64,000 bases of DNA from a virus (lineage: Duplodnaviria; Caudoviricetes). A program made the position numbers and the translations under genes. The notes under the pieces were generated by a model. It made no database searches and was not told the origin of the DNA. It worked only from the letters and a program-made list of their open reading frames with translations. The DNA is taken from positions 9,199 through 73,198 of IMG/VR virus record IMGVR_UViG_3300033067_000113; one strand, given 5' to 3'. Positions 1-64,000 of the stretch are shown one piece after another. Position 1 is the first letter of the stretch. Each line of letters starts with the position of its first letter.

Positions 1-1603
1 ATGGTATAATACAATGCACTCTACAAACAGTTCCCGGCTCTCTTAGCACTGCTGGGCCAGCGGTTACTGGGAAAATATCAGTTACAATAGCAGTAATCTG
101 CCCGTCACTTAATCCAGTAATATCTAATGCAAATCCTAGCGGAGTTGACTTTACTGTTGTATTTAAAAATCCAACATTAACTGCATCTGTATCTGCAGAC
201 GGAGTTGCTAAATTAGTAATCTTCTTATTACTAACATCCACGCTACCGCTACCTTTTGGAGCAATAACAATAGTACCGTTAACATCAATTGCATCAGTGT
301 AAGCAATAGTATTAACATCAATTGTTATCTTGTCTACTTGTAAAAATTCTAATGCTCCTATCGATGATAAGCTAGGAGCCGAAGTTACTGTAGGCAAAGT
401 ATCATATGTCAATACTTCGAAATTATTAATTTTGTAAGCCTTAGTAAACGGGATATTAATATGCTCTGAGCTAGACCATGCATTAGGACTACTTTCCCAC
501 ATGAATGTCTTATCAGTAGTACCTTTAAGTGTGATACCACCGCCTTCAGCAGTTATATCGCTTGGGAATCCTGTGTTACCTAAGATAACATTCTTGTCCT
601 CAACTTCAAGATTAACTGTAGCTAGGCTAGTTGTAGTACCATTTACTGTTAAGTTTCCAGAAATAATAACACTACCTTCAACATCTAGTGTCGCCTGTGG
701 GCTGTTTGTGTAGATACCAACTCTGCTGTTCTCTGCATCAATGTAAAAACTTGGTTTCAGAAGACCTGTAGGATCTAAACTTCCAATTTGAAAGTTTTGA
801 TTTCTAACATTAGAGTTTAATTGGTATTCTAAAGGTGCAAAACTAAACTGTACTGCGCCAGCTGGCCCTAAGATTAAAGGAACTGAATTTAAAATTGACA
901 GTGTACCAGTAGTTGCAGAATCGTCGCTTGTTGATAAGAAGTCGTCTGCGGTCTTTAATGTAACACCGTCACTAGATAATAGCGCATCAGCTTGTTCAAC
1001 TGGGACTCTAAACTTAATATCTGCTAAGTTGCCCGAGTTAAATCCAACTTTGATAGTTCCTACGAAGCCTGGAATATCATTTGCCGGTGTAAATTCATCT
1101 TTACTGTAGATACCTATCAATACTTGTGCCACATACATTAGTACAACACTATGGCTAATATCATTAATATCAACTACTTCAAGAACCTGGAAGCCTGAGT
1201 AACCTTGTGACGAAGTATAAATTGGACCGACTAGTACTGTTGCACTACCGTCGTTAAAATACATCTGTTGGTTAGTACTGTCGATCCAGATATCGCCTTG
1301 TGCAATACTGCTAGGTACTGTACCTGCAACAATAGTTCCGCCGGATACTTTAAATCCGTTACCGTCATATACTTTTAAACGACCTTCACTAGTGTCGTAC
1401 CAAACCTGTCCAGTTAAAGGATTGTTTGGCTGGCTAGTATTTGCAAAGTTTTCTAAGATCTTTACAAAGTTCTCGTTGATAAACTCGCCGTATGTGCTAG
1501 CGTTCTTACCAATTAATGTAATATCAGTCGCAGACTGATCAATAGTGCCGTCTGTAATTTCTGTTAAGACGGAACTATCTGTTTTGTTTATAATGTAGCT
1601 CAT
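1..1603 (-). CDS. Tail fibre / baseplate-associated structural protein, partial (runs off the left edge; not in ORF track)
   Basis: ATG at 1603-1601 overlaps the TGA of the upstream gene (ATGA). It translates as MSYIINKTDSSVLTEITDGTIDQ...GKNASTYGEFINENFVKILENFANTSQPNNPLTGQVWYDTSEGRLKVYDG, paralogous to the N-terminus of 1600..3753. The frame is still open at position 2. Confidence 0.85.
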   Translation of the reverse strand, partial: MSYIINKTDSSVLTEITDGTIDQSATDITLIGKNASTYGEFINENFVKILENFANTSQPNNPLTGQVWYDTSEGRLKVYDGNGFKVSGGTIVAGTVPSSIAQGDIWIDSTNQQMYFNDGSATVLVGPIYTSSQGYSGFQVLEVVDINDISHSVVLMYVAQVLIGIYSKDEFTPANDIPGFVGTIKVGFNSGNLADIKFRVPVEQADALLSSDGVTLKTADDFLSTSDDSATTGTLSILNSVPLILGPAGAVQFSFAPLEYQLNSNVRNQNFQIGSLDPTGLLKPSFYIDAENSRVGIYTNSPQATLDVEGSVIISGNLTVNGTTTSLATVNLEVEDKNVILGNTGFPSDITAEGGGITLKGTTDKTFMWESSPNAWSSSEHINIPFTKAYKINNFEVLTYDTLPTVTSAPSLSSIGALEFLQVDKITIDVNTIAYTDAIDVNGTIVIAPKGSGSVDVSNKKITNLATPSADTDAVNVGFLNTTVKSTPLGFALDITGLSDGQITAIVTDIFPVTAGPAVLREPGTVCRVHCIIP

Positions 1604-3753
1604 GATATTGTACCAGTAAAGATAATATAGTTGATTGTTGTAAACGGATTCATAGTAGTAAATGGTTGGCCTAAGCGTCCATCTGTATTAATACCGCCAC
1701 TGTTAGGCAATCCTGATCCAGTACTTGTGTTAGGCAATCCGTATCCTGCTTCCGCTTGTGGGTCACTAGGCGCACCTGGAATACCTGCCGCATAGTATTG
1801 AGCAGCATTTGTACTTAGATCGTGTTGGTGTTGTGGCAAGTTTGACAAATCTAATATAGTCTGTTCGCTTCCGCTCTTGGCACCAAGTGTATCTGCTAGT
1901 ACATTTGTCACGCTGTTAGCTGATCCGCCACCGGCAGGTACGCTAACTGTGATGTTGTCTTTACTAGGAACATATCGACCGTTGTTCATGTCGTCACGAC
2001 CTAGTGGGAATCTACCTCTAAGGTCCGGTAATGCAAATGTTGCGGCACCAATTAACAGACTTGCTGTCTTGTATGTGTAACCAATTACACCAAATAGTGT
2101 TGGGAAGTCTGAAATTTTAACTTCGCTACCGTCACATAGTAAGTAACCGTTTGGAACAGTTGCTCCTGCAAACGGAAATATTGCGCCTGCTGGCACAAAC
2201 GGTATGTTCGAGATAAACTGTTGCTTAGTAATTGATCGTAACCCTGCGCCAGTACCGCTACGATACATTAAGAATGTATCTGCTAGCAACGAATCAGTTG
2301 CAGGTGTTTGGGTAGTAATTAAGTCTGGAGTAATAGATGTTTGAAATACTGCAACGCCTGTTTCTGTAACGCCGTTAAACGGAACATCAGTACTAGTAAT
2401 CTGTCCACGCAATCTAAAGACTGTAGTGTCTTGTAAACTGCTAGCCGAGCCGCTAGTGTTACCTGAGAATGCGCCTTCAAACTGTCCAGTAAAAATAGTA
2501 GTACCGTCTGGCTTACCTACTGTCTGAGCATACACATTTCTAAAAGGACGAGTCTCACTACCTAGGTCATATGTGTTTGCGGCTGAATCAGTTCCAGGCA
2601 CAATAATTGGACCAGCTATTGGATCATCGTTAATGTCTAGATTGTTAAGTACTACCTGCGCATTAAATGTTGCAGTATCACCAAACTGTGATTTCTTAGC
2701 AACTGATAAACCGCCGTTAGTTCTAATACTTCCAACTCCTAATGCCGTTGAGTCAATCGATCCAGTAACAATTATTTCATCGCTAACTGTTAAACTGCCT
2801 TCTACATCTAAGGTTGTTTCTGGGTTACTATTATTTGGGCCAATACCAACTTTAGCATCAGCATCGATATGAACTGCTGTAGTAATTGCACCTGCGTTGT
2901 TTAGTTTAATATCAATACTGTTGCCAGATGTTTTAGAGAACAGTACTGTAGTGTTTGTTTCTGTGCCGATGTTAAAGTTTAAGTCGCTACCGATACTAAG
3001 GCCGCCGTTTGATCGAACATTGATTGCATAGTTAGTAGTGCTTGCTTGGTCGCTTCTCAAGAAATTTGAAGAGTTAACAGTTGTACCATTAACTACCAGT
3101 GCGTCAGCTTGACTAGCAGTGCCCCACATCTTAGTAGGAGCAGTTGTACTAGTTGCATCAACTGTACTAATATTCATGCCTTGGCCGATAGTAGTGAATC
3201 CTGCAATAGTTGACTTAGGTGTAAACGCTGCCTTGCTAATAATTGCAATACGATAATCTTCGGAGAAGAAAGAAACTACATTGTGACTTACATTAGAAGT
3301 GTCAATGATTGATTCAATTTGCGGACCTGTCTTCAAACCTGCACTAAATTGAGGACCAACTAACAACCAAGTGGATCCTGAGAAAATATATAACTGCTGG
3401 TTAGCAGTGTCGACCCATAGGTCACCTTTTAGACTGTTATTAACTTGAGGAGCAACAGAGGCTTTCTTAACACTACCTGCGGCTGTCCATGTTGTGCCGT
3501 CAAATACTTTTAAAAGATTAACACCAACTGTATTGTCATACCAAAGTTGGCCTTGCACAGGGTTTGCTGGTGCGCTTGTTCTTGCAAAGTTTTCTAATAA
3601 GTGTAAAAAGTTTTCTGCTACAATAGGAGCGTAACCTGCATAGTTCTTTCCAACAAAGGTTAAACTTGTAGATGTATCAAGTGTTTGATCTTCTACTGTT
3701 ATACTTGGCTTTGCTGGGTTTGTTGTTTCGGTAAATTTAACTTGGTAAGCCAT
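1600..3753 (-). CDS. Tail fibre protein with C-terminal phage tail-collar domain (short-tail-fibre-like)
   Basis: 717 aa. Collar motif PAGAIFPFAG..VPNGYLLCDGSEV...FALPDLRGRFPLG, the typical terminus PFTTINYIIFTG, and a position in the baseplate operon. Confidence 0.8.
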   Translation of the reverse strand: MAYQVKFTETTNPAKPSITVEDQTLDTSTSLTFVGKNYAGYAPIVAENFLHLLENFARTSAPANPVQGQLWYDNTVGVNLLKVFDGTTWTAAGSVKKASVAPQVNNSLKGDLWVDTANQQLYIFSGSTWLLVGPQFSAGLKTGPQIESIIDTSNVSHNVVSFFSEDYRIAIISKAAFTPKSTIAGFTTIGQGMNISTVDATSTTAPTKMWGTASQADALVVNGTTVNSSNFLRSDQASTTNYAINVRSNGGLSIGSDLNFNIGTETNTTVLFSKTSGNSIDIKLNNAGAITTAVHIDADAKVGIGPNNSNPETTLDVEGSLTVSDEIIVTGSIDSTALGVGSIRTNGGLSVAKKSQFGDTATFNAQVVLNNLDINDDPIAGPIIVPGTDSAANTYDLGSETRPFRNVYAQTVGKPDGTTIFTGQFEGAFSGNTSGSASSLQDTTVFRLRGQITSTDVPFNGVTETGVAVFQTSITPDLITTQTPATDSLLADTFLMYRSGTGAGLRSITKQQFISNIPFVPAGAIFPFAGATVPNGYLLCDGSEVKISDFPTLFGVIGYTYKTASLLIGAATFALPDLRGRFPLGRDDMNNGRYVPSKDNITVSVPAGGGSANSVTNVLADTLGAKSGSEQTILDLSNLPQHQHDLSTNAAQYYAAGIPGAPSDPQAEAGYGLPNTSTGSGLPNSGGINTDGRLGQPFTTMNPFTTINYIIFTGTIS

Positions 3754-3756
3754 TTA

Positions 3757-4365
3757 TTAAACTCCTACTAGACCAGTTAAGCTCTGGATACGAACTGTAT
3801 AGTCAACTTGAATTAATCTGTTAAGACTCTTCTGAACTGGGTGGAATATAACATGTGTCAGTAGTAACTGATTGCCTGTCGAACTATAGCTCTTTAAGCC
3901 TAGTTCATCAAATACAAACGAGCTGTCGTTGTTGTTTGTATTGTCAAATGCGCTTTGGCTGCTAGGCTCGCCGTAGTCCAGTAAACATGTAATAAACACA
4001 TCAGTATAATTTGTGCCAGTTACATGTCGTGTTTCAATAAAATTTCTTGTTGGATCAACATTATTAGTACTTCGATCGTCAACTACTTTAGTGTATGTTT
4101 GATTGTACAAGCTAGCATTAGATCCAGAGCTATTAGGTGTTAAGTATGTAATAATACCAGTCGGGTCAACGGCGGTTCCGCCGTTACCGAATGCCATTTC
4201 GTAAATGAAGCCCTGGCCGCTATTAGCAATACTCTGCGCTAGCGCAATACTAATATTTTCATAGTGAATTGCATTACGCTTGTCAATGTATACTTCCTTA
4301 GTTACCGGATCGGAAATTTTAATGTGACCTTCAATATGAACGCCTGTTGTGTCTTTACTCTGCAT
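3757..4365 (-). CDS. Conserved virion/baseplate structural protein
   Basis: 202 aa beta-rich ORF (HIEGHIKI...FVFDELGL...LLLTHVIFHPVQKSLNRLIQVDYTVRI) with its own late promoter. Function is inferred from context only. Confidence 0.6.
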   Translation of the reverse strand: MQSKDTTGVHIEGHIKISDPVTKEVYIDKRNAIHYENISIALAQSIANSGQGFIYEMAFGNGGTAVDPTGIITYLTPNSSGSNASLYNQTYTKVVDDRSTNNVDPTRNFIETRHVTGTNYTDVFITCLLDYGEPSSQSAFDNTNNNDSSFVFDELGLKSYSSTGNQLLLTHVIFHPVQKSLNRLIQVDYTVRIQSLTGLVGV

Positions 4366-4385
4366 AGTGATCTCTCTTTATTCAG

Positions 4386-4391
4386 TATTTA
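4386..4391 (-). promoter_or_regulatory. gp55-type late promoter (TAAATA)
   Basis: Minus strand reads ttgaTAAATActgaat, 21 nt upstream of the 4365 start. The 14-mer attcagtatttatc (4380-4393) is identical to 26621-26634. Confidence 0.75.
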
Positions 4392-4413
4392 TCAATAGTT
4401 ATAATGTGCTAGT

Positions 4414-7400
4414 TTAATCCCACGATCCGCCAATCTGCTGCCAATGACTCTGTGTAAAGATCAGTGTACAGATGCTAGTCGGAACTTGCTCTGCCGCTAC
4501 CCAATAGCGGAATGGCCATAACTGCCAATCCTGCATCTGTGTCGATTGTTCTCGTCCGTGAGCAACCGTTACTATCACATTGTTTGACGTGGTAAATGTG
4601 CCAATGTCTGGAACAAGATACATAATCTGTCCCTCAACACCGTCTGCTAGAGTGTAATAACCATCGCCAATACTGTTGATAGATTTAGTTAGGTCTATTA
4701 CTGCCGGGGTCGGAGGTGTTGCGCCAACTGCGTCCGGGTTAATCTCAAATGTTTGGCCAACTGTGTGCCCAGTACCGCCGCTATTAACGACAACTGAGGC
4801 ATTTCCTAAACCATCAAATGTAACTGAAAAGTCTACATCACCTAGGCCGAGGCCACTAGTGTTTGTAACCCACGCTGGATTAGGGCTGTTAGTTACTGTT
4901 AGTTCAGTCACTGCTCCAGTTAAACCGTCAACTTGAGTTACTTCAAACTTTACATTGTTGCTAGTAAGGTCAACACCGGTTACAATCACTGTACTCTTAA
5001 CCACAGCACCTGGAATAGTCATTTTACCAGTATTGTCAAAAGTCCAACTATGTATGCCGCCACCTGTATTTAGAGTAATGTTACCAGAAGCCGCTGTGTA
5101 TAAGTTTAACTGCCCGCCGCTGTTGGCATCAATGGTAATATTACCACCTGTACCGTTACTGCTACTACCACTTTCGATATTAATATAGCCACCAGTACCA
5201 TCTGTAGAGCTACCTGCTTGGAAGTTCAAGTATCCGCCATTGCCTGTAGCATTGCCACGACCAGCACGGATCTTAATATCACCACCGTCGCCACCAGCAC
5301 TGCCGCCTGGGCCGGCCCATAGGTAAACGTCACCACCTTCGCCGGTTGTATCTGTATAACCTGGAGCACCTTGAATAATCACACGCTCTGCGTTAATAAA
5401 CTCTGCTGTTGATGCCGGGCCATAAATGATTGCCTGTTGCGTAGAGTCACTAAACTTTAGAGTCTGTCCAGTACCGCTTGGTGCGGCATTATCGCTAATA
5501 GGCACTGTCATTGTTGGGAATGTTGTAGCACCATCTGTGCCAAACTTCCAGGTATTACTGCTTGTACCAATAGAAATGATATCGTCTAAACCTAGTTTTA
5601 GATATTTGTTATCATTACCAAAGTATTGATCGTAGACCGATGTATCGCCTACGCTGAGATGTAGGTGTGTAGGATTGTCGCCACCGTGTATTCTAAAATA
5701 CATATTGGCATCAAGTCCAGGTCCAGGAGATAGATTTAGCCCCAAGGCGCCGTCGTTTGACCCTGTGCCTATTATTTTATTTCCTTCAAATGTGACATCA
5801 CCTGTACCATATCCCAACAAGTCACCGTAGTAAATGTCGTTGATATTATAATCAGTGTTATTATGAACCAGCGTCCAGGTAGTCATATTTGTGGAACGCC
5901 ACATAAACTCGCTGCCTTGTACAATACACACGCCGTCAGCAATATGAATAGCGTCTAGTCCTTCACCTTCGCTAAATGTCACTGTGATAGGCAGGCTTGG
6001 GACTGTCCACGCACTACTGTCAACATCAGTGCCGCCAATAGCGAACAAATCAAATAGATTAGGAGCACCTGGTCTAATACGATAAACACCGTTCCATCGA
6101 GTATCGTCTCCACTGCCTACAGCAATAGTTATGAATTCATCATACTGTGGAGAGTAACCAGAGTTAACTAAACTTATCTGTGTAGTTGTACCTTGTACTA
6201 AAATACCTGACTCAGTGTGCGTTTTAGGTGCAGGAGTTGAGAAACTAAATGTAGAACCGTTGTCTGTGGTGTAAACCACCTGTCCATTGTTGATTGTGCC
6301 TGCCCACATTTGTTGTCCATCTACTGTGCCTGCCACAGCAGAGTCAACATCTGGCCCACTGTTATACTGACCAGGAGCATATTCGTAGTTAGGAATATAG
6401 CCAAACTGGCTGGCAAACGCTGACTGATAATCGTGCGGTGTCCAAGTGTTTAATGGGTCTGAACTGGTCCATACTGTGTAGTTGTCATCTGATACGAAGA
6501 ATGTACCATCTGCGTAACTGGCAATGTTGTTGAATCTTCCGGGTAAACCTGTAACACCATCGATAAACTGCCCTTCACCAACTTGAGCAGTTAGGTCTGT
6601 GATGTAGAATGCGCCCAATCCCTGTTCCAATGGGTCACTATTATTGCCGCCAAAGCGACTATCAATAACTGGTATCAAATAGCCTGTGCCATCATAAGCA
6701 ACATCGCTCATTGATGCCTGCGGATAAGATCCCAATATCATAAAATAACCAGGATCAATATCACCGTAGGTCCAGGTAACACCGTCTGTAGAGTAGATGA
6801 ATAATGGCCAACTGAGGTTGATAGGCGTGTTAGTAGTTAGGCTAGCACCCGTAGCGTCAGTACTGGTAATAGTTGCTGGGGTTGCATAATCAGTCTGGCG
6901 TAGTTCATACACACCTGTAAACGGTTCAATATAAGTACTGTCGTGGGTAAGAACGAATGTTCCGTTTAGTTCGGGATTGGTCGCACCGCTGATTGTTACT
7001 TCTTGACCTGTGAGATCTGCGCTAGTATTGTCTAGTGTTACTCGAGGATATATGTAGGTAAGGTCTGCTAGTGTGACCGAAGTAATGTTAGCAGTAACAG
7101 TACTGGTAGATTTATAAGCACCAGTTGCTACAAACTTACCACCGAGGTAGTTGATTTCACGCCAATCTACTGGTGCACCTTCACCGTAGGCATAGGTACC
7201 AGAGGCTAATGTTGGAGTTGCACCAGGTGTCAAGGCATAATAGATAGAGCCGTCATCGGTGTTATTATCGTTCATTAAATAAACAATTCTGTTGTTGCCA
7301 ATAGCCACACGACTTACTGTTCGGTCAGTAAGCCCAAGGCCAGCAACGGTCCAGTTGACACCGTCCGTGGAACTAACTATACCTGCACCGCCTGGATTAG

Positions 7401-8244
7401 ATCCACCGGCAATCCAAGTGCCTACAGTTGTTCCACCACCACTTTGTCCAGTGTAGGCTGTTGTTTGTGTAGTACCATCCGGGAATGTTAGGCCACCATC
7501 ACCGTCAAACTCCCAAGTGTTTCGATTCTCGTTTTGATTTGTGACAATATTAACTGAAGCACTGTAAGTACCTTCATCATTCGTTGTCCAAGCACGAACT
7601 GTTAGTCCATCTTCATCTTGGCGGATTCGACTGTTGACGCCGCTGTAGTCCTCACCGTACTTCCAAACTAGACCACGATTTACTCCGCCATCTGGGCCGT
7701 CAAACACTACATCGCCAGTATCCATCAGGGCAAATATTTCACCGTTTTCATTTTCTTCGAGTTGATTACCACTTCCACTACCGCCTACATTCTCAACTTC
7801 ACCTGCGCGAAACTTTGGAAGGAATGGAATCTGTGTCCAATCGTTTGCGTTCCAGTTACTAGTTGCATTAGGAACGTCAGTTACCCACATTTGGCCGCCA
7901 AGGGCAATTGATCTCTCAGCATCTGAATATGTTCCTGCTACATCTACACTAATCTCATCAATCTCACCGTCATCTAATTCTACACGGTATTGGGCCGCAA
8001 CATACTGTGAGCTCGGTGTTAATATTCCAGAATAAAAATTCCACTGAGCATGGTCAATAACAACAACTGTCGGTGCGTTGTAACTCGGACGATTATCATA
8101 ATCACCGTCTTCTTCAACTTCTTCTACTGTATAGTTAGTAGCCTGTGTGACGCCAGGAATAACAACACCGGTTGTACCTGCTTGTAAATTTACGCCGCCT
8201 AGTGTTAGGTCAGCGCCTTGTATTGCGAATGGTTTATTTGCCAT
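4414..8244 (-). CDS. Large mosaic fibre / receptor-binding-like structural protein
   Basis: 1276 aa, rich in T/G/S/D. BNR-like motifs (SSTDGVNWT, YSTDGVTWT, YTTDNGSTFS), three W-x-F-x-x-x-G-x-x-T-x-P motifs and a Gly-rich repeat block. Confidence 0.6.
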   Translation of the reverse strand: MANKPFAIQGADLTLGGVNLQAGTTGVVIPGVTQATNYTVEEVEEDGDYDNRPSYNAPTVVVIDHAQWNFYSGILTPSSQYVAAQYRVELDDGEIDEISVDVAGTYSDAERSIALGGQMWVTDVPNATSNWNANDWTQIPFLPKFRAGEVENVGGSGSGNQLEENENGEIFALMDTGDVVFDGPDGGVNRGLVWKYGEDYSGVNSRIRQDEDGLTVRAWTTNDEGTYSASVNIVTNQNENRNTWEFDGDGGLTFPDGTTQTTAYTGQSGGGTTVGTWIAGGSNPGGAGIVSSTDGVNWTVAGLGLTDRTVSRVAIGNNRIVYLMNDNNTDDGSIYYALTPGATPTLASGTYAYGEGAPVDWREINYLGGKFVATGAYKSTSTVTANITSVTLADLTYIYPRVTLDNTSADLTGQEVTISGATNPELNGTFVLTHDSTYIEPFTGVYELRQTDYATPATITSTDATGASLTTNTPINLSWPLFIYSTDGVTWTYGDIDPGYFMILGSYPQASMSDVAYDGTGYLIPVIDSRFGGNNSDPLEQGLGAFYITDLTAQVGEGQFIDGVTGLPGRFNNIASYADGTFFVSDDNYTVWTSSDPLNTWTPHDYQSAFASQFGYIPNYEYAPGQYNSGPDVDSAVAGTVDGQQMWAGTINNGQVVYTTDNGSTFSFSTPAPKTHTESGILVQGTTTQISLVNSGYSPQYDEFITIAVGSGDDTRWNGVYRIRPGAPNLFDLFAIGGTDVDSSAWTVPSLPITVTFSEGEGLDAIHIADGVCIVQGSEFMWRSTNMTTWTLVHNNTDYNINDIYYGDLLGYGTGDVTFEGNKIIGTGSNDGALGLNLSPGPGLDANMYFRIHGGDNPTHLHLSVGDTSVYDQYFGNDNKYLKLGLDDIISIGTSSNTWKFGTDGATTFPTMTVPISDNAAPSGTGQTLKFSDSTQQAIIYGPASTAEFINAERVIIQGAPGYTDTTGEGGDVYLWAGPGGSAGGDGGDIKIRAGRGNATGNGGYLNFQAGSSTDGTGGYINIESGSSSNGTGGNITIDANSGGQLNLYTAASGNITLNTGGGIHSWTFDNTGKMTIPGAVVKSTVIVTGVDLTSNNVKFEVTQVDGLTGAVTELTVTNSPNPAWVTNTSGLGLGDVDFSVTFDGLGNASVVVNSGGTGHTVGQTFEINPDAVGATPPTPAVIDLTKSINSIGDGYYTLADGVEGQIMYLVPDIGTFTTSNNVIVTVAHGREQSTQMQDWQLWPFRYWVAAEQVPTSICTLIFTQSHWQQIGGSWD

Positions 8245-8257
8245 GTTATATTATTCC

Positions 8258-9316
8258 TTAATCCCAGTTTAAGATTTCGATAACCATAGATTCGATCCAT
8301 ACACTATTTGTCGGATCTAGGTTAGTTGCTGTTATTTCTATTTTGCTTGTTAGAGCATTCCATTGTGAATCATATGTTACAAAAGGTGAAACAGTAGTGT
8401 GGATCACGCCGTACACTGTATCGTGGACAATTAAACCAGTACTGTTTCTCACCACTAACATTTCACATGCTTGATAATCACTGCCCATATTGGCTTTAAG
8501 TATCAACTTAACAACATTAGGAGATCCTGCTGTAGTGTAGACAACACCAGTAGTTACTGGCGCAACACTATTGCCTTGCGGTGGTGTTAGTTGATAACCG
8601 CCGTCAATATTGATACCCAAATTAGTAAAGCCAGTAGTGGTCAACACTCCATTACCATCTGCGACAATTGTAACGCCGTCAACTTTTACGCCGCCTTTAA
8701 CAGTAGTAGATGCAGTTGGTAAATTAGAACTTATAACACCGCTACCATTAATTACAATTGACGAGTTATCAATCTTAACAGTACCTGAAATAGTATCAGT
8801 TGCAACAGGCACTGTTTGCACATCTGCACTTAATACTCCGTTAGTAATTGTTAATCTTGCACCTACTTTAATACCGCCTAGTACATCGCTAGTTGCTGTA
8901 GGCAATTGATATAATCCGCCTGACACATTAACTACACCTGTTTCAGATATAGTTAAGGTATCACCAACTTTAATACCACCAAGTGTGCCTGCTTGAGCAA
9001 TTGGTAGAGTATACGATCCGGGGTTTGCACTTAGCACACCCTCGTTGTCGATAGTTAAATTTTCACCTACTTTGATTCCGCCAAGTATGTTGTTAGTAGC
9101 AATCTTACTTCTAACTAGAATATCTCCTGTACTGCTACTAACAGTGATGCCATCACCTGCTGTTAGTTTTGATACAATTGATAAAGTTCCGTTAGTTGCG
9201 CCAAGCGCAGTGTACAGTTCACTGAAATTATCGTTAATTTTTTGAGCGCCATCTCTCAGGGAGTCCCCTGAGCCGTCATTCTTAACTGTACCTATATTAA
9301 TAATTTGCTTTGCCAT
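8258..9316 (-). CDS. Baseplate wedge / fibre connector with gp9/gp10-like N-terminus and GGIKVG repeats
   Basis: N-terminus MAKQIINIGTVKNDGSGDSLRDGAQKINDNFSELY matches the T4 gp9/gp10-type start. Five ~30-aa repeats follow. Confidence 0.7.
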   Translation of the reverse strand: MAKQIINIGTVKNDGSGDSLRDGAQKINDNFSELYTALGATNGTLSIVSKLTAGDGITVSSSTGDILVRSKIATNNILGGIKVGENLTIDNEGVLSANPGSYTLPIAQAGTLGGIKVGDTLTISETGVVNVSGGLYQLPTATSDVLGGIKVGARLTITNGVLSADVQTVPVATDTISGTVKIDNSSIVINGSGVISSNLPTASTTVKGGVKVDGVTIVADGNGVLTTTGFTNLGINIDGGYQLTPPQGNSVAPVTTGVVYTTAGSPNVVKLILKANMGSDYQACEMLVVRNSTGLIVHDTVYGVIHTTVSPFVTYDSQWNALTSKIEITATNLDPTNSVWIESMVIEILNWD

Positions 9317-9318
9317 TT

Positions 9319-12300
9319 TTATCCTCGGTCAAATGTTAGTGTTGCATTGTCCATTGAAGTATTATCACCGTCAAAGGTTGCGTTTTCTCTATATTCAATG
9401 CTCTTAAATTCACTGTACCAGATACCCGGTGTGTCTTTTAAGAACTTTGCAATTTTTGTATCATCCTCTTGGATGTTTACTGTACTATCCCAAGAACTAC
9501 CTTGGCGTTTAACTATTGTAACTCGTGTACCAAATGGTGCGACTTCTGTTAAGTTAATTGCATTTTCTGTTGTGCTGACTGCAAATTCTGCGGCAAACTC
9601 AACATCCCCTTCTGGGCTTTCAGGCGCCTGTGTAACACTGTAAAGAACATATGGATTCTTCTTCAGTCTAGTTCCGCCTGCAAATACTTCAACTGCATCT
9701 TGCGATAGAAGTGCAGCCGCCGCTGAGGATAAAGTAGTACCTTTGTAGGTCCATGTGTTATCAAGTGCAACTGTAACTGATGTTAAGTTAATAGTATCAG
9801 TGCCAGTAGATATAACATTTTCAATCATAGAAGTTTCTACATATGGAACTGTTTCACTTGGTCCAATGTCTTGGACTTTTGATCCAACTGGATGAACTGT
9901 TGGGGTTCCAGTACCGAGTGTACCTCTGCGTAGTTGACTCAATATGTTGCCATTGATTGCAAAATATTCAATTCGTTCGCCACGAATCTCTACTACGCCT
10001 GGCTTATTTTTAGCAGGGTTAGGGATGTCAAAGTTACTTGAATCTACTACCTCAATTGTTAAATCATTATAACGCAATGCTCTTACTAGCTCCGTTTGTT
10101 TATTTAAACTCAAACGCTTAAAGTGTACACGATTCAACATATCTTTGAACTGCATGTATGCAATACCAGCTGATAGTACATTGCTACCAAAAGTTACAAT
10201 AGAAATTCTATCATCGTATACAGGGTTAATTGCTAACTTGATCGTTGACAAGTCTGTTAACAATTTAAAATCAACGCCTGGTACTAGTAACTCACCGTTC
10301 TTAGTTACCATTACATAGTAGTCATTAATTACTGCACGGTCAAGTTTAATACGACCGCCAGTTAAGCCAGTATAGTCGTAATATTCTAATGTATCAGGCA
10401 CTAATGCGATGTCTGACTTAACAGTGAATCCGCCGCGTTGAATATCTAATATATCGTGTTTGTAGAAACTAGTAACTTCTAAAGTACTACCAACAGTATA
10501 TGAATCAGCAAGAACAATCTTTGCTGATGCTAGTGAAGTTGCTGGTACAAACAAGTAACCGCTATTGCTTCTAATGCTGATAATTAATTGCTGTCCGCTA
10601 TGTTGTGCATACACTTTCTTGTTAATCTTAATGCTGATACCGCCTAAGTTTGGAATGTAATCAACTCCAGACACTAATAAAGTAGAACCAGCAATAACTA
10701 CCAAGTCAGTAATTTCTACGCTGTAAGGAACAAAACGCTTTGGATCAATTTCGTAAGTTAGTCGATTACTCTTAATTGTAAAGTAAGTGTTGTTTGGACC
10801 GTCAAGTACTACTTGACCAACTTTAACAATCATGTTAGCTTCAATCGGTAGTGAATCACCGTAGCTGTTTTGTAAATTGTATTCTAAAGACTCAGTTACT
10901 TCAAATCGTTCTGTCTTAGTAACAGAGTAAGATTGGTCTGCACCGCTTACAATTACAAAATTAATAACAGAATTAGCTAGTGGAGTAATAGGGAATCTAA
11001 TACCTACACGATTAGCAGAATCGTATGTGTCATCTGTTTTAAAGAACTCGACATCAGTTTGCTCACCGTTAACATAAACTAATCCGTTCAATGCTGTTAC
11101 CCAAGGTGCTTTAGTAATGAACTCAGATGTTAATCCGTTAGCAATAAAGTAATCTAAGTCAAGAATGTTTGCACCTGCAAATCCAAAACTTAACAATGAC
11201 ACCACTTTACCTGCATCAGGAACTGCGTTAAAGACTACAACCTTTCTTTGATAGTCAACTGTGTAGTCGTCTGTTTCGTACATGATAGTATCGCCAACTT
11301 TAACAATTACAGCTTGCTTGCTATTAGGTTGCTGTGTTAATGCAAACTCAGCATCAGTGCCGTTAGCAACATAAGTGTCAACTTTAAGTTGAGCTGAACC
11401 GCTATTTGGTCTATCAAATACTTTAATTGCAACTGCGTCAACAACTTGCCCAGGTACAACTTCTTCAGTTGCAGGACTACTTGTTGGAGTAACAAATCCG
11501 TCGCCGTCTAAGATAATGTCATCTGCTGACAAACCAGTTGCTGATGAATATGCTAGATCGCCGCCGCTTAATGCAGTATCATAGTCTGCTTCTTGAGGCT
11601 TAATCGATCCGTCACTAGTACTCTTACGGAAGATAAACTGATCAGTTGCGCCAACTGTAAACTCACTAGGAACTGTAATTGTACTGTTAATACCGTCAGC
11701 AATATAAGTATCCATTACATTATCAACACCGTCAATACGAACTGGTCTTAGTAATGATGAAATCTTAACTGTGCTACCTGCTGGAGCTGGCTCAACTAGT
11801 ACAAGAGTTCCGTTACCATAGATAGTAACATCAGTCGGTTCAATCAATGTTCTAGTAAAGATTAATGATTCGCCTGCGACTAAATCGTCAAACAATATTT
11901 GACTTAATTTAATCTGTGTGCCGTTAACTACTGACAATATAGTTGTGTCATAACCAAATACACCGGTTCGAGTTGCAGTAATGACATCACCTGCTTTTAG
12001 TCCAGTGGTATCATCAATAGTAATTGTTGAAACGCCGCTAGTGTTAGTACCAGCATCAATAGTAATGACTACTGTTACCACTGGCTTAACATCAAGAATG
12101 TTATAAGTGTAAGTTGTTTCTACACCGTCAGATAAGTGTTCATCAGTGTTGTACTTAACATGGTATGCGTTGATTTCTGTGCCGGCGGCTGGAACATATG
12201 GTAATTCAAACACATGATCGTCTGCAGAAACTGTTACAATGTAGTCGTCGAATGTTGGGTCAAAGCTGTCCCACTTATCTGAATAGTAAGGTAATGTTCC

Positions 12301-15300
12301 CCAGCCTGCGCTTACACCAAAGTCTAAACCGCTGACAATTACGCCACCGTAGTCAACACCAGTCATTAACTGAGATAGGTCTTTACCTAATTCTCCGCTA
12401 GCTGGATTGTAGTAGTATTGGATTCTATCTGCCGCACTAAGCACTGACCAATCTTTAATATATGTTATTGAGATAGGAGCGTCTTTTGCTACAGGAGCAG
12501 TAAACTGGATTGAACCTGAATAGCTAGTATAGCCTCTGCTAGTAGACTTAACTGTAGATAGCTTATAGTTGTCTTTAAGAACCTCAACGCCGTTGACAGT
12601 TACGCTTGATTTACCGTAGCGTGTATCCGGAGCCCACTTTAGAGGCCACTGTAGTCTTGAACCAGTGCCAGTAAATGTTTCAGTTTCTTCTAGTTGTGTA
12701 ATAAAGTAAGTTTGAGTAATACGATCAAACTTCATCTTAATGTAGTTAGAACGAATTACACTTTCACCAATGTAAGCTACTGCTCTAGCATCTACGCCGC
12801 CTTCGCTTCCTAACCCGCCTTCAATAACAACTTGGGGAGTGCTTAAATATCCTGATCCAGGTGTTAGTAATACAATGCGATTAACTCGACCGTTGCTGAT
12901 AAATGCACGACCTGTTGCGCCTGTACCTGTGTCGCTAACAAACTTAACTACTGGAGCATTTGCATAACCTGATCCACCGTCTACTAGAATTAAATCAGTT
13001 ACAGTAAATCCTAAGTTATCTTTCCAATGCTTCCATGGATAAGAATTAATAGCATCGTTATCTGATACAACCGCACCTTCAAAGATGCTAGTTGCAATTG
13101 GCAATGTAGTCTTGTTTTGATACACTGGCATTAGATCAAAGTCAGTCATTGACAACGCACTGTTGTCTAGTGTTGAATAACCGCTTACATACTCTCTAAC
13201 CTTAGTTCTATAAGGCTTAACTTCGTTAATGTACTCTTCGTAATTTTCTAAGTTATCATTGTTATAGTTAACTAACTGTCGTAGGCTACCAGTGTTGTGT
13301 TGTGCTTTTACAAAACTTGTCTTGAATACCCAATCTACAAAGTTCTGTTCTGAAAGAACATAGCGAACACTTGTAAAGAACAAGTTTAGATATTCAGAGC
13401 GCAGATCATCAATTAAGATATCATCTCTTAACGCTGTGAGTATAATGCGTAACTCTTGGCTTGCTCCGTTATCAAACATGCTTCCATCATACAACGAACC
13501 GTCAAAGCCGTAAGTTGTATTAGTAAAGGTGTAAATTGTCTTGCTCAATTGGATAGTGCCGTCTTGGCTACCGACAACTTTATATTGCTGTGTCCAGTCA
13601 ATACTGTCAACATCTGCATACTTTTCTAATAGAATCCAGCCGCCAGCATTTGTTGTTCTAACTTTAACAACATTACCAATAGAGGCTGCGATATTGTTAA
13701 GTTCAACAAAGGTGTCAACTGAATAGTTAATAGCAGTAAACTGACTGTATCCAGTAGCATACCAATCAGCATAAGTCCAGTATCTACGAGTGTCGTATGA
13801 TTGTGACTTAATTCTAGACCAAGTTAAAGTAGTAGCATCATAAGAGTGAATACTCCATGTACCGTTTGTACCAGAATCACTTCTTACTAATACACAATAA
13901 TCACGGACTGCAAGTACAGTAGAATCAGCATAGCCTTTACCACCAGAAACAATAGTAACTCCAGTAATCTGGCCTTTAGCATTAATGATTGCTTTTAATA
14001 CTGCGCCTGAACCTGAACCAACTACTGTAATTTCAGGTGCAACTAAGTAGCCGTTGCCTTTAGCAACGATAGTAACACTAGCAATTTTACCGTTAACAAC
14101 TACAGGTGTTAATGCTGGTCTAACAAAAGACCCAACGCTAGCAAATCTTAGTTCTGCATCAGTGTCTACTACAGTGTCATAGTATCCGCTGGCAATGTTT
14201 GGTTCTGCGTCATAGCTTGATAAGTTAGCAAGACTTCTAGAATTAACAATGTGAGTGTCAAGTAATGTGAAGTTAGCACGCTCAACAAATTGTTTTAACG
14301 CTTCGAAGCGGTTAACAAACATACCTTGGCGTGGACGATTTTCAACACCGTATCGTAGCTTAGGTGCAAGTGCAGGGTCCGGCACTAGTCTGCCTTGACT
14401 GTCTTTTCCGCATAGGCTGTCAAACCATTTATTTTCAATAGTTGCAGGGATTAGTGAGCTTGGATTGTTGCTCAGTAGCTTCCACTCACTATGAATGTTC
14501 TGATTTGTTGCATCATTGATCCAATACTCAACTGACAACACTACATCTTTATCTTCTAATAAAGGTTGTGCATTGACTAAACTAAATGTATTTGATCCAG
14601 TTAGTGCTAAGAACTTATATCCTTCACCTCTTGGGTTACTGATTAGGTCAGCAATATCTTGTGCAGACTTAACTCGGCTGTTGATAGCAGGAACAGTCTT
14701 CTTGTTCTTTGCCCAGAAATAGTAAGTGCTCTTATAAGTCTTGCTGATGTTGTCGTAACGGCGCTTAACACTATAGCTAGTGCTGCCATATAAACTAGTT
14801 CCGCTGATGCCCTTAGTTAGGCCCTCTTCAGTATCTGCTTGTTCATCCCATTGCGCTGGAGTTAGTGTAGTTTCAACCCACTCATAAACATCAATGCTTG
14901 CGCCAGGGAATAATGTGTTCCAATTGCTGTTTCTATAAGTTAGTTCATTGTCATATGCATCAATGAACTTAGCAGTTCTTAGATCCCACCATAGCATACC
15001 AACTTTAGATTTAGCCCAAGCCATGCCGTCGTCCACATTAACTGTGTCGTCACCTACTGAGTAGATTGCAGGATCGTAGAATGTCTTGTACTTGATTTCT
15101 TGTTCAGCAATGCCTGGAATTTTTCCTTGAACTGGGTCAACTACATCTAAGTAAGTAACAATTTTGTTAGTCACTCGGTTGTATAAGAATGCCTTCTTAA
15201 CTTTAGTTAGATCAGGCTTTGAAATCTCGCGGTGGATAATATTCCAGCTACGAGCATTAGTTGGCTTTCTATATTCATACACTTTACCTGATACAAATGT

Positions 15301-18300
15301 TTGGTCAAGTGCATAAGGTGCGCCAACGACAATGTAATTACCTGCTGTGGCAAAGCCTGAGCCGTAACCGTCGCCAGCACTTGATGGGTTAACTAGCGTT
15401 TCGCTATAGATCCATTTAGTGTCGTAGCGATCAAAGATATCAACTGTGCCGTTATCAACTTTTGTTTGTTTAAATTCAGTAACACGCTCGTCAAAGAATG
15501 TTGTGTTAGCATCAAAAGTAACTTCAGATGTACTGTCTGCATTCTTGCTGTATACAACTAATGTTTCAAAGTCGTTTAAGAATGCAATCTTAGTGCCGAA
15601 GTGACCAGATGTTTCCGGTCTAGTGCTCTTGATAGTTTGGTATTCAACATACTCGCCGGCAACTAGTTCGTATACTTTTACTACACCTTCATTTAGCTTC
15701 TTGTCATCGGCAAGTATTGACGATATTGCAATGTACTTGCCTGATGAACTGATAGCAGTACTCTGACCAAAGTAAGTGTCAGTGCCTGTGATAGTCTGTA
15801 ATAGATTGTAAGAATCATTTGCTAAGTCATAGACAAACACATTACCAGGAGTAGTTGTGCCCGGAGCAGAAATTAACAATCTGTTAGTTGCTAGACTGAT
15901 AGAAATTAGTTCTCCAAAATTTTGATTTGGGCCAACTGGTGATTCGATTGTGTTATCTGCATACTTCCAACCTGTAGAATAAAACTCTAAAATTCCGTCT
16001 GGAGTTGAGCTAGGTGCCTTGTTCAACACTAGTTTTGTAGAGTTAACTACAAGACCAACAATTTGTGTTCCGTCAAAGCCGGTACCACGAACATACATGC
16101 CTGGAGTAATACCAGCAGTGCTTGAAACAATTAAAGTGTTTGATGTACTTCCAACAGGGTTGTAATACGGTGTTGCAGAAATTGTATCACGATAATTTAC
16201 TTGATAAACAATACCAGTGTCAGACGCATAACCTGCGGCGCCAACAAATAAGGTGTCGTTGCCAAATGCTAAACTTGATCCAAACTGTTCTCCAGCAACT
16301 GGTGTTGGGCTTAAGAATGTAGTTACTAGACTATAGATATTGTTCTTATCTTTTTCATACAATGAAACTACACCATGAGATGCCAGTGTCAAGTTAGTAC
16401 CGTTAACATCAACTTGATTTAGTACAGTTGAGGAAATAGTAGTAACACACGCATATCCAACTCTTGGAGAGCCAACTGCTAACCAGCGGCCATCTTCACT
16501 TGCAACAACAACTTCTGAAATTGCTGATAGATCGCTATTTGGATTAATACCAAACGAATTACTCTTAGCAATGAAAGGTTGAACAATAGTTTGTCTTTGA
16601 ATCCAAGGAGCATTTTGTCCTGGAGTCTTATCATAAACTACAATCTCGCCTTTGTTTGTGCTAATGCCAATGATATTTGCGGCTGCGTTTAAATTAATAG
16701 AGCGACCATATCCTAGGCTTTCAGCAGGGTTAGTATTACGCAACACAGTTGATGTAAACACTGCATTGTATTTCCAAGTTGCCCAAGTGCCGTTACCTGA
16801 ATTATCAGTCCATAGCAATTCATTCTCTAGAATGTCTGAGGGGATAACTTCGTTAGCAAGATCAATCGACGAGATGCGCTGTGTAGTCAAAGCATAAATT
16901 AAGATTGACAACTGCTCTGTAAACGGTGTCCAACCTGCAACTGTAGCATCAACTGTAAACTTGTTTAATGTCTTTGATTTAATCTTGTAAAATCCGCTAA
17001 ACTTTTCAACATTGCTGATTGCAATATAAGACCCAACTTCTAGATCAATTAGTTTAGTAGATGAGATTGTTAGTTCTTTTGCACCAGAATCATAAGTTAC
17101 ATCAAGCACATCAATAAAGGTAGGAGTGTATCTGTAAACATTCCAGCTTGGACCGTCAGTACCTGCCCAGATGTAATTACCTACAACGAATCCTGCATTA
17201 GATGCTGTTAGAATATCGTCGATGTTGCTGACAATCAACTTAACTTCGTCGGGACGAACATATCCCGGAGTGCGAAGGAAGGCCTTGTAATCAGCAACTA
17301 ACGGCCATGGATTGTTATTATAGCCCAATGGCTTTAGGTAAACATCTGTGGGAGTTTGACGATAGACAAAATCTACTTTTGTTTTATCAATAGTATTAAC
17401 TAGCTCAAATGCTTGAGGATTGTTCTTAAACTCAGCTTCGTCTAAAACAAATTCAATGTTTTCAAAGCTAGCATTGGCACCGTACTGACCTACACGCAAT
17501 GCCCATTCTTCGTAGAAGTCAATGCTGTCAGTGCCTTCGGCACTTAGTACATCAAACAATTTATTTAAACTGTTTTGTGTACCTTTCTCAATAATCATGC
17601 CTTGGTAGAACTTAAACTCGCTTACATCATCCTTAATGATGTTTGACAAGTACTGACGCTTTTGATAGCCAATTAAGTGCTGGGCCATTTTCTGTTGGCC
17701 GGCATCAAAATTATCACTGTCTAGATCATAGAAGTCTGTAAACTGTGCAGCCTTGTATGTCCAGTTAGGCAATAGTTGTGCTGTTGGTTTTTGCTCTAAG
17801 CGGTACCAGCTAGTTGCTTCAAACGCTGAAGTGCCTGGTGTAAATGCATTAGCAGTATAATAGAATTCTTTGTACTTAACAATATCGCCTAGAGAATAAT
17901 CTTTCCACGCTTCCCAGTCTTCAATTGTTGCTTGGTCAAAGATAAAGCCCGGTGCATCAAATGCACCTTTCCAATCAGTAGTCACATAACCTGCAATTTT
18001 AATACGGTCTTGTTTGTAACCGCTTGCAGGATTATAGATAGTATCGTTGAACATTGTGCTGTTGTTAAGCAGTACAACTTGTTCTTTCTGTACCAAGTAG
18101 AATGTTGCACCGTAGATGCCGTCTTCTCCCTGTGGGGTGTAACTTACTTTGTTATCGTCTCTGTATGAATTTAAGAAGTTTGGAGTAATTGGGGTCCCGT
18201 CGGCTTTAAAAATCTCGTAGCCGTTGAACGGATTACGGATATCATCAACTACGCTGATAGGTGCGTTGAATGTTACTTTCAATGCACTTGGGCTTAGAGA

Positions 18301-21300
18301 AATAACAGAACTACCTACAGTATTCAATCCATCTAATTTAACAAAGTCATCTTCGATTAGGAACGGGCTAGGTGGAGATGTACGGATAGCACGGAAGTAA
18401 TCTCCGTTGTAGCGAACAATTTCCCCGAACTTAGTTTCAGTTTCAGGTAACCAGTCTTTCCATTTGTCAGATCCAGTACTCCAGTTCTGTGTCGTCCAGA
18501 ACATAAATTCTTTTGCACTAGTTTCCCAGTTAGCTACTGCGCCTAGGTTAAGGTTAAATTCGTCAAAGACAAATCCTTCGTCCTTTAACCACTCGCCGTA
18601 ACCTAATAAGAAGTCAACAACTTCTTGCACTGTTCTAAACTTAGTGCTGTAGGGAACAGTAATAGCTTCATCTCTGTTCCACTTTGTTCTAAAGTATGCA
18701 TCGCGTCCGCCAATGATTGGCAAACTTGGTAGAGTTTGATACTTTGAAATATCAAAAGTAGTTGCAACATGCAATACTTTCACTCGATAGTATCTGTTGT
18801 TATAGGCTACAATCTTGCCAGCGGCATATTGTTCACCTTGAGTCCACTGGCTGAAACTTTCCGAGATACCGCCAATGTTAACTACTCTACCGTCTTGTGT
18901 ATATGGGTAATATTTGAAGAACGGCTGAGTCTTGCTGTAGCCTTTAACTTCGAATCCATCTTCTAACTTAGTGATAATAACACCACTGTAAGTAATTTTC
19001 TTAATTGGACTTGAGCTATTAAGGATAATGCTGTAGTCTTCTTGAGGGATGAATACCCCTGCAGATGCAGTAGGGCTCTTGCTATCTAGTAGCAAGTTAA
19101 ATTTTTCTTTGCTAGTAAATCCGCCAACACGGTAACTAATTTGACTTGCTAGATTATCCATGTCGTAGACATAACTGTCAAACGATTTTAAGTTATCGCT
19201 AACAATGTAATCAGCAATATAGTTAATAATACCTGAAGTCTGTACTCGAGTTTTGCTAGAATAAATGCTAGGGAACACAACATCGCTAGGTGTAATTCTC
19301 AATCCAGTATCTTTGTAAACTAACTGTCCTGTTAGATCTCTAACAATTCGTGAACGGTCTAATAGTAGGCCAAAGATCTTCGATGGGTTCAATAGCATCA
19401 TTGTCAGTATCACAGCAAACGGATAGTGACTGCTTCTGCGCCATGTAGCTTCAATTGGGCTAACATCGCCGAATACAAAATCGCCTGCGGCACTAGGTGT
19501 AATTACACCAGTTGACATATTTGATAGTAGAGGACTAATTAAGTTTCCAGATTCGTCAACAGGAATACATCCTACTAAGAATGGTCTTTCAAATCCTGCC
19601 TTAATGAATGCCGGCTTGCCTGGTTCTCTTACAATACCTGCAGCCATGTCTTCCCATAGGATCAAGTTGTCTCTAGTATAAGGAGCAGGTCCATACACAC
19701 TAGTCCACCATGTTGGTTCTTCAAAGAATCCTAACATTTCCCAAGGGCAAATATTTGGACGGTCAGTATCTAACATCCAGCGATAGATACCTCTCCAGTA
19801 TCCCGGAGTTTCTCTACCATCCGGAGCAGCATGTCCGCGGTAGTTGTAAGTCATTGAGTTATTTCTGTCATAGCTCAATGGCTTACTAAAATCTCTATCG
19901 ATTAAACTTGTCCACTTGTAGAACTGTGGAGACAGTACTTCGTTAAACTCTGCTAACGAGTATTGTGTTTCTCTAATATAACCCGGTAAAAAGTCGTAGA
20001 TATTAAAGATGCTAGTATCATACTGTACTTTAATGTTATTGTAAATTCGTTTTTCTAATTCAAGAATTAGATCATCACGGAAGTCACCATACGCTAATAC
20101 TTGACTACCATCGTGACATTGGATCATTACACGCGGTGTAATCAAACTAGTGTCAGTATAAATTTTAGGTTCAAACTTTGGCCAGATGCCTAACTTGGTA
20201 GGAGTTGCTGGGATAAAACATCCGTCAGTGTTGTCATATTCGTAAACTGTAATAACATCACCGTTCTGTAGAGTTGCTAAAATTTCAACAAACCCTAGAC
20301 CGTCAAATGTATACTCTGTCCCGTACAATAGTTGTGTAGAATTTAGATACACATAGACTGCTTTGTTTGATAACTTTGTTAGATCAAAGTTTTCAGACAA
20401 CGGATATTTTTTATTTCTATAGTCAATAACTGTAAAGCTGTTAGCAACTTTAGCAGTATATCCTGCCATGTCACTAAAATAGTAAGGAGCAGTAGTTGGC
20501 TTGTCTTTGTTAATTTCAGCTAATACTAAATTAACATGTTCAACAGTTGCAATATCAACACCTAGTGATTCTGCAATAGTAATAAAACTTCGTTTAAATT
20601 TATTGTAGTCAGCTTGGCTTTGCTCAACCGCTCTAATAACATTGTTGTTATCAGAGGTAATGTGGTACATTGACAAGCTAGCTGGGCCGCTATGTTGTAC
20701 AAACTTAGTACCAAACTGGGTTACATTTCCTAAGTCTCGTAAATTGTTTACGCCTGGGTAAGACCCTTCAAACGCAACTGTGTTATCTACGATAGAGTTA
20801 ACATGATCGATAACTTCACCTAAAGTGAATTCGCTGATAGTTTCATTTAAAGGATTATTTTGTAAGTTGATTGGAATCTCATAATAGCCTGTGCTATTAA
20901 CTGGCTGTGCAGTGAAGGCACGGATTGTCAATACATCAGTAGTTGCAATGTCAGTAGTCAATACTACTTTTTTGTAATCAGGGCAAGTGGTTAATGTCCA
21001 TAGAGACTTATCTAAACGGATTCCGTTGACATATATTCTAACTTCTAAATCTAGTAGATTATTAACATCATCAAAAATGTCAATTTCAAAATTGTTTACT
21101 TTACCGGAATTTTTATAAATTCTAATTGCGGCCTGTGTATTCTTAGCACTGCTAATTTGCCATCCGTTAACATACGCAACTGCGGCTGACTCTGTAGACT
21201 TAACTAAGTGTCCAGCGGCAATTTTTTTAGTAACAATTTCTGCAACATCTTTGTACTCAAAGGTATCTGTTGCTAGGGCAAAATTGAATACAATGTCGCC

Positions 21301-23115
21301 AATGTTATTAATGTTCTTGTGACTTAATGCAAATCCTAAATTAGAATCTACAGTACCAGTACCTACTTTATATGAGAATAAAGTTGTACCTTTAAACGAA
21401 GAACCATCATATACTGATGTATCGCCTAGACTGTAACCTGCATTATCAACTACATCAAATAATGGAGTTTGATTGCGGCCAGTTTTCTGTTGTGTGACTT
21501 TCCAAGTTGCGCCATCATACCAGTACATCAGACCTTGATTCTTAGTACCTTGCTTAACTAGTACAACATCGTTTTCAATCGGATCGTCTTGTGCAATTAG
21601 TTGTACTTGGCGACTTGATATTCCGTTCTGTGTAGTATGCAGTACATCGATAAAGTTTACTAGATAAATTTTATTCTTAACTAGAATATCAGTGTCAGCA
21701 GTAAACAATACACGCATGCCTTGGGCTAGTGTGACTCCGTCAACATTATAACCTAAGCTGCCTTCAATTGTTGAAAACACATCAGTAGTATAAGTGTCAA
21801 TTAAATCAACATCAGGTACAGCTTTAAGGCCAAAGTTAAACAACTTTAGGTGTGCATCAAATTCAATAATTGGACGGACAGCTCGTGCTGACTGGTCAAC
21901 ACTGGCAATCTTTCCATTAAATGTTGCGCTGGCTTCAATAACATCCTTGTGGAACCAACGGTTGTAACGGCTCCATGGGTTATGGTCACGGCTGGCGCGG
22001 TTAATTACTACATAATCTGGGTTCTTAGCAAACGATGTTGCATCACTGAACGGCATGTTGTCGAATGGCGTATCATCAAACAGAACTGATTCAGTTACAG
22101 TATATGCACTTACTAATTCTAAGATAGATTCGTTAACTAAAGTGATAGCATCGCCGACACCTTCAACATAATATTGTCCAGTGGCATACTCAGCAGGTTC
22201 TACATTTCCGTAGAAAGATACTTTCATACCGTTGCTTAATGCAGTACCGTTTTCTAATGTGTAATTCTTCTTGCCGATAATTTCTGATTGAACATTGATG
22301 TAAGTGTTTTCATCAATTGATACTACTTGGAATACTCCGCCTAAGTCTAGATCATTCTCGCTTAGGAAGTATAGTACATCAGGAGAATCGTAAGGAACTT
22401 CAAATGTTAATACACCTAATTCAATTGCATTGTTTGTAATGCCTTTTGAATATCTTTCTCCGTCGCCTGCTACTCTAGCAGTCTTAATACTAAACGGATT
22501 TCCTGGACTAGTTACAGAAAACTTGTAAGTTTGTCCCTTGTATAATTTAACTGTAGGGTTTCTTGTTAATCCGTCAGGAGTAAACACAAAGCTGTTGCGG
22601 TTACCCTCAGCTTCAACTGTAACAGTAAACTCGCTAACTACTGCAAGGCGCTGTCCTTTAATTCTAATAATATCTGGGCCGTATGGTAACCAGTAGTATT
22701 GTTGAAAGTTTACAAACTTGTCCCAATTGATGTGCGGATCCCATGAGTAAAACTCTTGGCTGTTAATCTTAGCATGGTGGTTGGTGTTTGAACCAAATAC
22801 TGATAATTGGTTGATGTAATCTTGATAGTCTTTAAAGAAACTAGTATTGCCAATTGTATCTTTAACTGTGATACTAGGTTCTAACTGGTATTGCTGTCTA
22901 ACTGCATTAGCCGCGGCAACGAATACATCGTCACCAGTTGTTGCTTTACTATTTTGTCTACCGATAAAACCATTGACTTTATCAACTGTACCAGTTTGGA
23001 TTAACTGGTCTACTGTTGCTTGTAGAAATTTCTTATTGGCATCCGAGCGATAAAACCTTGGTAGGAATTCTGATGTCTTGCTATTGGTGGCGCTTGGATT
23101 AATCTTATCAGCCAT
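9319..23115 (-). CDS. Giant baseplate wedge protein (4598 aa)
   Basis: Single uninterrupted ORF directly downstream of the gp6-like gene (the T4 gp7 position). It contains FG-GAP-like propeller repeats (FGSSLAFGNDTLFVGA, YGSGFATAGNYIVVGAP) and GSGY-x-x-x-P repeats. Confidence 0.7.
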   Translation of the reverse strand: MADKINPSATNSKTSEFLPRFYRSDANKKFLQATVDQLIQTGTVDKVNGFIGRQNSKATTGDDVFVAAANAVRQQYQLEPSITVKDTIGNTSFFKDYQDYINQLSVFGSNTNHHAKINSQEFYSWDPHINWDKFVNFQQYYWLPYGPDIIRIKGQRLAVVSEFTVTVEAEGNRNSFVFTPDGLTRNPTVKLYKGQTYKFSVTSPGNPFSIKTARVAGDGERYSKGITNNAIELGVLTFEVPYDSPDVLYFLSENDLDLGGVFQVVSIDENTYINVQSEIIGKKNYTLENGTALSNGMKVSFYGNVEPAEYATGQYYVEGVGDAITLVNESILELVSAYTVTESVLFDDTPFDNMPFSDATSFAKNPDYVVINRASRDHNPWSRYNRWFHKDVIEASATFNGKIASVDQSARAVRPIIEFDAHLKLFNFGLKAVPDVDLIDTYTTDVFSTIEGSLGYNVDGVTLAQGMRVLFTADTDILVKNKIYLVNFIDVLHTTQNGISSRQVQLIAQDDPIENDVVLVKQGTKNQGLMYWYDGATWKVTQQKTGRNQTPLFDVVDNAGYSLGDTSVYDGSSFKGTTLFSYKVGTGTVDSNLGFALSHKNINNIGDIVFNFALATDTFEYKDVAEIVTKKIAAGHLVKSTESAAVAYVNGWQISSAKNTQAAIRIYKNSGKVNNFEIDIFDDVNNLLDLEVRIYVNGIRLDKSLWTLTTCPDYKKVVLTTDIATTDVLTIRAFTAQPVNSTGYYEIPINLQNNPLNETISEFTLGEVIDHVNSIVDNTVAFEGSYPGVNNLRDLGNVTQFGTKFVQHSGPASLSMYHITSDNNNVIRAVEQSQADYNKFKRSFITIAESLGVDIATVEHVNLVLAEINKDKPTTAPYYFSDMAGYTAKVANSFTVIDYRNKKYPLSENFDLTKLSNKAVYVYLNSTQLLYGTEYTFDGLGFVEILATLQNGDVITVYEYDNTDGCFIPATPTKLGIWPKFEPKIYTDTSLITPRVMIQCHDGSQVLAYGDFRDDLILELEKRIYNNIKVQYDTSIFNIYDFLPGYIRETQYSLAEFNEVLSPQFYKWTSLIDRDFSKPLSYDRNNSMTYNYRGHAAPDGRETPGYWRGIYRWMLDTDRPNICPWEMLGFFEEPTWWTSVYGPAPYTRDNLILWEDMAAGIVREPGKPAFIKAGFERPFLVGCIPVDESGNLISPLLSNMSTGVITPSAAGDFVFGDVSPIEATWRRSSHYPFAVILTMMLLNPSKIFGLLLDRSRIVRDLTGQLVYKDTGLRITPSDVVFPSIYSSKTRVQTSGIINYIADYIVSDNLKSFDSYVYDMDNLASQISYRVGGFTSKEKFNLLLDSKSPTASAGVFIPQEDYSIILNSSSPIKKITYSGVIITKLEDGFEVKGYSKTQPFFKYYPYTQDGRVVNIGGISESFSQWTQGEQYAAGKIVAYNNRYYRVKVLHVATTFDISKYQTLPSLPIIGGRDAYFRTKWNRDEAITVPYSTKFRTVQEVVDFLLGYGEWLKDEGFVFDEFNLNLGAVANWETSAKEFMFWTTQNWSTGSDKWKDWLPETETKFGEIVRYNGDYFRAIRTSPPSPFLIEDDFVKLDGLNTVGSSVISLSPSALKVTFNAPISVVDDIRNPFNGYEIFKADGTPITPNFLNSYRDDNKVSYTPQGEDGIYGATFYLVQKEQVVLLNNSTMFNDTIYNPASGYKQDRIKIAGYVTTDWKGAFDAPGFIFDQATIEDWEAWKDYSLGDIVKYKEFYYTANAFTPGTSAFEATSWYRLEQKPTAQLLPNWTYKAAQFTDFYDLDSDNFDAGQQKMAQHLIGYQKRQYLSNIIKDDVSEFKFYQGMIIEKGTQNSLNKLFDVLSAEGTDSIDFYEEWALRVGQYGANASFENIEFVLDEAEFKNNPQAFELVNTIDKTKVDFVYRQTPTDVYLKPLGYNNNPWPLVADYKAFLRTPGYVRPDEVKLIVSNIDDILTASNAGFVVGNYIWAGTDGPSWNVYRYTPTFIDVLDVTYDSGAKELTISSTKLIDLEVGSYIAISNVEKFSGFYKIKSKTLNKFTVDATVAGWTPFTEQLSILIYALTTQRISSIDLANEVIPSDILENELLWTDNSGNGTWATWKYNAVFTSTVLRNTNPAESLGYGRSINLNAAANIIGISTNKGEIVVYDKTPGQNAPWIQRQTIVQPFIAKSNSFGINPNSDLSAISEVVVASEDGRWLAVGSPRVGYACVTTISSTVLNQVDVNGTNLTLASHGVVSLYEKDKNNIYSLVTTFLSPTPVAGEQFGSSLAFGNDTLFVGAAGYASDTGIVYQVNYRDTISATPYYNPVGSTSNTLIVSSTAGITPGMYVRGTGFDGTQIVGLVVNSTKLVLNKAPSSTPDGILEFYSTGWKYADNTIESPVGPNQNFGELISISLATNRLLISAPGTTTPGNVFVYDLANDSYNLLQTITGTDTYFGQSTAISSSGKYIAISSILADDKKLNEGVVKVYELVAGEYVEYQTIKSTRPETSGHFGTKIAFLNDFETLVVYSKNADSTSEVTFDANTTFFDERVTEFKQTKVDNGTVDIFDRYDTKWIYSETLVNPSSAGDGYGSGFATAGNYIVVGAPYALDQTFVSGKVYEYRKPTNARSWNIIHREISKPDLTKVKKAFLYNRVTNKIVTYLDVVDPVQGKIPGIAEQEIKYKTFYDPAIYSVGDDTVNVDDGMAWAKSKVGMLWWDLRTAKFIDAYDNELTYRNSNWNTLFPGASIDVYEWVETTLTPAQWDEQADTEEGLTKGISGTSLYGSTSYSVKRRYDNISKTYKSTYYFWAKNKKTVPAINSRVKSAQDIADLISNPRGEGYKFLALTGSNTFSLVNAQPLLEDKDVVLSVEYWINDATNQNIHSEWKLLSNNPSSLIPATIENKWFDSLCGKDSQGRLVPDPALAPKLRYGVENRPRQGMFVNRFEALKQFVERANFTLLDTHIVNSRSLANLSSYDAEPNIASGYYDTVVDTDAELRFASVGSFVRPALTPVVVNGKIASVTIVAKGNGYLVAPEITVVGSGSGAVLKAIINAKGQITGVTIVSGGKGYADSTVLAVRDYCVLVRSDSGTNGTWSIHSYDATTLTWSRIKSQSYDTRRYWTYADWYATGYSQFTAINYSVDTFVELNNIAASIGNVVKVRTTNAGGWILLEKYADVDSIDWTQQYKVVGSQDGTIQLSKTIYTFTNTTYGFDGSLYDGSMFDNGASQELRIILTALRDDILIDDLRSEYLNLFFTSVRYVLSEQNFVDWVFKTSFVKAQHNTGSLRQLVNYNNDNLENYEEYINEVKPYRTKVREYVSGYSTLDNSALSMTDFDLMPVYQNKTTLPIATSIFEGAVVSDNDAINSYPWKHWKDNLGFTVTDLILVDGGSGYANAPVVKFVSDTGTGATGRAFISNGRVNRIVLLTPGSGYLSTPQVVIEGGLGSEGGVDARAVAYIGESVIRSNYIKMKFDRITQTYFITQLEETETFTGTGSRLQWPLKWAPDTRYGKSSVTVNGVEVLKDNYKLSTVKSTSRGYTSYSGSIQFTAPVAKDAPISITYIKDWSVLSAADRIQYYYNPASGELGKDLSQLMTGVDYGGVIVSGLDFGVSAGWGTLPYYSDKWDSFDPTFDDYIVTVSADDHVFELPYVPAAGTEINAYHVKYNTDEHLSDGVETTYTYNILDVKPVVTVVITIDAGTNTSGVSTITIDDTTGLKAGDVITATRTGVFGYDTTILSVVNGTQIKLSQILFDDLVAGESLIFTRTLIEPTDVTIYGNGTLVLVEPAPAGSTVKISSLLRPVRIDGVDNVMDTYIADGINSTITVPSEFTVGATDQFIFRKSTSDGSIKPQEADYDTALSGGDLAYSSATGLSADDIILDGDGFVTPTSSPATEEVVPGQVVDAVAIKVFDRPNSGSAQLKVDTYVANGTDAEFALTQQPNSKQAVIVKVGDTIMYETDDYTVDYQRKVVVFNAVPDAGKVVSLLSFGFAGANILDLDYFIANGLTSEFITKAPWVTALNGLVYVNGEQTDVEFFKTDDTYDSANRVGIRFPITPLANSVINFVIVSGADQSYSVTKTERFEVTESLEYNLQNSYGDSLPIEANMIVKVGQVVLDGPNNTYFTIKSNRLTYEIDPKRFVPYSVEITDLVVIAGSTLLVSGVDYIPNLGGISIKINKKVYAQHSGQQLIISIRSNSGYLFVPATSLASAKIVLADSYTVGSTLEVTSFYKHDILDIQRGGFTVKSDIALVPDTLEYYDYTGLTGGRIKLDRAVINDYYVMVTKNGELLVPGVDFKLLTDLSTIKLAINPVYDDRISIVTFGSNVLSAGIAYMQFKDMLNRVHFKRLSLNKQTELVRALRYNDLTIEVVDSSNFDIPNPAKNKPGVVEIRGERIEYFAINGNILSQLRRGTLGTGTPTVHPVGSKVQDIGPSETVPYVETSMIENVISTGTDTINLTSVTVALDNTWTYKGTTLSSAAAALLSQDAVEVFAGGTRLKKNPYVLYSVTQAPESPEGDVEFAAEFAVSTTENAINLTEVAPFGTRVTIVKRQGSSWDSTVNIQEDDTKIAKFLKDTPGIWYSEFKSIEYRENATFDGDNTSMDNATLTFDRG

Positions 23116-26100
23116 TAGTTGCTCCGTATGTAGAACTTGTTATATTTTGTTGCGATGTTGTTGTTGAAACTAAAGAAGTGTTACTTACAGATTTAATTGC
23201 ACTTGCAGTAATCCCTGAAATAATTTCAATGTCGTCGACTGTTGCGCCGTTTACAAATAATTGATCGTTGCTAGATTTAATTTCTAGTAAGCTACCAAAA
23301 TTTAAACCTGTTTGTCTTGGGACAATTACAAAGTTTGTAATATCTGGTGCTAGTTGAGTCATTACATAAGTTGATAACTCTGTAAAGTAGAAAGTGTCAC
23401 CGAAGTCCCAATTTTCTAATGCAAAGAATTCGTTAATAGCGGCAATTGCTCTTGCCTTAATGTCGTTGTCAGACACTACTTGATTAGTATTCTTTGTAAT
23501 TTTAAAACTTGCTTGAACTTCTGAGGTTGCAGTTTGGCCAAATAACACTTTGTAACTCGCTGGGTGGTATACTACTTCATCGCTGATCGACTTGATCAAG
23601 TTTAATGAAGGAGCAATAGTATTATATAGCTCATCTGAACTTGGCGGTAAAGGCATAACGGTTCTCGAACCTGCTAACCATTGTCTAAACTGCGTGTCGT
23701 ATCCCTTAGTAAGAACAAAGATATCCATGATGTTACTAGCGCCTGGATCAATTCTTGATTCATAATCTGCGCTATGTGTATATTGGAACTTTAATCCGCT
23801 ACGGCCAATGAATGCTTTATAATCTAAAGTAGTAACTAGATTGTAACCTGTTGAAAGTACTTTTACTACATCAGTATCAACAAAGTAAAAATACTGACCA
23901 ATGTCATAGCTACTTAATGTAGTTTTAATTTCAACTTCAGTTGCTTTAATTTCTACAGTTCTGTATCCGTTGTTTAACGAATTGTTAGAGATAGAGTTAT
24001 CAAAGTATTTGTAATCTTCTTGGCCTTGGCTAATAAAGTATCGCTGTTGAATAATATACTTCTCAGCTAACTCAATAGAGGTACTATCTGGGGCAACAAC
24101 ATTGACAAACAACTCAGGATCGTCTACAACGCCGTCGGCATCAGTATCAGCAAATGATACAATTAACTTTTTGTTATCAACATACCCATCTAGACCATGG
24201 AATTCACTAATAATATCCCACTTAAGATCAGTAGTAAACGGGCTAGTACTACCTGGCTTATTGTTAACACTTAAAATTTGAACAGTATCTGAAATTACTG
24301 AGTTAGTCTTGCTATCATATATCTTGTTTGACTTATCAAAGAAGAATCTAATCTGATTGTCGCTTTCAAATATGTAACGAAGCTCGCGGCTTGATACTGT
24401 ATAGAACTGATTGTCAGTTGTAAACAGTAACAACCAACTAGAGTCTTGTTGTTGATTGCTAACATCGCCTTGCTTACCTAAGCTAAATGCTGATGAAGAA
24501 TCTAAGTTTGATTCAAAAACAACTTGCCATGTTTGTGATGTAGAGTCGTAGCGTAGACCAAATGGCTTGTTAGCAAAAATTAAGTCTACCATCATAGACA
24601 CTGTTGAAGTGTCAATTACTGTTCTCCACTTAGGAACAATTTGTGCAATAACTGCACTTGAAGGAATTGTTTCGTTTAGTGTAATTGTACCGTAACCAGT
24701 AGCTAGTACACCAGTGCCAGCATTAGTACCGTCGCCTGCAACTGATACTACTTCAGCCCATAGTGATGAAGTAGATCCTTTAGCTGTTGGACTACCGAAT
24801 ACTAACTTATTTGATTTAGTTGTATCAAAATAGTAACCAGTAGGAGCATTAAATTTTACTAGCGCACCAGGTTTAAAGTATTTTAGATCAGTAGCTGTGT
24901 AGCTACCAACTTTGTAAATTGTTGCATCGACTGCATCGCCTACATAACCTGTAGACGAGTCAATGTCCGATGTCTTGTTATACCAAGAGATGTTTAAACT
25001 TTCAGAAACATAAACAACATACTTAGAATAATAGTAATTCTTTAAGTTACTATTTTCTAAAATGTCATAGATGCTGTTGTAGATAACACCTTCAATATCA
25101 GTTTTGTTTGCATAACTGAATCTAGTTTCAGCAAGGTACTCTTCTCTATAGATAATACCGTCATCTGCAAACAAGTTAGTTGAACTATACTTGCCTGTTG
25201 GATCAATAAGATCAAAGTAGCGACTAATACCTGCGCTTGATCTGTTAATTGCTTTTACTTTTGAAATTGTTTGACTAACACCGAGCGGACTAATGTTATA
25301 GTCTTCGCCTGTAATCATTCTGTTCTGTGTATAGTAAGTCGCAGGAGCGTTTGCTTTGATACTGTCGTTTGTTTCTGATGCGGCTGCATTCGATACACTA
25401 GTTGCTAAACTTAGAGTCAATGTTAATGTTTCTAATTGGCCAAGTTGAGAAATATAAGGAATACTTATTGCAACGCTACGGATATCTTGACTATTAATAG
25501 TATATTCTAAACCGTTACTAATTCTGTAGTAAGCACGGAATGTACCTAATGGCATATTACCAAAGGTGCCGTCGCTGAATACTAGACTAACTGCATCGCT
25601 AGCTCTAGTAACTACACCAAATATGTTTCTAATGTTCTTGTTAAGGCTGTTGTAAATTACATTGTTGCCTTCGAAGCTAGGAACTTTAGTCCACTCTTCG
25701 TATTCTACACCAGCTTGGTCAAGTTTATATAACCATACATCACTGTTGTTAATATTGCTAGCATCAATATCAATTGATTCGTTTGAGCTAGGTTGTGTGA
25801 TTGAAAAAGTTCCAGTGTTTAAACTACCTTGCACAAAGTTCAAGAAGAATCCTGTGGCAGCACTGGCAGCACCTTGTCCGTCATCACGGTATAAGAATGC
25901 TAGTTTGTTTCCAACTTTAGGAGTTTCTTCATAGATAAAATCTTCACCCTTGAATGTTGTACTAGTAATTTCAAAATTCATGTTTCTACCATCAACAGTT
26001 TTGTTAAAAGCAAAAACAGGAACATCTGTATTGGCAGCTTCAAAGCGATATTGCTCTGTCGGAATGCCATATAGTGTCTTTTTGTCTGCTGGATTGCCAA

Positions 26101-26608
26101 ACTGCTGAGTAGTTGGCATAGAAGCATTAATAACTTTAATGAACTGATCGTACCAGTTGCTGTTACTAGCATCATTCCAGCTAATAACTTGATTAGCTAG
26201 GTTACGACCGTTAGAGTCGATAACATTTTGTGTAGTTTGTATAGTACTAAACTTCAATAATCCTTGGGCTGCAAGGGTACGCTTAGAATTATAGCTCAAC
26301 ATACGAGCTAAACGCAATACGCTATCACGGCGCTCTGCTAGCTCTAGGAAGTTTTCGCGGGCATTTAGGTCAACGCGGAAAGCTATGCTTTGGCCCAAGA
26401 ACGCAATAAGGTCAATTAGGGCAAGGTATTCGCTAGACTCAATGTAATCGTTAAAATCTTCAGGATAATTTTGACGAATATAGTCAATCATAGTACGGCG
26501 TAAGTTCTCAAAGTCATAACTTTGGAAATCCGCATTACGGAAGGTTTGATATACTCTCTTCCAATCTTCTGCTACTAGCAGTCTATTTTGTCTATCTGTT
26601 GAACTCAT
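23108..26608 (-). CDS. gp6: Baseplate wedge subunit, gp6-like
   Basis: 1166 aa. N-terminal DFQSYDFENLRRTMIDY...LNARENFLELAERRDSVLRLARMLSY and later IKANAP..YYTQNRMITGEDY are gp6/baseplate-J family motifs. Confidence 0.8.
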   Translation of the reverse strand: MSSTDRQNRLLVAEDWKRVYQTFRNADFQSYDFENLRRTMIDYIRQNYPEDFNDYIESSEYLALIDLIAFLGQSIAFRVDLNARENFLELAERRDSVLRLARMLSYNSKRTLAAQGLLKFSTIQTTQNVIDSNGRNLANQVISWNDASNSNWYDQFIKVINASMPTTQQFGNPADKKTLYGIPTEQYRFEAANTDVPVFAFNKTVDGRNMNFEITSTTFKGEDFIYEETPKVGNKLAFLYRDDGQGAASAATGFFLNFVQGSLNTGTFSITQPSSNESIDIDASNINNSDVWLYKLDQAGVEYEEWTKVPSFEGNNVIYNSLNKNIRNIFGVVTRASDAVSLVFSDGTFGNMPLGTFRAYYRISNGLEYTINSQDIRSVAISIPYISQLGQLETLTLTLSLATSVSNAAASETNDSIKANAPATYYTQNRMITGEDYNISPLGVSQTISKVKAINRSSAGISRYFDLIDPTGKYSSTNLFADDGIIYREEYLAETRFSYANKTDIEGVIYNSIYDILENSNLKNYYYSKYVVYVSESLNISWYNKTSDIDSSTGYVGDAVDATIYKVGSYTATDLKYFKPGALVKFNAPTGYYFDTTKSNKLVFGSPTAKGSTSSLWAEVVSVAGDGTNAGTGVLATGYGTITLNETIPSSAVIAQIVPKWRTVIDTSTVSMMVDLIFANKPFGLRYDSTSQTWQVVFESNLDSSSAFSLGKQGDVSNQQQDSSWLLLFTTDNQFYTVSSRELRYIFESDNQIRFFFDKSNKIYDSKTNSVISDTVQILSVNNKPGSTSPFTTDLKWDIISEFHGLDGYVDNKKLIVSFADTDADGVVDDPELFVNVVAPDSTSIELAEKYIIQQRYFISQGQEDYKYFDNSISNNSLNNGYRTVEIKATEVEIKTTLSSYDIGQYFYFVDTDVVKVLSTGYNLVTTLDYKAFIGRSGLKFQYTHSADYESRIDPGASNIMDIFVLTKGYDTQFRQWLAGSRTVMPLPPSSDELYNTIAPSLNLIKSISDEVVYHPASYKVLFGQTATSEVQASFKITKNTNQVVSDNDIKARAIAAINEFFALENWDFGDTFYFTELSTYVMTQLAPDITNFVIVPRQTGLNFGSLLEIKSSNDQLFVNGATVDDIEIISGITASAIKSVSNTSLVSTTTSQQNITSSTYGATNG

Positions 26609-26626
26609 GATTTATCCTGTATTCAG

Positions 26627-26632
26627 TATTTA
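26627..26632 (-). promoter_or_regulatory. gp55-type late promoter (TAAATA)
   Basis: Minus strand reads tcgaTAAATActgaatacAGGAtaaatcATG, upstream of the gp6-like gene. Confidence 0.75.
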
Positions 26633-26654
26633 TCGAATAAAATTATGTGTGTGT

Positions 26655-27092
26655 TTATTGAGCTAATAAGCCGTTAGCCTGGTCAAAACGCAGTTGTAGA
26701 CTCTGGCTAATGTTGTGTGGTAAGAAGGTCAACATACATTCTATTTGTATACCATTGTCATAGCTAGTTACAATAACATTATCTGCTCTAATACGAGGAT
26801 CGTAGTTAACAATCTGATTTACATTAGTTGTAATCAAGTCTTTTAGATCTTCAGTTAAAGGCTCAAACAGCAAGTCCCATATGATTGTGCCAAACTCTGG
26901 ATTCATTAATCGTTCGCCCTGGCGTACATGGAAGTGATTTAGCAAGTCTTGCTTAACTAATTCAATATCAAACAAACTAAAATTTTCAGTAGTTGTATTG
27001 ATCGTACTGAAGCCTTTGTACATCTTAGGAGCAATTAAATCTTGCTTGCCTTGTCCCTTTAGTGTTACTTTGTTATATAAATTTGAGCTCAT
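26655..27092 (-). CDS. gp25: Baseplate wedge subunit / sheath initiator, gp25-like
   Basis: 145 aa with DIELVKQDLLNHFHVRQGERLMNPEFGTIIWDLLFEP...YDPRI, the GPW/gp25 family signature. Confidence 0.9.
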   Translation of the reverse strand: MSSNLYNKVTLKGQGKQDLIAPKMYKGFSTINTTTENFSLFDIELVKQDLLNHFHVRQGERLMNPEFGTIIWDLLFEPLTEDLKDLITTNVNQIVNYDPRIRADNVIVTSYDNGIQIECMLTFLPHNISQSLQLRFDQANGLLAQ

Positions 27093-28363
27093 TTCTGATC
27101 AGTTCCTTTAATTTTACTGAAAGTATCAGTAGTAGTTGAGTACTTTAGTGGTTGGCCGTGTAGGTTTTCATGTCCCGCCCACGGTTCAGCATCAGGAACT
27201 CTAGGTGCTACCGGAGCACTTGCACTTCCTGAGTTTAAATTAATAATGCCGCCATCAATATCAGTACCAGCATTTTGTACTTGTAGCTTGCCGCCCGAGT
27301 TGATGTTAACAGATCCGCCGGATGTTAGATTAATATCTTTATCAGCAGTAACATTAAAGTTACCTTTAGTGTGCATACTGATGTCGTCGCCTGCATAGAT
27401 ATCAATCTTTCCGTTGCTAGTCATTTCAATCCAGGTAGTTCCCCTAGCATTGCCAATATAAATCAAATCTTCGCTGTTGTGCAAAAGTATCTGATGTCCT
27501 GTTCTAGTTCTAATACGGAATAATTCATTATGAGGTATAGTATTGTTAGCGCCGGATGGACCATCTTGCTCTACACTAACATACTCCGGTGGGCCATCTT
27601 TGGCATGTGTCTTACGCAAGAAGTTTGCATCACCATCATCCATGACAAAAGTTGTGCCACCTAATCGGCTTACCGGCGCATTTGGAATCTTATGCTCTTT
27701 CTTGCCAACTGGGCCACGCTTGGCATTAGCTCGTTTATCAATAGGCCCAGGAGTACTAATACCGAACACACTACTAGGAGCTTCTCTACGAGCGCTACTA
27801 GTTGTAATACCTCGAATATCGTCGTCTAATAATCCTTGTGCTTGCAAAACATCTGCCAACGGATGGCGAGGTTTCTTAACTTGTGTTGGATCGACAGGAG
27901 TTGCGTTAACTGCTTTATTATATTCAGCAACCGGAACTCGCTTGCCGCCAGAACCGTCTACTACCGCAGAAGTTGCCGCAAGACCAGGAACCATAAAGTT
28001 CATAGAGTCGTCTGGAATACATCCCATCCAGTAACCTCTCTTAGGATCACCGTCAATAAAGATAACAACAACTGTTGTGCCAACATCGGGAGGTACAAAC
28101 CACATGCCGTAAGACTTCTGTGTGTTGTTGTAGTCGTTAGGATCATCGCCAACATAGTCAACACTTGTTTGTCCCCAGAAAGGACTCATCATTTTTACTT
28201 GATGTAGCTCGCCTTCCGATGCTTGGCCGCCTACTGGTCTTAGAATTTCAACTTCTAATACTCCCATGTAGGTAGGATCAAGATGGCTTACAACTTTTGC
28301 AAGGAACGGGCCGGGGCGTGGATCTGGTTGATCAACTGGTGCGTAGTTACTAGTATCTGTCAT
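27089..28363 (-). CDS. gp5: Baseplate hub/spike protein, gp5-like (OB-fold plus beta-helix; no lysozyme domain visible)
   Basis: 424 aa with the gp5/VgrG OB-fold motif YGMWFVPPDVGTTVVVIFIDGDPKRGYWMGC, then RIRTRTGHQILLHNSED and short beta-helix repeats. Confidence 0.8.
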   Translation of the reverse strand: MTDTSNYAPVDQPDPRPGPFLAKVVSHLDPTYMGVLEVEILRPVGGQASEGELHQVKMMSPFWGQTSVDYVGDDPNDYNNTQKSYGMWFVPPDVGTTVVVIFIDGDPKRGYWMGCIPDDSMNFMVPGLAATSAVVDGSGGKRVPVAEYNKAVNATPVDPTQVKKPRHPLADVLQAQGLLDDDIRGITTSSARREAPSSVFGISTPGPIDKRANAKRGPVGKKEHKIPNAPVSRLGGTTFVMDDGDANFLRKTHAKDGPPEYVSVEQDGPSGANNTIPHNELFRIRTRTGHQILLHNSEDLIYIGNARGTTWIEMTSNGKIDIYAGDDISMHTKGNFNVTADKDINLTSGGSVNINSGGKLQVQNAGTDIDGGIINLNSGSASAPVAPRVPDAEPWAGHENLHGQPLKYSTTTDTFSKIKGTDQK

Positions 28364-36906: not shown

Positions 36907-36923
36907 TTGCATAGGATAAGAAC

Positions 36924-37997
36924 ATGAAGATATATGAAATAATCGCGGAAAGTAATCAGGTAGATGAAGGTGTTGCTAGTGCTTTAGGTAAAGGATTAGC
37001 ATGGGCTGGTGGTAAACTGGCTAGTTCTGACATTACTAAAAAAGCAGTTGCGGATCTTGCCGCTGAATATGCTAAACGAGCTATGGCTATTCAACGAGCT
37101 GGAAAAACTGTTCCTCCAGTTAGTGCAAAGTTTATTAAAAATAATGCGCCTAAAGATGCTAAACGATTATTATCTGATCCTAAGTATATTGCAATGATCC
37201 AAAAAGAAGGTGACAAGATTATGCGAAATGCTAACTTGTCTGCTGTAGCTGGTAAAGTTGGCTTGTCAAATCTTGTAAAGGGTTCTAAGTGGGATATTAC
37301 TAAAGCAGTTGGCAGTAAGTTGGTAAAACTCTATTCAACTTGGCAAGTTATCGGCATGTTCAGAGACTATAACTCAAATGTTAATGCATGGGATGCAGAA
37401 CTACAGAAACAACTAGCCGCTGGCAAAATTACACAAGAGCAATATCAAGCACAGCTTGATCATATCCGTAAAACTGAAATGGGATTACTGGTTACTAAAG
37501 TAGGAGCTGGTCTACTTGGCAGTGCTATCGTTCGAGGCACAGTTGCACCAGTTGCAGGCTTGCTTAAACTAATTCCACTAACTGCGCCAATTGGATCTAT
37601 TATTTCTGGTCTAGGTGCCGCAGGCAGTGCGTATCTATACACTAAATTAAATTCTAAAGAAGGTAGCGAAGCAGTTGCTAGTGTTATGGTTGGTAATGCG
37701 TTAGGCGATGCTGCCACTTCTGCTATTGGTGGGACAGTAACTAACGCAATAGATTGGCTAACTGGTACTGCTAAAGAAGCCGCTGAAGTAGACAAACAAC
37801 CAGCTCAAGGTGGCCAAGGCGCTAGTCAAACCCCAGTTAATGCGCCGGGACAACAACTAGCTAAACCTGCTGCTCAACCAGCGGCCGTTCCTACAGCACC
37901 GACAATGCCGGGCAATAATATAACTGCTAGAGGAGATTTAGATACTCCGGCAGGCTACACTAGAGATGCCGCAGGTAATTTAATCTACGGAAATTAA
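36924..37997 (+). CDS. Hypothetical late protein, possible internal head / ejected protein
   Basis: 357 aa with late promoter and RBS. N-terminus MKIYEIIAES, a basic N-half, Gly/Ala-rich hydrophobic helices and a Pro/Gln/Ala-rich tail. Confidence 0.6.
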   Translation: MKIYEIIAESNQVDEGVASALGKGLAWAGGKLASSDITKKAVADLAAEYAKRAMAIQRAGKTVPPVSAKFIKNNAPKDAKRLLSDPKYIAMIQKEGDKIMRNANLSAVAGKVGLSNLVKGSKWDITKAVGSKLVKLYSTWQVIGMFRDYNSNVNAWDAELQKQLAAGKITQEQYQAQLDHIRKTEMGLLVTKVGAGLLGSAIVRGTVAPVAGLLKLIPLTAPIGSIISGLGAAGSAYLYTKLNSKEGSEAVASVMVGNALGDAATSAIGGTVTNAIDWLTGTAKEAAEVDKQPAQGGQGASQTPVNAPGQQLAKPAAQPAAVPTAPTMPGNNITARGDLDTPAGYTRDAAGNLIYGN

Positions 37998-38233
37998 AAC
38001 CACGGTAGTTGAGTTTCTTTAGTAGTTTCTAAGTTATCTTCAATTACCGCATACATTGCGTCACGGTCTTCGCTAGAATAAAAATGTAAGAGTTCCTGCA
38101 TAGATACACCTCCACGCATAAACCAGCTAATTCTAGCTAGTTCTTTTTTAAAATCCTTAATTTGTTGATCTAGCCCAACTAGATACTCTTCAATTTCTTC
38201 GTTAGATAATTTAGTTAGGCGCTGGCGAAAAAA
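37994..38233 (-). CDS. -1 frameshift extension (GT-like) of the tail/hub assembly chaperone; not in ORF track
   Basis: The -1 frame after U_UUU_UUC reads RQRLTKLSNEEIEEYLVGLDQQIKDFKKELARISWFMRGGVSMQELLHFYSSEDRDAMYAVIEDNLETTKETQLPWF* (77 aa, TAA at 37996-37994). No ATG/GTG/TTG occurs before the internal Met. Confidence 0.75.
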   Translation of the reverse strand, partial: FFRQRLTKLSNEEIEEYLVGLDQQIKDFKKELARISWFMRGGVSMQELLHFYSSEDRDAMYAVIEDNLETTKETQLPWF

Positions 38234-39042
38234 CTTGAGTTGTCCATCTCAATAGTGATACTAGATTGATGCCCGCACTCAGGACATTCAACTGGGTGTG
38301 TTGGACTTTCCCATTCGGCTCTTACCTTGGCTAAGTGTTCTTTGATAGCATCAAAGATAACCTTATCGCAGTTTTCCAACCACTCGTTAATATAAGTTCT
38401 TTCAGATACTACAGTATTACCTACTTCTACACTTTCAATACTTGTGGATAGTGCTTCGTTTTGAACTAGGGCAATGTCTTTGAATAAAGCATTCATAAGT
38501 TCTGCTCGTTCTTTGTCGTCTTCAATCTTGTCCGCTTGTCTAATGCGTTGTTGAAGCTGTGCGTTTTTAATTGAGAACTCAGTAATTTGTTTATAGGTTA
38601 ATGGTTGTAGTTTAACTACTAGATCTTTTAAAACAATCTTGTTGTCATACTTACAATTGGTATAGTGATCGATTAGTTTAGATAATTCTAATGTGTAGTC
38701 GTTAACTGTTTTGCAACCTGGGCACACATGTTCCACTTCCATAAGGTTACCAAATGTAGCAATACGGATAGCAGTGAGAATTAAGTCAACATCTAAGTTG
38801 CTAACATCCCATCCGTTTTTAATCACAGGGCAACAGCTTTCAATAACCTTAACTGTAGTCTCACCTGAGTACAACGCATCAGGTGTTTTGATCAGTATTT
38901 CATCCATGCCGGTCATTCCGTACACAGGCATGTTCTCCACAGGCCCTTGTAGTGTACCTGGCTGGTTAAATGCACCTTTTGACGGTAAACTAATGTAGAT
39001 CTTAGGTTGTCTAAAGAACTGTTGTAATGGGTTTTGTGACAT
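38215..39042 (-). CDS. Baseplate hub / tape-measure assembly chaperone, gp26-like
   Basis: 275 aa with RQPKIYISLPS.G...PVYGMTGMDEILIKTPDAL.SG...DLILTAIRIATFG and two CxxC pairs (CPGC, CPEC). Divergent from the tape-measure-like gene. Confidence 0.7.
   Translation of the reverse strand: MSQNPLQQFFRQPKIYISLPSKGAFNQPGTLQGPVENMPVYGMTGMDEILIKTPDALYSGETTVKVIESCCPVIKNGWDVSNLDVDLILTAIRIATFGNLMEVEHVCPGCKTVNDYTLELSKLIDHYTNCKYDNKIVLKDLVVKLQPLTYKQITEFSIKNAQLQQRIRQADKIEDDKERAELMNALFKDIALVQNEALSTSIESVEVGNTVVSERTYINEWLENCDKVIFDAIKEHLAKVRAEWESPTHPVECPECGHQSSITIEMDNSSFFASA
38227..38233 (-). other. Slippery heptamer U UUU UUC (programmed -1 frameshift site)
   Basis: Minus strand reads AGT TTT TTC GCC AGC GCC TAA, a correctly phased X XXY YYZ heptamer three codons before the stop. 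Confidence 0.7.
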
Positions 39043-39055
39043 ATCGCACTCCGGA

Positions 39056-39061
39056 TAAATA
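39056..39061 (+). promoter_or_regulatory. Late promoter (TAAATA) for the tape-measure/portal operon
   Basis: ggaTAAATAtat, 41 nt upstream of ATG 39103. Confidence 0.7.
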
Positions 39062-39069
39062 TATAATAG

Positions 39070-39077
39070 TATTTATA
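39070..39077 (-). promoter_or_regulatory. Late promoter (full T4 consensus TATAAATA) for the gp26-like gene
   Basis: Plus-strand tatttata equals minus-strand TATAAATA. GGAG Shine-Dalgarno (plus ctcc 39049-52) precedes ATG 39042. Confidence 0.75.
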
Positions 39078-39102
39078 TACGCATTTTATTGGTGGAATTT
39101 AT

Positions 39103-40872
39103 ATGGCAGTTGAAAACGGCGCAGAGTTTATATCCTTCTTAGGAACGGCAGCAACCGGTCTGGGCAAACTTGCGACAGGTACTGCTGACCTTGGCACAGC
39201 TATGGGAGTAGCTACTAGTTCGCTTAAACTAATTCCTGGCGTAGGCGATGGCTTGAGCAAGCTAGCAGGCGGAACTGCTGAGTATACCATGGCTGTTAAT
39301 AAAGCTGCCAATGCTGGCTCTAATTACGGTACAGCAATGGCTAATAATGTTGGACAGTTGCAAGAATTGACTAAAAATTCTCGCATGACACTGGATGACT
39401 ACAACAGAATTTTAGCTCAGAACTCTGTTGGCATGAGCGGCATGGGTAAAAACATGGACGAGTCTGCCAAACGATTTTTACAGTTTGGTGCTATTTTACA
39501 AGAGTCTAATGTTGCAGAGAATTTAAAGAAAGCAGGTGTTAGCGAAAAAGATTTTAATGACTTACTGGCTATTTCTATGACTAATCGTAGAACATTAGAC
39601 ATGAATGATTCAAAAGCTAAACAGGCTGCAATTGAAGGAACAATGCAACTAGCTCAACAGATGGACGAAATTGCTAGAGTCACTGGTAAGAGTGCAGAAG
39701 CCCAGCGCAAAGATTTAGCAACTAGTTTAGCAAGAGCTGATGTTCAAGCTGAATTGCTAGGCATGTCAGATGCACAGCGCACTGAATACATGAAAATGAA
39801 AGCAGCCGTTGGCCCGCTTGGCGAATCAATCGGTAGTCTTGCAGATGAAATCGCAACTGGCGGTGTTAGAACTAAAGAAGGTTCAGCTAAGTTTGCTGCC
39901 TTAGGTCCAGCAGGTGCTGATTTTGAAAAAGCAGTACTAGCAAGCAAAAATGCTGTGACGCAACGAGAGAAGGACGAAGCCGCTGCCGCAATGGAACGAG
40001 CTAAAGTTCGAATCACTGAATATCAAACAAGTAAAGAATTTAGAGACCAAGTTAAGTATGACACAACTGCTACTGGTGATGCAGCTCGTAAGCAGTTCCA
40101 AGAAAACGCAACTATTAACTCTCAACTTGCCGCAATTAGAAATGACGGTATTAAGACTGAGAAAGAATTAATTGACGCAAAGAAAGACGCTGCTAAGAAA
40201 AGCGTAGAAGGTAAAGATCCAACTACTGGAAAAGTAGATCCAGGTAGTGTAGTAGGGCAAGGATTAAACAAAGCAGAAATGGCCATGCAAGCGACTGTAG
40301 CGGCTGTTGGCGGGCAAATTAAAAAGCTCGGTGATGAAGCTGGTGCAGCCGCAGCCAATGTAGGATTGCTTGCTAAAATTCCAACTACTAGAGCACAGGT
40401 TGAAAAAACTGGTGGCGATCTTATTAACAAAGTGACTGGTGCTAAAACAACTCCGCCGTCTACTGTAGGTTACACTCCGGGCGCACAGCCGGTAAGTAGA
40501 GCAGAAGGCTCATTAGGATCAGTTGGTAAGCTAATTGAAGATTTTGGTAAAGGTACTCCGGCAGTGTTGCACGGTAAAGAAGGTGTTGTTACTGAGAATC
40601 AATTAAACGGTATTATTGCTCAAATTAAATCAGCGGCACAAGCAGAAGCTAGCAAAGTATCAGAAAGCGCTGCATCCAAAGTATCGACGACATCTACAGC
40701 AGAACCAGCTGTAGCAAGCAATAATTCATCCATGACTGAACTAGCGACCCAGCTAAGTCAGTTAAATAAGATGATGGGACAATTAGTATTTTATTCTGAA
40801 CAAACAGCCGAGAATACAGGCTCACAGATTAAAGCTACTAAAGGTTTGTCTGGTAATAGATTGGCCTTCTAA
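39103..40872 (+). CDS. Tape-measure-like protein (gp29 analogue)
   Basis: 589 aa, Ala/Gln/Lys-rich and predicted helical, with C-terminal motif EDFGKGTPAVLHGKEGVV. Adjacent to the frameshifted chaperone. Confidence 0.6.
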   Translation: MAVENGAEFISFLGTAATGLGKLATGTADLGTAMGVATSSLKLIPGVGDGLSKLAGGTAEYTMAVNKAANAGSNYGTAMANNVGQLQELTKNSRMTLDDYNRILAQNSVGMSGMGKNMDESAKRFLQFGAILQESNVAENLKKAGVSEKDFNDLLAISMTNRRTLDMNDSKAKQAAIEGTMQLAQQMDEIARVTGKSAEAQRKDLATSLARADVQAELLGMSDAQRTEYMKMKAAVGPLGESIGSLADEIATGGVRTKEGSAKFAALGPAGADFEKAVLASKNAVTQREKDEAAAAMERAKVRITEYQTSKEFRDQVKYDTTATGDAARKQFQENATINSQLAAIRNDGIKTEKELIDAKKDAAKKSVEGKDPTTGKVDPGSVVGQGLNKAEMAMQATVAAVGGQIKKLGDEAGAAAANVGLLAKIPTTRAQVEKTGGDLINKVTGAKTTPPSTVGYTPGAQPVSRAEGSLGSVGKLIEDFGKGTPAVLHGKEGVVTENQLNGIIAQIKSAAQAEASKVSESAASKVSTTSTAEPAVASNNSSMTELATQLSQLNKMMGQLVFYSEQTAENTGSQIKATKGLSGNRLAF

Positions 40873-40892
40873 ATCAAGGATTAACAAACAAC

Positions 40893-42623
40893 ATGAGTTG
40901 GAAAAAGTATTTTACCCCAGTACCTGTGAATAATTCACCAAGTCTACTGCCCGGCGCAAACACGGGAGCAAGACCAGGTCCTGCCCAGACAAACTATTCA
41001 AGTTACCTACCTGACATTTATACAGGTAGCCCAAACAGAATTGACAGATATCAGCAGTATGAAGTTATGGACAGCGATCCAGAAGTTAATGCAGCCTTGG
41101 ATATTTTAGCAGAGTTCTGCACACAAAAAGAAAAGAGTGGCAAAAGTCCATTTACAGTACAATGGCGCAGTAAGGCAACTAACAGCGAAATTCGTATTCT
41201 AGGCGAATACTTGCAACAATGGTCACGCTTGCAAAAGTTTGACACACGCATCTTCCGCATCATGCGAAATGTATTCAAGTACGGTGATGCTTTCTTTATT
41301 CGTGATCCAGAAACACAAAAGTGGTCTTATGTAGACCCAAGTAAAGTAGTTAAGATTATTGTTAACGAAAGTGACGGCAAGAAGCCAGAGCAATTTATCG
41401 TTAAAGATCTAGCACCTAACTTTGAAAACTTAGTTGCTACACAAATTACAGCCAACATTAATCCTAGAAACAACGGTGGTGGAACAATTCCAACTAGCGG
41501 CGCATTAGGTGCTAGCGGGGTACAGAAGACAGGTGGTAGTGGTTTCTCTAACACATCAACTGGTTCACGCTTTGGTATGAGTGAACAAGAACATGCAATC
41601 AATGCAGAGCATGTTGTACACTTATCACTATCAGAAGGGTTAGATAACAACTTCCCATTTGGTAACAGCTTGTTAGAAAACATTTTTAAAGTATACAAGC
41701 AAAAAGAATTGCTAGAAGATGCGATTCTAATTTATCGTATACAGCGAGCTCCTGAACGCAGAGTATTCCATATTGACGTCGGTAACATGCCAAGCCACAT
41801 GGCTATGGCATTCGTTGAAAGAGTTAAAAACGAAATTCATCAACGCCGTATTCCAAGCCAAACTGGCGGCGGACAGAACGTCATTGACTCAGCATACAAT
41901 CCTTTGTCAATTAACGAAGACTACTTCTTCCCAACAACAGCAGAAGGTCGTGGGTCTAAAGTTGAAACATTGCCAGGTGGTACTAACCTAGGCGAAATTG
42001 ATGACTTGAAATACTTTACAAACAAGCTATTCCGTGGCTTGCGTATTCCATCAAGCTACTTGCCAACTGGCGCAGATGACTCACAAGCATCGTTTAACGA
42101 CGGTCGTGTAGGTACTGCGTACATCCAAGAATTACGATTTAACAAGTATTGCGAGCGTTTACAAAGTCTTATCACATCAGTATTTGACGAAGAATTTAAG
42201 ATGTTTATGTACTCAAAAGGCGTAAACATTGATGCAAACTTATTTGAATTGAAGTTTAATCCTCCTTTAAACTTTGCAAGTGCAAGACAAAGTGGCTTAG
42301 ACAGCGAGCGTATTAATACATTTAATACTATTCAAGCTGTCCCATATATGTCTAAACGATTTGCATTGAAGCGTTTCCTAGGCTTGTCAGACGATGAAGT
42401 TGCAGAAAACGAACGCATGTGGGGTGAAGAACAAGGTGAAGGCCAACCTACTAATACAGATGCCGCCGGTGAATTGAGATCTGCAGGACTAAGCGCCGCA
42501 GGTATTGAAGGCGACTTAGGTATGGCAGGTGACTTGTCTGCACCAGAAGATATGGGCGATGAAGAAGGTGTTGCACCAGTTGCTCCATCAGGTGGCGCAC
42601 CAGCCGCTCCTCCAGCAGCCTAA
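40893..42623 (+). CDS. gp20: Portal protein, gp20-like
   Basis: KQKELLEDAILIYRIQRAPERRVFHIDVGNMP, EDYFFP...EGRGSKVETLPGG.NLGEIDDLKYF..KLFRGLRIPSSYL and ELRFNKYCERLQ are T4 gp20 motifs. Confidence 0.95.
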   Translation: MSWKKYFTPVPVNNSPSLLPGANTGARPGPAQTNYSSYLPDIYTGSPNRIDRYQQYEVMDSDPEVNAALDILAEFCTQKEKSGKSPFTVQWRSKATNSEIRILGEYLQQWSRLQKFDTRIFRIMRNVFKYGDAFFIRDPETQKWSYVDPSKVVKIIVNESDGKKPEQFIVKDLAPNFENLVATQITANINPRNNGGGTIPTSGALGASGVQKTGGSGFSNTSTGSRFGMSEQEHAINAEHVVHLSLSEGLDNNFPFGNSLLENIFKVYKQKELLEDAILIYRIQRAPERRVFHIDVGNMPSHMAMAFVERVKNEIHQRRIPSQTGGGQNVIDSAYNPLSINEDYFFPTTAEGRGSKVETLPGGTNLGEIDDLKYFTNKLFRGLRIPSSYLPTGADDSQASFNDGRVGTAYIQELRFNKYCERLQSLITSVFDEEFKMFMYSKGVNIDANLFELKFNPPLNFASARQSGLDSERINTFNTIQAVPYMSKRFALKRFLGLSDDEVAENERMWGEEQGEGQPTNTDAAGELRSAGLSAAGIEGDLGMAGDLSAPEDMGDEEGVAPVAPSGGAPAAPPAA

Positions 42624-42625
42624 GC

Positions 42626-42631
42626 TAAATA
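42626..42631 (+). promoter_or_regulatory. Late promoter (TAAATA), probably giving a leaderless mRNA
   Basis: agcTAAATAcatcATG(42636), with no Shine-Dalgarno. Confidence 0.65.
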
Positions 42632-42635
42632 CATC

Positions 42636-42875
42636 ATGATCCTAAGAGAATTGTTTTATATAGACCCAGATACAAGAGCGCAGGCTAACGACATGCGCTA
42701 TTCTGCTGGCCATGATTCGTCTATAATGAAAAGATCAGATACAAGAAAGACTAGATTAACACTAGGACAAATTAATGAATTAAGAAAAGCAAGTGAAGCA
42801 CACATATTAGATCAAGAAAGTGAATTAGCTTTTATTACTAAGATGTATGCAACCCCAGCGGCACCTGCGGCATAA
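42636..42875 (+). CDS. Small head-module protein (79 aa)
   Basis: Lies between portal and core genes and has its own late promoter. MILRELFY...DTRKTRLTLGQINELRK. Confidence 0.7.
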   Translation: MILRELFYIDPDTRAQANDMRYSAGHDSSIMKRSDTRKTRLTLGQINELRKASEAHILDQESELAFITKMYATPAAPAA

Positions 42876-42878
42876 ATA
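42873..42878 (+). promoter_or_regulatory. Late promoter (TAAATA), first of a tandem pair
   Basis: gcaTAAATAttcc, overlapping the TAA stop of 42636..42875. Confidence 0.5.
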
Positions 42879-42941
42879 TTCCATTAAATCACAAAACGAG
42901 GCGTTTTTGTGGTATTATCATACACTTTTTAAACTCTAGTG

Positions 42942-42947
42942 TAAATA
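42942..42947 (+). promoter_or_regulatory. Late promoter (TAAATA) for the core/protease/capsid operon
   Basis: gtgTAAATAtta, followed by AGGAGA and ATG 42983. Confidence 0.7.
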
Positions 42948-42982
42948 TTACACAGCCTTGTAATCAATCATAGGAGAAAAAC

Positions 42983-43816
42983 ATGACTGACCGTACACAA
43001 TTTGAAGCCATGCTTGAGGCATTGATCAATGAAGATCAAGAAACAGCAAAAGAGATTTTCCATAATATCGTAGTTGCAAAAAGCCGCGAAATTTATGAAG
43101 AGTTATTAGAATCTGATTTTAGTATTTCTGAAGAGGAAGAAGAAGAAGATATGGAAGAAGCCTTTGGTGAAGAAGAAGGCGGAGAAGAAGAAGCACCTGC
43201 TGATGACGAAGGTTCAGAAGAAGGCGAAGGCGGCGAAGATGAATTCGGCGGCGACGACATGGGTGGCGAAGAAGAAGGTGAAGACCTAAGTGATGACGAG
43301 CAGACAGATCGTATTTTAGATCTAGAAGACGCATTAGAAGAACTAAAAGCAGAATTTGAACAATTAATGGCTGGTGAAGAATCTGAGCCAGAACACGCAG
43401 ATATGTTTGGTGGCGACGAAATGGGCGCTGGCGACATGGGTGGCGATCTAGAGTCTGAATTAGACGAACTAGGCCAACCAGTATTTGAATATGTAAACAA
43501 AGTATCATTACCTAAGCATGGTGACAACGGTGTAAACGCTAAGTCAATCGTAGCTAAGAAGAACGACATGGGCGGTACAACTGCTAATATCGTTAAAGGT
43601 GGTACAAGTGAAACAGGTGGCACAAAAGGTGGTTTACTAAACCCAGCTACTAAAGAAGACAACGCAGGCAACATCAACAAGCCAGGCGCAAATGCAGGTA
43701 AGACAGCTTTTAAGAAGCGTGAACCAGGTCATGGCGCTGAGAAGAAAGGTGCTGCACCACAAGAAGACAAGAGCGCAGGTAGCCCATTAAACGGCGCACC
43801 AGGCCGCGCTAAGTAA
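42983..43816 (+). CDS. Acidic prohead core protein (gp67/gp68-like position)
   Basis: 277 aa with very long Glu/Asp/Gly runs, between portal and protease as for the T4 core proteins. Confidence 0.65.
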   Translation: MTDRTQFEAMLEALINEDQETAKEIFHNIVVAKSREIYEELLESDFSISEEEEEEDMEEAFGEEEGGEEEAPADDEGSEEGEGGEDEFGGDDMGGEEEGEDLSDDEQTDRILDLEDALEELKAEFEQLMAGEESEPEHADMFGGDEMGAGDMGGDLESELDELGQPVFEYVNKVSLPKHGDNGVNAKSIVAKKNDMGGTTANIVKGGTSETGGTKGGLLNPATKEDNAGNINKPGANAGKTAFKKREPGHGAEKKGAAPQEDKSAGSPLNGAPGRAK

Positions 43817-43837
43817 TAAGAAGAGTACATAGATAAT

Positions 43838-44467
43838 ATGTCACTATACCTCCGAGAGAATCTCAGTTTCAACGAAGCAAAAATGGTCGTTGAGTCTGAT
43901 GACAAAGAAGGAAAAAACTTATACATGTCCGGGATTTGTATCCAGGGCGGTATTCGTAACGCTAACCAGCGTGTTTATCCTGTTAATGAGATTGGCAAGG
44001 CTGTTAAGACCCTTAACGATCAGATTCAAAATGGCTATTCAGTTCTCGGAGAAGTAGATCATCCAGATGATCTAAAAATTAACCTGGACCGTGTTTCCCA
44101 TATGATCGTTAATATGTGGATGGACGGCCCTAACGGTTACGGTAAACTGAAAATTTTACCAACCCCTATGGGACAACTAATTCGCACAATGCTGGAAAGC
44201 GGCGTGAAGTTAGGCGTGTCAAGTCGCGGATCCGGGAACGTCAAAGATGACGGTTCCGGTGAAGTGTCAGATTTTGAGATTATCACAGTAGATATGGTAG
44301 CTCAACCTAGTGCTCCGGGAGCATATCCAACACCAATTTATGAACACCTGATGAATAATCGTGGTGGTTATAATGCCTTGCGTATAGCGCAAGAGGTGAA
44401 GGGTGACCCGAAGGCACAGAAATATCTCAAAGAGAGCCTATTAGGAATAATTGGCAAACTCCAATAA
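43838..44467 (+). CDS. gp21: Prohead protease, gp21-like
   Basis: YMSGICIQGGIRNANQRVYP, LGEVDHP, INLDRVSH, LGVSSRGSG, DMVAQPSAPGAY. Confidence 0.95.
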   Translation: MSLYLRENLSFNEAKMVVESDDKEGKNLYMSGICIQGGIRNANQRVYPVNEIGKAVKTLNDQIQNGYSVLGEVDHPDDLKINLDRVSHMIVNMWMDGPNGYGKLKILPTPMGQLIRTMLESGVKLGVSSRGSGNVKDDGSGEVSDFEIITVDMVAQPSAPGAYPTPIYEHLMNNRGGYNALRIAQEVKGDPKAQKYLKESLLGIIGKLQ

Positions 44468-44480
44468 CAAGGAGAATCAC

Positions 44481-45578
44481 ATGTTGGATGCACTAAAAAC
44501 TTTATTCGAGAACAATGTGATTTCTGAAGAGATCCAAGAGTCTATTGAGAAAGCATGGGAATCTCGTGTAAACGAGAACCGTGAACAAGTTTCTCAACAA
44601 CTCCGCGAAGAGTTCGCACAAAGATACGAGCACGATAAGAACGCAATGATTGAAGCTGTTGACAATATGTTATCAGAACAATTAGCTAGCGAACTTGTTG
44701 AATTTGCAGAAGATCGTAAGCAATTAGCTGAAATGAAGGTTAAGTATGCACAGAAGATGAAACAAGATTCTGGCATGTTGAAGGAATTTGTTCTTTCACA
44801 ACTTAAATCTGAAGTTGCAGAATTGCATGAAGATCAAATGGCAATGGCTAGTAAGTTTGGCACATTAGAACACTTCGTAGTGGAAGCTCTAGCTCAAGAA
44901 ATTACAGAGTTTTATAAAGATAAACAGGACTTGGCCGAAACCAAGGTTCGTTTGGTTCGCGAAGGTCGCGAACAACTCAAGCAAGTTAAACAACAGTTTG
45001 TTGAGCGTGCCGCAAAGATGGTTGATCAAGTAGTAAGTGAAAACTTACACACTGAAATCACTTCACTAAAAGAAGACATCGAAGCAGCTCGTCGCGCAGA
45101 CTTTGGTCGCAAGTTATTCGAGGCTTTTGCCGCAGAATACAGCACAAGCTACTTGAATGAAAAATCAGAAACTGCAAAATTACTCAAAGTCATAGACATG
45201 AAAGATTTGGCTATTCAGGAAGCTGCTCAAGCAGTTGTCCAGGCTGAACAAATACTAGAAAGTAAACAAGCAGAAGTCCAGGCTTTGAAAGAAGCACAGG
45301 AAAGAACAAAGATCATGAGTGAACTACTAGCTCCGTTAAACGCAGAGCAACGCAGTATCATGGGTGAATTGATGGAGAGCGTAAAGACTACTAAACTTAA
45401 CGAAAGTTTTGAGAAGTATCTTCCAGCAGTAGTTGCTGGTAAAGCGCCGCAGAAGAAACAGGCACTTGTAGAGGCAAAAGAAATTACAGGAAATAAGGAA
45501 ATTTCCAACAGCGTTCGTAGCAGCGAGGAACAGTCAAACATCGTTGACATCCGTCGCCTCGCTGGACTAAAAATTTAA
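44481..45578 (+). CDS. gp22: Prohead scaffolding/core protein, gp22-like
   Basis: Coiled-coil, Glu-rich 365 aa between protease and capsid. The ATG at 44481 has AAGGAGA upstream and is preferred over 44451. Confidence 0.8.
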   Translation: MLDALKTLFENNVISEEIQESIEKAWESRVNENREQVSQQLREEFAQRYEHDKNAMIEAVDNMLSEQLASELVEFAEDRKQLAEMKVKYAQKMKQDSGMLKEFVLSQLKSEVAELHEDQMAMASKFGTLEHFVVEALAQEITEFYKDKQDLAETKVRLVREGREQLKQVKQQFVERAAKMVDQVVSENLHTEITSLKEDIEAARRADFGRKLFEAFAAEYSTSYLNEKSETAKLLKVIDMKDLAIQEAAQAVVQAEQILESKQAEVQALKEAQERTKIMSELLAPLNAEQRSIMGELMESVKTTKLNESFEKYLPAVVAGKAPQKKQALVEAKEITGNKEISNSVRSSEEQSNIVDIRRLAGLKI

Positions 45579-45590
45579 GGAGAAATTTAA

Positions 45591-46754
45591 ATGTCAGAAC
45601 TACTAAATGGCCGTTGGGCAGAGACTAAAGAGGCCCTATTAGAAGGCCTACAAGGAACAAAGAAATCAGTAATGGGCGTGACTCTAGAAAATACTAAAAA
45701 GTATTTGCAAGAATCTGCTACTGCTGGTGCAACTTCTGCCGGCAACGTCGCAACTTTAAACCGCGTGATTCTACCAGTAATCCGTCGTGTAATGCCAACC
45801 GTTATTGCTAACGAATTGGTAGGTGTACAACCAATGACTGGCCCAGTTGGTCAAATCCATACATTGAGAGTTCGTTATTCAGACAGCTCAAACAATGCTG
45901 GTGTTACTGCTGGTGAAGAGGCATTAAGCCCATTCAAGATTGCTGAAGGCTATTCAGCTGACTCAACTGGTAAGGCTGTTTCTACAGCATCTCTAGAAGG
46001 TCAAGCTGGTAAGCGTATGAGCATTCAAATCTTGAAGCAAACCGTTGAAGCTAAGACTCGTAAGTTAAGCGCTCGCTGGACTTTCGAAGCTGCTCAAGAC
46101 GCACAAGCCCAACAAGGTATCGACGTCGAAGCAGAAATCATGGCTGCATTGGCTCAAGAAATCACTGCTGAAATCGACCAAGAGATCCTAGCATCTCTAA
46201 GCTCACTAGCTGGTTCAGCCGCAGAGACATACAACCAAGCTGCCGTTTCAGGTACTGCTACATTCGTTGGTGACGAACACGCTGCTCTAGCTGTTCAGAT
46301 CAACCGTGTTGCTAACTTGATCGCTCAGCGTACACGCCGTGGTGCTGGTAACTGGGCCGTTGTTAGCCCAACAGCATTGACAATCCTTCAATCTGCTACT
46401 ACAAGCGCATTTGCTCGTACAACAGAAGGTACATTCGAAGCTCCAACAAACACTAAGTTCGTTGGTACATTGAACAACGCAATGAAGGTTTATGTAAACA
46501 GCTATGCTACATCTGACGATGTATTAGTTGGTTACAAAGGTTCATCAGAATCAGATGCAGCGGCATTCTATTGCCCTTACATCCCATTGATGAGCTCTGG
46601 TGTTGTACTAGATCCATCAACTTTCGAACCAGTCGTTTCATTCATGACTCGTTATGGTTATGTTGAGTTGTCAAACACTGCGTCATCTCTAGGTAACGCA
46701 GCTGACTACTTAGGTAAAGTTGGTATCACTACAGCTAACGTCAAGTTCAGCTAA
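45591..46754 (+). CDS. gp23: Major capsid protein, gp23-like
   Basis: VILPVIRRVMPTVIANELVGVQPMTGPVGQIHTLR, VEAKTRKLSARWTFEAAQD, EITAEIDQEIL, FYCPYIPL, FEPVVSFMTRYG. Strong AAGGAG RBS. Confidence 0.96.
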   Translation: MSELLNGRWAETKEALLEGLQGTKKSVMGVTLENTKKYLQESATAGATSAGNVATLNRVILPVIRRVMPTVIANELVGVQPMTGPVGQIHTLRVRYSDSSNNAGVTAGEEALSPFKIAEGYSADSTGKAVSTASLEGQAGKRMSIQILKQTVEAKTRKLSARWTFEAAQDAQAQQGIDVEAEIMAALAQEITAEIDQEILASLSSLAGSAAETYNQAAVSGTATFVGDEHAALAVQINRVANLIAQRTRRGAGNWAVVSPTALTILQSATTSAFARTTEGTFEAPTNTKFVGTLNNAMKVYVNSYATSDDVLVGYKGSSESDAAAFYCPYIPLMSSGVVLDPSTFEPVVSFMTRYGYVELSNTASSLGNAADYLGKVGITTANVKFS

Positions 46755-46782
46755 TCAACTTACCGTAAGGTTAGTTAATACT

Positions 46783-46807
46783 AAAGGGCTCTTCGGAGCC
46801 CTTTCTT
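46783..46807 (+). terminator. Rho-independent terminator after the capsid gene
   Basis: aaagggctc-TTCG-gagcccttt followed by ctt; cUUCGg tetraloop. A GTAA-loop hairpin at 46757-46776 precedes it. Confidence 0.85.
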
Positions 46808-46816
46808 ACGAATGAC

Positions 46817-46822
46817 TAAATA
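46817..46822 (+). promoter_or_regulatory. Late promoter (TAAATA)
   Basis: gacTAAATActatg directly after the terminator. Confidence 0.75.
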
Positions 46823-46830
46823 CTATGTAT

Positions 46831-46888
46831 GACTTACACAGGGTAAGTTTTATGCGGAAATCCAACCGCGTATGGCCTAGAACGCCAT
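46831..46888 (+). promoter_or_regulatory. Structured 5' leader (three abutting hairpins)
   Basis: gacttac/gtaagtt, tatgcgg/ccgcgta and tggc/gcca fill the leader between the promoter and the AGGAGA RBS. Confidence 0.55.
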
Positions 46889-46909
46889 CTTTCTTTAGGA
46901 GAAAATAAA

Positions 46910-47821
46910 ATGGGACGTCCTTTAAATAAAAAATATTTTGGTAACCGCAATGCCGGTACCGCAGTTGCAGGTGATGATGGACTTGGTGGTAATCAAGTAG
47001 CTAGTGTTACACTAGGTACATTAGGTTCATTCACAACACGCCCAACAGTAACATTCAGTGACCCAGATAAAGCAGCTCTTGGTGGTGTAACAGCCACCGG
47101 TACTGTAACATCTGAAGTTCTTAGCGCAGCCGTTACAGTTGCTGGAACTAACTATGTAGTTGGAGATTTGCTAACAGTTACTACCGCAGGCGGATCAGCT
47201 ATTGCGTATGTTGCGTCAGTTGATACAGGCGGTGAAGTTTTAACAGTTAACTTTACAGGTACTGGTGCTAGCCGTGGTAGCTTTGAAGCATTGCCAAGCG
47301 GTGCCCAAGCAACTACAGACAACAGCGTAGCAGGTGCTGGAGCAACATTGACTCTTACATTCCGTGCTAAGGCAGTTGTTATTACTAACGCAGGTTCTGG
47401 TTATACAGATGCAACAGATGCAGCCGCATCATTTACTCAATCAGTAACTGGTACAACAGTATTAGGTACTTCAGCAGTTGTTGGTCAAAACGAAAATGCT
47501 ATTTCTATGGTAGCATACTTGACTGGTGGCTCAGCTGGCGCAGTTGACATCATTCGTCAAGTTAGTACAAATCGTTACAAAGTAACAGACGGTACTCGTA
47601 CAGGTATTGTAGCATTAACATCTACAGAAGCTGACGCAGCCGGCGAAGGTAGTATCCTTGCTACTGACAGCGATGCTGGTACTTACTATGTTACTAAATT
47701 AACTGCTCACAAAGCAACTGTAACTCGTGGCACAGGCACACAATTTGCTACAGGCCAAGCAGTACAGTGGACATTTGATGCCGCTACTGAAGGCGCAACT
47801 GTAAAGATTGCTAACGCTTAA
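46910..47821 (+). CDS. Capsid decoration / outer head protein candidate
   Basis: 303 aa directly after the capsid gene, with N-terminus MGRPLNKKYFG and T/A/G/V-rich beta content. Function is inferred from position. Confidence 0.55.
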   Translation: MGRPLNKKYFGNRNAGTAVAGDDGLGGNQVASVTLGTLGSFTTRPTVTFSDPDKAALGGVTATGTVTSEVLSAAVTVAGTNYVVGDLLTVTTAGGSAIAYVASVDTGGEVLTVNFTGTGASRGSFEALPSGAQATTDNSVAGAGATLTLTFRAKAVVITNAGSGYTDATDAAASFTQSVTGTTVLGTSAVVGQNENAISMVAYLTGGSAGAVDIIRQVSTNRYKVTDGTRTGIVALTSTEADAAGEGSILATDSDAGTYYVTKLTAHKATVTRGTGTQFATGQAVQWTFDAATEGATVKIANA

Positions 47822-47827
47822 TTAGTA

Positions 47828-47847
47828 TAGGGGACTTCGGTCCCCTA
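47828..47847 (+). terminator. UUCG hairpin (weak terminator or mRNA-stabilising stem)
   Basis: taggggac-TTCG-gtccccta, followed only by ctt rather than a U-tract, just before the RBS of 47862. Confidence 0.55.
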
Positions 47848-47861
47848 CTTAAGGATAATAC

Positions 47862-48932
47862 ATGTCAAGAATTTTAAGAGTAAGTGAAGGTGATTACCGA
47901 GTCCAGGTTCAAACTGGGGGTGTTATCACTTTGGATACTGGCACTGAAACCGGTAAAGTTGTTGTAACCGGAGACTTAGAAGTCCAAGGTAATACAACCA
48001 CTGTTAGTACTGCTAACTTGGCAATTGAAGACAACATAATCTTACTTAACAAAGGCGAATCATTAACTCACGCAGGTATTACTGAAGGTACTGCTGGTGT
48101 TGATATTGCACGAGGTTCAAGACCTGTTGCAAAATTAGTATTTGATGAATCAGTACAATGGTACGATCCGGCAACTAGTACACAAGTTACTGGTACATGG
48201 GTATTTAGAACAGGCGGCGCTCGATACGATGCAGACGGCTTGCCAACGGGAACAGTCGACCCAATTAAAACATCAGGTATTCGTGTAGCATCTATTGCTA
48301 ACGACGGTACTTCTGATTTAGTATTTGACTTACAGAATTCAACAAAGGTATTGTCAGTAGCTAACAGTACTAACTATGAAGCTCGAGTAGTGTTAAACAA
48401 CCATATTCCTAATAGAAAATATGTACACGACTATGTAGCAGCCACAGGTGGTGTAGCTGATGTGGATACAATTTATAAAGAAGATGTATACGGTACAGAA
48501 ATGGCCCGTGTTAGAACTAATGCGATTGGTAGTAACGGGTCAGTTACTGTCCTTATCGAAGAAACTCTATTGTGTACATTTGCTTCTTCTGGATTAACAT
48601 TCCAGAATAATATTAATATTAATAACAACACAATTACAAACTTTTCAGTTAACAACTTAACACTATCTGCTCAAGGTAGTGGTATTGTTGAAGTTGATGC
48701 GTTTATGCAATTAGACGATCGTTCAACTATTACAACACCTGATCCGTTATCAGTAGCACTTCCTACAAACTATAGCGGCCCTGTACTATTTTCAAGTACA
48801 GTTCGAGGCTCTGGAAAAACAGGTATATATTTTGTTAGAGAACGATTAGCCGACGACGGCAGTGCAACTGAAGAAGTTAAAGACGAACTAGTTGCAAAGA
48901 ATAGAGCATTACTATTCAGTATGATATTTTAA
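47862..48932 (+). CDS. Virion structural (fibre-like) protein
   Basis: 356 aa. VVVTGDLEVQGNTTTVSTANLAIEDNIILLN resembles the segment VIISGNLTVNGTTTSLATVNLEVEDKNVILG in 1..1603. Confidence 0.6.
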   Translation: MSRILRVSEGDYRVQVQTGGVITLDTGTETGKVVVTGDLEVQGNTTTVSTANLAIEDNIILLNKGESLTHAGITEGTAGVDIARGSRPVAKLVFDESVQWYDPATSTQVTGTWVFRTGGARYDADGLPTGTVDPIKTSGIRVASIANDGTSDLVFDLQNSTKVLSVANSTNYEARVVLNNHIPNRKYVHDYVAATGGVADVDTIYKEDVYGTEMARVRTNAIGSNGSVTVLIEETLLCTFASSGLTFQNNININNNTITNFSVNNLTLSAQGSGIVEVDAFMQLDDRSTITTPDPLSVALPTNYSGPVLFSSTVRGSGKTGIYFVRERLADDGSATEEVKDELVAKNRALLFSMIF

Positions 48933-48941
48933 GGACACATA

Positions 48942-49283
48942 ATGGCAATTTATAACACATCGATTACTACATCGGCAGCAGAATTGAGTAGCGGTTCTGG
49001 TAATCGTGCGATTACTACTGTTATTGTATGTAACACAGCAACATATAACCCAGCAAGTCCAACAAGCGGACTAACATACTTGTATTTGTATGCAGTACCA
49101 AGCGGCGGTAGCGCAAGTAGTCCAGCAACTGAAACTACAATCGTAAACAAGCTGCCTATTCCAGCTGGCGAGACTGTAACATTTGATCAAGAAAAGATGG
49201 TACTAGGTACAGGCGATATGCTAGTTGGTAAAAGCGATAGCCCTGCAAACTTAGTAGTAACAGTGAGCACATTGGCAGTATAA
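48942..49283 (+). CDS. Small structural protein (113 aa), paralogue of 52183..52515
   Basis: Beta-rich, with pattern AITTVIVCN...IPAGET...EKMVLGTGD. Confidence 0.6.
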   Translation: MAIYNTSITTSAAELSSGSGNRAITTVIVCNTATYNPASPTSGLTYLYLYAVPSGGSASSPATETTIVNKLPIPAGETVTFDQEKMVLGTGDMLVGKSDSPANLVVTVSTLAV

Positions 49284-49801
49284 TGAGATACTTAAGACAA
49301 CAGAACATTAATCGTAGAGCGCCGTATGATCAGCGTCTTTATGTAGACATGACTGATAGTATTGTCATGACAACAACTAATAACATGCTTATGCCTAAGG
49401 GCACAACAGCAGAACGCCCTGTAAGTCCAGTTAACGGAATGATTCGTTACAATACTGATATCGTTACAGGCGGCGAAGTTGAAGTTTACCATAGTGGTAC
49501 TTGGAGAAGCCTACGCTTTAAAGAGTCTACAGGTATTACCCAGCAAAACTTAGGTAACGGCGATGCTGTTGAAACATACTTTGGCCCATTAACTCCTACA
49601 CCTCCTACTCAAGTTGCTAGCAATACAACTTGGGGCGGACAAAACTTGATTGTAGTTGTAGAGAATGTGCTTCAAATCTTTAACACTAACTATACAATCG
49701 TGCAAGATCCAGTAGGAAAGCCTACAGGGTATTATATTTCTTTTGATTCCCCAGTACCTTTAGGTAAACCAGTTACAGTACTACACGGTTTCGATCAGTA
49801 A
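49283..49801 (+). CDS. Virion structural protein (172 aa)
   Basis: PKGTTAERP....NGMIRYNTD....EVY..G.W is a fibre-tip motif shared with 49816 and 51106. Confidence 0.6.
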   Translation: MRYLRQQNINRRAPYDQRLYVDMTDSIVMTTTNNMLMPKGTTAERPVSPVNGMIRYNTDIVTGGEVEVYHSGTWRSLRFKESTGITQQNLGNGDAVETYFGPLTPTPPTQVASNTTWGGQNLIVVVENVLQIFNTNYTIVQDPVGKPTGYYISFDSPVPLGKPVTVLHGFDQ

Positions 49802-49815
49802 TCTAAGGAAGCGCC

Positions 49816-50985
49816 ATGTCAAGACAACTTGGTAGAATTAGCGGGCCGTTACTATCAGCAGACTTACAACGACAAGGGGTAGACCTTGCGTTTGAAACTG
49901 ACCTGCTCTACCTTAGTGTTGATGCAGTTGACGGCGGTGGAACACTAGATCCTACTAAGTTTCGTATTGGTATTAACAGCGATGCTATTCCTGTCGACAG
50001 TTCTCTTTTTGTAAACAATACTGTTCGTAGTACAAATTTAATTACTACAACACAGTTTACAGTACCTAATTTTTCTATCACAACAAATACAATCCAGCAA
50101 CTCACTGGTACATTGTATATCCAGCCTAATCAAGCAGACAATCCTACAATTACAGCAGTAGCATTAGGTACTTCAAGATTACGATTTGATAATAACGAAA
50201 TCTTAAATGCTACAACAGATAGTGATATTAACTTTAGTCCAATTGGAACTGGTATTACTAACATTCGTAACAGTGTAGAAGTATTTGGCAGTTTACATGC
50301 TACTGGGAATATTACATGGGATGGTGATATTACACTAGGTAATAGTGCCGACGACAATATTACATTTGCGTCGGATATTAATAGCGACATTGTTCCTAAC
50401 TATCCTCTAGATTTATTATCTACTGAGCTGGGCGATTTTTTAACTACTGAAGATAGCGACTTTATTGTTAATGAAGTTTTAGAATCTTATAATCTTGGTA
50501 GTGCAATTAAAGTATGGAATACTGTTCATTCAAACATAGTAGATACTAGATCAACTTATGCAGAGTTAACAAGTGTTACAACTATGACTGCTGGTAATTT
50601 TGTAGCCAATAGCAACGCTTTAACAAATGCAGTAAGTACAGAACCTATGTATCTTACTCCCAACGGAACTGGACAAGTACTGTTTGACAACAATCTCTAT
50701 ATTCAGGGCAACAACTTTATTAACCAGTTTGATACTCCTTTTACACTTGCTAGTACTGGACAAGGATATGTTAAGTTTACTGGTAATAAAGGTCTTGCAA
50801 TTCCACTCGGCCCAACAGTAGGACCAGAAGGTGCAGAAATCGGCATGATCAGATATAATACTGATCTAGGGTTCGTCCGAGTATTCAACGGCACCGACTG
50901 GATATCTGCCATGGGCAGCTCATCATCTGTCAGCCTAGAAGACACTTACGATACTATGGATATCTGGTCTCTTGTCCTAGGTTAA
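49816..50985 (+). CDS. Virion fibre protein (389 aa), paralogue of 51106..52179
   Basis: GRISGPLL.ADL...LAFETDLLY and C-terminal GMIRYNTDL...VFNG..W. Confidence 0.65.
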   Translation: MSRQLGRISGPLLSADLQRQGVDLAFETDLLYLSVDAVDGGGTLDPTKFRIGINSDAIPVDSSLFVNNTVRSTNLITTTQFTVPNFSITTNTIQQLTGTLYIQPNQADNPTITAVALGTSRLRFDNNEILNATTDSDINFSPIGTGITNIRNSVEVFGSLHATGNITWDGDITLGNSADDNITFASDINSDIVPNYPLDLLSTELGDFLTTEDSDFIVNEVLESYNLGSAIKVWNTVHSNIVDTRSTYAELTSVTTMTAGNFVANSNALTNAVSTEPMYLTPNGTGQVLFDNNLYIQGNNFINQFDTPFTLASTGQGYVKFTGNKGLAIPLGPTVGPEGAEIGMIRYNTDLGFVRVFNGTDWISAMGSSSSVSLEDTYDTMDIWSLVLG

Positions 50986-50998
50986 AAACCCAATCAGC

Positions 50999-51004
50999 TA
51001 AATA
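50999..51004 (+). promoter_or_regulatory. Late promoter (TAAATA)
   Basis: agcTAAATActatac at the start of a 120-nt intergenic gap. Confidence 0.75.
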
Positions 51005-51011
51005 CTATACT

Positions 51012-51097
51012 GCAAAAGTTTGTCCAAAACTTTGCGATATCAAACTGTGGTAAACCGGCAATGTAATCAGGTTAACCGTGAAACACGGGGTATACAG
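51012..51097 (+). promoter_or_regulatory. Structured 5' leader (hairpin plus three-way junction abutting the RBS)
   Basis: Hairpin 51012-51035, then ctgt(51045-48)/acag(51094-97) enclosing aacc/ggtt and ccgtg/cacgg. The SD AGGAG starts at 51096. Confidence 0.55.
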
Positions 51098-51105
51098 GAG
51101 AGCTG

Positions 51106-52179
51106 ATGGCTGTTGGACGAATTTCCGGTCCGCTCTTGAAAGCAAATCTGCTACGCAAAGACTTAATGCCTCTTGCGGAACAGAACTTAGCGTTCGAGAC
51201 CGACCTACTCTATATCGATGTTATTAACGGCCGAATTGGTGTTAAAACAACGGCTCCTGAATACGACTTAGATGTCGCTGGTACAACACGCACATCAAAT
51301 TTAGAAGTAACTACTACTGCAACACTAGCAACATTTACGATTGTTGGCGACACTATTAGTAGCACAAGTTCTAACATTAACCTTACACCTCAAGGTACAA
51401 ATCCAGTAGTTTATCAAGGTACAATTATTGTTGATCAATTAAGCATCAACACTAATACTATTGCTACGACTGGTACAAATACTAATCTAGAAATCACAAC
51501 TACTGGCACTGGCAAAGTAAATTTTAATTCCGATGTTGAAGTGTACGGTGATTTGCACGCTACTGGCACAATTACTGCTGACGGCAACATTCAACTAGGT
51601 AATGCTGATACTGATAACATTGTTTTCAGCGGCGAAGTTAACAGTGATATTTTACCAAACATTGATAACACATACAGTCTTGGATCAACTTTAAAGCGTT
51701 GGTATACTGTATACTCAAATATTAATACTGTTACAACAACAAACAGTACATACTTATACACTGATAATTTTCAAACTACTGGCATAGATATTACTGGTAA
51801 CACAATTACTACTAGAGTTACTAATACTGATTTACACTTGAACACTACTGGCACCGGCGGTGTTAGAATTGGAAACTTGAAGTTTTTAAATAACACAGTT
51901 ACCAATGTTTCAACTAACGCAATTACTGAATTTACAGAAACTGGGTCTGGTTATGTAAGAATTGCTGGTACTAACGGTGTAGTTATTCCAAGCGGTGCAA
52001 GTAATACACGCCCACAAATTGCATTCCAAGAAGTTGGAATGATTAGATTTAATACAGATTTACAGTTAGTAGAAGTGTTCAACGGCAATGCATGGACTTC
52101 TGTTGCAGGTACATCAGGCGGCGTAACATTTAATGACGCAACAGAAATTGGTGTTGCAATGGTACTAACATTAGGATAA
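51106..52179 (+). CDS. Virion fibre protein (357 aa)
   Basis: MAVGRISGPLLKANL...LAFETDLLYIDV.NGRIGV, collinear with 49816..50985. Confidence 0.65.
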   Translation: MAVGRISGPLLKANLLRKDLMPLAEQNLAFETDLLYIDVINGRIGVKTTAPEYDLDVAGTTRTSNLEVTTTATLATFTIVGDTISSTSSNINLTPQGTNPVVYQGTIIVDQLSINTNTIATTGTNTNLEITTTGTGKVNFNSDVEVYGDLHATGTITADGNIQLGNADTDNIVFSGEVNSDILPNIDNTYSLGSTLKRWYTVYSNINTVTTTNSTYLYTDNFQTTGIDITGNTITTRVTNTDLHLNTTGTGGVRIGNLKFLNNTVTNVSTNAITEFTETGSGYVRIAGTNGVVIPSGASNTRPQIAFQEVGMIRFNTDLQLVEVFNGNAWTSVAGTSGGVTFNDATEIGVAMVLTLG

Positions 52180-52182
52180 AAC

Positions 52183-52515
52183 ATGGCAACCCTTTTTAAA
52201 AACAAATTATATTCAGAATTAGGAACAGACAATACAACTGTGCTAACTACTGAATCAAACGCAAAAACAACAGTTATTGGTTTAAGTCTAACTAACCTTA
52301 CAGATAGTATTGTACTAGTTAGTGTACAACTTGAAGATACAATTACTACAGACACTGCATTCTATGCAAAGGATGTGTTAATTCCACCTAATCAAAGTTT
52401 GCGTTTAATTAACGGTGGCGAAAGATTAGTATTAGGGCCGTCAACTAGTGTTAAGATACAATCTAACACACTTAACTCTTTAGACTTAGTAATGAGTTAT
52501 GTTGAGATTGTTTAA
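52183..52515 (+). CDS. Small structural protein (110 aa)
   Basis: TTVIGLSLTN...IPPNQSL...GERLVLG resembles 48942..49283. Confidence 0.6.
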   Translation: MATLFKNKLYSELGTDNTTVLTTESNAKTTVIGLSLTNLTDSIVLVSVQLEDTITTDTAFYAKDVLIPPNQSLRLINGGERLVLGPSTSVKIQSNTLNSLDLVMSYVEIV

Positions 52516-52524
52516 GGATAGATT

Positions 52525-52905
52525 ATGACATATTATGTAGGTAACGAAAACAGTTTAGCAGATTTATTAGGTGCAGGCAATCCTAGATATTTCTATGCGC
52601 TTCGTAGAACAGACGAAGGCGAATTATTCTTTGCAAAGATTGACCAACTTAAAGACACTGACGATGTTATCATCGTCAATGATCCAGGTTTAACTGAAAA
52701 CAGTTACGAAGAGTTTTCATACGGTACTGACTACTTTGATGGTCGCTTAGAAGAAGATCACTCTAGACCGTTTACTAACCTACATTGGGATCAGTATCGT
52801 TGGGACAACAAGAACATTTATTACTACATTAATCCTAACGGAGAGTTTGTAGTCAGAGTAAACAAAGAATATGTTTATTCACCAGATCAAATCGTTAGCA
52901 TATAA
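52525..52905 (+). CDS. Hypothetical (structural-module) protein, 126 aa
   Basis: AGGA RBS and tight operon spacing. Aromatic/acidic composition (RYFYALRRTDEGELF, QYRWDNKNIYYYIN). Confidence 0.65.
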   Translation: MTYYVGNENSLADLLGAGNPRYFYALRRTDEGELFFAKIDQLKDTDDVIIVNDPGLTENSYEEFSYGTDYFDGRLEEDHSRPFTNLHWDQYRWDNKNIYYYINPNGEFVVRVNKEYVYSPDQIVSI

Positions 52906-52924
52906 GCATTAAGGACAAATAAAA

Positions 52925-55780
52925 ATGGCAGAATTTAAAATTGGTAGATTGCGCTTCACATGGAGAGGGCAATGGGCTACCGGAACATTTTACAACAGAG
53001 ATGCTGTAAGTCAATACAATGGTAAGACTTATGTATGTTTAGAACCTCATACATCTGGAGAGTTCTACGACGATTTAGCACATATTAATCAAGCAGGTGC
53101 AAGTACTCCTTACTGGACTTTAATGCTTGAAGGTAAAGAATGGAAGCAGGCATGGGAGCCAACAACATTTTATAGTTTAGGTAACATTGTAACCTACGGC
53201 GGTGTTGTATATGTGTGTACAGAACAACACACTAGTGGATCTGCACAAATTGATTTAACTAAATGGGACACTTATTCTAGATTTGACAATTGGAATAATG
53301 CATGGACAACTGCTACTGTGTACGGCATTGGTGATATTGTTAAGTACGGCGGTATCGTTTATCGTTGCGTAACTAACCACTTATCAGATGCATCTGCAAC
53401 TGCTGGCTTAGAATCAGATCAAGCTAAATGGGAAGTTGTTAATAACGGCATCGACTATAAAGGTAATTTTACATCTACTCGTTATAAAAAGAACGACCTA
53501 GTAAAGAATGGCGCAGATATGTACATCTGTTTAACAGGCCATACTGCATCATCATTTGATGTAACTAAGTGGTCTACTTGGTTGCCAGGTTTAGATTTTG
53601 GTACCACATGGAATTCTGGAGCAACTTATCAAGTTGGTGACTTGGTTATTTACGGTGGCTATTCTTATGTTTGCGTGAGCTCTAATAATACCGGCAACAT
53701 TCCTTCAACTAGCACTAGTGACTGGAATATTGTAACTGAAGGTTACTCAATGAAGAATGAGTGGGACACTGGCTCGTCTTACAAAATAGGTGATGTAGTT
53801 CGCCGTGGTGGCCTACTATTTGTTGCAGTATCAGACAACACTAGTAAAGATCCTTCTGGCTTTAGCGTATCAACAACTTACACTGCCGCTGGTAGTAGCG
53901 GAACTACTTTAGAAGTTGCTTCTACAGCTGGTATCGTACCAGGAATGATTGTTCACGGAGTTGGATACTTACGAGGTCAAACAGTTGTATCAGTAGTTGA
54001 TAACAACACATTAATAATTAGCGAAGGCCCCGACGGCGTAGCAGTTGACGGCGAAACTATCGCATTTGTTGGTGTAAATTATGTATTCTGGACATTAGCA
54101 GTACCGGGTGTTGCTTGGAAAAACTTCTGGGAATCAGACTTCGATTATGTGATTGGAGATTTAGTTATTTGGGGTAACGGGACATATCGTTGTGTAAGTA
54201 ATCACACAAGCGGCGCCGTATTCCGTCCAGACTTAGATACTGATAGACAATATTGGATTGATTACCTATTACATGCTAGAGAAAATGCAGGTAACTCTCA
54301 AGGTGACCTAGTAGCATTTAATGGAACTGCACCGGCAGCAATTGCCAGTGGTCCTGAAGATTATGTACTCCGAGTTAATACTGATTTGCCAGCCTGGGCA
54401 AAGATTTTAAAAGTTAACAAAGTTTTCTATGTAGCTACTGACGGAGTAGATGCAGACGACTACGGCGATACTTTAGATAAGCCATATGCATCAGTTAAGT
54501 ATGCTACTACTAAAGTTCTAAACGGCACAGAGTTTCAAAATACAAATGCATTACTAAAAGCAAACAAAGAATGGTTAGTTGAAGAACTATACCAATGGAT
54601 GCTTTACCAATCAGCAAACAATAATCTTCCATTCTCGACTACTTCGGTATTTGATGAAGCTGCATCTAAAAGAGATGCACGATTGATTATTGATGCAATT
54701 TCTTATGACATGTCTAGAACTGGCAACAGTCAAATTGTTGCGGCAACAATTAAATATTTTGCTGACGGCAGTACTACTACATTCTTTAATCAAGCAACTG
54801 ATGATGCACAAGATTATATTGTTGCATCATTAACTAAGTTAAAAGAATTGATGAATGCAGTATTTGAAAATGATCCACCAGCATTTAACTATCAACAATT
54901 AAATGTTACATGGGATTCTGGAACAACTTACGCAACTGACGATGTTGTATTCTTTGCTGGTAATTATTATATTAGTTTGTTAGACAATAATTCTGACAGC
55001 CAGCCTGATGTATCAGAATCTTGGGCATTAACTACTGTCCCTACAACTGTAGTAGAACAAACAATTGACTTAGTAAATCTTCCTGAAGGTGGATCGGTTG
55101 CTGAGATGTCATCTTTAATGGACATTGTTATCACAGCAATTACTAATGCAAACACTAAAACTGTACCTCAACCTAACCAAGGTATTACATCTACAATTTT
55201 TGTTAAGACAGGAACATACTCAGAAGATCTACCGATCATCTTACCAGAAAACTGTGCGCTATGTGGTGACGAACTTCGTGGTACTGTTATTCAACCTAAG
55301 AAGACAGTGTACACATACACTACTTCTTCAAGAGCATTAACTAACAGATTTACACTACATTCTACAGACGGATTAGAAGTAGACATGCCTATTCAGTTTG
55401 TATCAACAGGCATCAACGACGAGTTTAGTGAAATTATTATCGGCCAAACTTTCTATGTCTTAGAAATTATCGGCAAAGAAATCACAGTATCAACTGAACC
55501 TGGCGGCAGCGAATATGAACTAGTCACTGGTACTGGTTTCATGACAGTATATGCTGGCGATTGTTTGAAAGATATGATCTATGTTCGAAACGGCTCAGGT
55601 GTTCGTAACATGACATTAACTGGGCTAGCTGGAACATTAACAGAACTAAACATCATTAGATCCAGGCGCAGGCCCAGAAGACACTACTGTTTGGATTCTA
55701 AAGCGTTCGCCTTATATTCAGAACGTCACAACATTTGGTGTTGGCGCAACAGGCTTAAAGATCGATGGTACATTACATAA
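52925..55780 (+). CDS. Large fibre/adhesin with Trp/Tyr carbohydrate-binding-like repeats, N-terminal part of a frameshifted gene
   Basis: Repeats of W-x(4-5)-Y-x-x-GD-x-V-x-YGG-x-x-Y-x-C-x-x-x-H. The last ~42 aa after LTELN (IIRSRRRPRRHYC...) look out of frame. Confidence 0.75.
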   Translation: MAEFKIGRLRFTWRGQWATGTFYNRDAVSQYNGKTYVCLEPHTSGEFYDDLAHINQAGASTPYWTLMLEGKEWKQAWEPTTFYSLGNIVTYGGVVYVCTEQHTSGSAQIDLTKWDTYSRFDNWNNAWTTATVYGIGDIVKYGGIVYRCVTNHLSDASATAGLESDQAKWEVVNNGIDYKGNFTSTRYKKNDLVKNGADMYICLTGHTASSFDVTKWSTWLPGLDFGTTWNSGATYQVGDLVIYGGYSYVCVSSNNTGNIPSTSTSDWNIVTEGYSMKNEWDTGSSYKIGDVVRRGGLLFVAVSDNTSKDPSGFSVSTTYTAAGSSGTTLEVASTAGIVPGMIVHGVGYLRGQTVVSVVDNNTLIISEGPDGVAVDGETIAFVGVNYVFWTLAVPGVAWKNFWESDFDYVIGDLVIWGNGTYRCVSNHTSGAVFRPDLDTDRQYWIDYLLHARENAGNSQGDLVAFNGTAPAAIASGPEDYVLRVNTDLPAWAKILKVNKVFYVATDGVDADDYGDTLDKPYASVKYATTKVLNGTEFQNTNALLKANKEWLVEELYQWMLYQSANNNLPFSTTSVFDEAASKRDARLIIDAISYDMSRTGNSQIVAATIKYFADGSTTTFFNQATDDAQDYIVASLTKLKELMNAVFENDPPAFNYQQLNVTWDSGTTYATDDVVFFAGNYYISLLDNNSDSQPDVSESWALTTVPTTVVEQTIDLVNLPEGGSVAEMSSLMDIVITAITNANTKTVPQPNQGITSTIFVKTGTYSEDLPIILPENCALCGDELRGTVIQPKKTVYTYTTSSRALTNRFTLHSTDGLEVDMPIQFVSTGINDEFSEIIIGQTFYVLEIIGKEITVSTEPGGSEYELVTGTGFMTVYAGDCLKDMIYVRNGSGVRNMTLTGLAGTLTELNIIRSRRRPRRHYCLDSKAFALYSERHNIWCWRNRLKDRWYIT

Positions 55781-55883
55781 CGGCGGTAACAAGTCTATCG
55801 TTTGTAACGATTTTACACAAATTATCAGCGACGGTATTGGTGTATGGTGTACAGGTACTGGCTCATTAACTGAGTGTGTATCA

Positions 55884-58800
55884 GTGTTCTCGTATTATAA
55901 CTATGCAGGTTATCTAGCTGAAGACGGCGGCAGAATCCGTGCTACTAACGGTAACAGCTCATACGGTGTGTATGGTTGTATTGCTGAAGGATTTGATGAT
56001 ACCGAAGTTCCTATTGCAGGTGTTGTTGATAACCGTTCAAGCCAAGTTCAAGCAAGTGTACAAAGCTCGTTTGGTGTTAGCGCACAACTATTAAAGATGC
56101 AATATGCTAATGCAGGTTCTGGTTACAACGAATCAACAACAAACTTATTAAAGAATAGTAATCATCTTGACGAAACAGCATCATGGACAAGTGATGGTAA
56201 CTTAACAATTCAACAGAATACGACTTCACCTAGTGGTTATGCAGACGGATGGACATTAACTGGCAACACTTCAACTACTGATTCAAGCTACTTGTATCAG
56301 AACTTAACAGTGGCAGCTCCAGGTGCATCATATACTGCATTACCGGGTTTAAATGTAACAGGTTCTGGTATTGGTGCTGACTTTAATGTAACTGTAAACA
56401 GTACTTCGTATGCTGTAACAGTTAACGAAGGCGGCTCAGGTTATGTTATCGGCAACCAAATTAGAGTATTAGGCAGCGCCCTAGGCGGTATTGACGGTAC
56501 TAACGACTGTTTTGTAACAGTGGCTACATTGTCCGGAAGTTCTATTTTAACAGTAACCGTTACTGGTACAGTACCTGAAGGTAGTGCATTACCTTACACT
56601 TTCAGCATCTATGCAAAGCAAGGATCATCAAACTCGTTTGATGTATACGCAACCTATAGTGGTTCTGTAGCAATGACAAGTTCTATTAATTATAACTTTG
56701 TTACAGGTAACTTTACACCTTCTAGTTCAGGCGGCGGCTTAACACCAACATCATATGGTAAACTAGAATTACCAAATGGCTGGTATAGAATTTGGTTTAC
56801 ATTCTATGATAAGAATGCGCTAAACACTGCATTGCAAATTAGACTGTATCCAAGAGGTCGTGCTGCCCCTGCAGGTAGTACTAGATTCTACGGATCACAA
56901 TTACAAATTAGTACTAGTCCAACATTCTACTTAGAGACAACTGACAATCGTCACACCGCATTTGCTAACTATCGTATTGTTGGTGCAGGTACTGGTGCAG
57001 AAACTATCGGCGACGAACTAAGAACTGGCGCAGTATTCCAAACTCGTGTTACTGAAGTTGGATCAGGCCTCGGCGGTGCAGGATACTTAACAGCTCAGAA
57101 CAATGCTCAAGGCGGTGATGATGTATCAGTTACATTGTCCGGCTCTGATACTAATCTAGCAACAAACTATATCGGTATGCGAGTTTTCCTAAACAGCGGT
57201 ACAGGTGCAGGTCAATACGGATATATTTCTGCGTACGATGATGCACTTTCAAAAGTTGCACAAGTTCTAAAAGAATCGTTTGAACCGTTAGGAATTGTTG
57301 GATCAGATAGCACTAGTGATGTACTATCATTATCTCCTAGTTTCAATACATCTACATTGTATGAAAATCAACGAGTACAATTTATCCCAACTTACTATAA
57401 CACAACTGTTAGCAGTACAGGTATTGATTCTATTACAGTTACAGCATCTACAGGCGGAACAGTTAACACTCTAACAGTATCTAGCACAAAGAAACTAACT
57501 GCTAACATGCCTATCAAATTCTTTGGAACTACATTTGGCGGCGTGGTTACAGACTATGTCTACTACATTAAAGAAATTATTGATGATGTAACTATTACTA
57601 TCTCAACTGAAATCTTTGGAGCAATTTGGTTGCTAACATCGTCATCGGGATCGTTTACAATGACATTCCCTGGTTACAATAGTTACATTTCTGCTAGCAC
57701 TTCTAACATGCAAGTGAATATGCCTGTACAATTTACAGGTTCATCACTCGGCGGTATCAGTGTAGGAACTACTTACTACATTAACAGTATCGTTAATGCA
57801 AACACTTTCACCATTAGTTCAACACTAGTTGAGATAGAAGTGACAGCATCGAACGCATCAACTAATGCGCTAACTACTGCGTCTACAGCATCACTAGTTC
57901 CATTAAATCCAATTGTGTTCTCAGGTGTTACTTTTGGTAATATTGTAGCAGGTACAACTTACTACATTAACAAAATTGTAAGTCCTGGCGCATTTACAGT
58001 TACTAGTTCGATCATTTCGGTACAAGCTAGCGAAACTGCTATCTCAACAAACTTGATCACAGTTAACAGTACTGCTGGCTTCATAGCAAATAACCCAATT
58101 GTGTTTACAGGCAACACATTTGGCGGTATTGTAAACGGAACTACTTATTATATTCTAGCGATCAACGATGATACTACTTTTACAATTAGTACAAGCCCAG
58201 GTGGTTCGGCATTTAACCTAACATCAGCTACTGGTGATATGTTGACAAGAACTACAGACGGCCCTGTAGTACTATCTACTGATACCGGTTCAATGACAGG
58301 CTCGTCAACTAACGCTAAGACTTCATTGGCTTATGGATTTGGAGCAATGAATGCTACATTCAGTACTAAATTATTTGGCAATGTATTAGCAGGTACAACT
58401 TACTATGTTAGAACTATCAACAGTGATTCGTTCACTATCAGCGAAACATCAGGCGGTGCAAACTTTGCGTTAAAAACTGATGCAGGAGCAATGAATGTGG
58501 CCGCAGTAGGGTGGGATCATATTAATCCAGGTACTCCTATTGCAGACAACTTAGACAGCTCAACTGTTTATTTTATTGAAGCTAGAACAATTTACAGTGC
58601 CCCTCCGTTCCTGCAAACATCGACTACTATCAATGCTATTGCTCCTGGAACAGAATGGATCAGCGTAGCCTACGGTAACGGTATGTTTATGGCATTGCCT
58701 AGCGGTAACGCAACCGGCGGCATGTCAGTTAATGGTACTGACTGGGAAGCATTTACCTTACCGGATATGCGTAGTTGGGTTGACATTGCATATGGTAATC

Positions 58801-60572
58801 ATTACTGGGTTGCGTTATCAGAATCCGGATCAATTACTGATACCTATTCTAAAGTAGCAGTGTCTAATTCAAGCGGCAGCGGTTGGAGAATGTTTGATTT
58901 ACCAGCTAAGACTACATGGAGCAATATTGCCTACGGTAACGGACGATTTATAGCGATCGCTGCCGGTACAGCAACATCAGCATACAGTACAACATTTGGA
59001 TCAACTTGGACTTCTGGTACAGGTCTTCCGAATACAACTTGGTCTGACTTAACATACGGCAAAGGTGTGTTTGTTGCAGTAGCTAGCGGTGGAACTACTG
59101 CGGCATATACTACAACAGGTGCAACATGGACATCAGCAACACTTCCAGCATCAACAACTTGGTCAAGTGTTGCGTTTGGTAACAACTTATTTGTTGCAGT
59201 ATCGAATACTAGCTCACCATCAGCATATAGTCAAGATGGGCAAACTTGGAATCTAGGTAATGTTTCAATTACTGCTGATAAGATTGCTTACGGACAAGGT
59301 GTGTTTGTAGCAGTTGATTCAACTAGTGGTACTGCATATACTAGCGAAGACGGTGAGAACTGGATTGTTAGAACTGTAACCAACGACGGATATGGAGCTA
59401 TTGCATTCGGTTATGTTGCTGAAGATGACTATACAGGTAAGTTTATTACAGTGTCTGGTCAATCAACTGGCAGTATTATCAGTGCAGGTGCAAGAGCTAA
59501 AGGCCGCGCAGTTATTACTTCAGGCAAAATTAGATCAGTAAGCCAATGGGAAGCAGGTAGCGGATATGCAACAGCACCGACACTAACATTTACAGATCCA
59601 AACGTCACTAACTTAGTTACTGTGGAAATGAGATTAAGCAACGGTACATTAGGTAATCCAACTTTTGTAAACAGAGGACAAGATTATAACACTAACTCGA
59701 CAGCAATTACTATTACAGGTGGCGGCTATGCTGATACCTTCCAAGTTGGTTTAACTATCATTGTTAAGAACTTAACAAGTTTACCACGCCCAGGCGATAA
59801 CTTAGTAATTGAAGGCAACACCAAAGTGTATAAAGTTACTGATGCAACAGCAGTGTTTGGTACAACAGCTCCAAACATCCAAGCAAACATCCAGGTATCA
59901 CCTGAAATGACAACTGCACTAAGTCCAGTACACGAAGCGGCAGTTACAATTCGTCAAAAGTACAGCCAGTGTCGTTTAACTGGACATGACTTCTTGAATG
60001 TGGGCTATGGTAACTATATTGATTCTCGTTACCCAGGTGTCCCAACAGACACAGTTCTTGCTCCACAAGACCAAGCAGTCGAAGTTAATTTCGGTCGTGT
60101 GTTCTACACAAGTACTGACCAAGACGGTAACTTTAAAGTCGGTAGTTTGTTTGCAGTTGAGCAGTCAACTGGTATTGTTACTATTAGTGCATCACAATTT
60201 GGATTAAGCGGATTGGAAACATTGAGCTTGGGCGGTATTGCAGTAGGTGGTTCAAGTGTTATTGTTAGACAGTTTAGTACAGACTCATCGTTTGTAGCAA
60301 ACAGCAATGAAATTATTCCAACACAACGAGCAGTTAAGGCTTACTTAGAATCTCGTCTAAGTCAAGGTGGTTCAAACACATTTACTGGACAGTTGATTGC
60401 TGGTACAGTATTAATTGGTGGCGCTGACAAGATCTCTAGCACAATTCCAAACGGAATTGCAGGATCAGTTGTAAGAATGCCAAACACCGTGCGTGTAGAA
60501 GGTGAATTTGCAGGCTGGGATGGCGATGGTATGGCATATCAGTTCTTTATGAAGAACGCTAATAACCGCTAA
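55884..60572 (+). CDS. C-terminal part of the same fibre/adhesin (frame opens at 55650): beta-helix, CBM-like domain, repeats, beta-propeller
   Basis: The frame is open from 55650 and reads TSLDPGAGPEDTTVWILKRSPYIQNVTTFG...SIVCNDFTQIISDGIG before the GTG at 55884, which lacks an RBS. Later come MP(V/I)QF..GTTYY repeats and VAYGNG.FVA propeller repeats. Confidence 0.75.
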   Translation: MFSYYNYAGYLAEDGGRIRATNGNSSYGVYGCIAEGFDDTEVPIAGVVDNRSSQVQASVQSSFGVSAQLLKMQYANAGSGYNESTTNLLKNSNHLDETASWTSDGNLTIQQNTTSPSGYADGWTLTGNTSTTDSSYLYQNLTVAAPGASYTALPGLNVTGSGIGADFNVTVNSTSYAVTVNEGGSGYVIGNQIRVLGSALGGIDGTNDCFVTVATLSGSSILTVTVTGTVPEGSALPYTFSIYAKQGSSNSFDVYATYSGSVAMTSSINYNFVTGNFTPSSSGGGLTPTSYGKLELPNGWYRIWFTFYDKNALNTALQIRLYPRGRAAPAGSTRFYGSQLQISTSPTFYLETTDNRHTAFANYRIVGAGTGAETIGDELRTGAVFQTRVTEVGSGLGGAGYLTAQNNAQGGDDVSVTLSGSDTNLATNYIGMRVFLNSGTGAGQYGYISAYDDALSKVAQVLKESFEPLGIVGSDSTSDVLSLSPSFNTSTLYENQRVQFIPTYYNTTVSSTGIDSITVTASTGGTVNTLTVSSTKKLTANMPIKFFGTTFGGVVTDYVYYIKEIIDDVTITISTEIFGAIWLLTSSSGSFTMTFPGYNSYISASTSNMQVNMPVQFTGSSLGGISVGTTYYINSIVNANTFTISSTLVEIEVTASNASTNALTTASTASLVPLNPIVFSGVTFGNIVAGTTYYINKIVSPGAFTVTSSIISVQASETAISTNLITVNSTAGFIANNPIVFTGNTFGGIVNGTTYYILAINDDTTFTISTSPGGSAFNLTSATGDMLTRTTDGPVVLSTDTGSMTGSSTNAKTSLAYGFGAMNATFSTKLFGNVLAGTTYYVRTINSDSFTISETSGGANFALKTDAGAMNVAAVGWDHINPGTPIADNLDSSTVYFIEARTIYSAPPFLQTSTTINAIAPGTEWISVAYGNGMFMALPSGNATGGMSVNGTDWEAFTLPDMRSWVDIAYGNHYWVALSESGSITDTYSKVAVSNSSGSGWRMFDLPAKTTWSNIAYGNGRFIAIAAGTATSAYSTTFGSTWTSGTGLPNTTWSDLTYGKGVFVAVASGGTTAAYTTTGATWTSATLPASTTWSSVAFGNNLFVAVSNTSSPSAYSQDGQTWNLGNVSITADKIAYGQGVFVAVDSTSGTAYTSEDGENWIVRTVTNDGYGAIAFGYVAEDDYTGKFITVSGQSTGSIISAGARAKGRAVITSGKIRSVSQWEAGSGYATAPTLTFTDPNVTNLVTVEMRLSNGTLGNPTFVNRGQDYNTNSTAITITGGGYADTFQVGLTIIVKNLTSLPRPGDNLVIEGNTKVYKVTDATAVFGTTAPNIQANIQVSPEMTTALSPVHEAAVTIRQKYSQCRLTGHDFLNVGYGNYIDSRYPGVPTDTVLAPQDQAVEVNFGRVFYTSTDQDGNFKVGSLFAVEQSTGIVTISASQFGLSGLETLSLGGIAVGGSSVIVRQFSTDSSFVANSNEIIPTQRAVKAYLESRLSQGGSNTFTGQLIAGTVLIGGADKISSTIPNGIAGSVVRMPNTVRVEGEFAGWDGDGMAYQFFMKNANNR

Positions 60573-60598
60573 ACTAGAAACGGAAAAATTGAATAAGA

Positions 60599-60604
60599 TA
60601 AATA
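60599..60604 (+). promoter_or_regulatory. Late promoter (TAAATA)
   Basis: agaTAAATActatcaGAGGAtgatataaaATG(60625). Confidence 0.75.
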
Positions 60605-60624
60605 CTATCAGAGGATGATATAAA

Positions 60625-63600
60625 ATGGCAGAATTTAAACTAGGTAGAATCAGATTTGTATGGCAAGGTGAATGGACCTTTAGCACAACTTATGTAGTAG
60701 ATGATATAGTTAGCATTAGTGGTAAAAGCTATATCTGTGTAAGAAGTCATACAGCCGGCGTTACAGATGGCACATTTGCTGGCGACCTAAACATTCCAGG
60801 CGCACCAAAGTGGGAACTAGTCAGTGACGGCACTGAGTGGCAAGGCGACTGGACACCAAGCACCTATTACAATGCTGGATCACAAGTTAAGTACGGCGGG
60901 TTAGTATATGTTTGTACTACTGCACATACTTCATCTACCTATGTATCTCCAACATGGTATGGCTTAGAAGGCCTTGGCAAAACAACTCCGGGTATTCAAG
61001 ACGATATTGATAACTGGGAAGTATTTGCAGAAACATTTAACTGGACAGGCAACTGGGCTCCAGTTACTCGCTATCGCCTAAACGACTTTGTTGCATACGG
61101 CGGTGTCACTTATGTATGTAATACTGCTCATATCTCAGGCGCTGATGCAGCCGCAGGATTAGAAGCAGATATTAGCAAATGGGATATCTTTAATAAAGGT
61201 ATCACTTACTTAGGCGATTGGAACCCAGCAGGCGGAATTCGCTACAGATTAAACGATGTTGTTAAGTACGGAGCAAGCACTTGGATTTGCGTAACACCTC
61301 ACACATCAACAACTAGCTTTGATGATGTTAAGTTTGAAATCTTTGTTGAAGGTTTAGAATTTGAAAGCACATGGGACACTGGTACAATCTATCAGATTGG
61401 TGATACTGTAACATACGGTGGTTACTCATACATTGCTAAGAGAAACAACATTGGTTCAAATCCGTCTACTGGTGCAAATGCAACTTTAGATTGGACAGTT
61501 TATACAACTGGTTTTAACTTCCGCGGCGACTATGTTGGCGGAACAGCATACTTAGTAGGTGATGTAGTTCGCCTAGGTAGCTATACATATCTTGCGATTG
61601 ATGACAGTACTAACCAAGTACCTCCAAACTTAGCATTCTGGAACAGATTAAACTCTGGTGTTAACTGGACTAATCCTCAAGAAACATTCACAGGCGTTGC
61701 CGGTACTACACTAACTGGTATCGGTGAACTAGCAACATTCGATGTTACTCGTTCAGGTACAGCATACAGCGTAACAGTTAACGCAACTGGTCAATACTAC
61801 GAAGTTAACGACACAATCAAAATTTTAGGTTCAGCACTTGGCGGCCTAAGTCCAGTTAACGACTTGACAATTACAGTTACTGCCGCTAACGCAGGTGCAA
61901 TTGAAACTGTTAGTAGCGCAGGCATTGCAGTAACATGGACTGACGGTAATGTTTATGTCTTAGGTGATGTTGCATTCTACGGTGCAAACAGTTACATCTG
62001 CGTTGCTGGCCACACTGCTGAAACAGCAAACCGTCCAGATAACGATGTTGCTTCAGAATTCTGGAACTTACTAGCTGCCGGCTCAGAGTCAGCAGTATTA
62101 ACAGTACAAGGTGACACATATTTTTACGGTGCTAACGGCCCAACAAGATTACCAATTGGTACAGACGGACAGATCTTGCGTGTCCGCGGTGGTTACCCAA
62201 CATGGACTTACTATGGTGTAGTTAACAACATTGTTTATGTTGCACCTACAGGTACAGATAGCGAAGAAACAGGATGGGGTCTAACAATAGACAAGCCATG
62301 GAAAACTGTTCGCTATGCATGTGACCAAGTTAGACACGGTTACTTAAACAGAAATGCAACTGCTATCTTAAAGAAGAACAAGCAGTTCATTATGAAAGAA
62401 ATTTCAAACTGGGTAATTGATACTTACTCAGTAGCTATAACTGCTAGTAGCAACGGTACTAACGAATTTACAGCTGATGATACATCGACACTAACTGCTG
62501 GTATGCCTATCGAATTTGATGGCGTCGGTGGAGGTGTTGTAGCAGGAACTAAGTATTTTGTTAAAACTGTAGTTAGCGACACAAAGTTTACTATCAGTGA
62601 GACACAAGGCGGAACAGTTAAGCCGTTGTCTACTACTAGTATTGCAATGACTGGACAACTAGCATACGATCAAGCATTGTGTGAAAGAGATACAGGCCTA
62701 TTAGTTGATGCTTTGATACACGATATCGGCCGTGGCGGCACTGACATGACTACTAAGGCTGCATTGGCCTATTACACTACTGCCGGCTTCAGCTACATCA
62801 ATAGTAACTTTGGACAACAGACTGTTCAAACTATTGCCGCATACACATACTTGAAAGAGTTAGTAGGTAATGTATTAGCACAAACAGCTCCAGCAGTAAA
62901 TTACCAGACAGCTAACGGTGTTGTAAACGGTGCAGTACAAATTATTGATCCTTCATTGCTAGCAGAAGCTGGCATTGCTACAGTCACTGATTCATTACTA
63001 ACTATTGTCACTGACGGAATTGCCGCTGGAACAGCAACTGCGATCCCTGCAAGTGTTAAAGCTAACACTACAGTTAATGTTAAGACAGGTACATACTATG
63101 AAGTATTGCCAATTATTATTCCTCCGTTTACTGCGGTTGTAGGCGATGAACTTCGTAGTACTGTTATCAGTCCGAAGGCAGCTATTCCGAATCTAGTTAA
63201 CGATAAAGAGAAGACAACTTCTGCGCTTAACAGAATTAAAGCAATCGTTCCAAATATTGTTTCAAACACTACAGTAGTTCCAACAACTGGAAATACTACT
63301 GCTCAAGTAGTATCAGTTGGAACTTATACAGGCGCCGTTGCGTTAACTGCTAACATCAACATCATGACTAATGTACTTGCAAACGGAGCAACTAGTGCTC
63401 CAGCATTTACATATCCTGATCCAACCGGTTACGATTCTGGTTACTCAAATGCTCGCCGATTAATTGTTGCAAACAAACAATTCTTAAAAGACGAAGTTGC
63501 AGCCTATATGGTTGCTAACTTTGGATCTGTATGGACAGGCTTAGGTGTAGATGGTCAGGCAGCTTGCCAGCGTGACGTCGGTTACATTGTTGACGCACTA

Positions 63601-64000
63601 ACTTACGATTTAACATACGGCGGTAACTTAGCAACAGTTATTGCAGCTCGATCATACTACAGTAACGGAACATTCGTTGAACCATCAGGCGAGAAAGCAG
63701 CCGCATTAGCAGTTCAACTTTATATTAAGTCTATCATTGACAACATCGCTACAGGTGATAATGCAGGATGGACTAAACTAAGTGCTAGCGTACAAGATGT
63801 ATCAGGAACTCCTGGTTCAGCAGGTGCCGCAACATTTGCACAAGCTCGTATTCAAGAAGTACACGATACTATTGATACAGGTACTGCTCCTACAACCATT
63901 GCTCCAAGTACAGCATGGGTTGCAAGTGCATTAACTACAGCTAACACTAACATCCAAGCACAAAAAGCACACATCCAAACTTCTGTGATTCGTTGGATCA
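60625..64000 (+). CDS. Large fibre/adhesin paralogue of 52925, partial (runs off the right edge; not in ORF track)
   Basis: Starts MAEFKLGRIRFVWQGEW...YVVDDIVSISGKSYICVRSH, with a later VKTGTYYEVLPIIIPPFTAVVGDELRST motif. The frame is still open at the end (QKAHIQTSVIRWI). Confidence 0.85.
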   Translation, partial: MAEFKLGRIRFVWQGEWTFSTTYVVDDIVSISGKSYICVRSHTAGVTDGTFAGDLNIPGAPKWELVSDGTEWQGDWTPSTYYNAGSQVKYGGLVYVCTTAHTSSTYVSPTWYGLEGLGKTTPGIQDDIDNWEVFAETFNWTGNWAPVTRYRLNDFVAYGGVTYVCNTAHISGADAAAGLEADISKWDIFNKGITYLGDWNPAGGIRYRLNDVVKYGASTWICVTPHTSTTSFDDVKFEIFVEGLEFESTWDTGTIYQIGDTVTYGGYSYIAKRNNIGSNPSTGANATLDWTVYTTGFNFRGDYVGGTAYLVGDVVRLGSYTYLAIDDSTNQVPPNLAFWNRLNSGVNWTNPQETFTGVAGTTLTGIGELATFDVTRSGTAYSVTVNATGQYYEVNDTIKILGSALGGLSPVNDLTITVTAANAGAIETVSSAGIAVTWTDGNVYVLGDVAFYGANSYICVAGHTAETANRPDNDVASEFWNLLAAGSESAVLTVQGDTYFYGANGPTRLPIGTDGQILRVRGGYPTWTYYGVVNNIVYVAPTGTDSEETGWGLTIDKPWKTVRYACDQVRHGYLNRNATAILKKNKQFIMKEISNWVIDTYSVAITASSNGTNEFTADDTSTLTAGMPIEFDGVGGGVVAGTKYFVKTVVSDTKFTISETQGGTVKPLSTTSIAMTGQLAYDQALCERDTGLLVDALIHDIGRGGTDMTTKAALAYYTTAGFSYINSNFGQQTVQTIAAYTYLKELVGNVLAQTAPAVNYQTANGVVNGAVQIIDPSLLAEAGIATVTDSLLTIVTDGIAAGTATAIPASVKANTTVNVKTGTYYEVLPIIIPPFTAVVGDELRSTVISPKAAIPNLVNDKEKTTSALNRIKAIVPNIVSNTTVVPTTGNTTAQVVSVGTYTGAVALTANINIMTNVLANGATSAPAFTYPDPTGYDSGYSNARRLIVANKQFLKDEVAAYMVANFGSVWTGLGVDGQAACQRDVGYIVDALTYDLTYGGNLATVIAARSYYSNGTFVEPSGEKAAALAVQLYIKSIIDNIATGDNAGWTKLSASVQDVSGTPGSAGAATFAQARIQEVHDTIDTGTAPTTIAPSTAWVASALTTANTNIQAQKAHIQTSVIRWI

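Follow-up and report, generated by a model that had tools for sequence, protein, structure and literature searches.

In a giant relative of phage T4, one baseplate hub assembly gene very probably gives rise to both a short and a long protein, through a programmed ribosomal slip near its end. According to our comparative analysis of the window (the whole 64-kb stretch of DNA), it is highly likely that this one frameshifted gene yields a gp26-like and a gp51-like product, in an arrangement that is G/GT-like in its architecture. The original prediction of a programmed -1 frameshift at U_UUU_UUC, giving two products with a common N-terminus, is strongly supported by the comparative evidence. A full-text search of literature outside subscription journals found no report of a frameshift in the hub gene.

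Two reading frames at the end of the hub assembly gene

The gp26-like hub gene lies on the minus strand at 39042-38215, as read from its open reading frame and its PF12322 match, and encodes a short product of 275 aa. This product is a member of the family of T4 gp26 and gp51, the baseplate hub assembly proteins; it scores 62 bits against PF12322 (cut-off 24.5) and matches phrog_150 over residues 2-272 (E 1.8e-18). It has two CxxC pairs, which would form a zinc ribbon, and an FF motif at its C-terminus. In 64 aligned sequences of the window's clade, residues C107, C110, C253, C256, F271 and F272 never vary. Nor do C110, C253, C256, F271 and F272 across the jumbo phages and T4 gp26, where C107 is retained in 90% or more. 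The AF2 model of the hub protein (pLDDT 89.4) matches a BFVD entry named 'baseplate hub assembly protein, T4-like' (TMq 0.89, E 4.5e-22) and also gp26 of Aeromonas phage 25. The PDB holds no solved structure of the PF12322 family, and a Foldseek search with the hub model returned nothing below E 0.4. VIA-align matches of the same model were generic helical hairpins (Z up to 8.0 over 56 residues), which we read as a common arrangement rather than as kinship. An octamer resembling a late promoter, TATAAATA, lies on the minus strand at 39077-39070, some 28 nt ahead of the hub start codon; we take it to be the T4 late-promoter consensus. A GGAG is found 8 nt ahead of the ATG. T4 genes 26 and 51 are both required for baseplate hub assembly (PMC3004832).

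The short product ends in ..NSSFFASA, encoded by AGT TTT TTC GCC AGC GCC TAA. Both the sequence and its conservation place a slippery heptamer, T_TTT_TTC, on the minus strand at 38233-38227, in X_XXY_YYZ phase and three codons ahead of the frame-0 stop (TAA, 38217-38215). The -1 frame is closed upstream by a TGA at 38251-38249 and is then open down to a TAA at 37996-37994. Frame reading and comparative coding evidence define an extension of 77 codons plus this TAA (38227-37994, minus strand). No start codon occurs in its first 36 codons, the first ATG, GTG or TTG being an ATG at 38119, codon 37 past the slip. The predicted product of a -1 slip, in which base 38227 would be decoded twice, has 272 + 77 = 349 aa and the junction ..SSFF-RQRLTK... 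Reading of the sequence thus bore out in every detail what had been predicted of the 275-aa gene, its ..NSSFFASA end and its in-phase heptamer, as well as the TGA-closed -1 frame that lacks a start before the slip and runs 77 codons to 37994. The products foreseen, 275 aa and a fusion of about 349 aa, were computed as 275 and 349.

An open -1 frame 3' of a gene is not unusual within the window, where the next gene frequently overlaps the preceding one in just this frame. It is the comparative evidence that raises the hub-gene site above chance, namely a heptamer in all relatives, the -1 ORF that follows it and the use of a rare TTC codon.

Conservation of the slip site, the stem-loop and the -1 frame

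A megablast search with the 4 kb surrounding the site found no DNA-level relatives among 50,697 phage records, and relatives were therefore reached through proteins. Three sets were assembled: 80 IMG/VR relatives with 49-60% identity; 13 distinct loci from more distant clades, retrieved with P0023, an in-frame fusion protein with which they share 22-27% identity; and 14 cultured jumbo phages. The in-phase heptamer is kept in all of the more than 100 distinct relatives examined (13/13 of the further loci and 14/14 cultured phages), and its carriers include RaK2, 121Q, CBB, GAP32, PA5oct and Atu_ph07. Its sequence is T_TTT_TTC in every IMG/VR relative (80/80) and in all relatives but four; the cultured phages XacN1, Xoo-sp13, CM1 and RsoM2USA have T_TTT_TTT. 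IMG/VR alone contains several hundred more relatives (at least 563 matched).

At the slip site, column entropy is 0 across TTTTTTCG. The codon ahead of TTT TTC is NNT in all 80 IMG/VR relatives. The second Phe codon of the site is likewise TTC in 80/80, although outside the site the gene uses 78 TTC and 526 TTT. The final C of the heptamer is also the first base of an invariant Arg in the -1 frame. The FF motif is itself conserved at the protein level, with TTC TTT in T4 gp26, and protein constraint therefore accounts for some of the T-richness of the site. UUY codons in the A site, with cognate re-pairing, rank among the efficient bacterial -1 motifs (PMC4066793).

A putative frameshift-stimulating stem-loop, identified by RNAalifold covariation, follows on the minus strand at 38220-38173. 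A 6-nt spacer (38226-38221, minus strand; alignment columns 11-16) separates it from the heptamer, which is within the 5-9 nt expected for a -1 frameshift cassette. The stem has 11 bp and a loop of 26 nt; its 5' arm (38220-38210) holds the frame-0 stop and its 3' arm lies at 38183-38173. RNAalifold on 63 sequences recovered 11 pairs, with compensatory changes in 6. Within the stem, 95.5% of alignment cells are paired, compared to 15-55% in slid controls, and none of 500 shuffles matched either the observed covariation score or the percentage paired. The window hairpin alone is predicted at -13.6 kcal/mol. Atu_ph07, Phosso and the L107/L108 clade form stems from different sequences at the same 6-nt spacing, with energies of -23 to -33 kcal/mol. 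The predicted downstream structure is weak in the L104 type, 121Q and RaK2, and weak or absent in some clades.

A -1 ORF of 70-82 codons follows the heptamer in every relative where the frame was read through, and the extension is exactly 77 aa long in 76/76 complete relatives. No ATG, GTG or TTG is conserved in it within the window's clade, where the first start is most commonly the Met inside WYMRGG, 36 codons in. Conservation of the heptamer and of a second ORF lacking its own start, which had been proposed as a check, was therefore found: the former in every relative examined, the latter as the missing conserved start in the window's clade. PA5oct has no start codon in its entire -1 frame. 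Three relatives (L006-L008) carry a -1-frame TAG immediately 5' of TTT TTT, so that the -1 frame can be entered solely at the heptamer. Mean column identity of the extension is 67%, and R1 and L4 are invariant upstream of any start. Codon-position entropy is 1.16/0.88/1.50 in frame 0 upstream of the heptamer and 0.96/0.59/1.21 in frame -1 downstream of it; coding periodicity changes frame at the heptamer, from 0 to -1. In its AF2 model (pLDDT 89.4), the extension forms a small helical domain; its sequence motif is W-[YF]-M-R-G-G. A BFVD structure search with this model found small uncharacterised phage proteins alone. VIA-align gave helix-loop-helix-like matches with Z up to 5.6, which we again read as a common arrangement.

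Natural fusions and alternative explanations

Proteins of 319-351 aa that match PF12322 and end in the extension domain, joined at ..F-R.., were found in at least 19 other clusters. The DNA context of these proteins was analyzed in one case, L126, in which the junction reads AAT CTC TTT CGT without a heptamer and a second, extension-less paralogue lies directly upstream of the fused gene. A related-locus search with another fusion protein, P0037, gave no match. P0098, a 1435-aa Flg_new repeat protein that matched the extension HMM, was set aside as unrelated. The in-frame fusions indicate only that the fused protein is viable. An in-frame fusion that lacks the heptamer had been named beforehand as evidence against recoding; such fusions do exist in other lineages, where they make the fused protein a real product, and do not refute the frameshift.

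An independent small gene in the 77-codon frame, with its own initiation or with termination-reinitiation at the hub stop and no fusion, appears very unlikely. Many protein calls of 58-75 aa in the protein library would agree with it, as would the short 'hypothetical proteins' that GenBank annotates at the position of the extension. All 14 cultured jumbo-phage genomes that we inspected leave the long product unannotated and mis-call the extension as such a truncated 'hypothetical protein'. In 121Q, Atu_ph07 and Phosso, the hub stop shares bases with an ATG (ATGA or TAATG), and independent or coupled initiation could contribute there. An own start for the second ORF, the other finding that was to speak against a frameshift, is thus present in these three phages. 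However, all of them retain the heptamer despite the overlapping ATG, and Atu_ph07 and Phosso also keep their strong stem 6 nt downstream, the predicted structure of 121Q being weak. Independent initiation is further opposed by the lack of a conserved start in the window's clade, with R1 and L4 invariant ahead of any start, and by the -1 frame of PA5oct, start-less throughout. It would leave unexplained the invariant heptamer, the rare TTC, the covarying stem at 6-nt spacing and the natural fusions.

Polymerase slippage on long A/T runs occurs in bacteria and phages, and the site is a T homopolymer, extended to a T9 run in RsoM2USA. RNA polymerase might therefore add one U in the T6 run and bring a subset of mRNAs into frame. 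We give this reading little credence: a run of six T is short for the polymerase to slip on efficiently, and slippage by the polymerase requires neither the X_XXY_YYZ phase nor the C at position 7 nor the stem spaced by 6 nt, all hallmarks of ribosomal -1 frameshifting. Homopolymers are also error-prone in sequencing, and in-frame fusions are present in other lineages. The frame break could then be an assembly or sequencing artefact, or the sign of a decaying gene, with seven T miscalled as six in what is truly an in-frame fusion. This appears exceedingly improbable, as the same run length recurs in more than 100 independent assemblies from varied samples and platforms and in finished genomes of cultured phages. 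The frame-0 stop lies 1-11 codons past the run in those assemblies and falls within the conserved stem, and the natural fusions have a single Phe codon and no T run.

Under the preferred reading, a programmed ribosomal frameshift, most ribosomes would terminate at the TAA (38217-38215), giving the 275-aa short form. Some would stall on T_TTT_TTC, held by the stem-loop that begins 6 nt downstream, and the two tRNA-Phe would shift one base back, from UUU UUC to UUU UUU. Reading in the -1 frame for 77 codons would then yield the 349-aa long form (junction ..SSFF-RQRL..), which would gain an extra small helical C-terminal domain. What the analysis demonstrates is the signal with its conservation, a coding -1 frame, the fusions found in nature and the copy numbers of the gene; the efficiency of the slip and the function of each form are, like the slip itself, what we infer. 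The short form would correspond to T4 gp26 and the long form to T4 gp51, a pair that jumbo phages would obtain from a single gene by recoding, and T4 and at least one in-frame-fusion lineage from two paralogous genes. Judging by T4 genetics, the two forms would serve to assemble the central hub around the tape measure, and their fixed ratio, a result of the frameshift, would play the part of the lambda G:GT ratio.

T4 gp26 and gp51, the neighbouring gene and known recoded genes

T4 gp26 and gp51 both match phrog_150 and PF12322 and are paralogues. PF12322 genes number two in T4 and one each in four jumbo-phage genomes, G001, 121Q, Atu_ph07 and PA5oct. The 208-aa gp26, a hub subunit or assembly chaperone, has the CxxC pairs and the C-terminal FF of the family, followed by 2-4 residues and a stop, and corresponds to the frame-0 short product. 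It differs in that its TTC TTT forms no heptamer and no -1 ORF follows; gene 25 comes next. Gene 26 also has a second product, 26', annotated from an internal start (NC_000866). The 249-aa gp51, a hub assembly catalyst, has the same N-terminal domain and then, from the equivalent of the slip site, a helical tail in frame, but it is encoded separately, has its own promoter side and involves no recoding. Its tail adds 48 residues after ..DVF-KLLVNPDEI, as compared to 77 in the extension, and has no W-[YF]-M-R-G-G loop; homology between the tails is tentative. At the junction, ..DVF-KLLVNPDEI.. of gp51 aligns with ..SFF-RQRLTKLSNEEI.. of the window.

The signal for the tail was seen solely when profile was compared with profile, using the family alignment of gp51. 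In hhalign, the extension profile matched the gp51-tail profile with a score of 23.9 (P 1.4e-4), a weak match at 52% probability. The reversed control scored 9.2 and the maximum of 40 column shuffles was 15.2, so that 0/40 reached the observed score. Full-length hhalign gave a single collinear alignment (P 3.5e-5, probability 72%). When the extension alignment was compared with the gp51 sequence alone, the match was in the wrong register (2% probability) and was discarded, and the extension HMM had no match in the whole T4 genome at E up to 10. A newer Pfam model, PF28602, covers the gp51 tail. Our comparisons suggest that the gp51 tail resembles the extension, weakly but specifically, and that T4 gp26 and gp51 look like the short and long products of the frameshifted gene. 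The proposed T4 connection was upheld to this extent: gp26 and gp51 are paralogues of the window gene and resemble its two products.

Divergent from the hub gene, on the plus strand at 39103-40872, lies a gene for a 589-aa protein rich in Ala, Gly, Lys and Gln. It had no Pfam, PHROG or NCBIfam match and no tblastn match in phage records, and BLASTP against T4 gp29 and the 121Q neighbour gave nothing significant. In the ESM Atlas, the named clusters closest to it are those of tape-measure families (0.91-0.92), and the RaK2 gene at the equivalent position is annotated as similar to tape measure protein. The counterpart in a 96%-complete relative has 855 aa, and the common part is the last 56 residues only. 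Counterparts in CBB and PA5oct were detected in virions by MS; the CBB virion table includes this neighbour, CBB_251, without the hub homologue, CBB_250. The 589-aa neighbour is probably the tape measure protein. The divergence of a tape-measure-like neighbour was thus correctly predicted, whereas its identity, for which the ESM Atlas and the RaK2 annotation speak, is only probable. In Atu_ph07, the annotated tape measure lies 15 genes from the hub gene (PMC6102473).

A tail-gene frameshift is conserved among long-tailed phages according to a passage of PMC9024508 that refers to Xu, Hendrix and Duda (2004). As in lambda G/GT, the -1 slip predicted here uses a heptamer close to the 3' end of a gene for tail assembly and would give a short and a long form with a common N-terminus, the gene adjoins a probable tape-measure gene and, by analogy, the ratio of the forms would follow the efficiency of frameshifting. 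The protein, however, is a PF12322 hub assembly protein with a putative Zn ribbon, and its gene is divergent from the tape-measure-like gene instead of lying between the tube and tape-measure genes; no tube gene is adjacent to it. Scans of both parts against Pfam, PHROG and NCBIfam found no gpG/gpT-type tail-assembly-chaperone family; a remote structural kinship would still be compatible with the VIA-align and Foldseek results. Contrary to what was earlier proposed, the gene is not a member of the G/GT family, because it has neither a gpG/gpT Pfam match nor the expected position.

E. coli dnaX (tau/gamma) is a bacterial -1 frameshift that gives two forms of one assembly protein. It combines, like the present site, a homopolymeric heptamer with a downstream stem-loop and makes its two forms at a fixed ratio. 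It differs in that the shifted product is the shorter one, where ours would be the longer, and in having an upstream Shine-Dalgarno-like stimulator; no conserved upstream element of this kind was seen at the window site.

By analogy, we tentatively raise the possibility, in our view a rather doubtful one, that gp26/gp51 are the missing G/GT counterpart of T4-type contractile-tail phages. The short form might chaperone the tape measure, and the helical domain of the long form might anchor this complex at the hub or at the tube initiator. An arrangement with one frameshifted gene could be ancestral, with T4 genes 26 and 51 and the L126 pair arising by duplication and loss of recoding. If true, this would carry the tail-assembly frameshift rule to the one major group thought to lack it.

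The finding has a consequence for annotation, since the long product is missing from the cultured jumbo-phage records inspected, to which IMG/VR adds several hundred relatives. The roles of gp26 and gp51 in T4 hub assembly have been obscure for decades, and the hypothesis of a short and a long form makes the question testable. If the two are short and long versions of one ancestral protein, both would be needed together and the C-terminal tail would be the functional difference. The requirement for a short plus a long form would be met in three ways, by recoding, by tandem paralogues and by divergent paralogues, and the theme of tail-assembly frameshifting, familiar from lambda-like phages, would extend to jumbo phages related to T4, in a protein family of no relation to the lambda one.

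The hub gene and its slip site

The 275-aa product of the ORF at 39042..38215 (minus strand; C-terminus ..NSSFFASA*) belongs to the gp26/gp51 family. It matches PF12322 (T4_baseplate) with 62 bits, the cut-off being 24.5, and also phrog_150 'baseplate hub'. AF2 gave a confident model of it (pLDDT 89.4, pTM 0.84), which can be superposed on BFVD entries called 'baseplate hub assembly protein, T4-like' (TMq 0.89, E 4.5e-22); structure searches returned no solved structure resembling the protein. The window comes from a distant T4-type phage, of which it is the structural region, and contains an operon for baseplate wedge and hub, a late sigma factor, a gp46/47-like nuclease, a portal, a prohead protease and a major capsid protein. 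Close relatives are 356-372-kb IMG/VR contigs (the contig carrying the window is 73 kb); among cultured phages, RaK2-like and other jumbo phages come closest, at 25-32% identity. On the minus strand, TATAAATA at 39070-39077 is the T4 late-promoter consensus, located some 28 nt ahead of the hub ATG. Together with a GGAG 8 nt ahead of the ATG, it suggests late expression of the hub gene, as for T4 gene 26.

The last codons of the gene, AGT TTT TTC GCC AGC GCC TAA, contain the slippery heptamer T_TTT_TTC (38233-38227, minus strand) in X_XXY_YYZ phase. Upstream, a TGA at 38251-38249 closes the -1 frame, which then stays open up to a TAA at 37996-37994; its earliest ATG, GTG or TTG is an ATG at 38119, 36 codons past the slip site. 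A -1 slip is predicted to yield a product of 272 + 77 = 349 aa with the junction ..SSFF|RQRLTK... Our analysis confirmed the heptamer and the -1 frame, and the original prediction was correct on every point of fact, including the ORF, the heptamer phase, the TGA, the start-less frame and the 275 and 349 aa. Open -1 frames behind genes are not rare in the window, as overlaps in that frame are frequent among operon genes, so the case depends on comparative evidence. A 357-aa ORF on the plus strand (36924-37997), for which Pfam, PHROG and NCBIfam gave no match, is convergent with the 77-codon extension; its stop (37995-37997) overlaps that of the extension (37994-37996) with zero intergenic space.

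Conservation of the heptamer and the predicted stimulatory stem

Relatives at 49-60% identity comprised 80 IMG/VR loci with 65 distinct hub ORFs. The in-phase T_TTT_TTC is present in all 80, and the codon before its TTT TTC always ends in T (AAT, AGT, TCT, ACT, GAT or GCT). The second Phe codon of the slip site is TTC throughout; elsewhere in the same genes TTT is used 526 times and TTC 78 times. The C of this TTC opens an Arg codon in the -1 frame, which is invariant in the relatives. The extension is exactly 77 aa long in 76/76 complete relatives. The first canonical start codon of the -1 frame has no fixed position (-52 to +107 nt). Most commonly the Met within the conserved WYMRGG motif, internal to the extension, comes first, and residues R1, L4, I12 and L16, upstream of this Met, are invariant or nearly so. 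At three loci (L006-L008) a -1-frame TAG stands directly before TTT TTT, and the frame can therefore be entered only at the heptamer. Broken down by codon position, column entropy amounts to 1.16/0.88/1.50 for frame 0 before the heptamer and to 0.96/0.59/1.21 for frame -1 after it, which indicates that the coding phase changes at the heptamer.

The same architecture occurs in 13 distinct loci of further clades, retrieved with P0023, a fusion protein with which they share 22-27% identity, and in CBB, GAP32, PA5oct, RaK2, Serratia BF, Yen9-04, 121Q, XaC1, Atu_ph07 and Phosso. T_TTT_TTT takes the place of T_TTT_TTC in XacN1, Xoo-sp13, CM1 and RsoM2USA, and the PA5oct extension has zero start codons. 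None of the jumbo-phage GenBank records inspected, including JQ513383 (RaK2), NC_071039 (PA5oct), NC_025447 (121Q), NC_041878 (CBB), NC_019401 (GAP32), NC_042013 (Atu_ph07) and others, carries a frameshift or ribosomal-slippage feature; the extension is unannotated in RaK2 and PA5oct and is otherwise called a truncated hypothetical protein of 40-77 aa.

Some sites differ in detail. In the Ralstonia phage RsoM2USA (MG752970, L154) the slip site is a nine-T run, GTT TTT TTT TCC; here slippage during transcription could act alongside that of the ribosome or take its place. In L104-L125 and many of L021-L100 (..TCA AAT TTT TTC..) the preceding codons are xxA AAT, so the main heptamer is overlapped by a further in-phase one, A_AAT_TTT, which makes tandem slippery sites. 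One locus (L094, IMGVR_UViG_3300032242_000890) has a premature in-frame TAA at 2209-2211, about 35 codons before the heptamer, in a hub gene that is otherwise intact and keeps heptamer and extension; a sequencing error could account for this, or the copy could be broken.

RNAalifold, run on 63 distinct sequences, predicted an 11-bp stem that starts after a 6-nt spacer behind the heptamer, with arms at 38220-38210 (5') and 38183-38173 (3') on the minus strand and the frame-0 stop codon in the 5' arm. Compensatory changes were found at 6/11 stem pairs and 95.5% of cells were paired; none of 500 shuffles matched the observed covariation score or percentage paired, and sliding the partner by 1-3 columns lowered pairing to 15-55%. 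Atu_ph07, Phosso and the L107/L108 clade have different sequences with strong stems (-23 to -33 kcal/mol), also 6 nt past the heptamer; the predicted downstream structure is weak in the L104 clade, 121Q and RaK2. The site agrees with the rules that describe efficient -1 motifs of bacteria, namely a UUY A-site codon re-pairing cognately on UUU and pyrimidines at X and Z (PMC4066793). In the proposed mechanism, the tRNA-Phe pair would slip from UUU UUC to UUU UUU on a ribosome held by the stem, and a minority of ribosomes would produce the 349-aa form. On this comparative sequence evidence, the frameshift is very probably real.

The divergent neighbour and the comparison with lambda

The divergent 589-aa ORF (39103..40872, plus strand) gave zero family matches in Pfam, PHROG and NCBIfam scans. 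Its composition is tape-measure-like, and its nearest named ESM Atlas clusters are tape-measure families (0.91-0.92), which we treat as a lead only. The RaK2 gene in this position carries an annotation of similarity to a tape measure protein, and the CBB and PA5oct counterparts were detected in virions by MS; the CBB virion MS table does not contain the hub homologue CBB_250. In the 96%-complete relative G001 the counterpart has 855 aa, of which only the last 56 are shared. We consider the neighbour a probable tape measure protein. Adjacency of the two genes is not universal, as the annotated tape measure of Atu_ph07 lies 15 genes off.

The original prediction had called the frameshift lambda G/GT-type. 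The architectural likeness stands, the predicted frameshift in a tail-assembly gene being the solution that lambda uses, but membership of the G/GT family does not, as sequence relation is absent and the gene position is different. By analogy, a tape-measure chaperone role in the G/GT manner is conceivable but rather doubtful. We found no earlier report of a frameshift in the gp26/gp51 family or in RaK2-like phages in the full-text literature, subscription journals being outside this coverage. The case would place a conserved tail-assembly frameshift in a protein family and a phage group unrelated to lambda G/GT.

Fused proteins and the two T4 genes

Searching the extension profile against 1.84 billion representative proteins gave 278 matches in three groups: 41-aa fragments from the internal Met, 58-75-aa calls, and fusions. 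The fusions form at least 19 clusters of 319-351 aa, all with the PF12322 N-terminal part and with the extension as in-frame C-terminal domain, joined at ..LDLDxxxxF-R-xKL.. with one Phe. In the fusion DNA of the metagenome contig Ga0316221_1017412 (L126:1041-2048) the junction reads AAT CTC TTT CGT and the heptamer is absent. The fused protein predicted from the frameshift thus occurs elsewhere as the product of an ordinary gene, with its join at the residue that was predicted. Directly upstream in L126, in this one fusion lineage with DNA context, lies another member of the family; it lacks the extension, scores E 3e-42 with the hub profile and has the C-terminus ..GSNFLPDNQ*. This upstream copy of the tandem duplication (3-1037) lacks CxxC pairs. 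The downstream 391-aa ORF (2052-3224) has hydrophobic segments near its N-terminus and a middle part resembling a coiled coil; it could encode a short tape-measure-like protein or a membrane protein. Five stretches of P0098 (1435 aa, Flg_new, Listeria-Bacteroides repeat) also matched the extension profile (E 2e-10) and were set aside as a probable compositional or repeat artefact.

T4 gp26 (208 aa) and gp51 (249 aa) both match PF12322 and phrog_150 (E 7e-71 and 3e-84, respectively). The C-terminus of T4 gp26 is ..KEFFELL*; TTC TTT encodes its FF, a heptamer is absent and gene 25 lies downstream. In gp51 the PF12322 match stops at residue 201 and an in-frame tail follows, ..DVF-KLLVNPDEIF...MIPAERGFVLKLIEKDKQ, to be compared with ..SFF-RQRLTKLSNEEI...SSEDRDAMYAVIEDN.. 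in the window phage; this tail has its own family in newer Pfam (PF28602). A profile of 63 extensions scored 23.9 against one of 92 gp51 tails (P 1.4e-4, probability 52%), compared with 9.2 when reversed and at most 15.2 in 40 column shuffles. The full-length profile of natural and virtual fusions is collinear end to end with the gp51 family (14-348 vs 4-258; P 3.5e-5, probability 72%). The resemblance of the extension to the gp51 tail is suggestive. The extension model is a small three-helix domain (pLDDT 89.4) with an invariant W..RGG loop, for which fold searches including BFVD found no informative structural match; we expect the domain to serve in docking or as an oligomerisation module.

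The T4 genome carries two PF12322 genes, against one each in G001, 121Q, Atu_ph07 and PA5oct. Taken with the L126 pair, short and long forms therefore co-occur in three ways: from one frameshifted gene (window phage), as tandem paralogues (L126) and as divergent paralogues (T4 genes 26 and 51). T4 gene 26 (NC_000866, L020) also makes nested products, by another route than frameshifting: a second product, 26', of 95 aa is annotated from an internal in-frame start (115802-116089). In the window phage, the short form would act in a gp26-like and the long form in a gp51-like manner in hub assembly around the tape measure, and we lean towards the two products corresponding to gp26 and gp51. The frameshift would thereby add an explanation for the two paralogous hub-assembly genes of T4.
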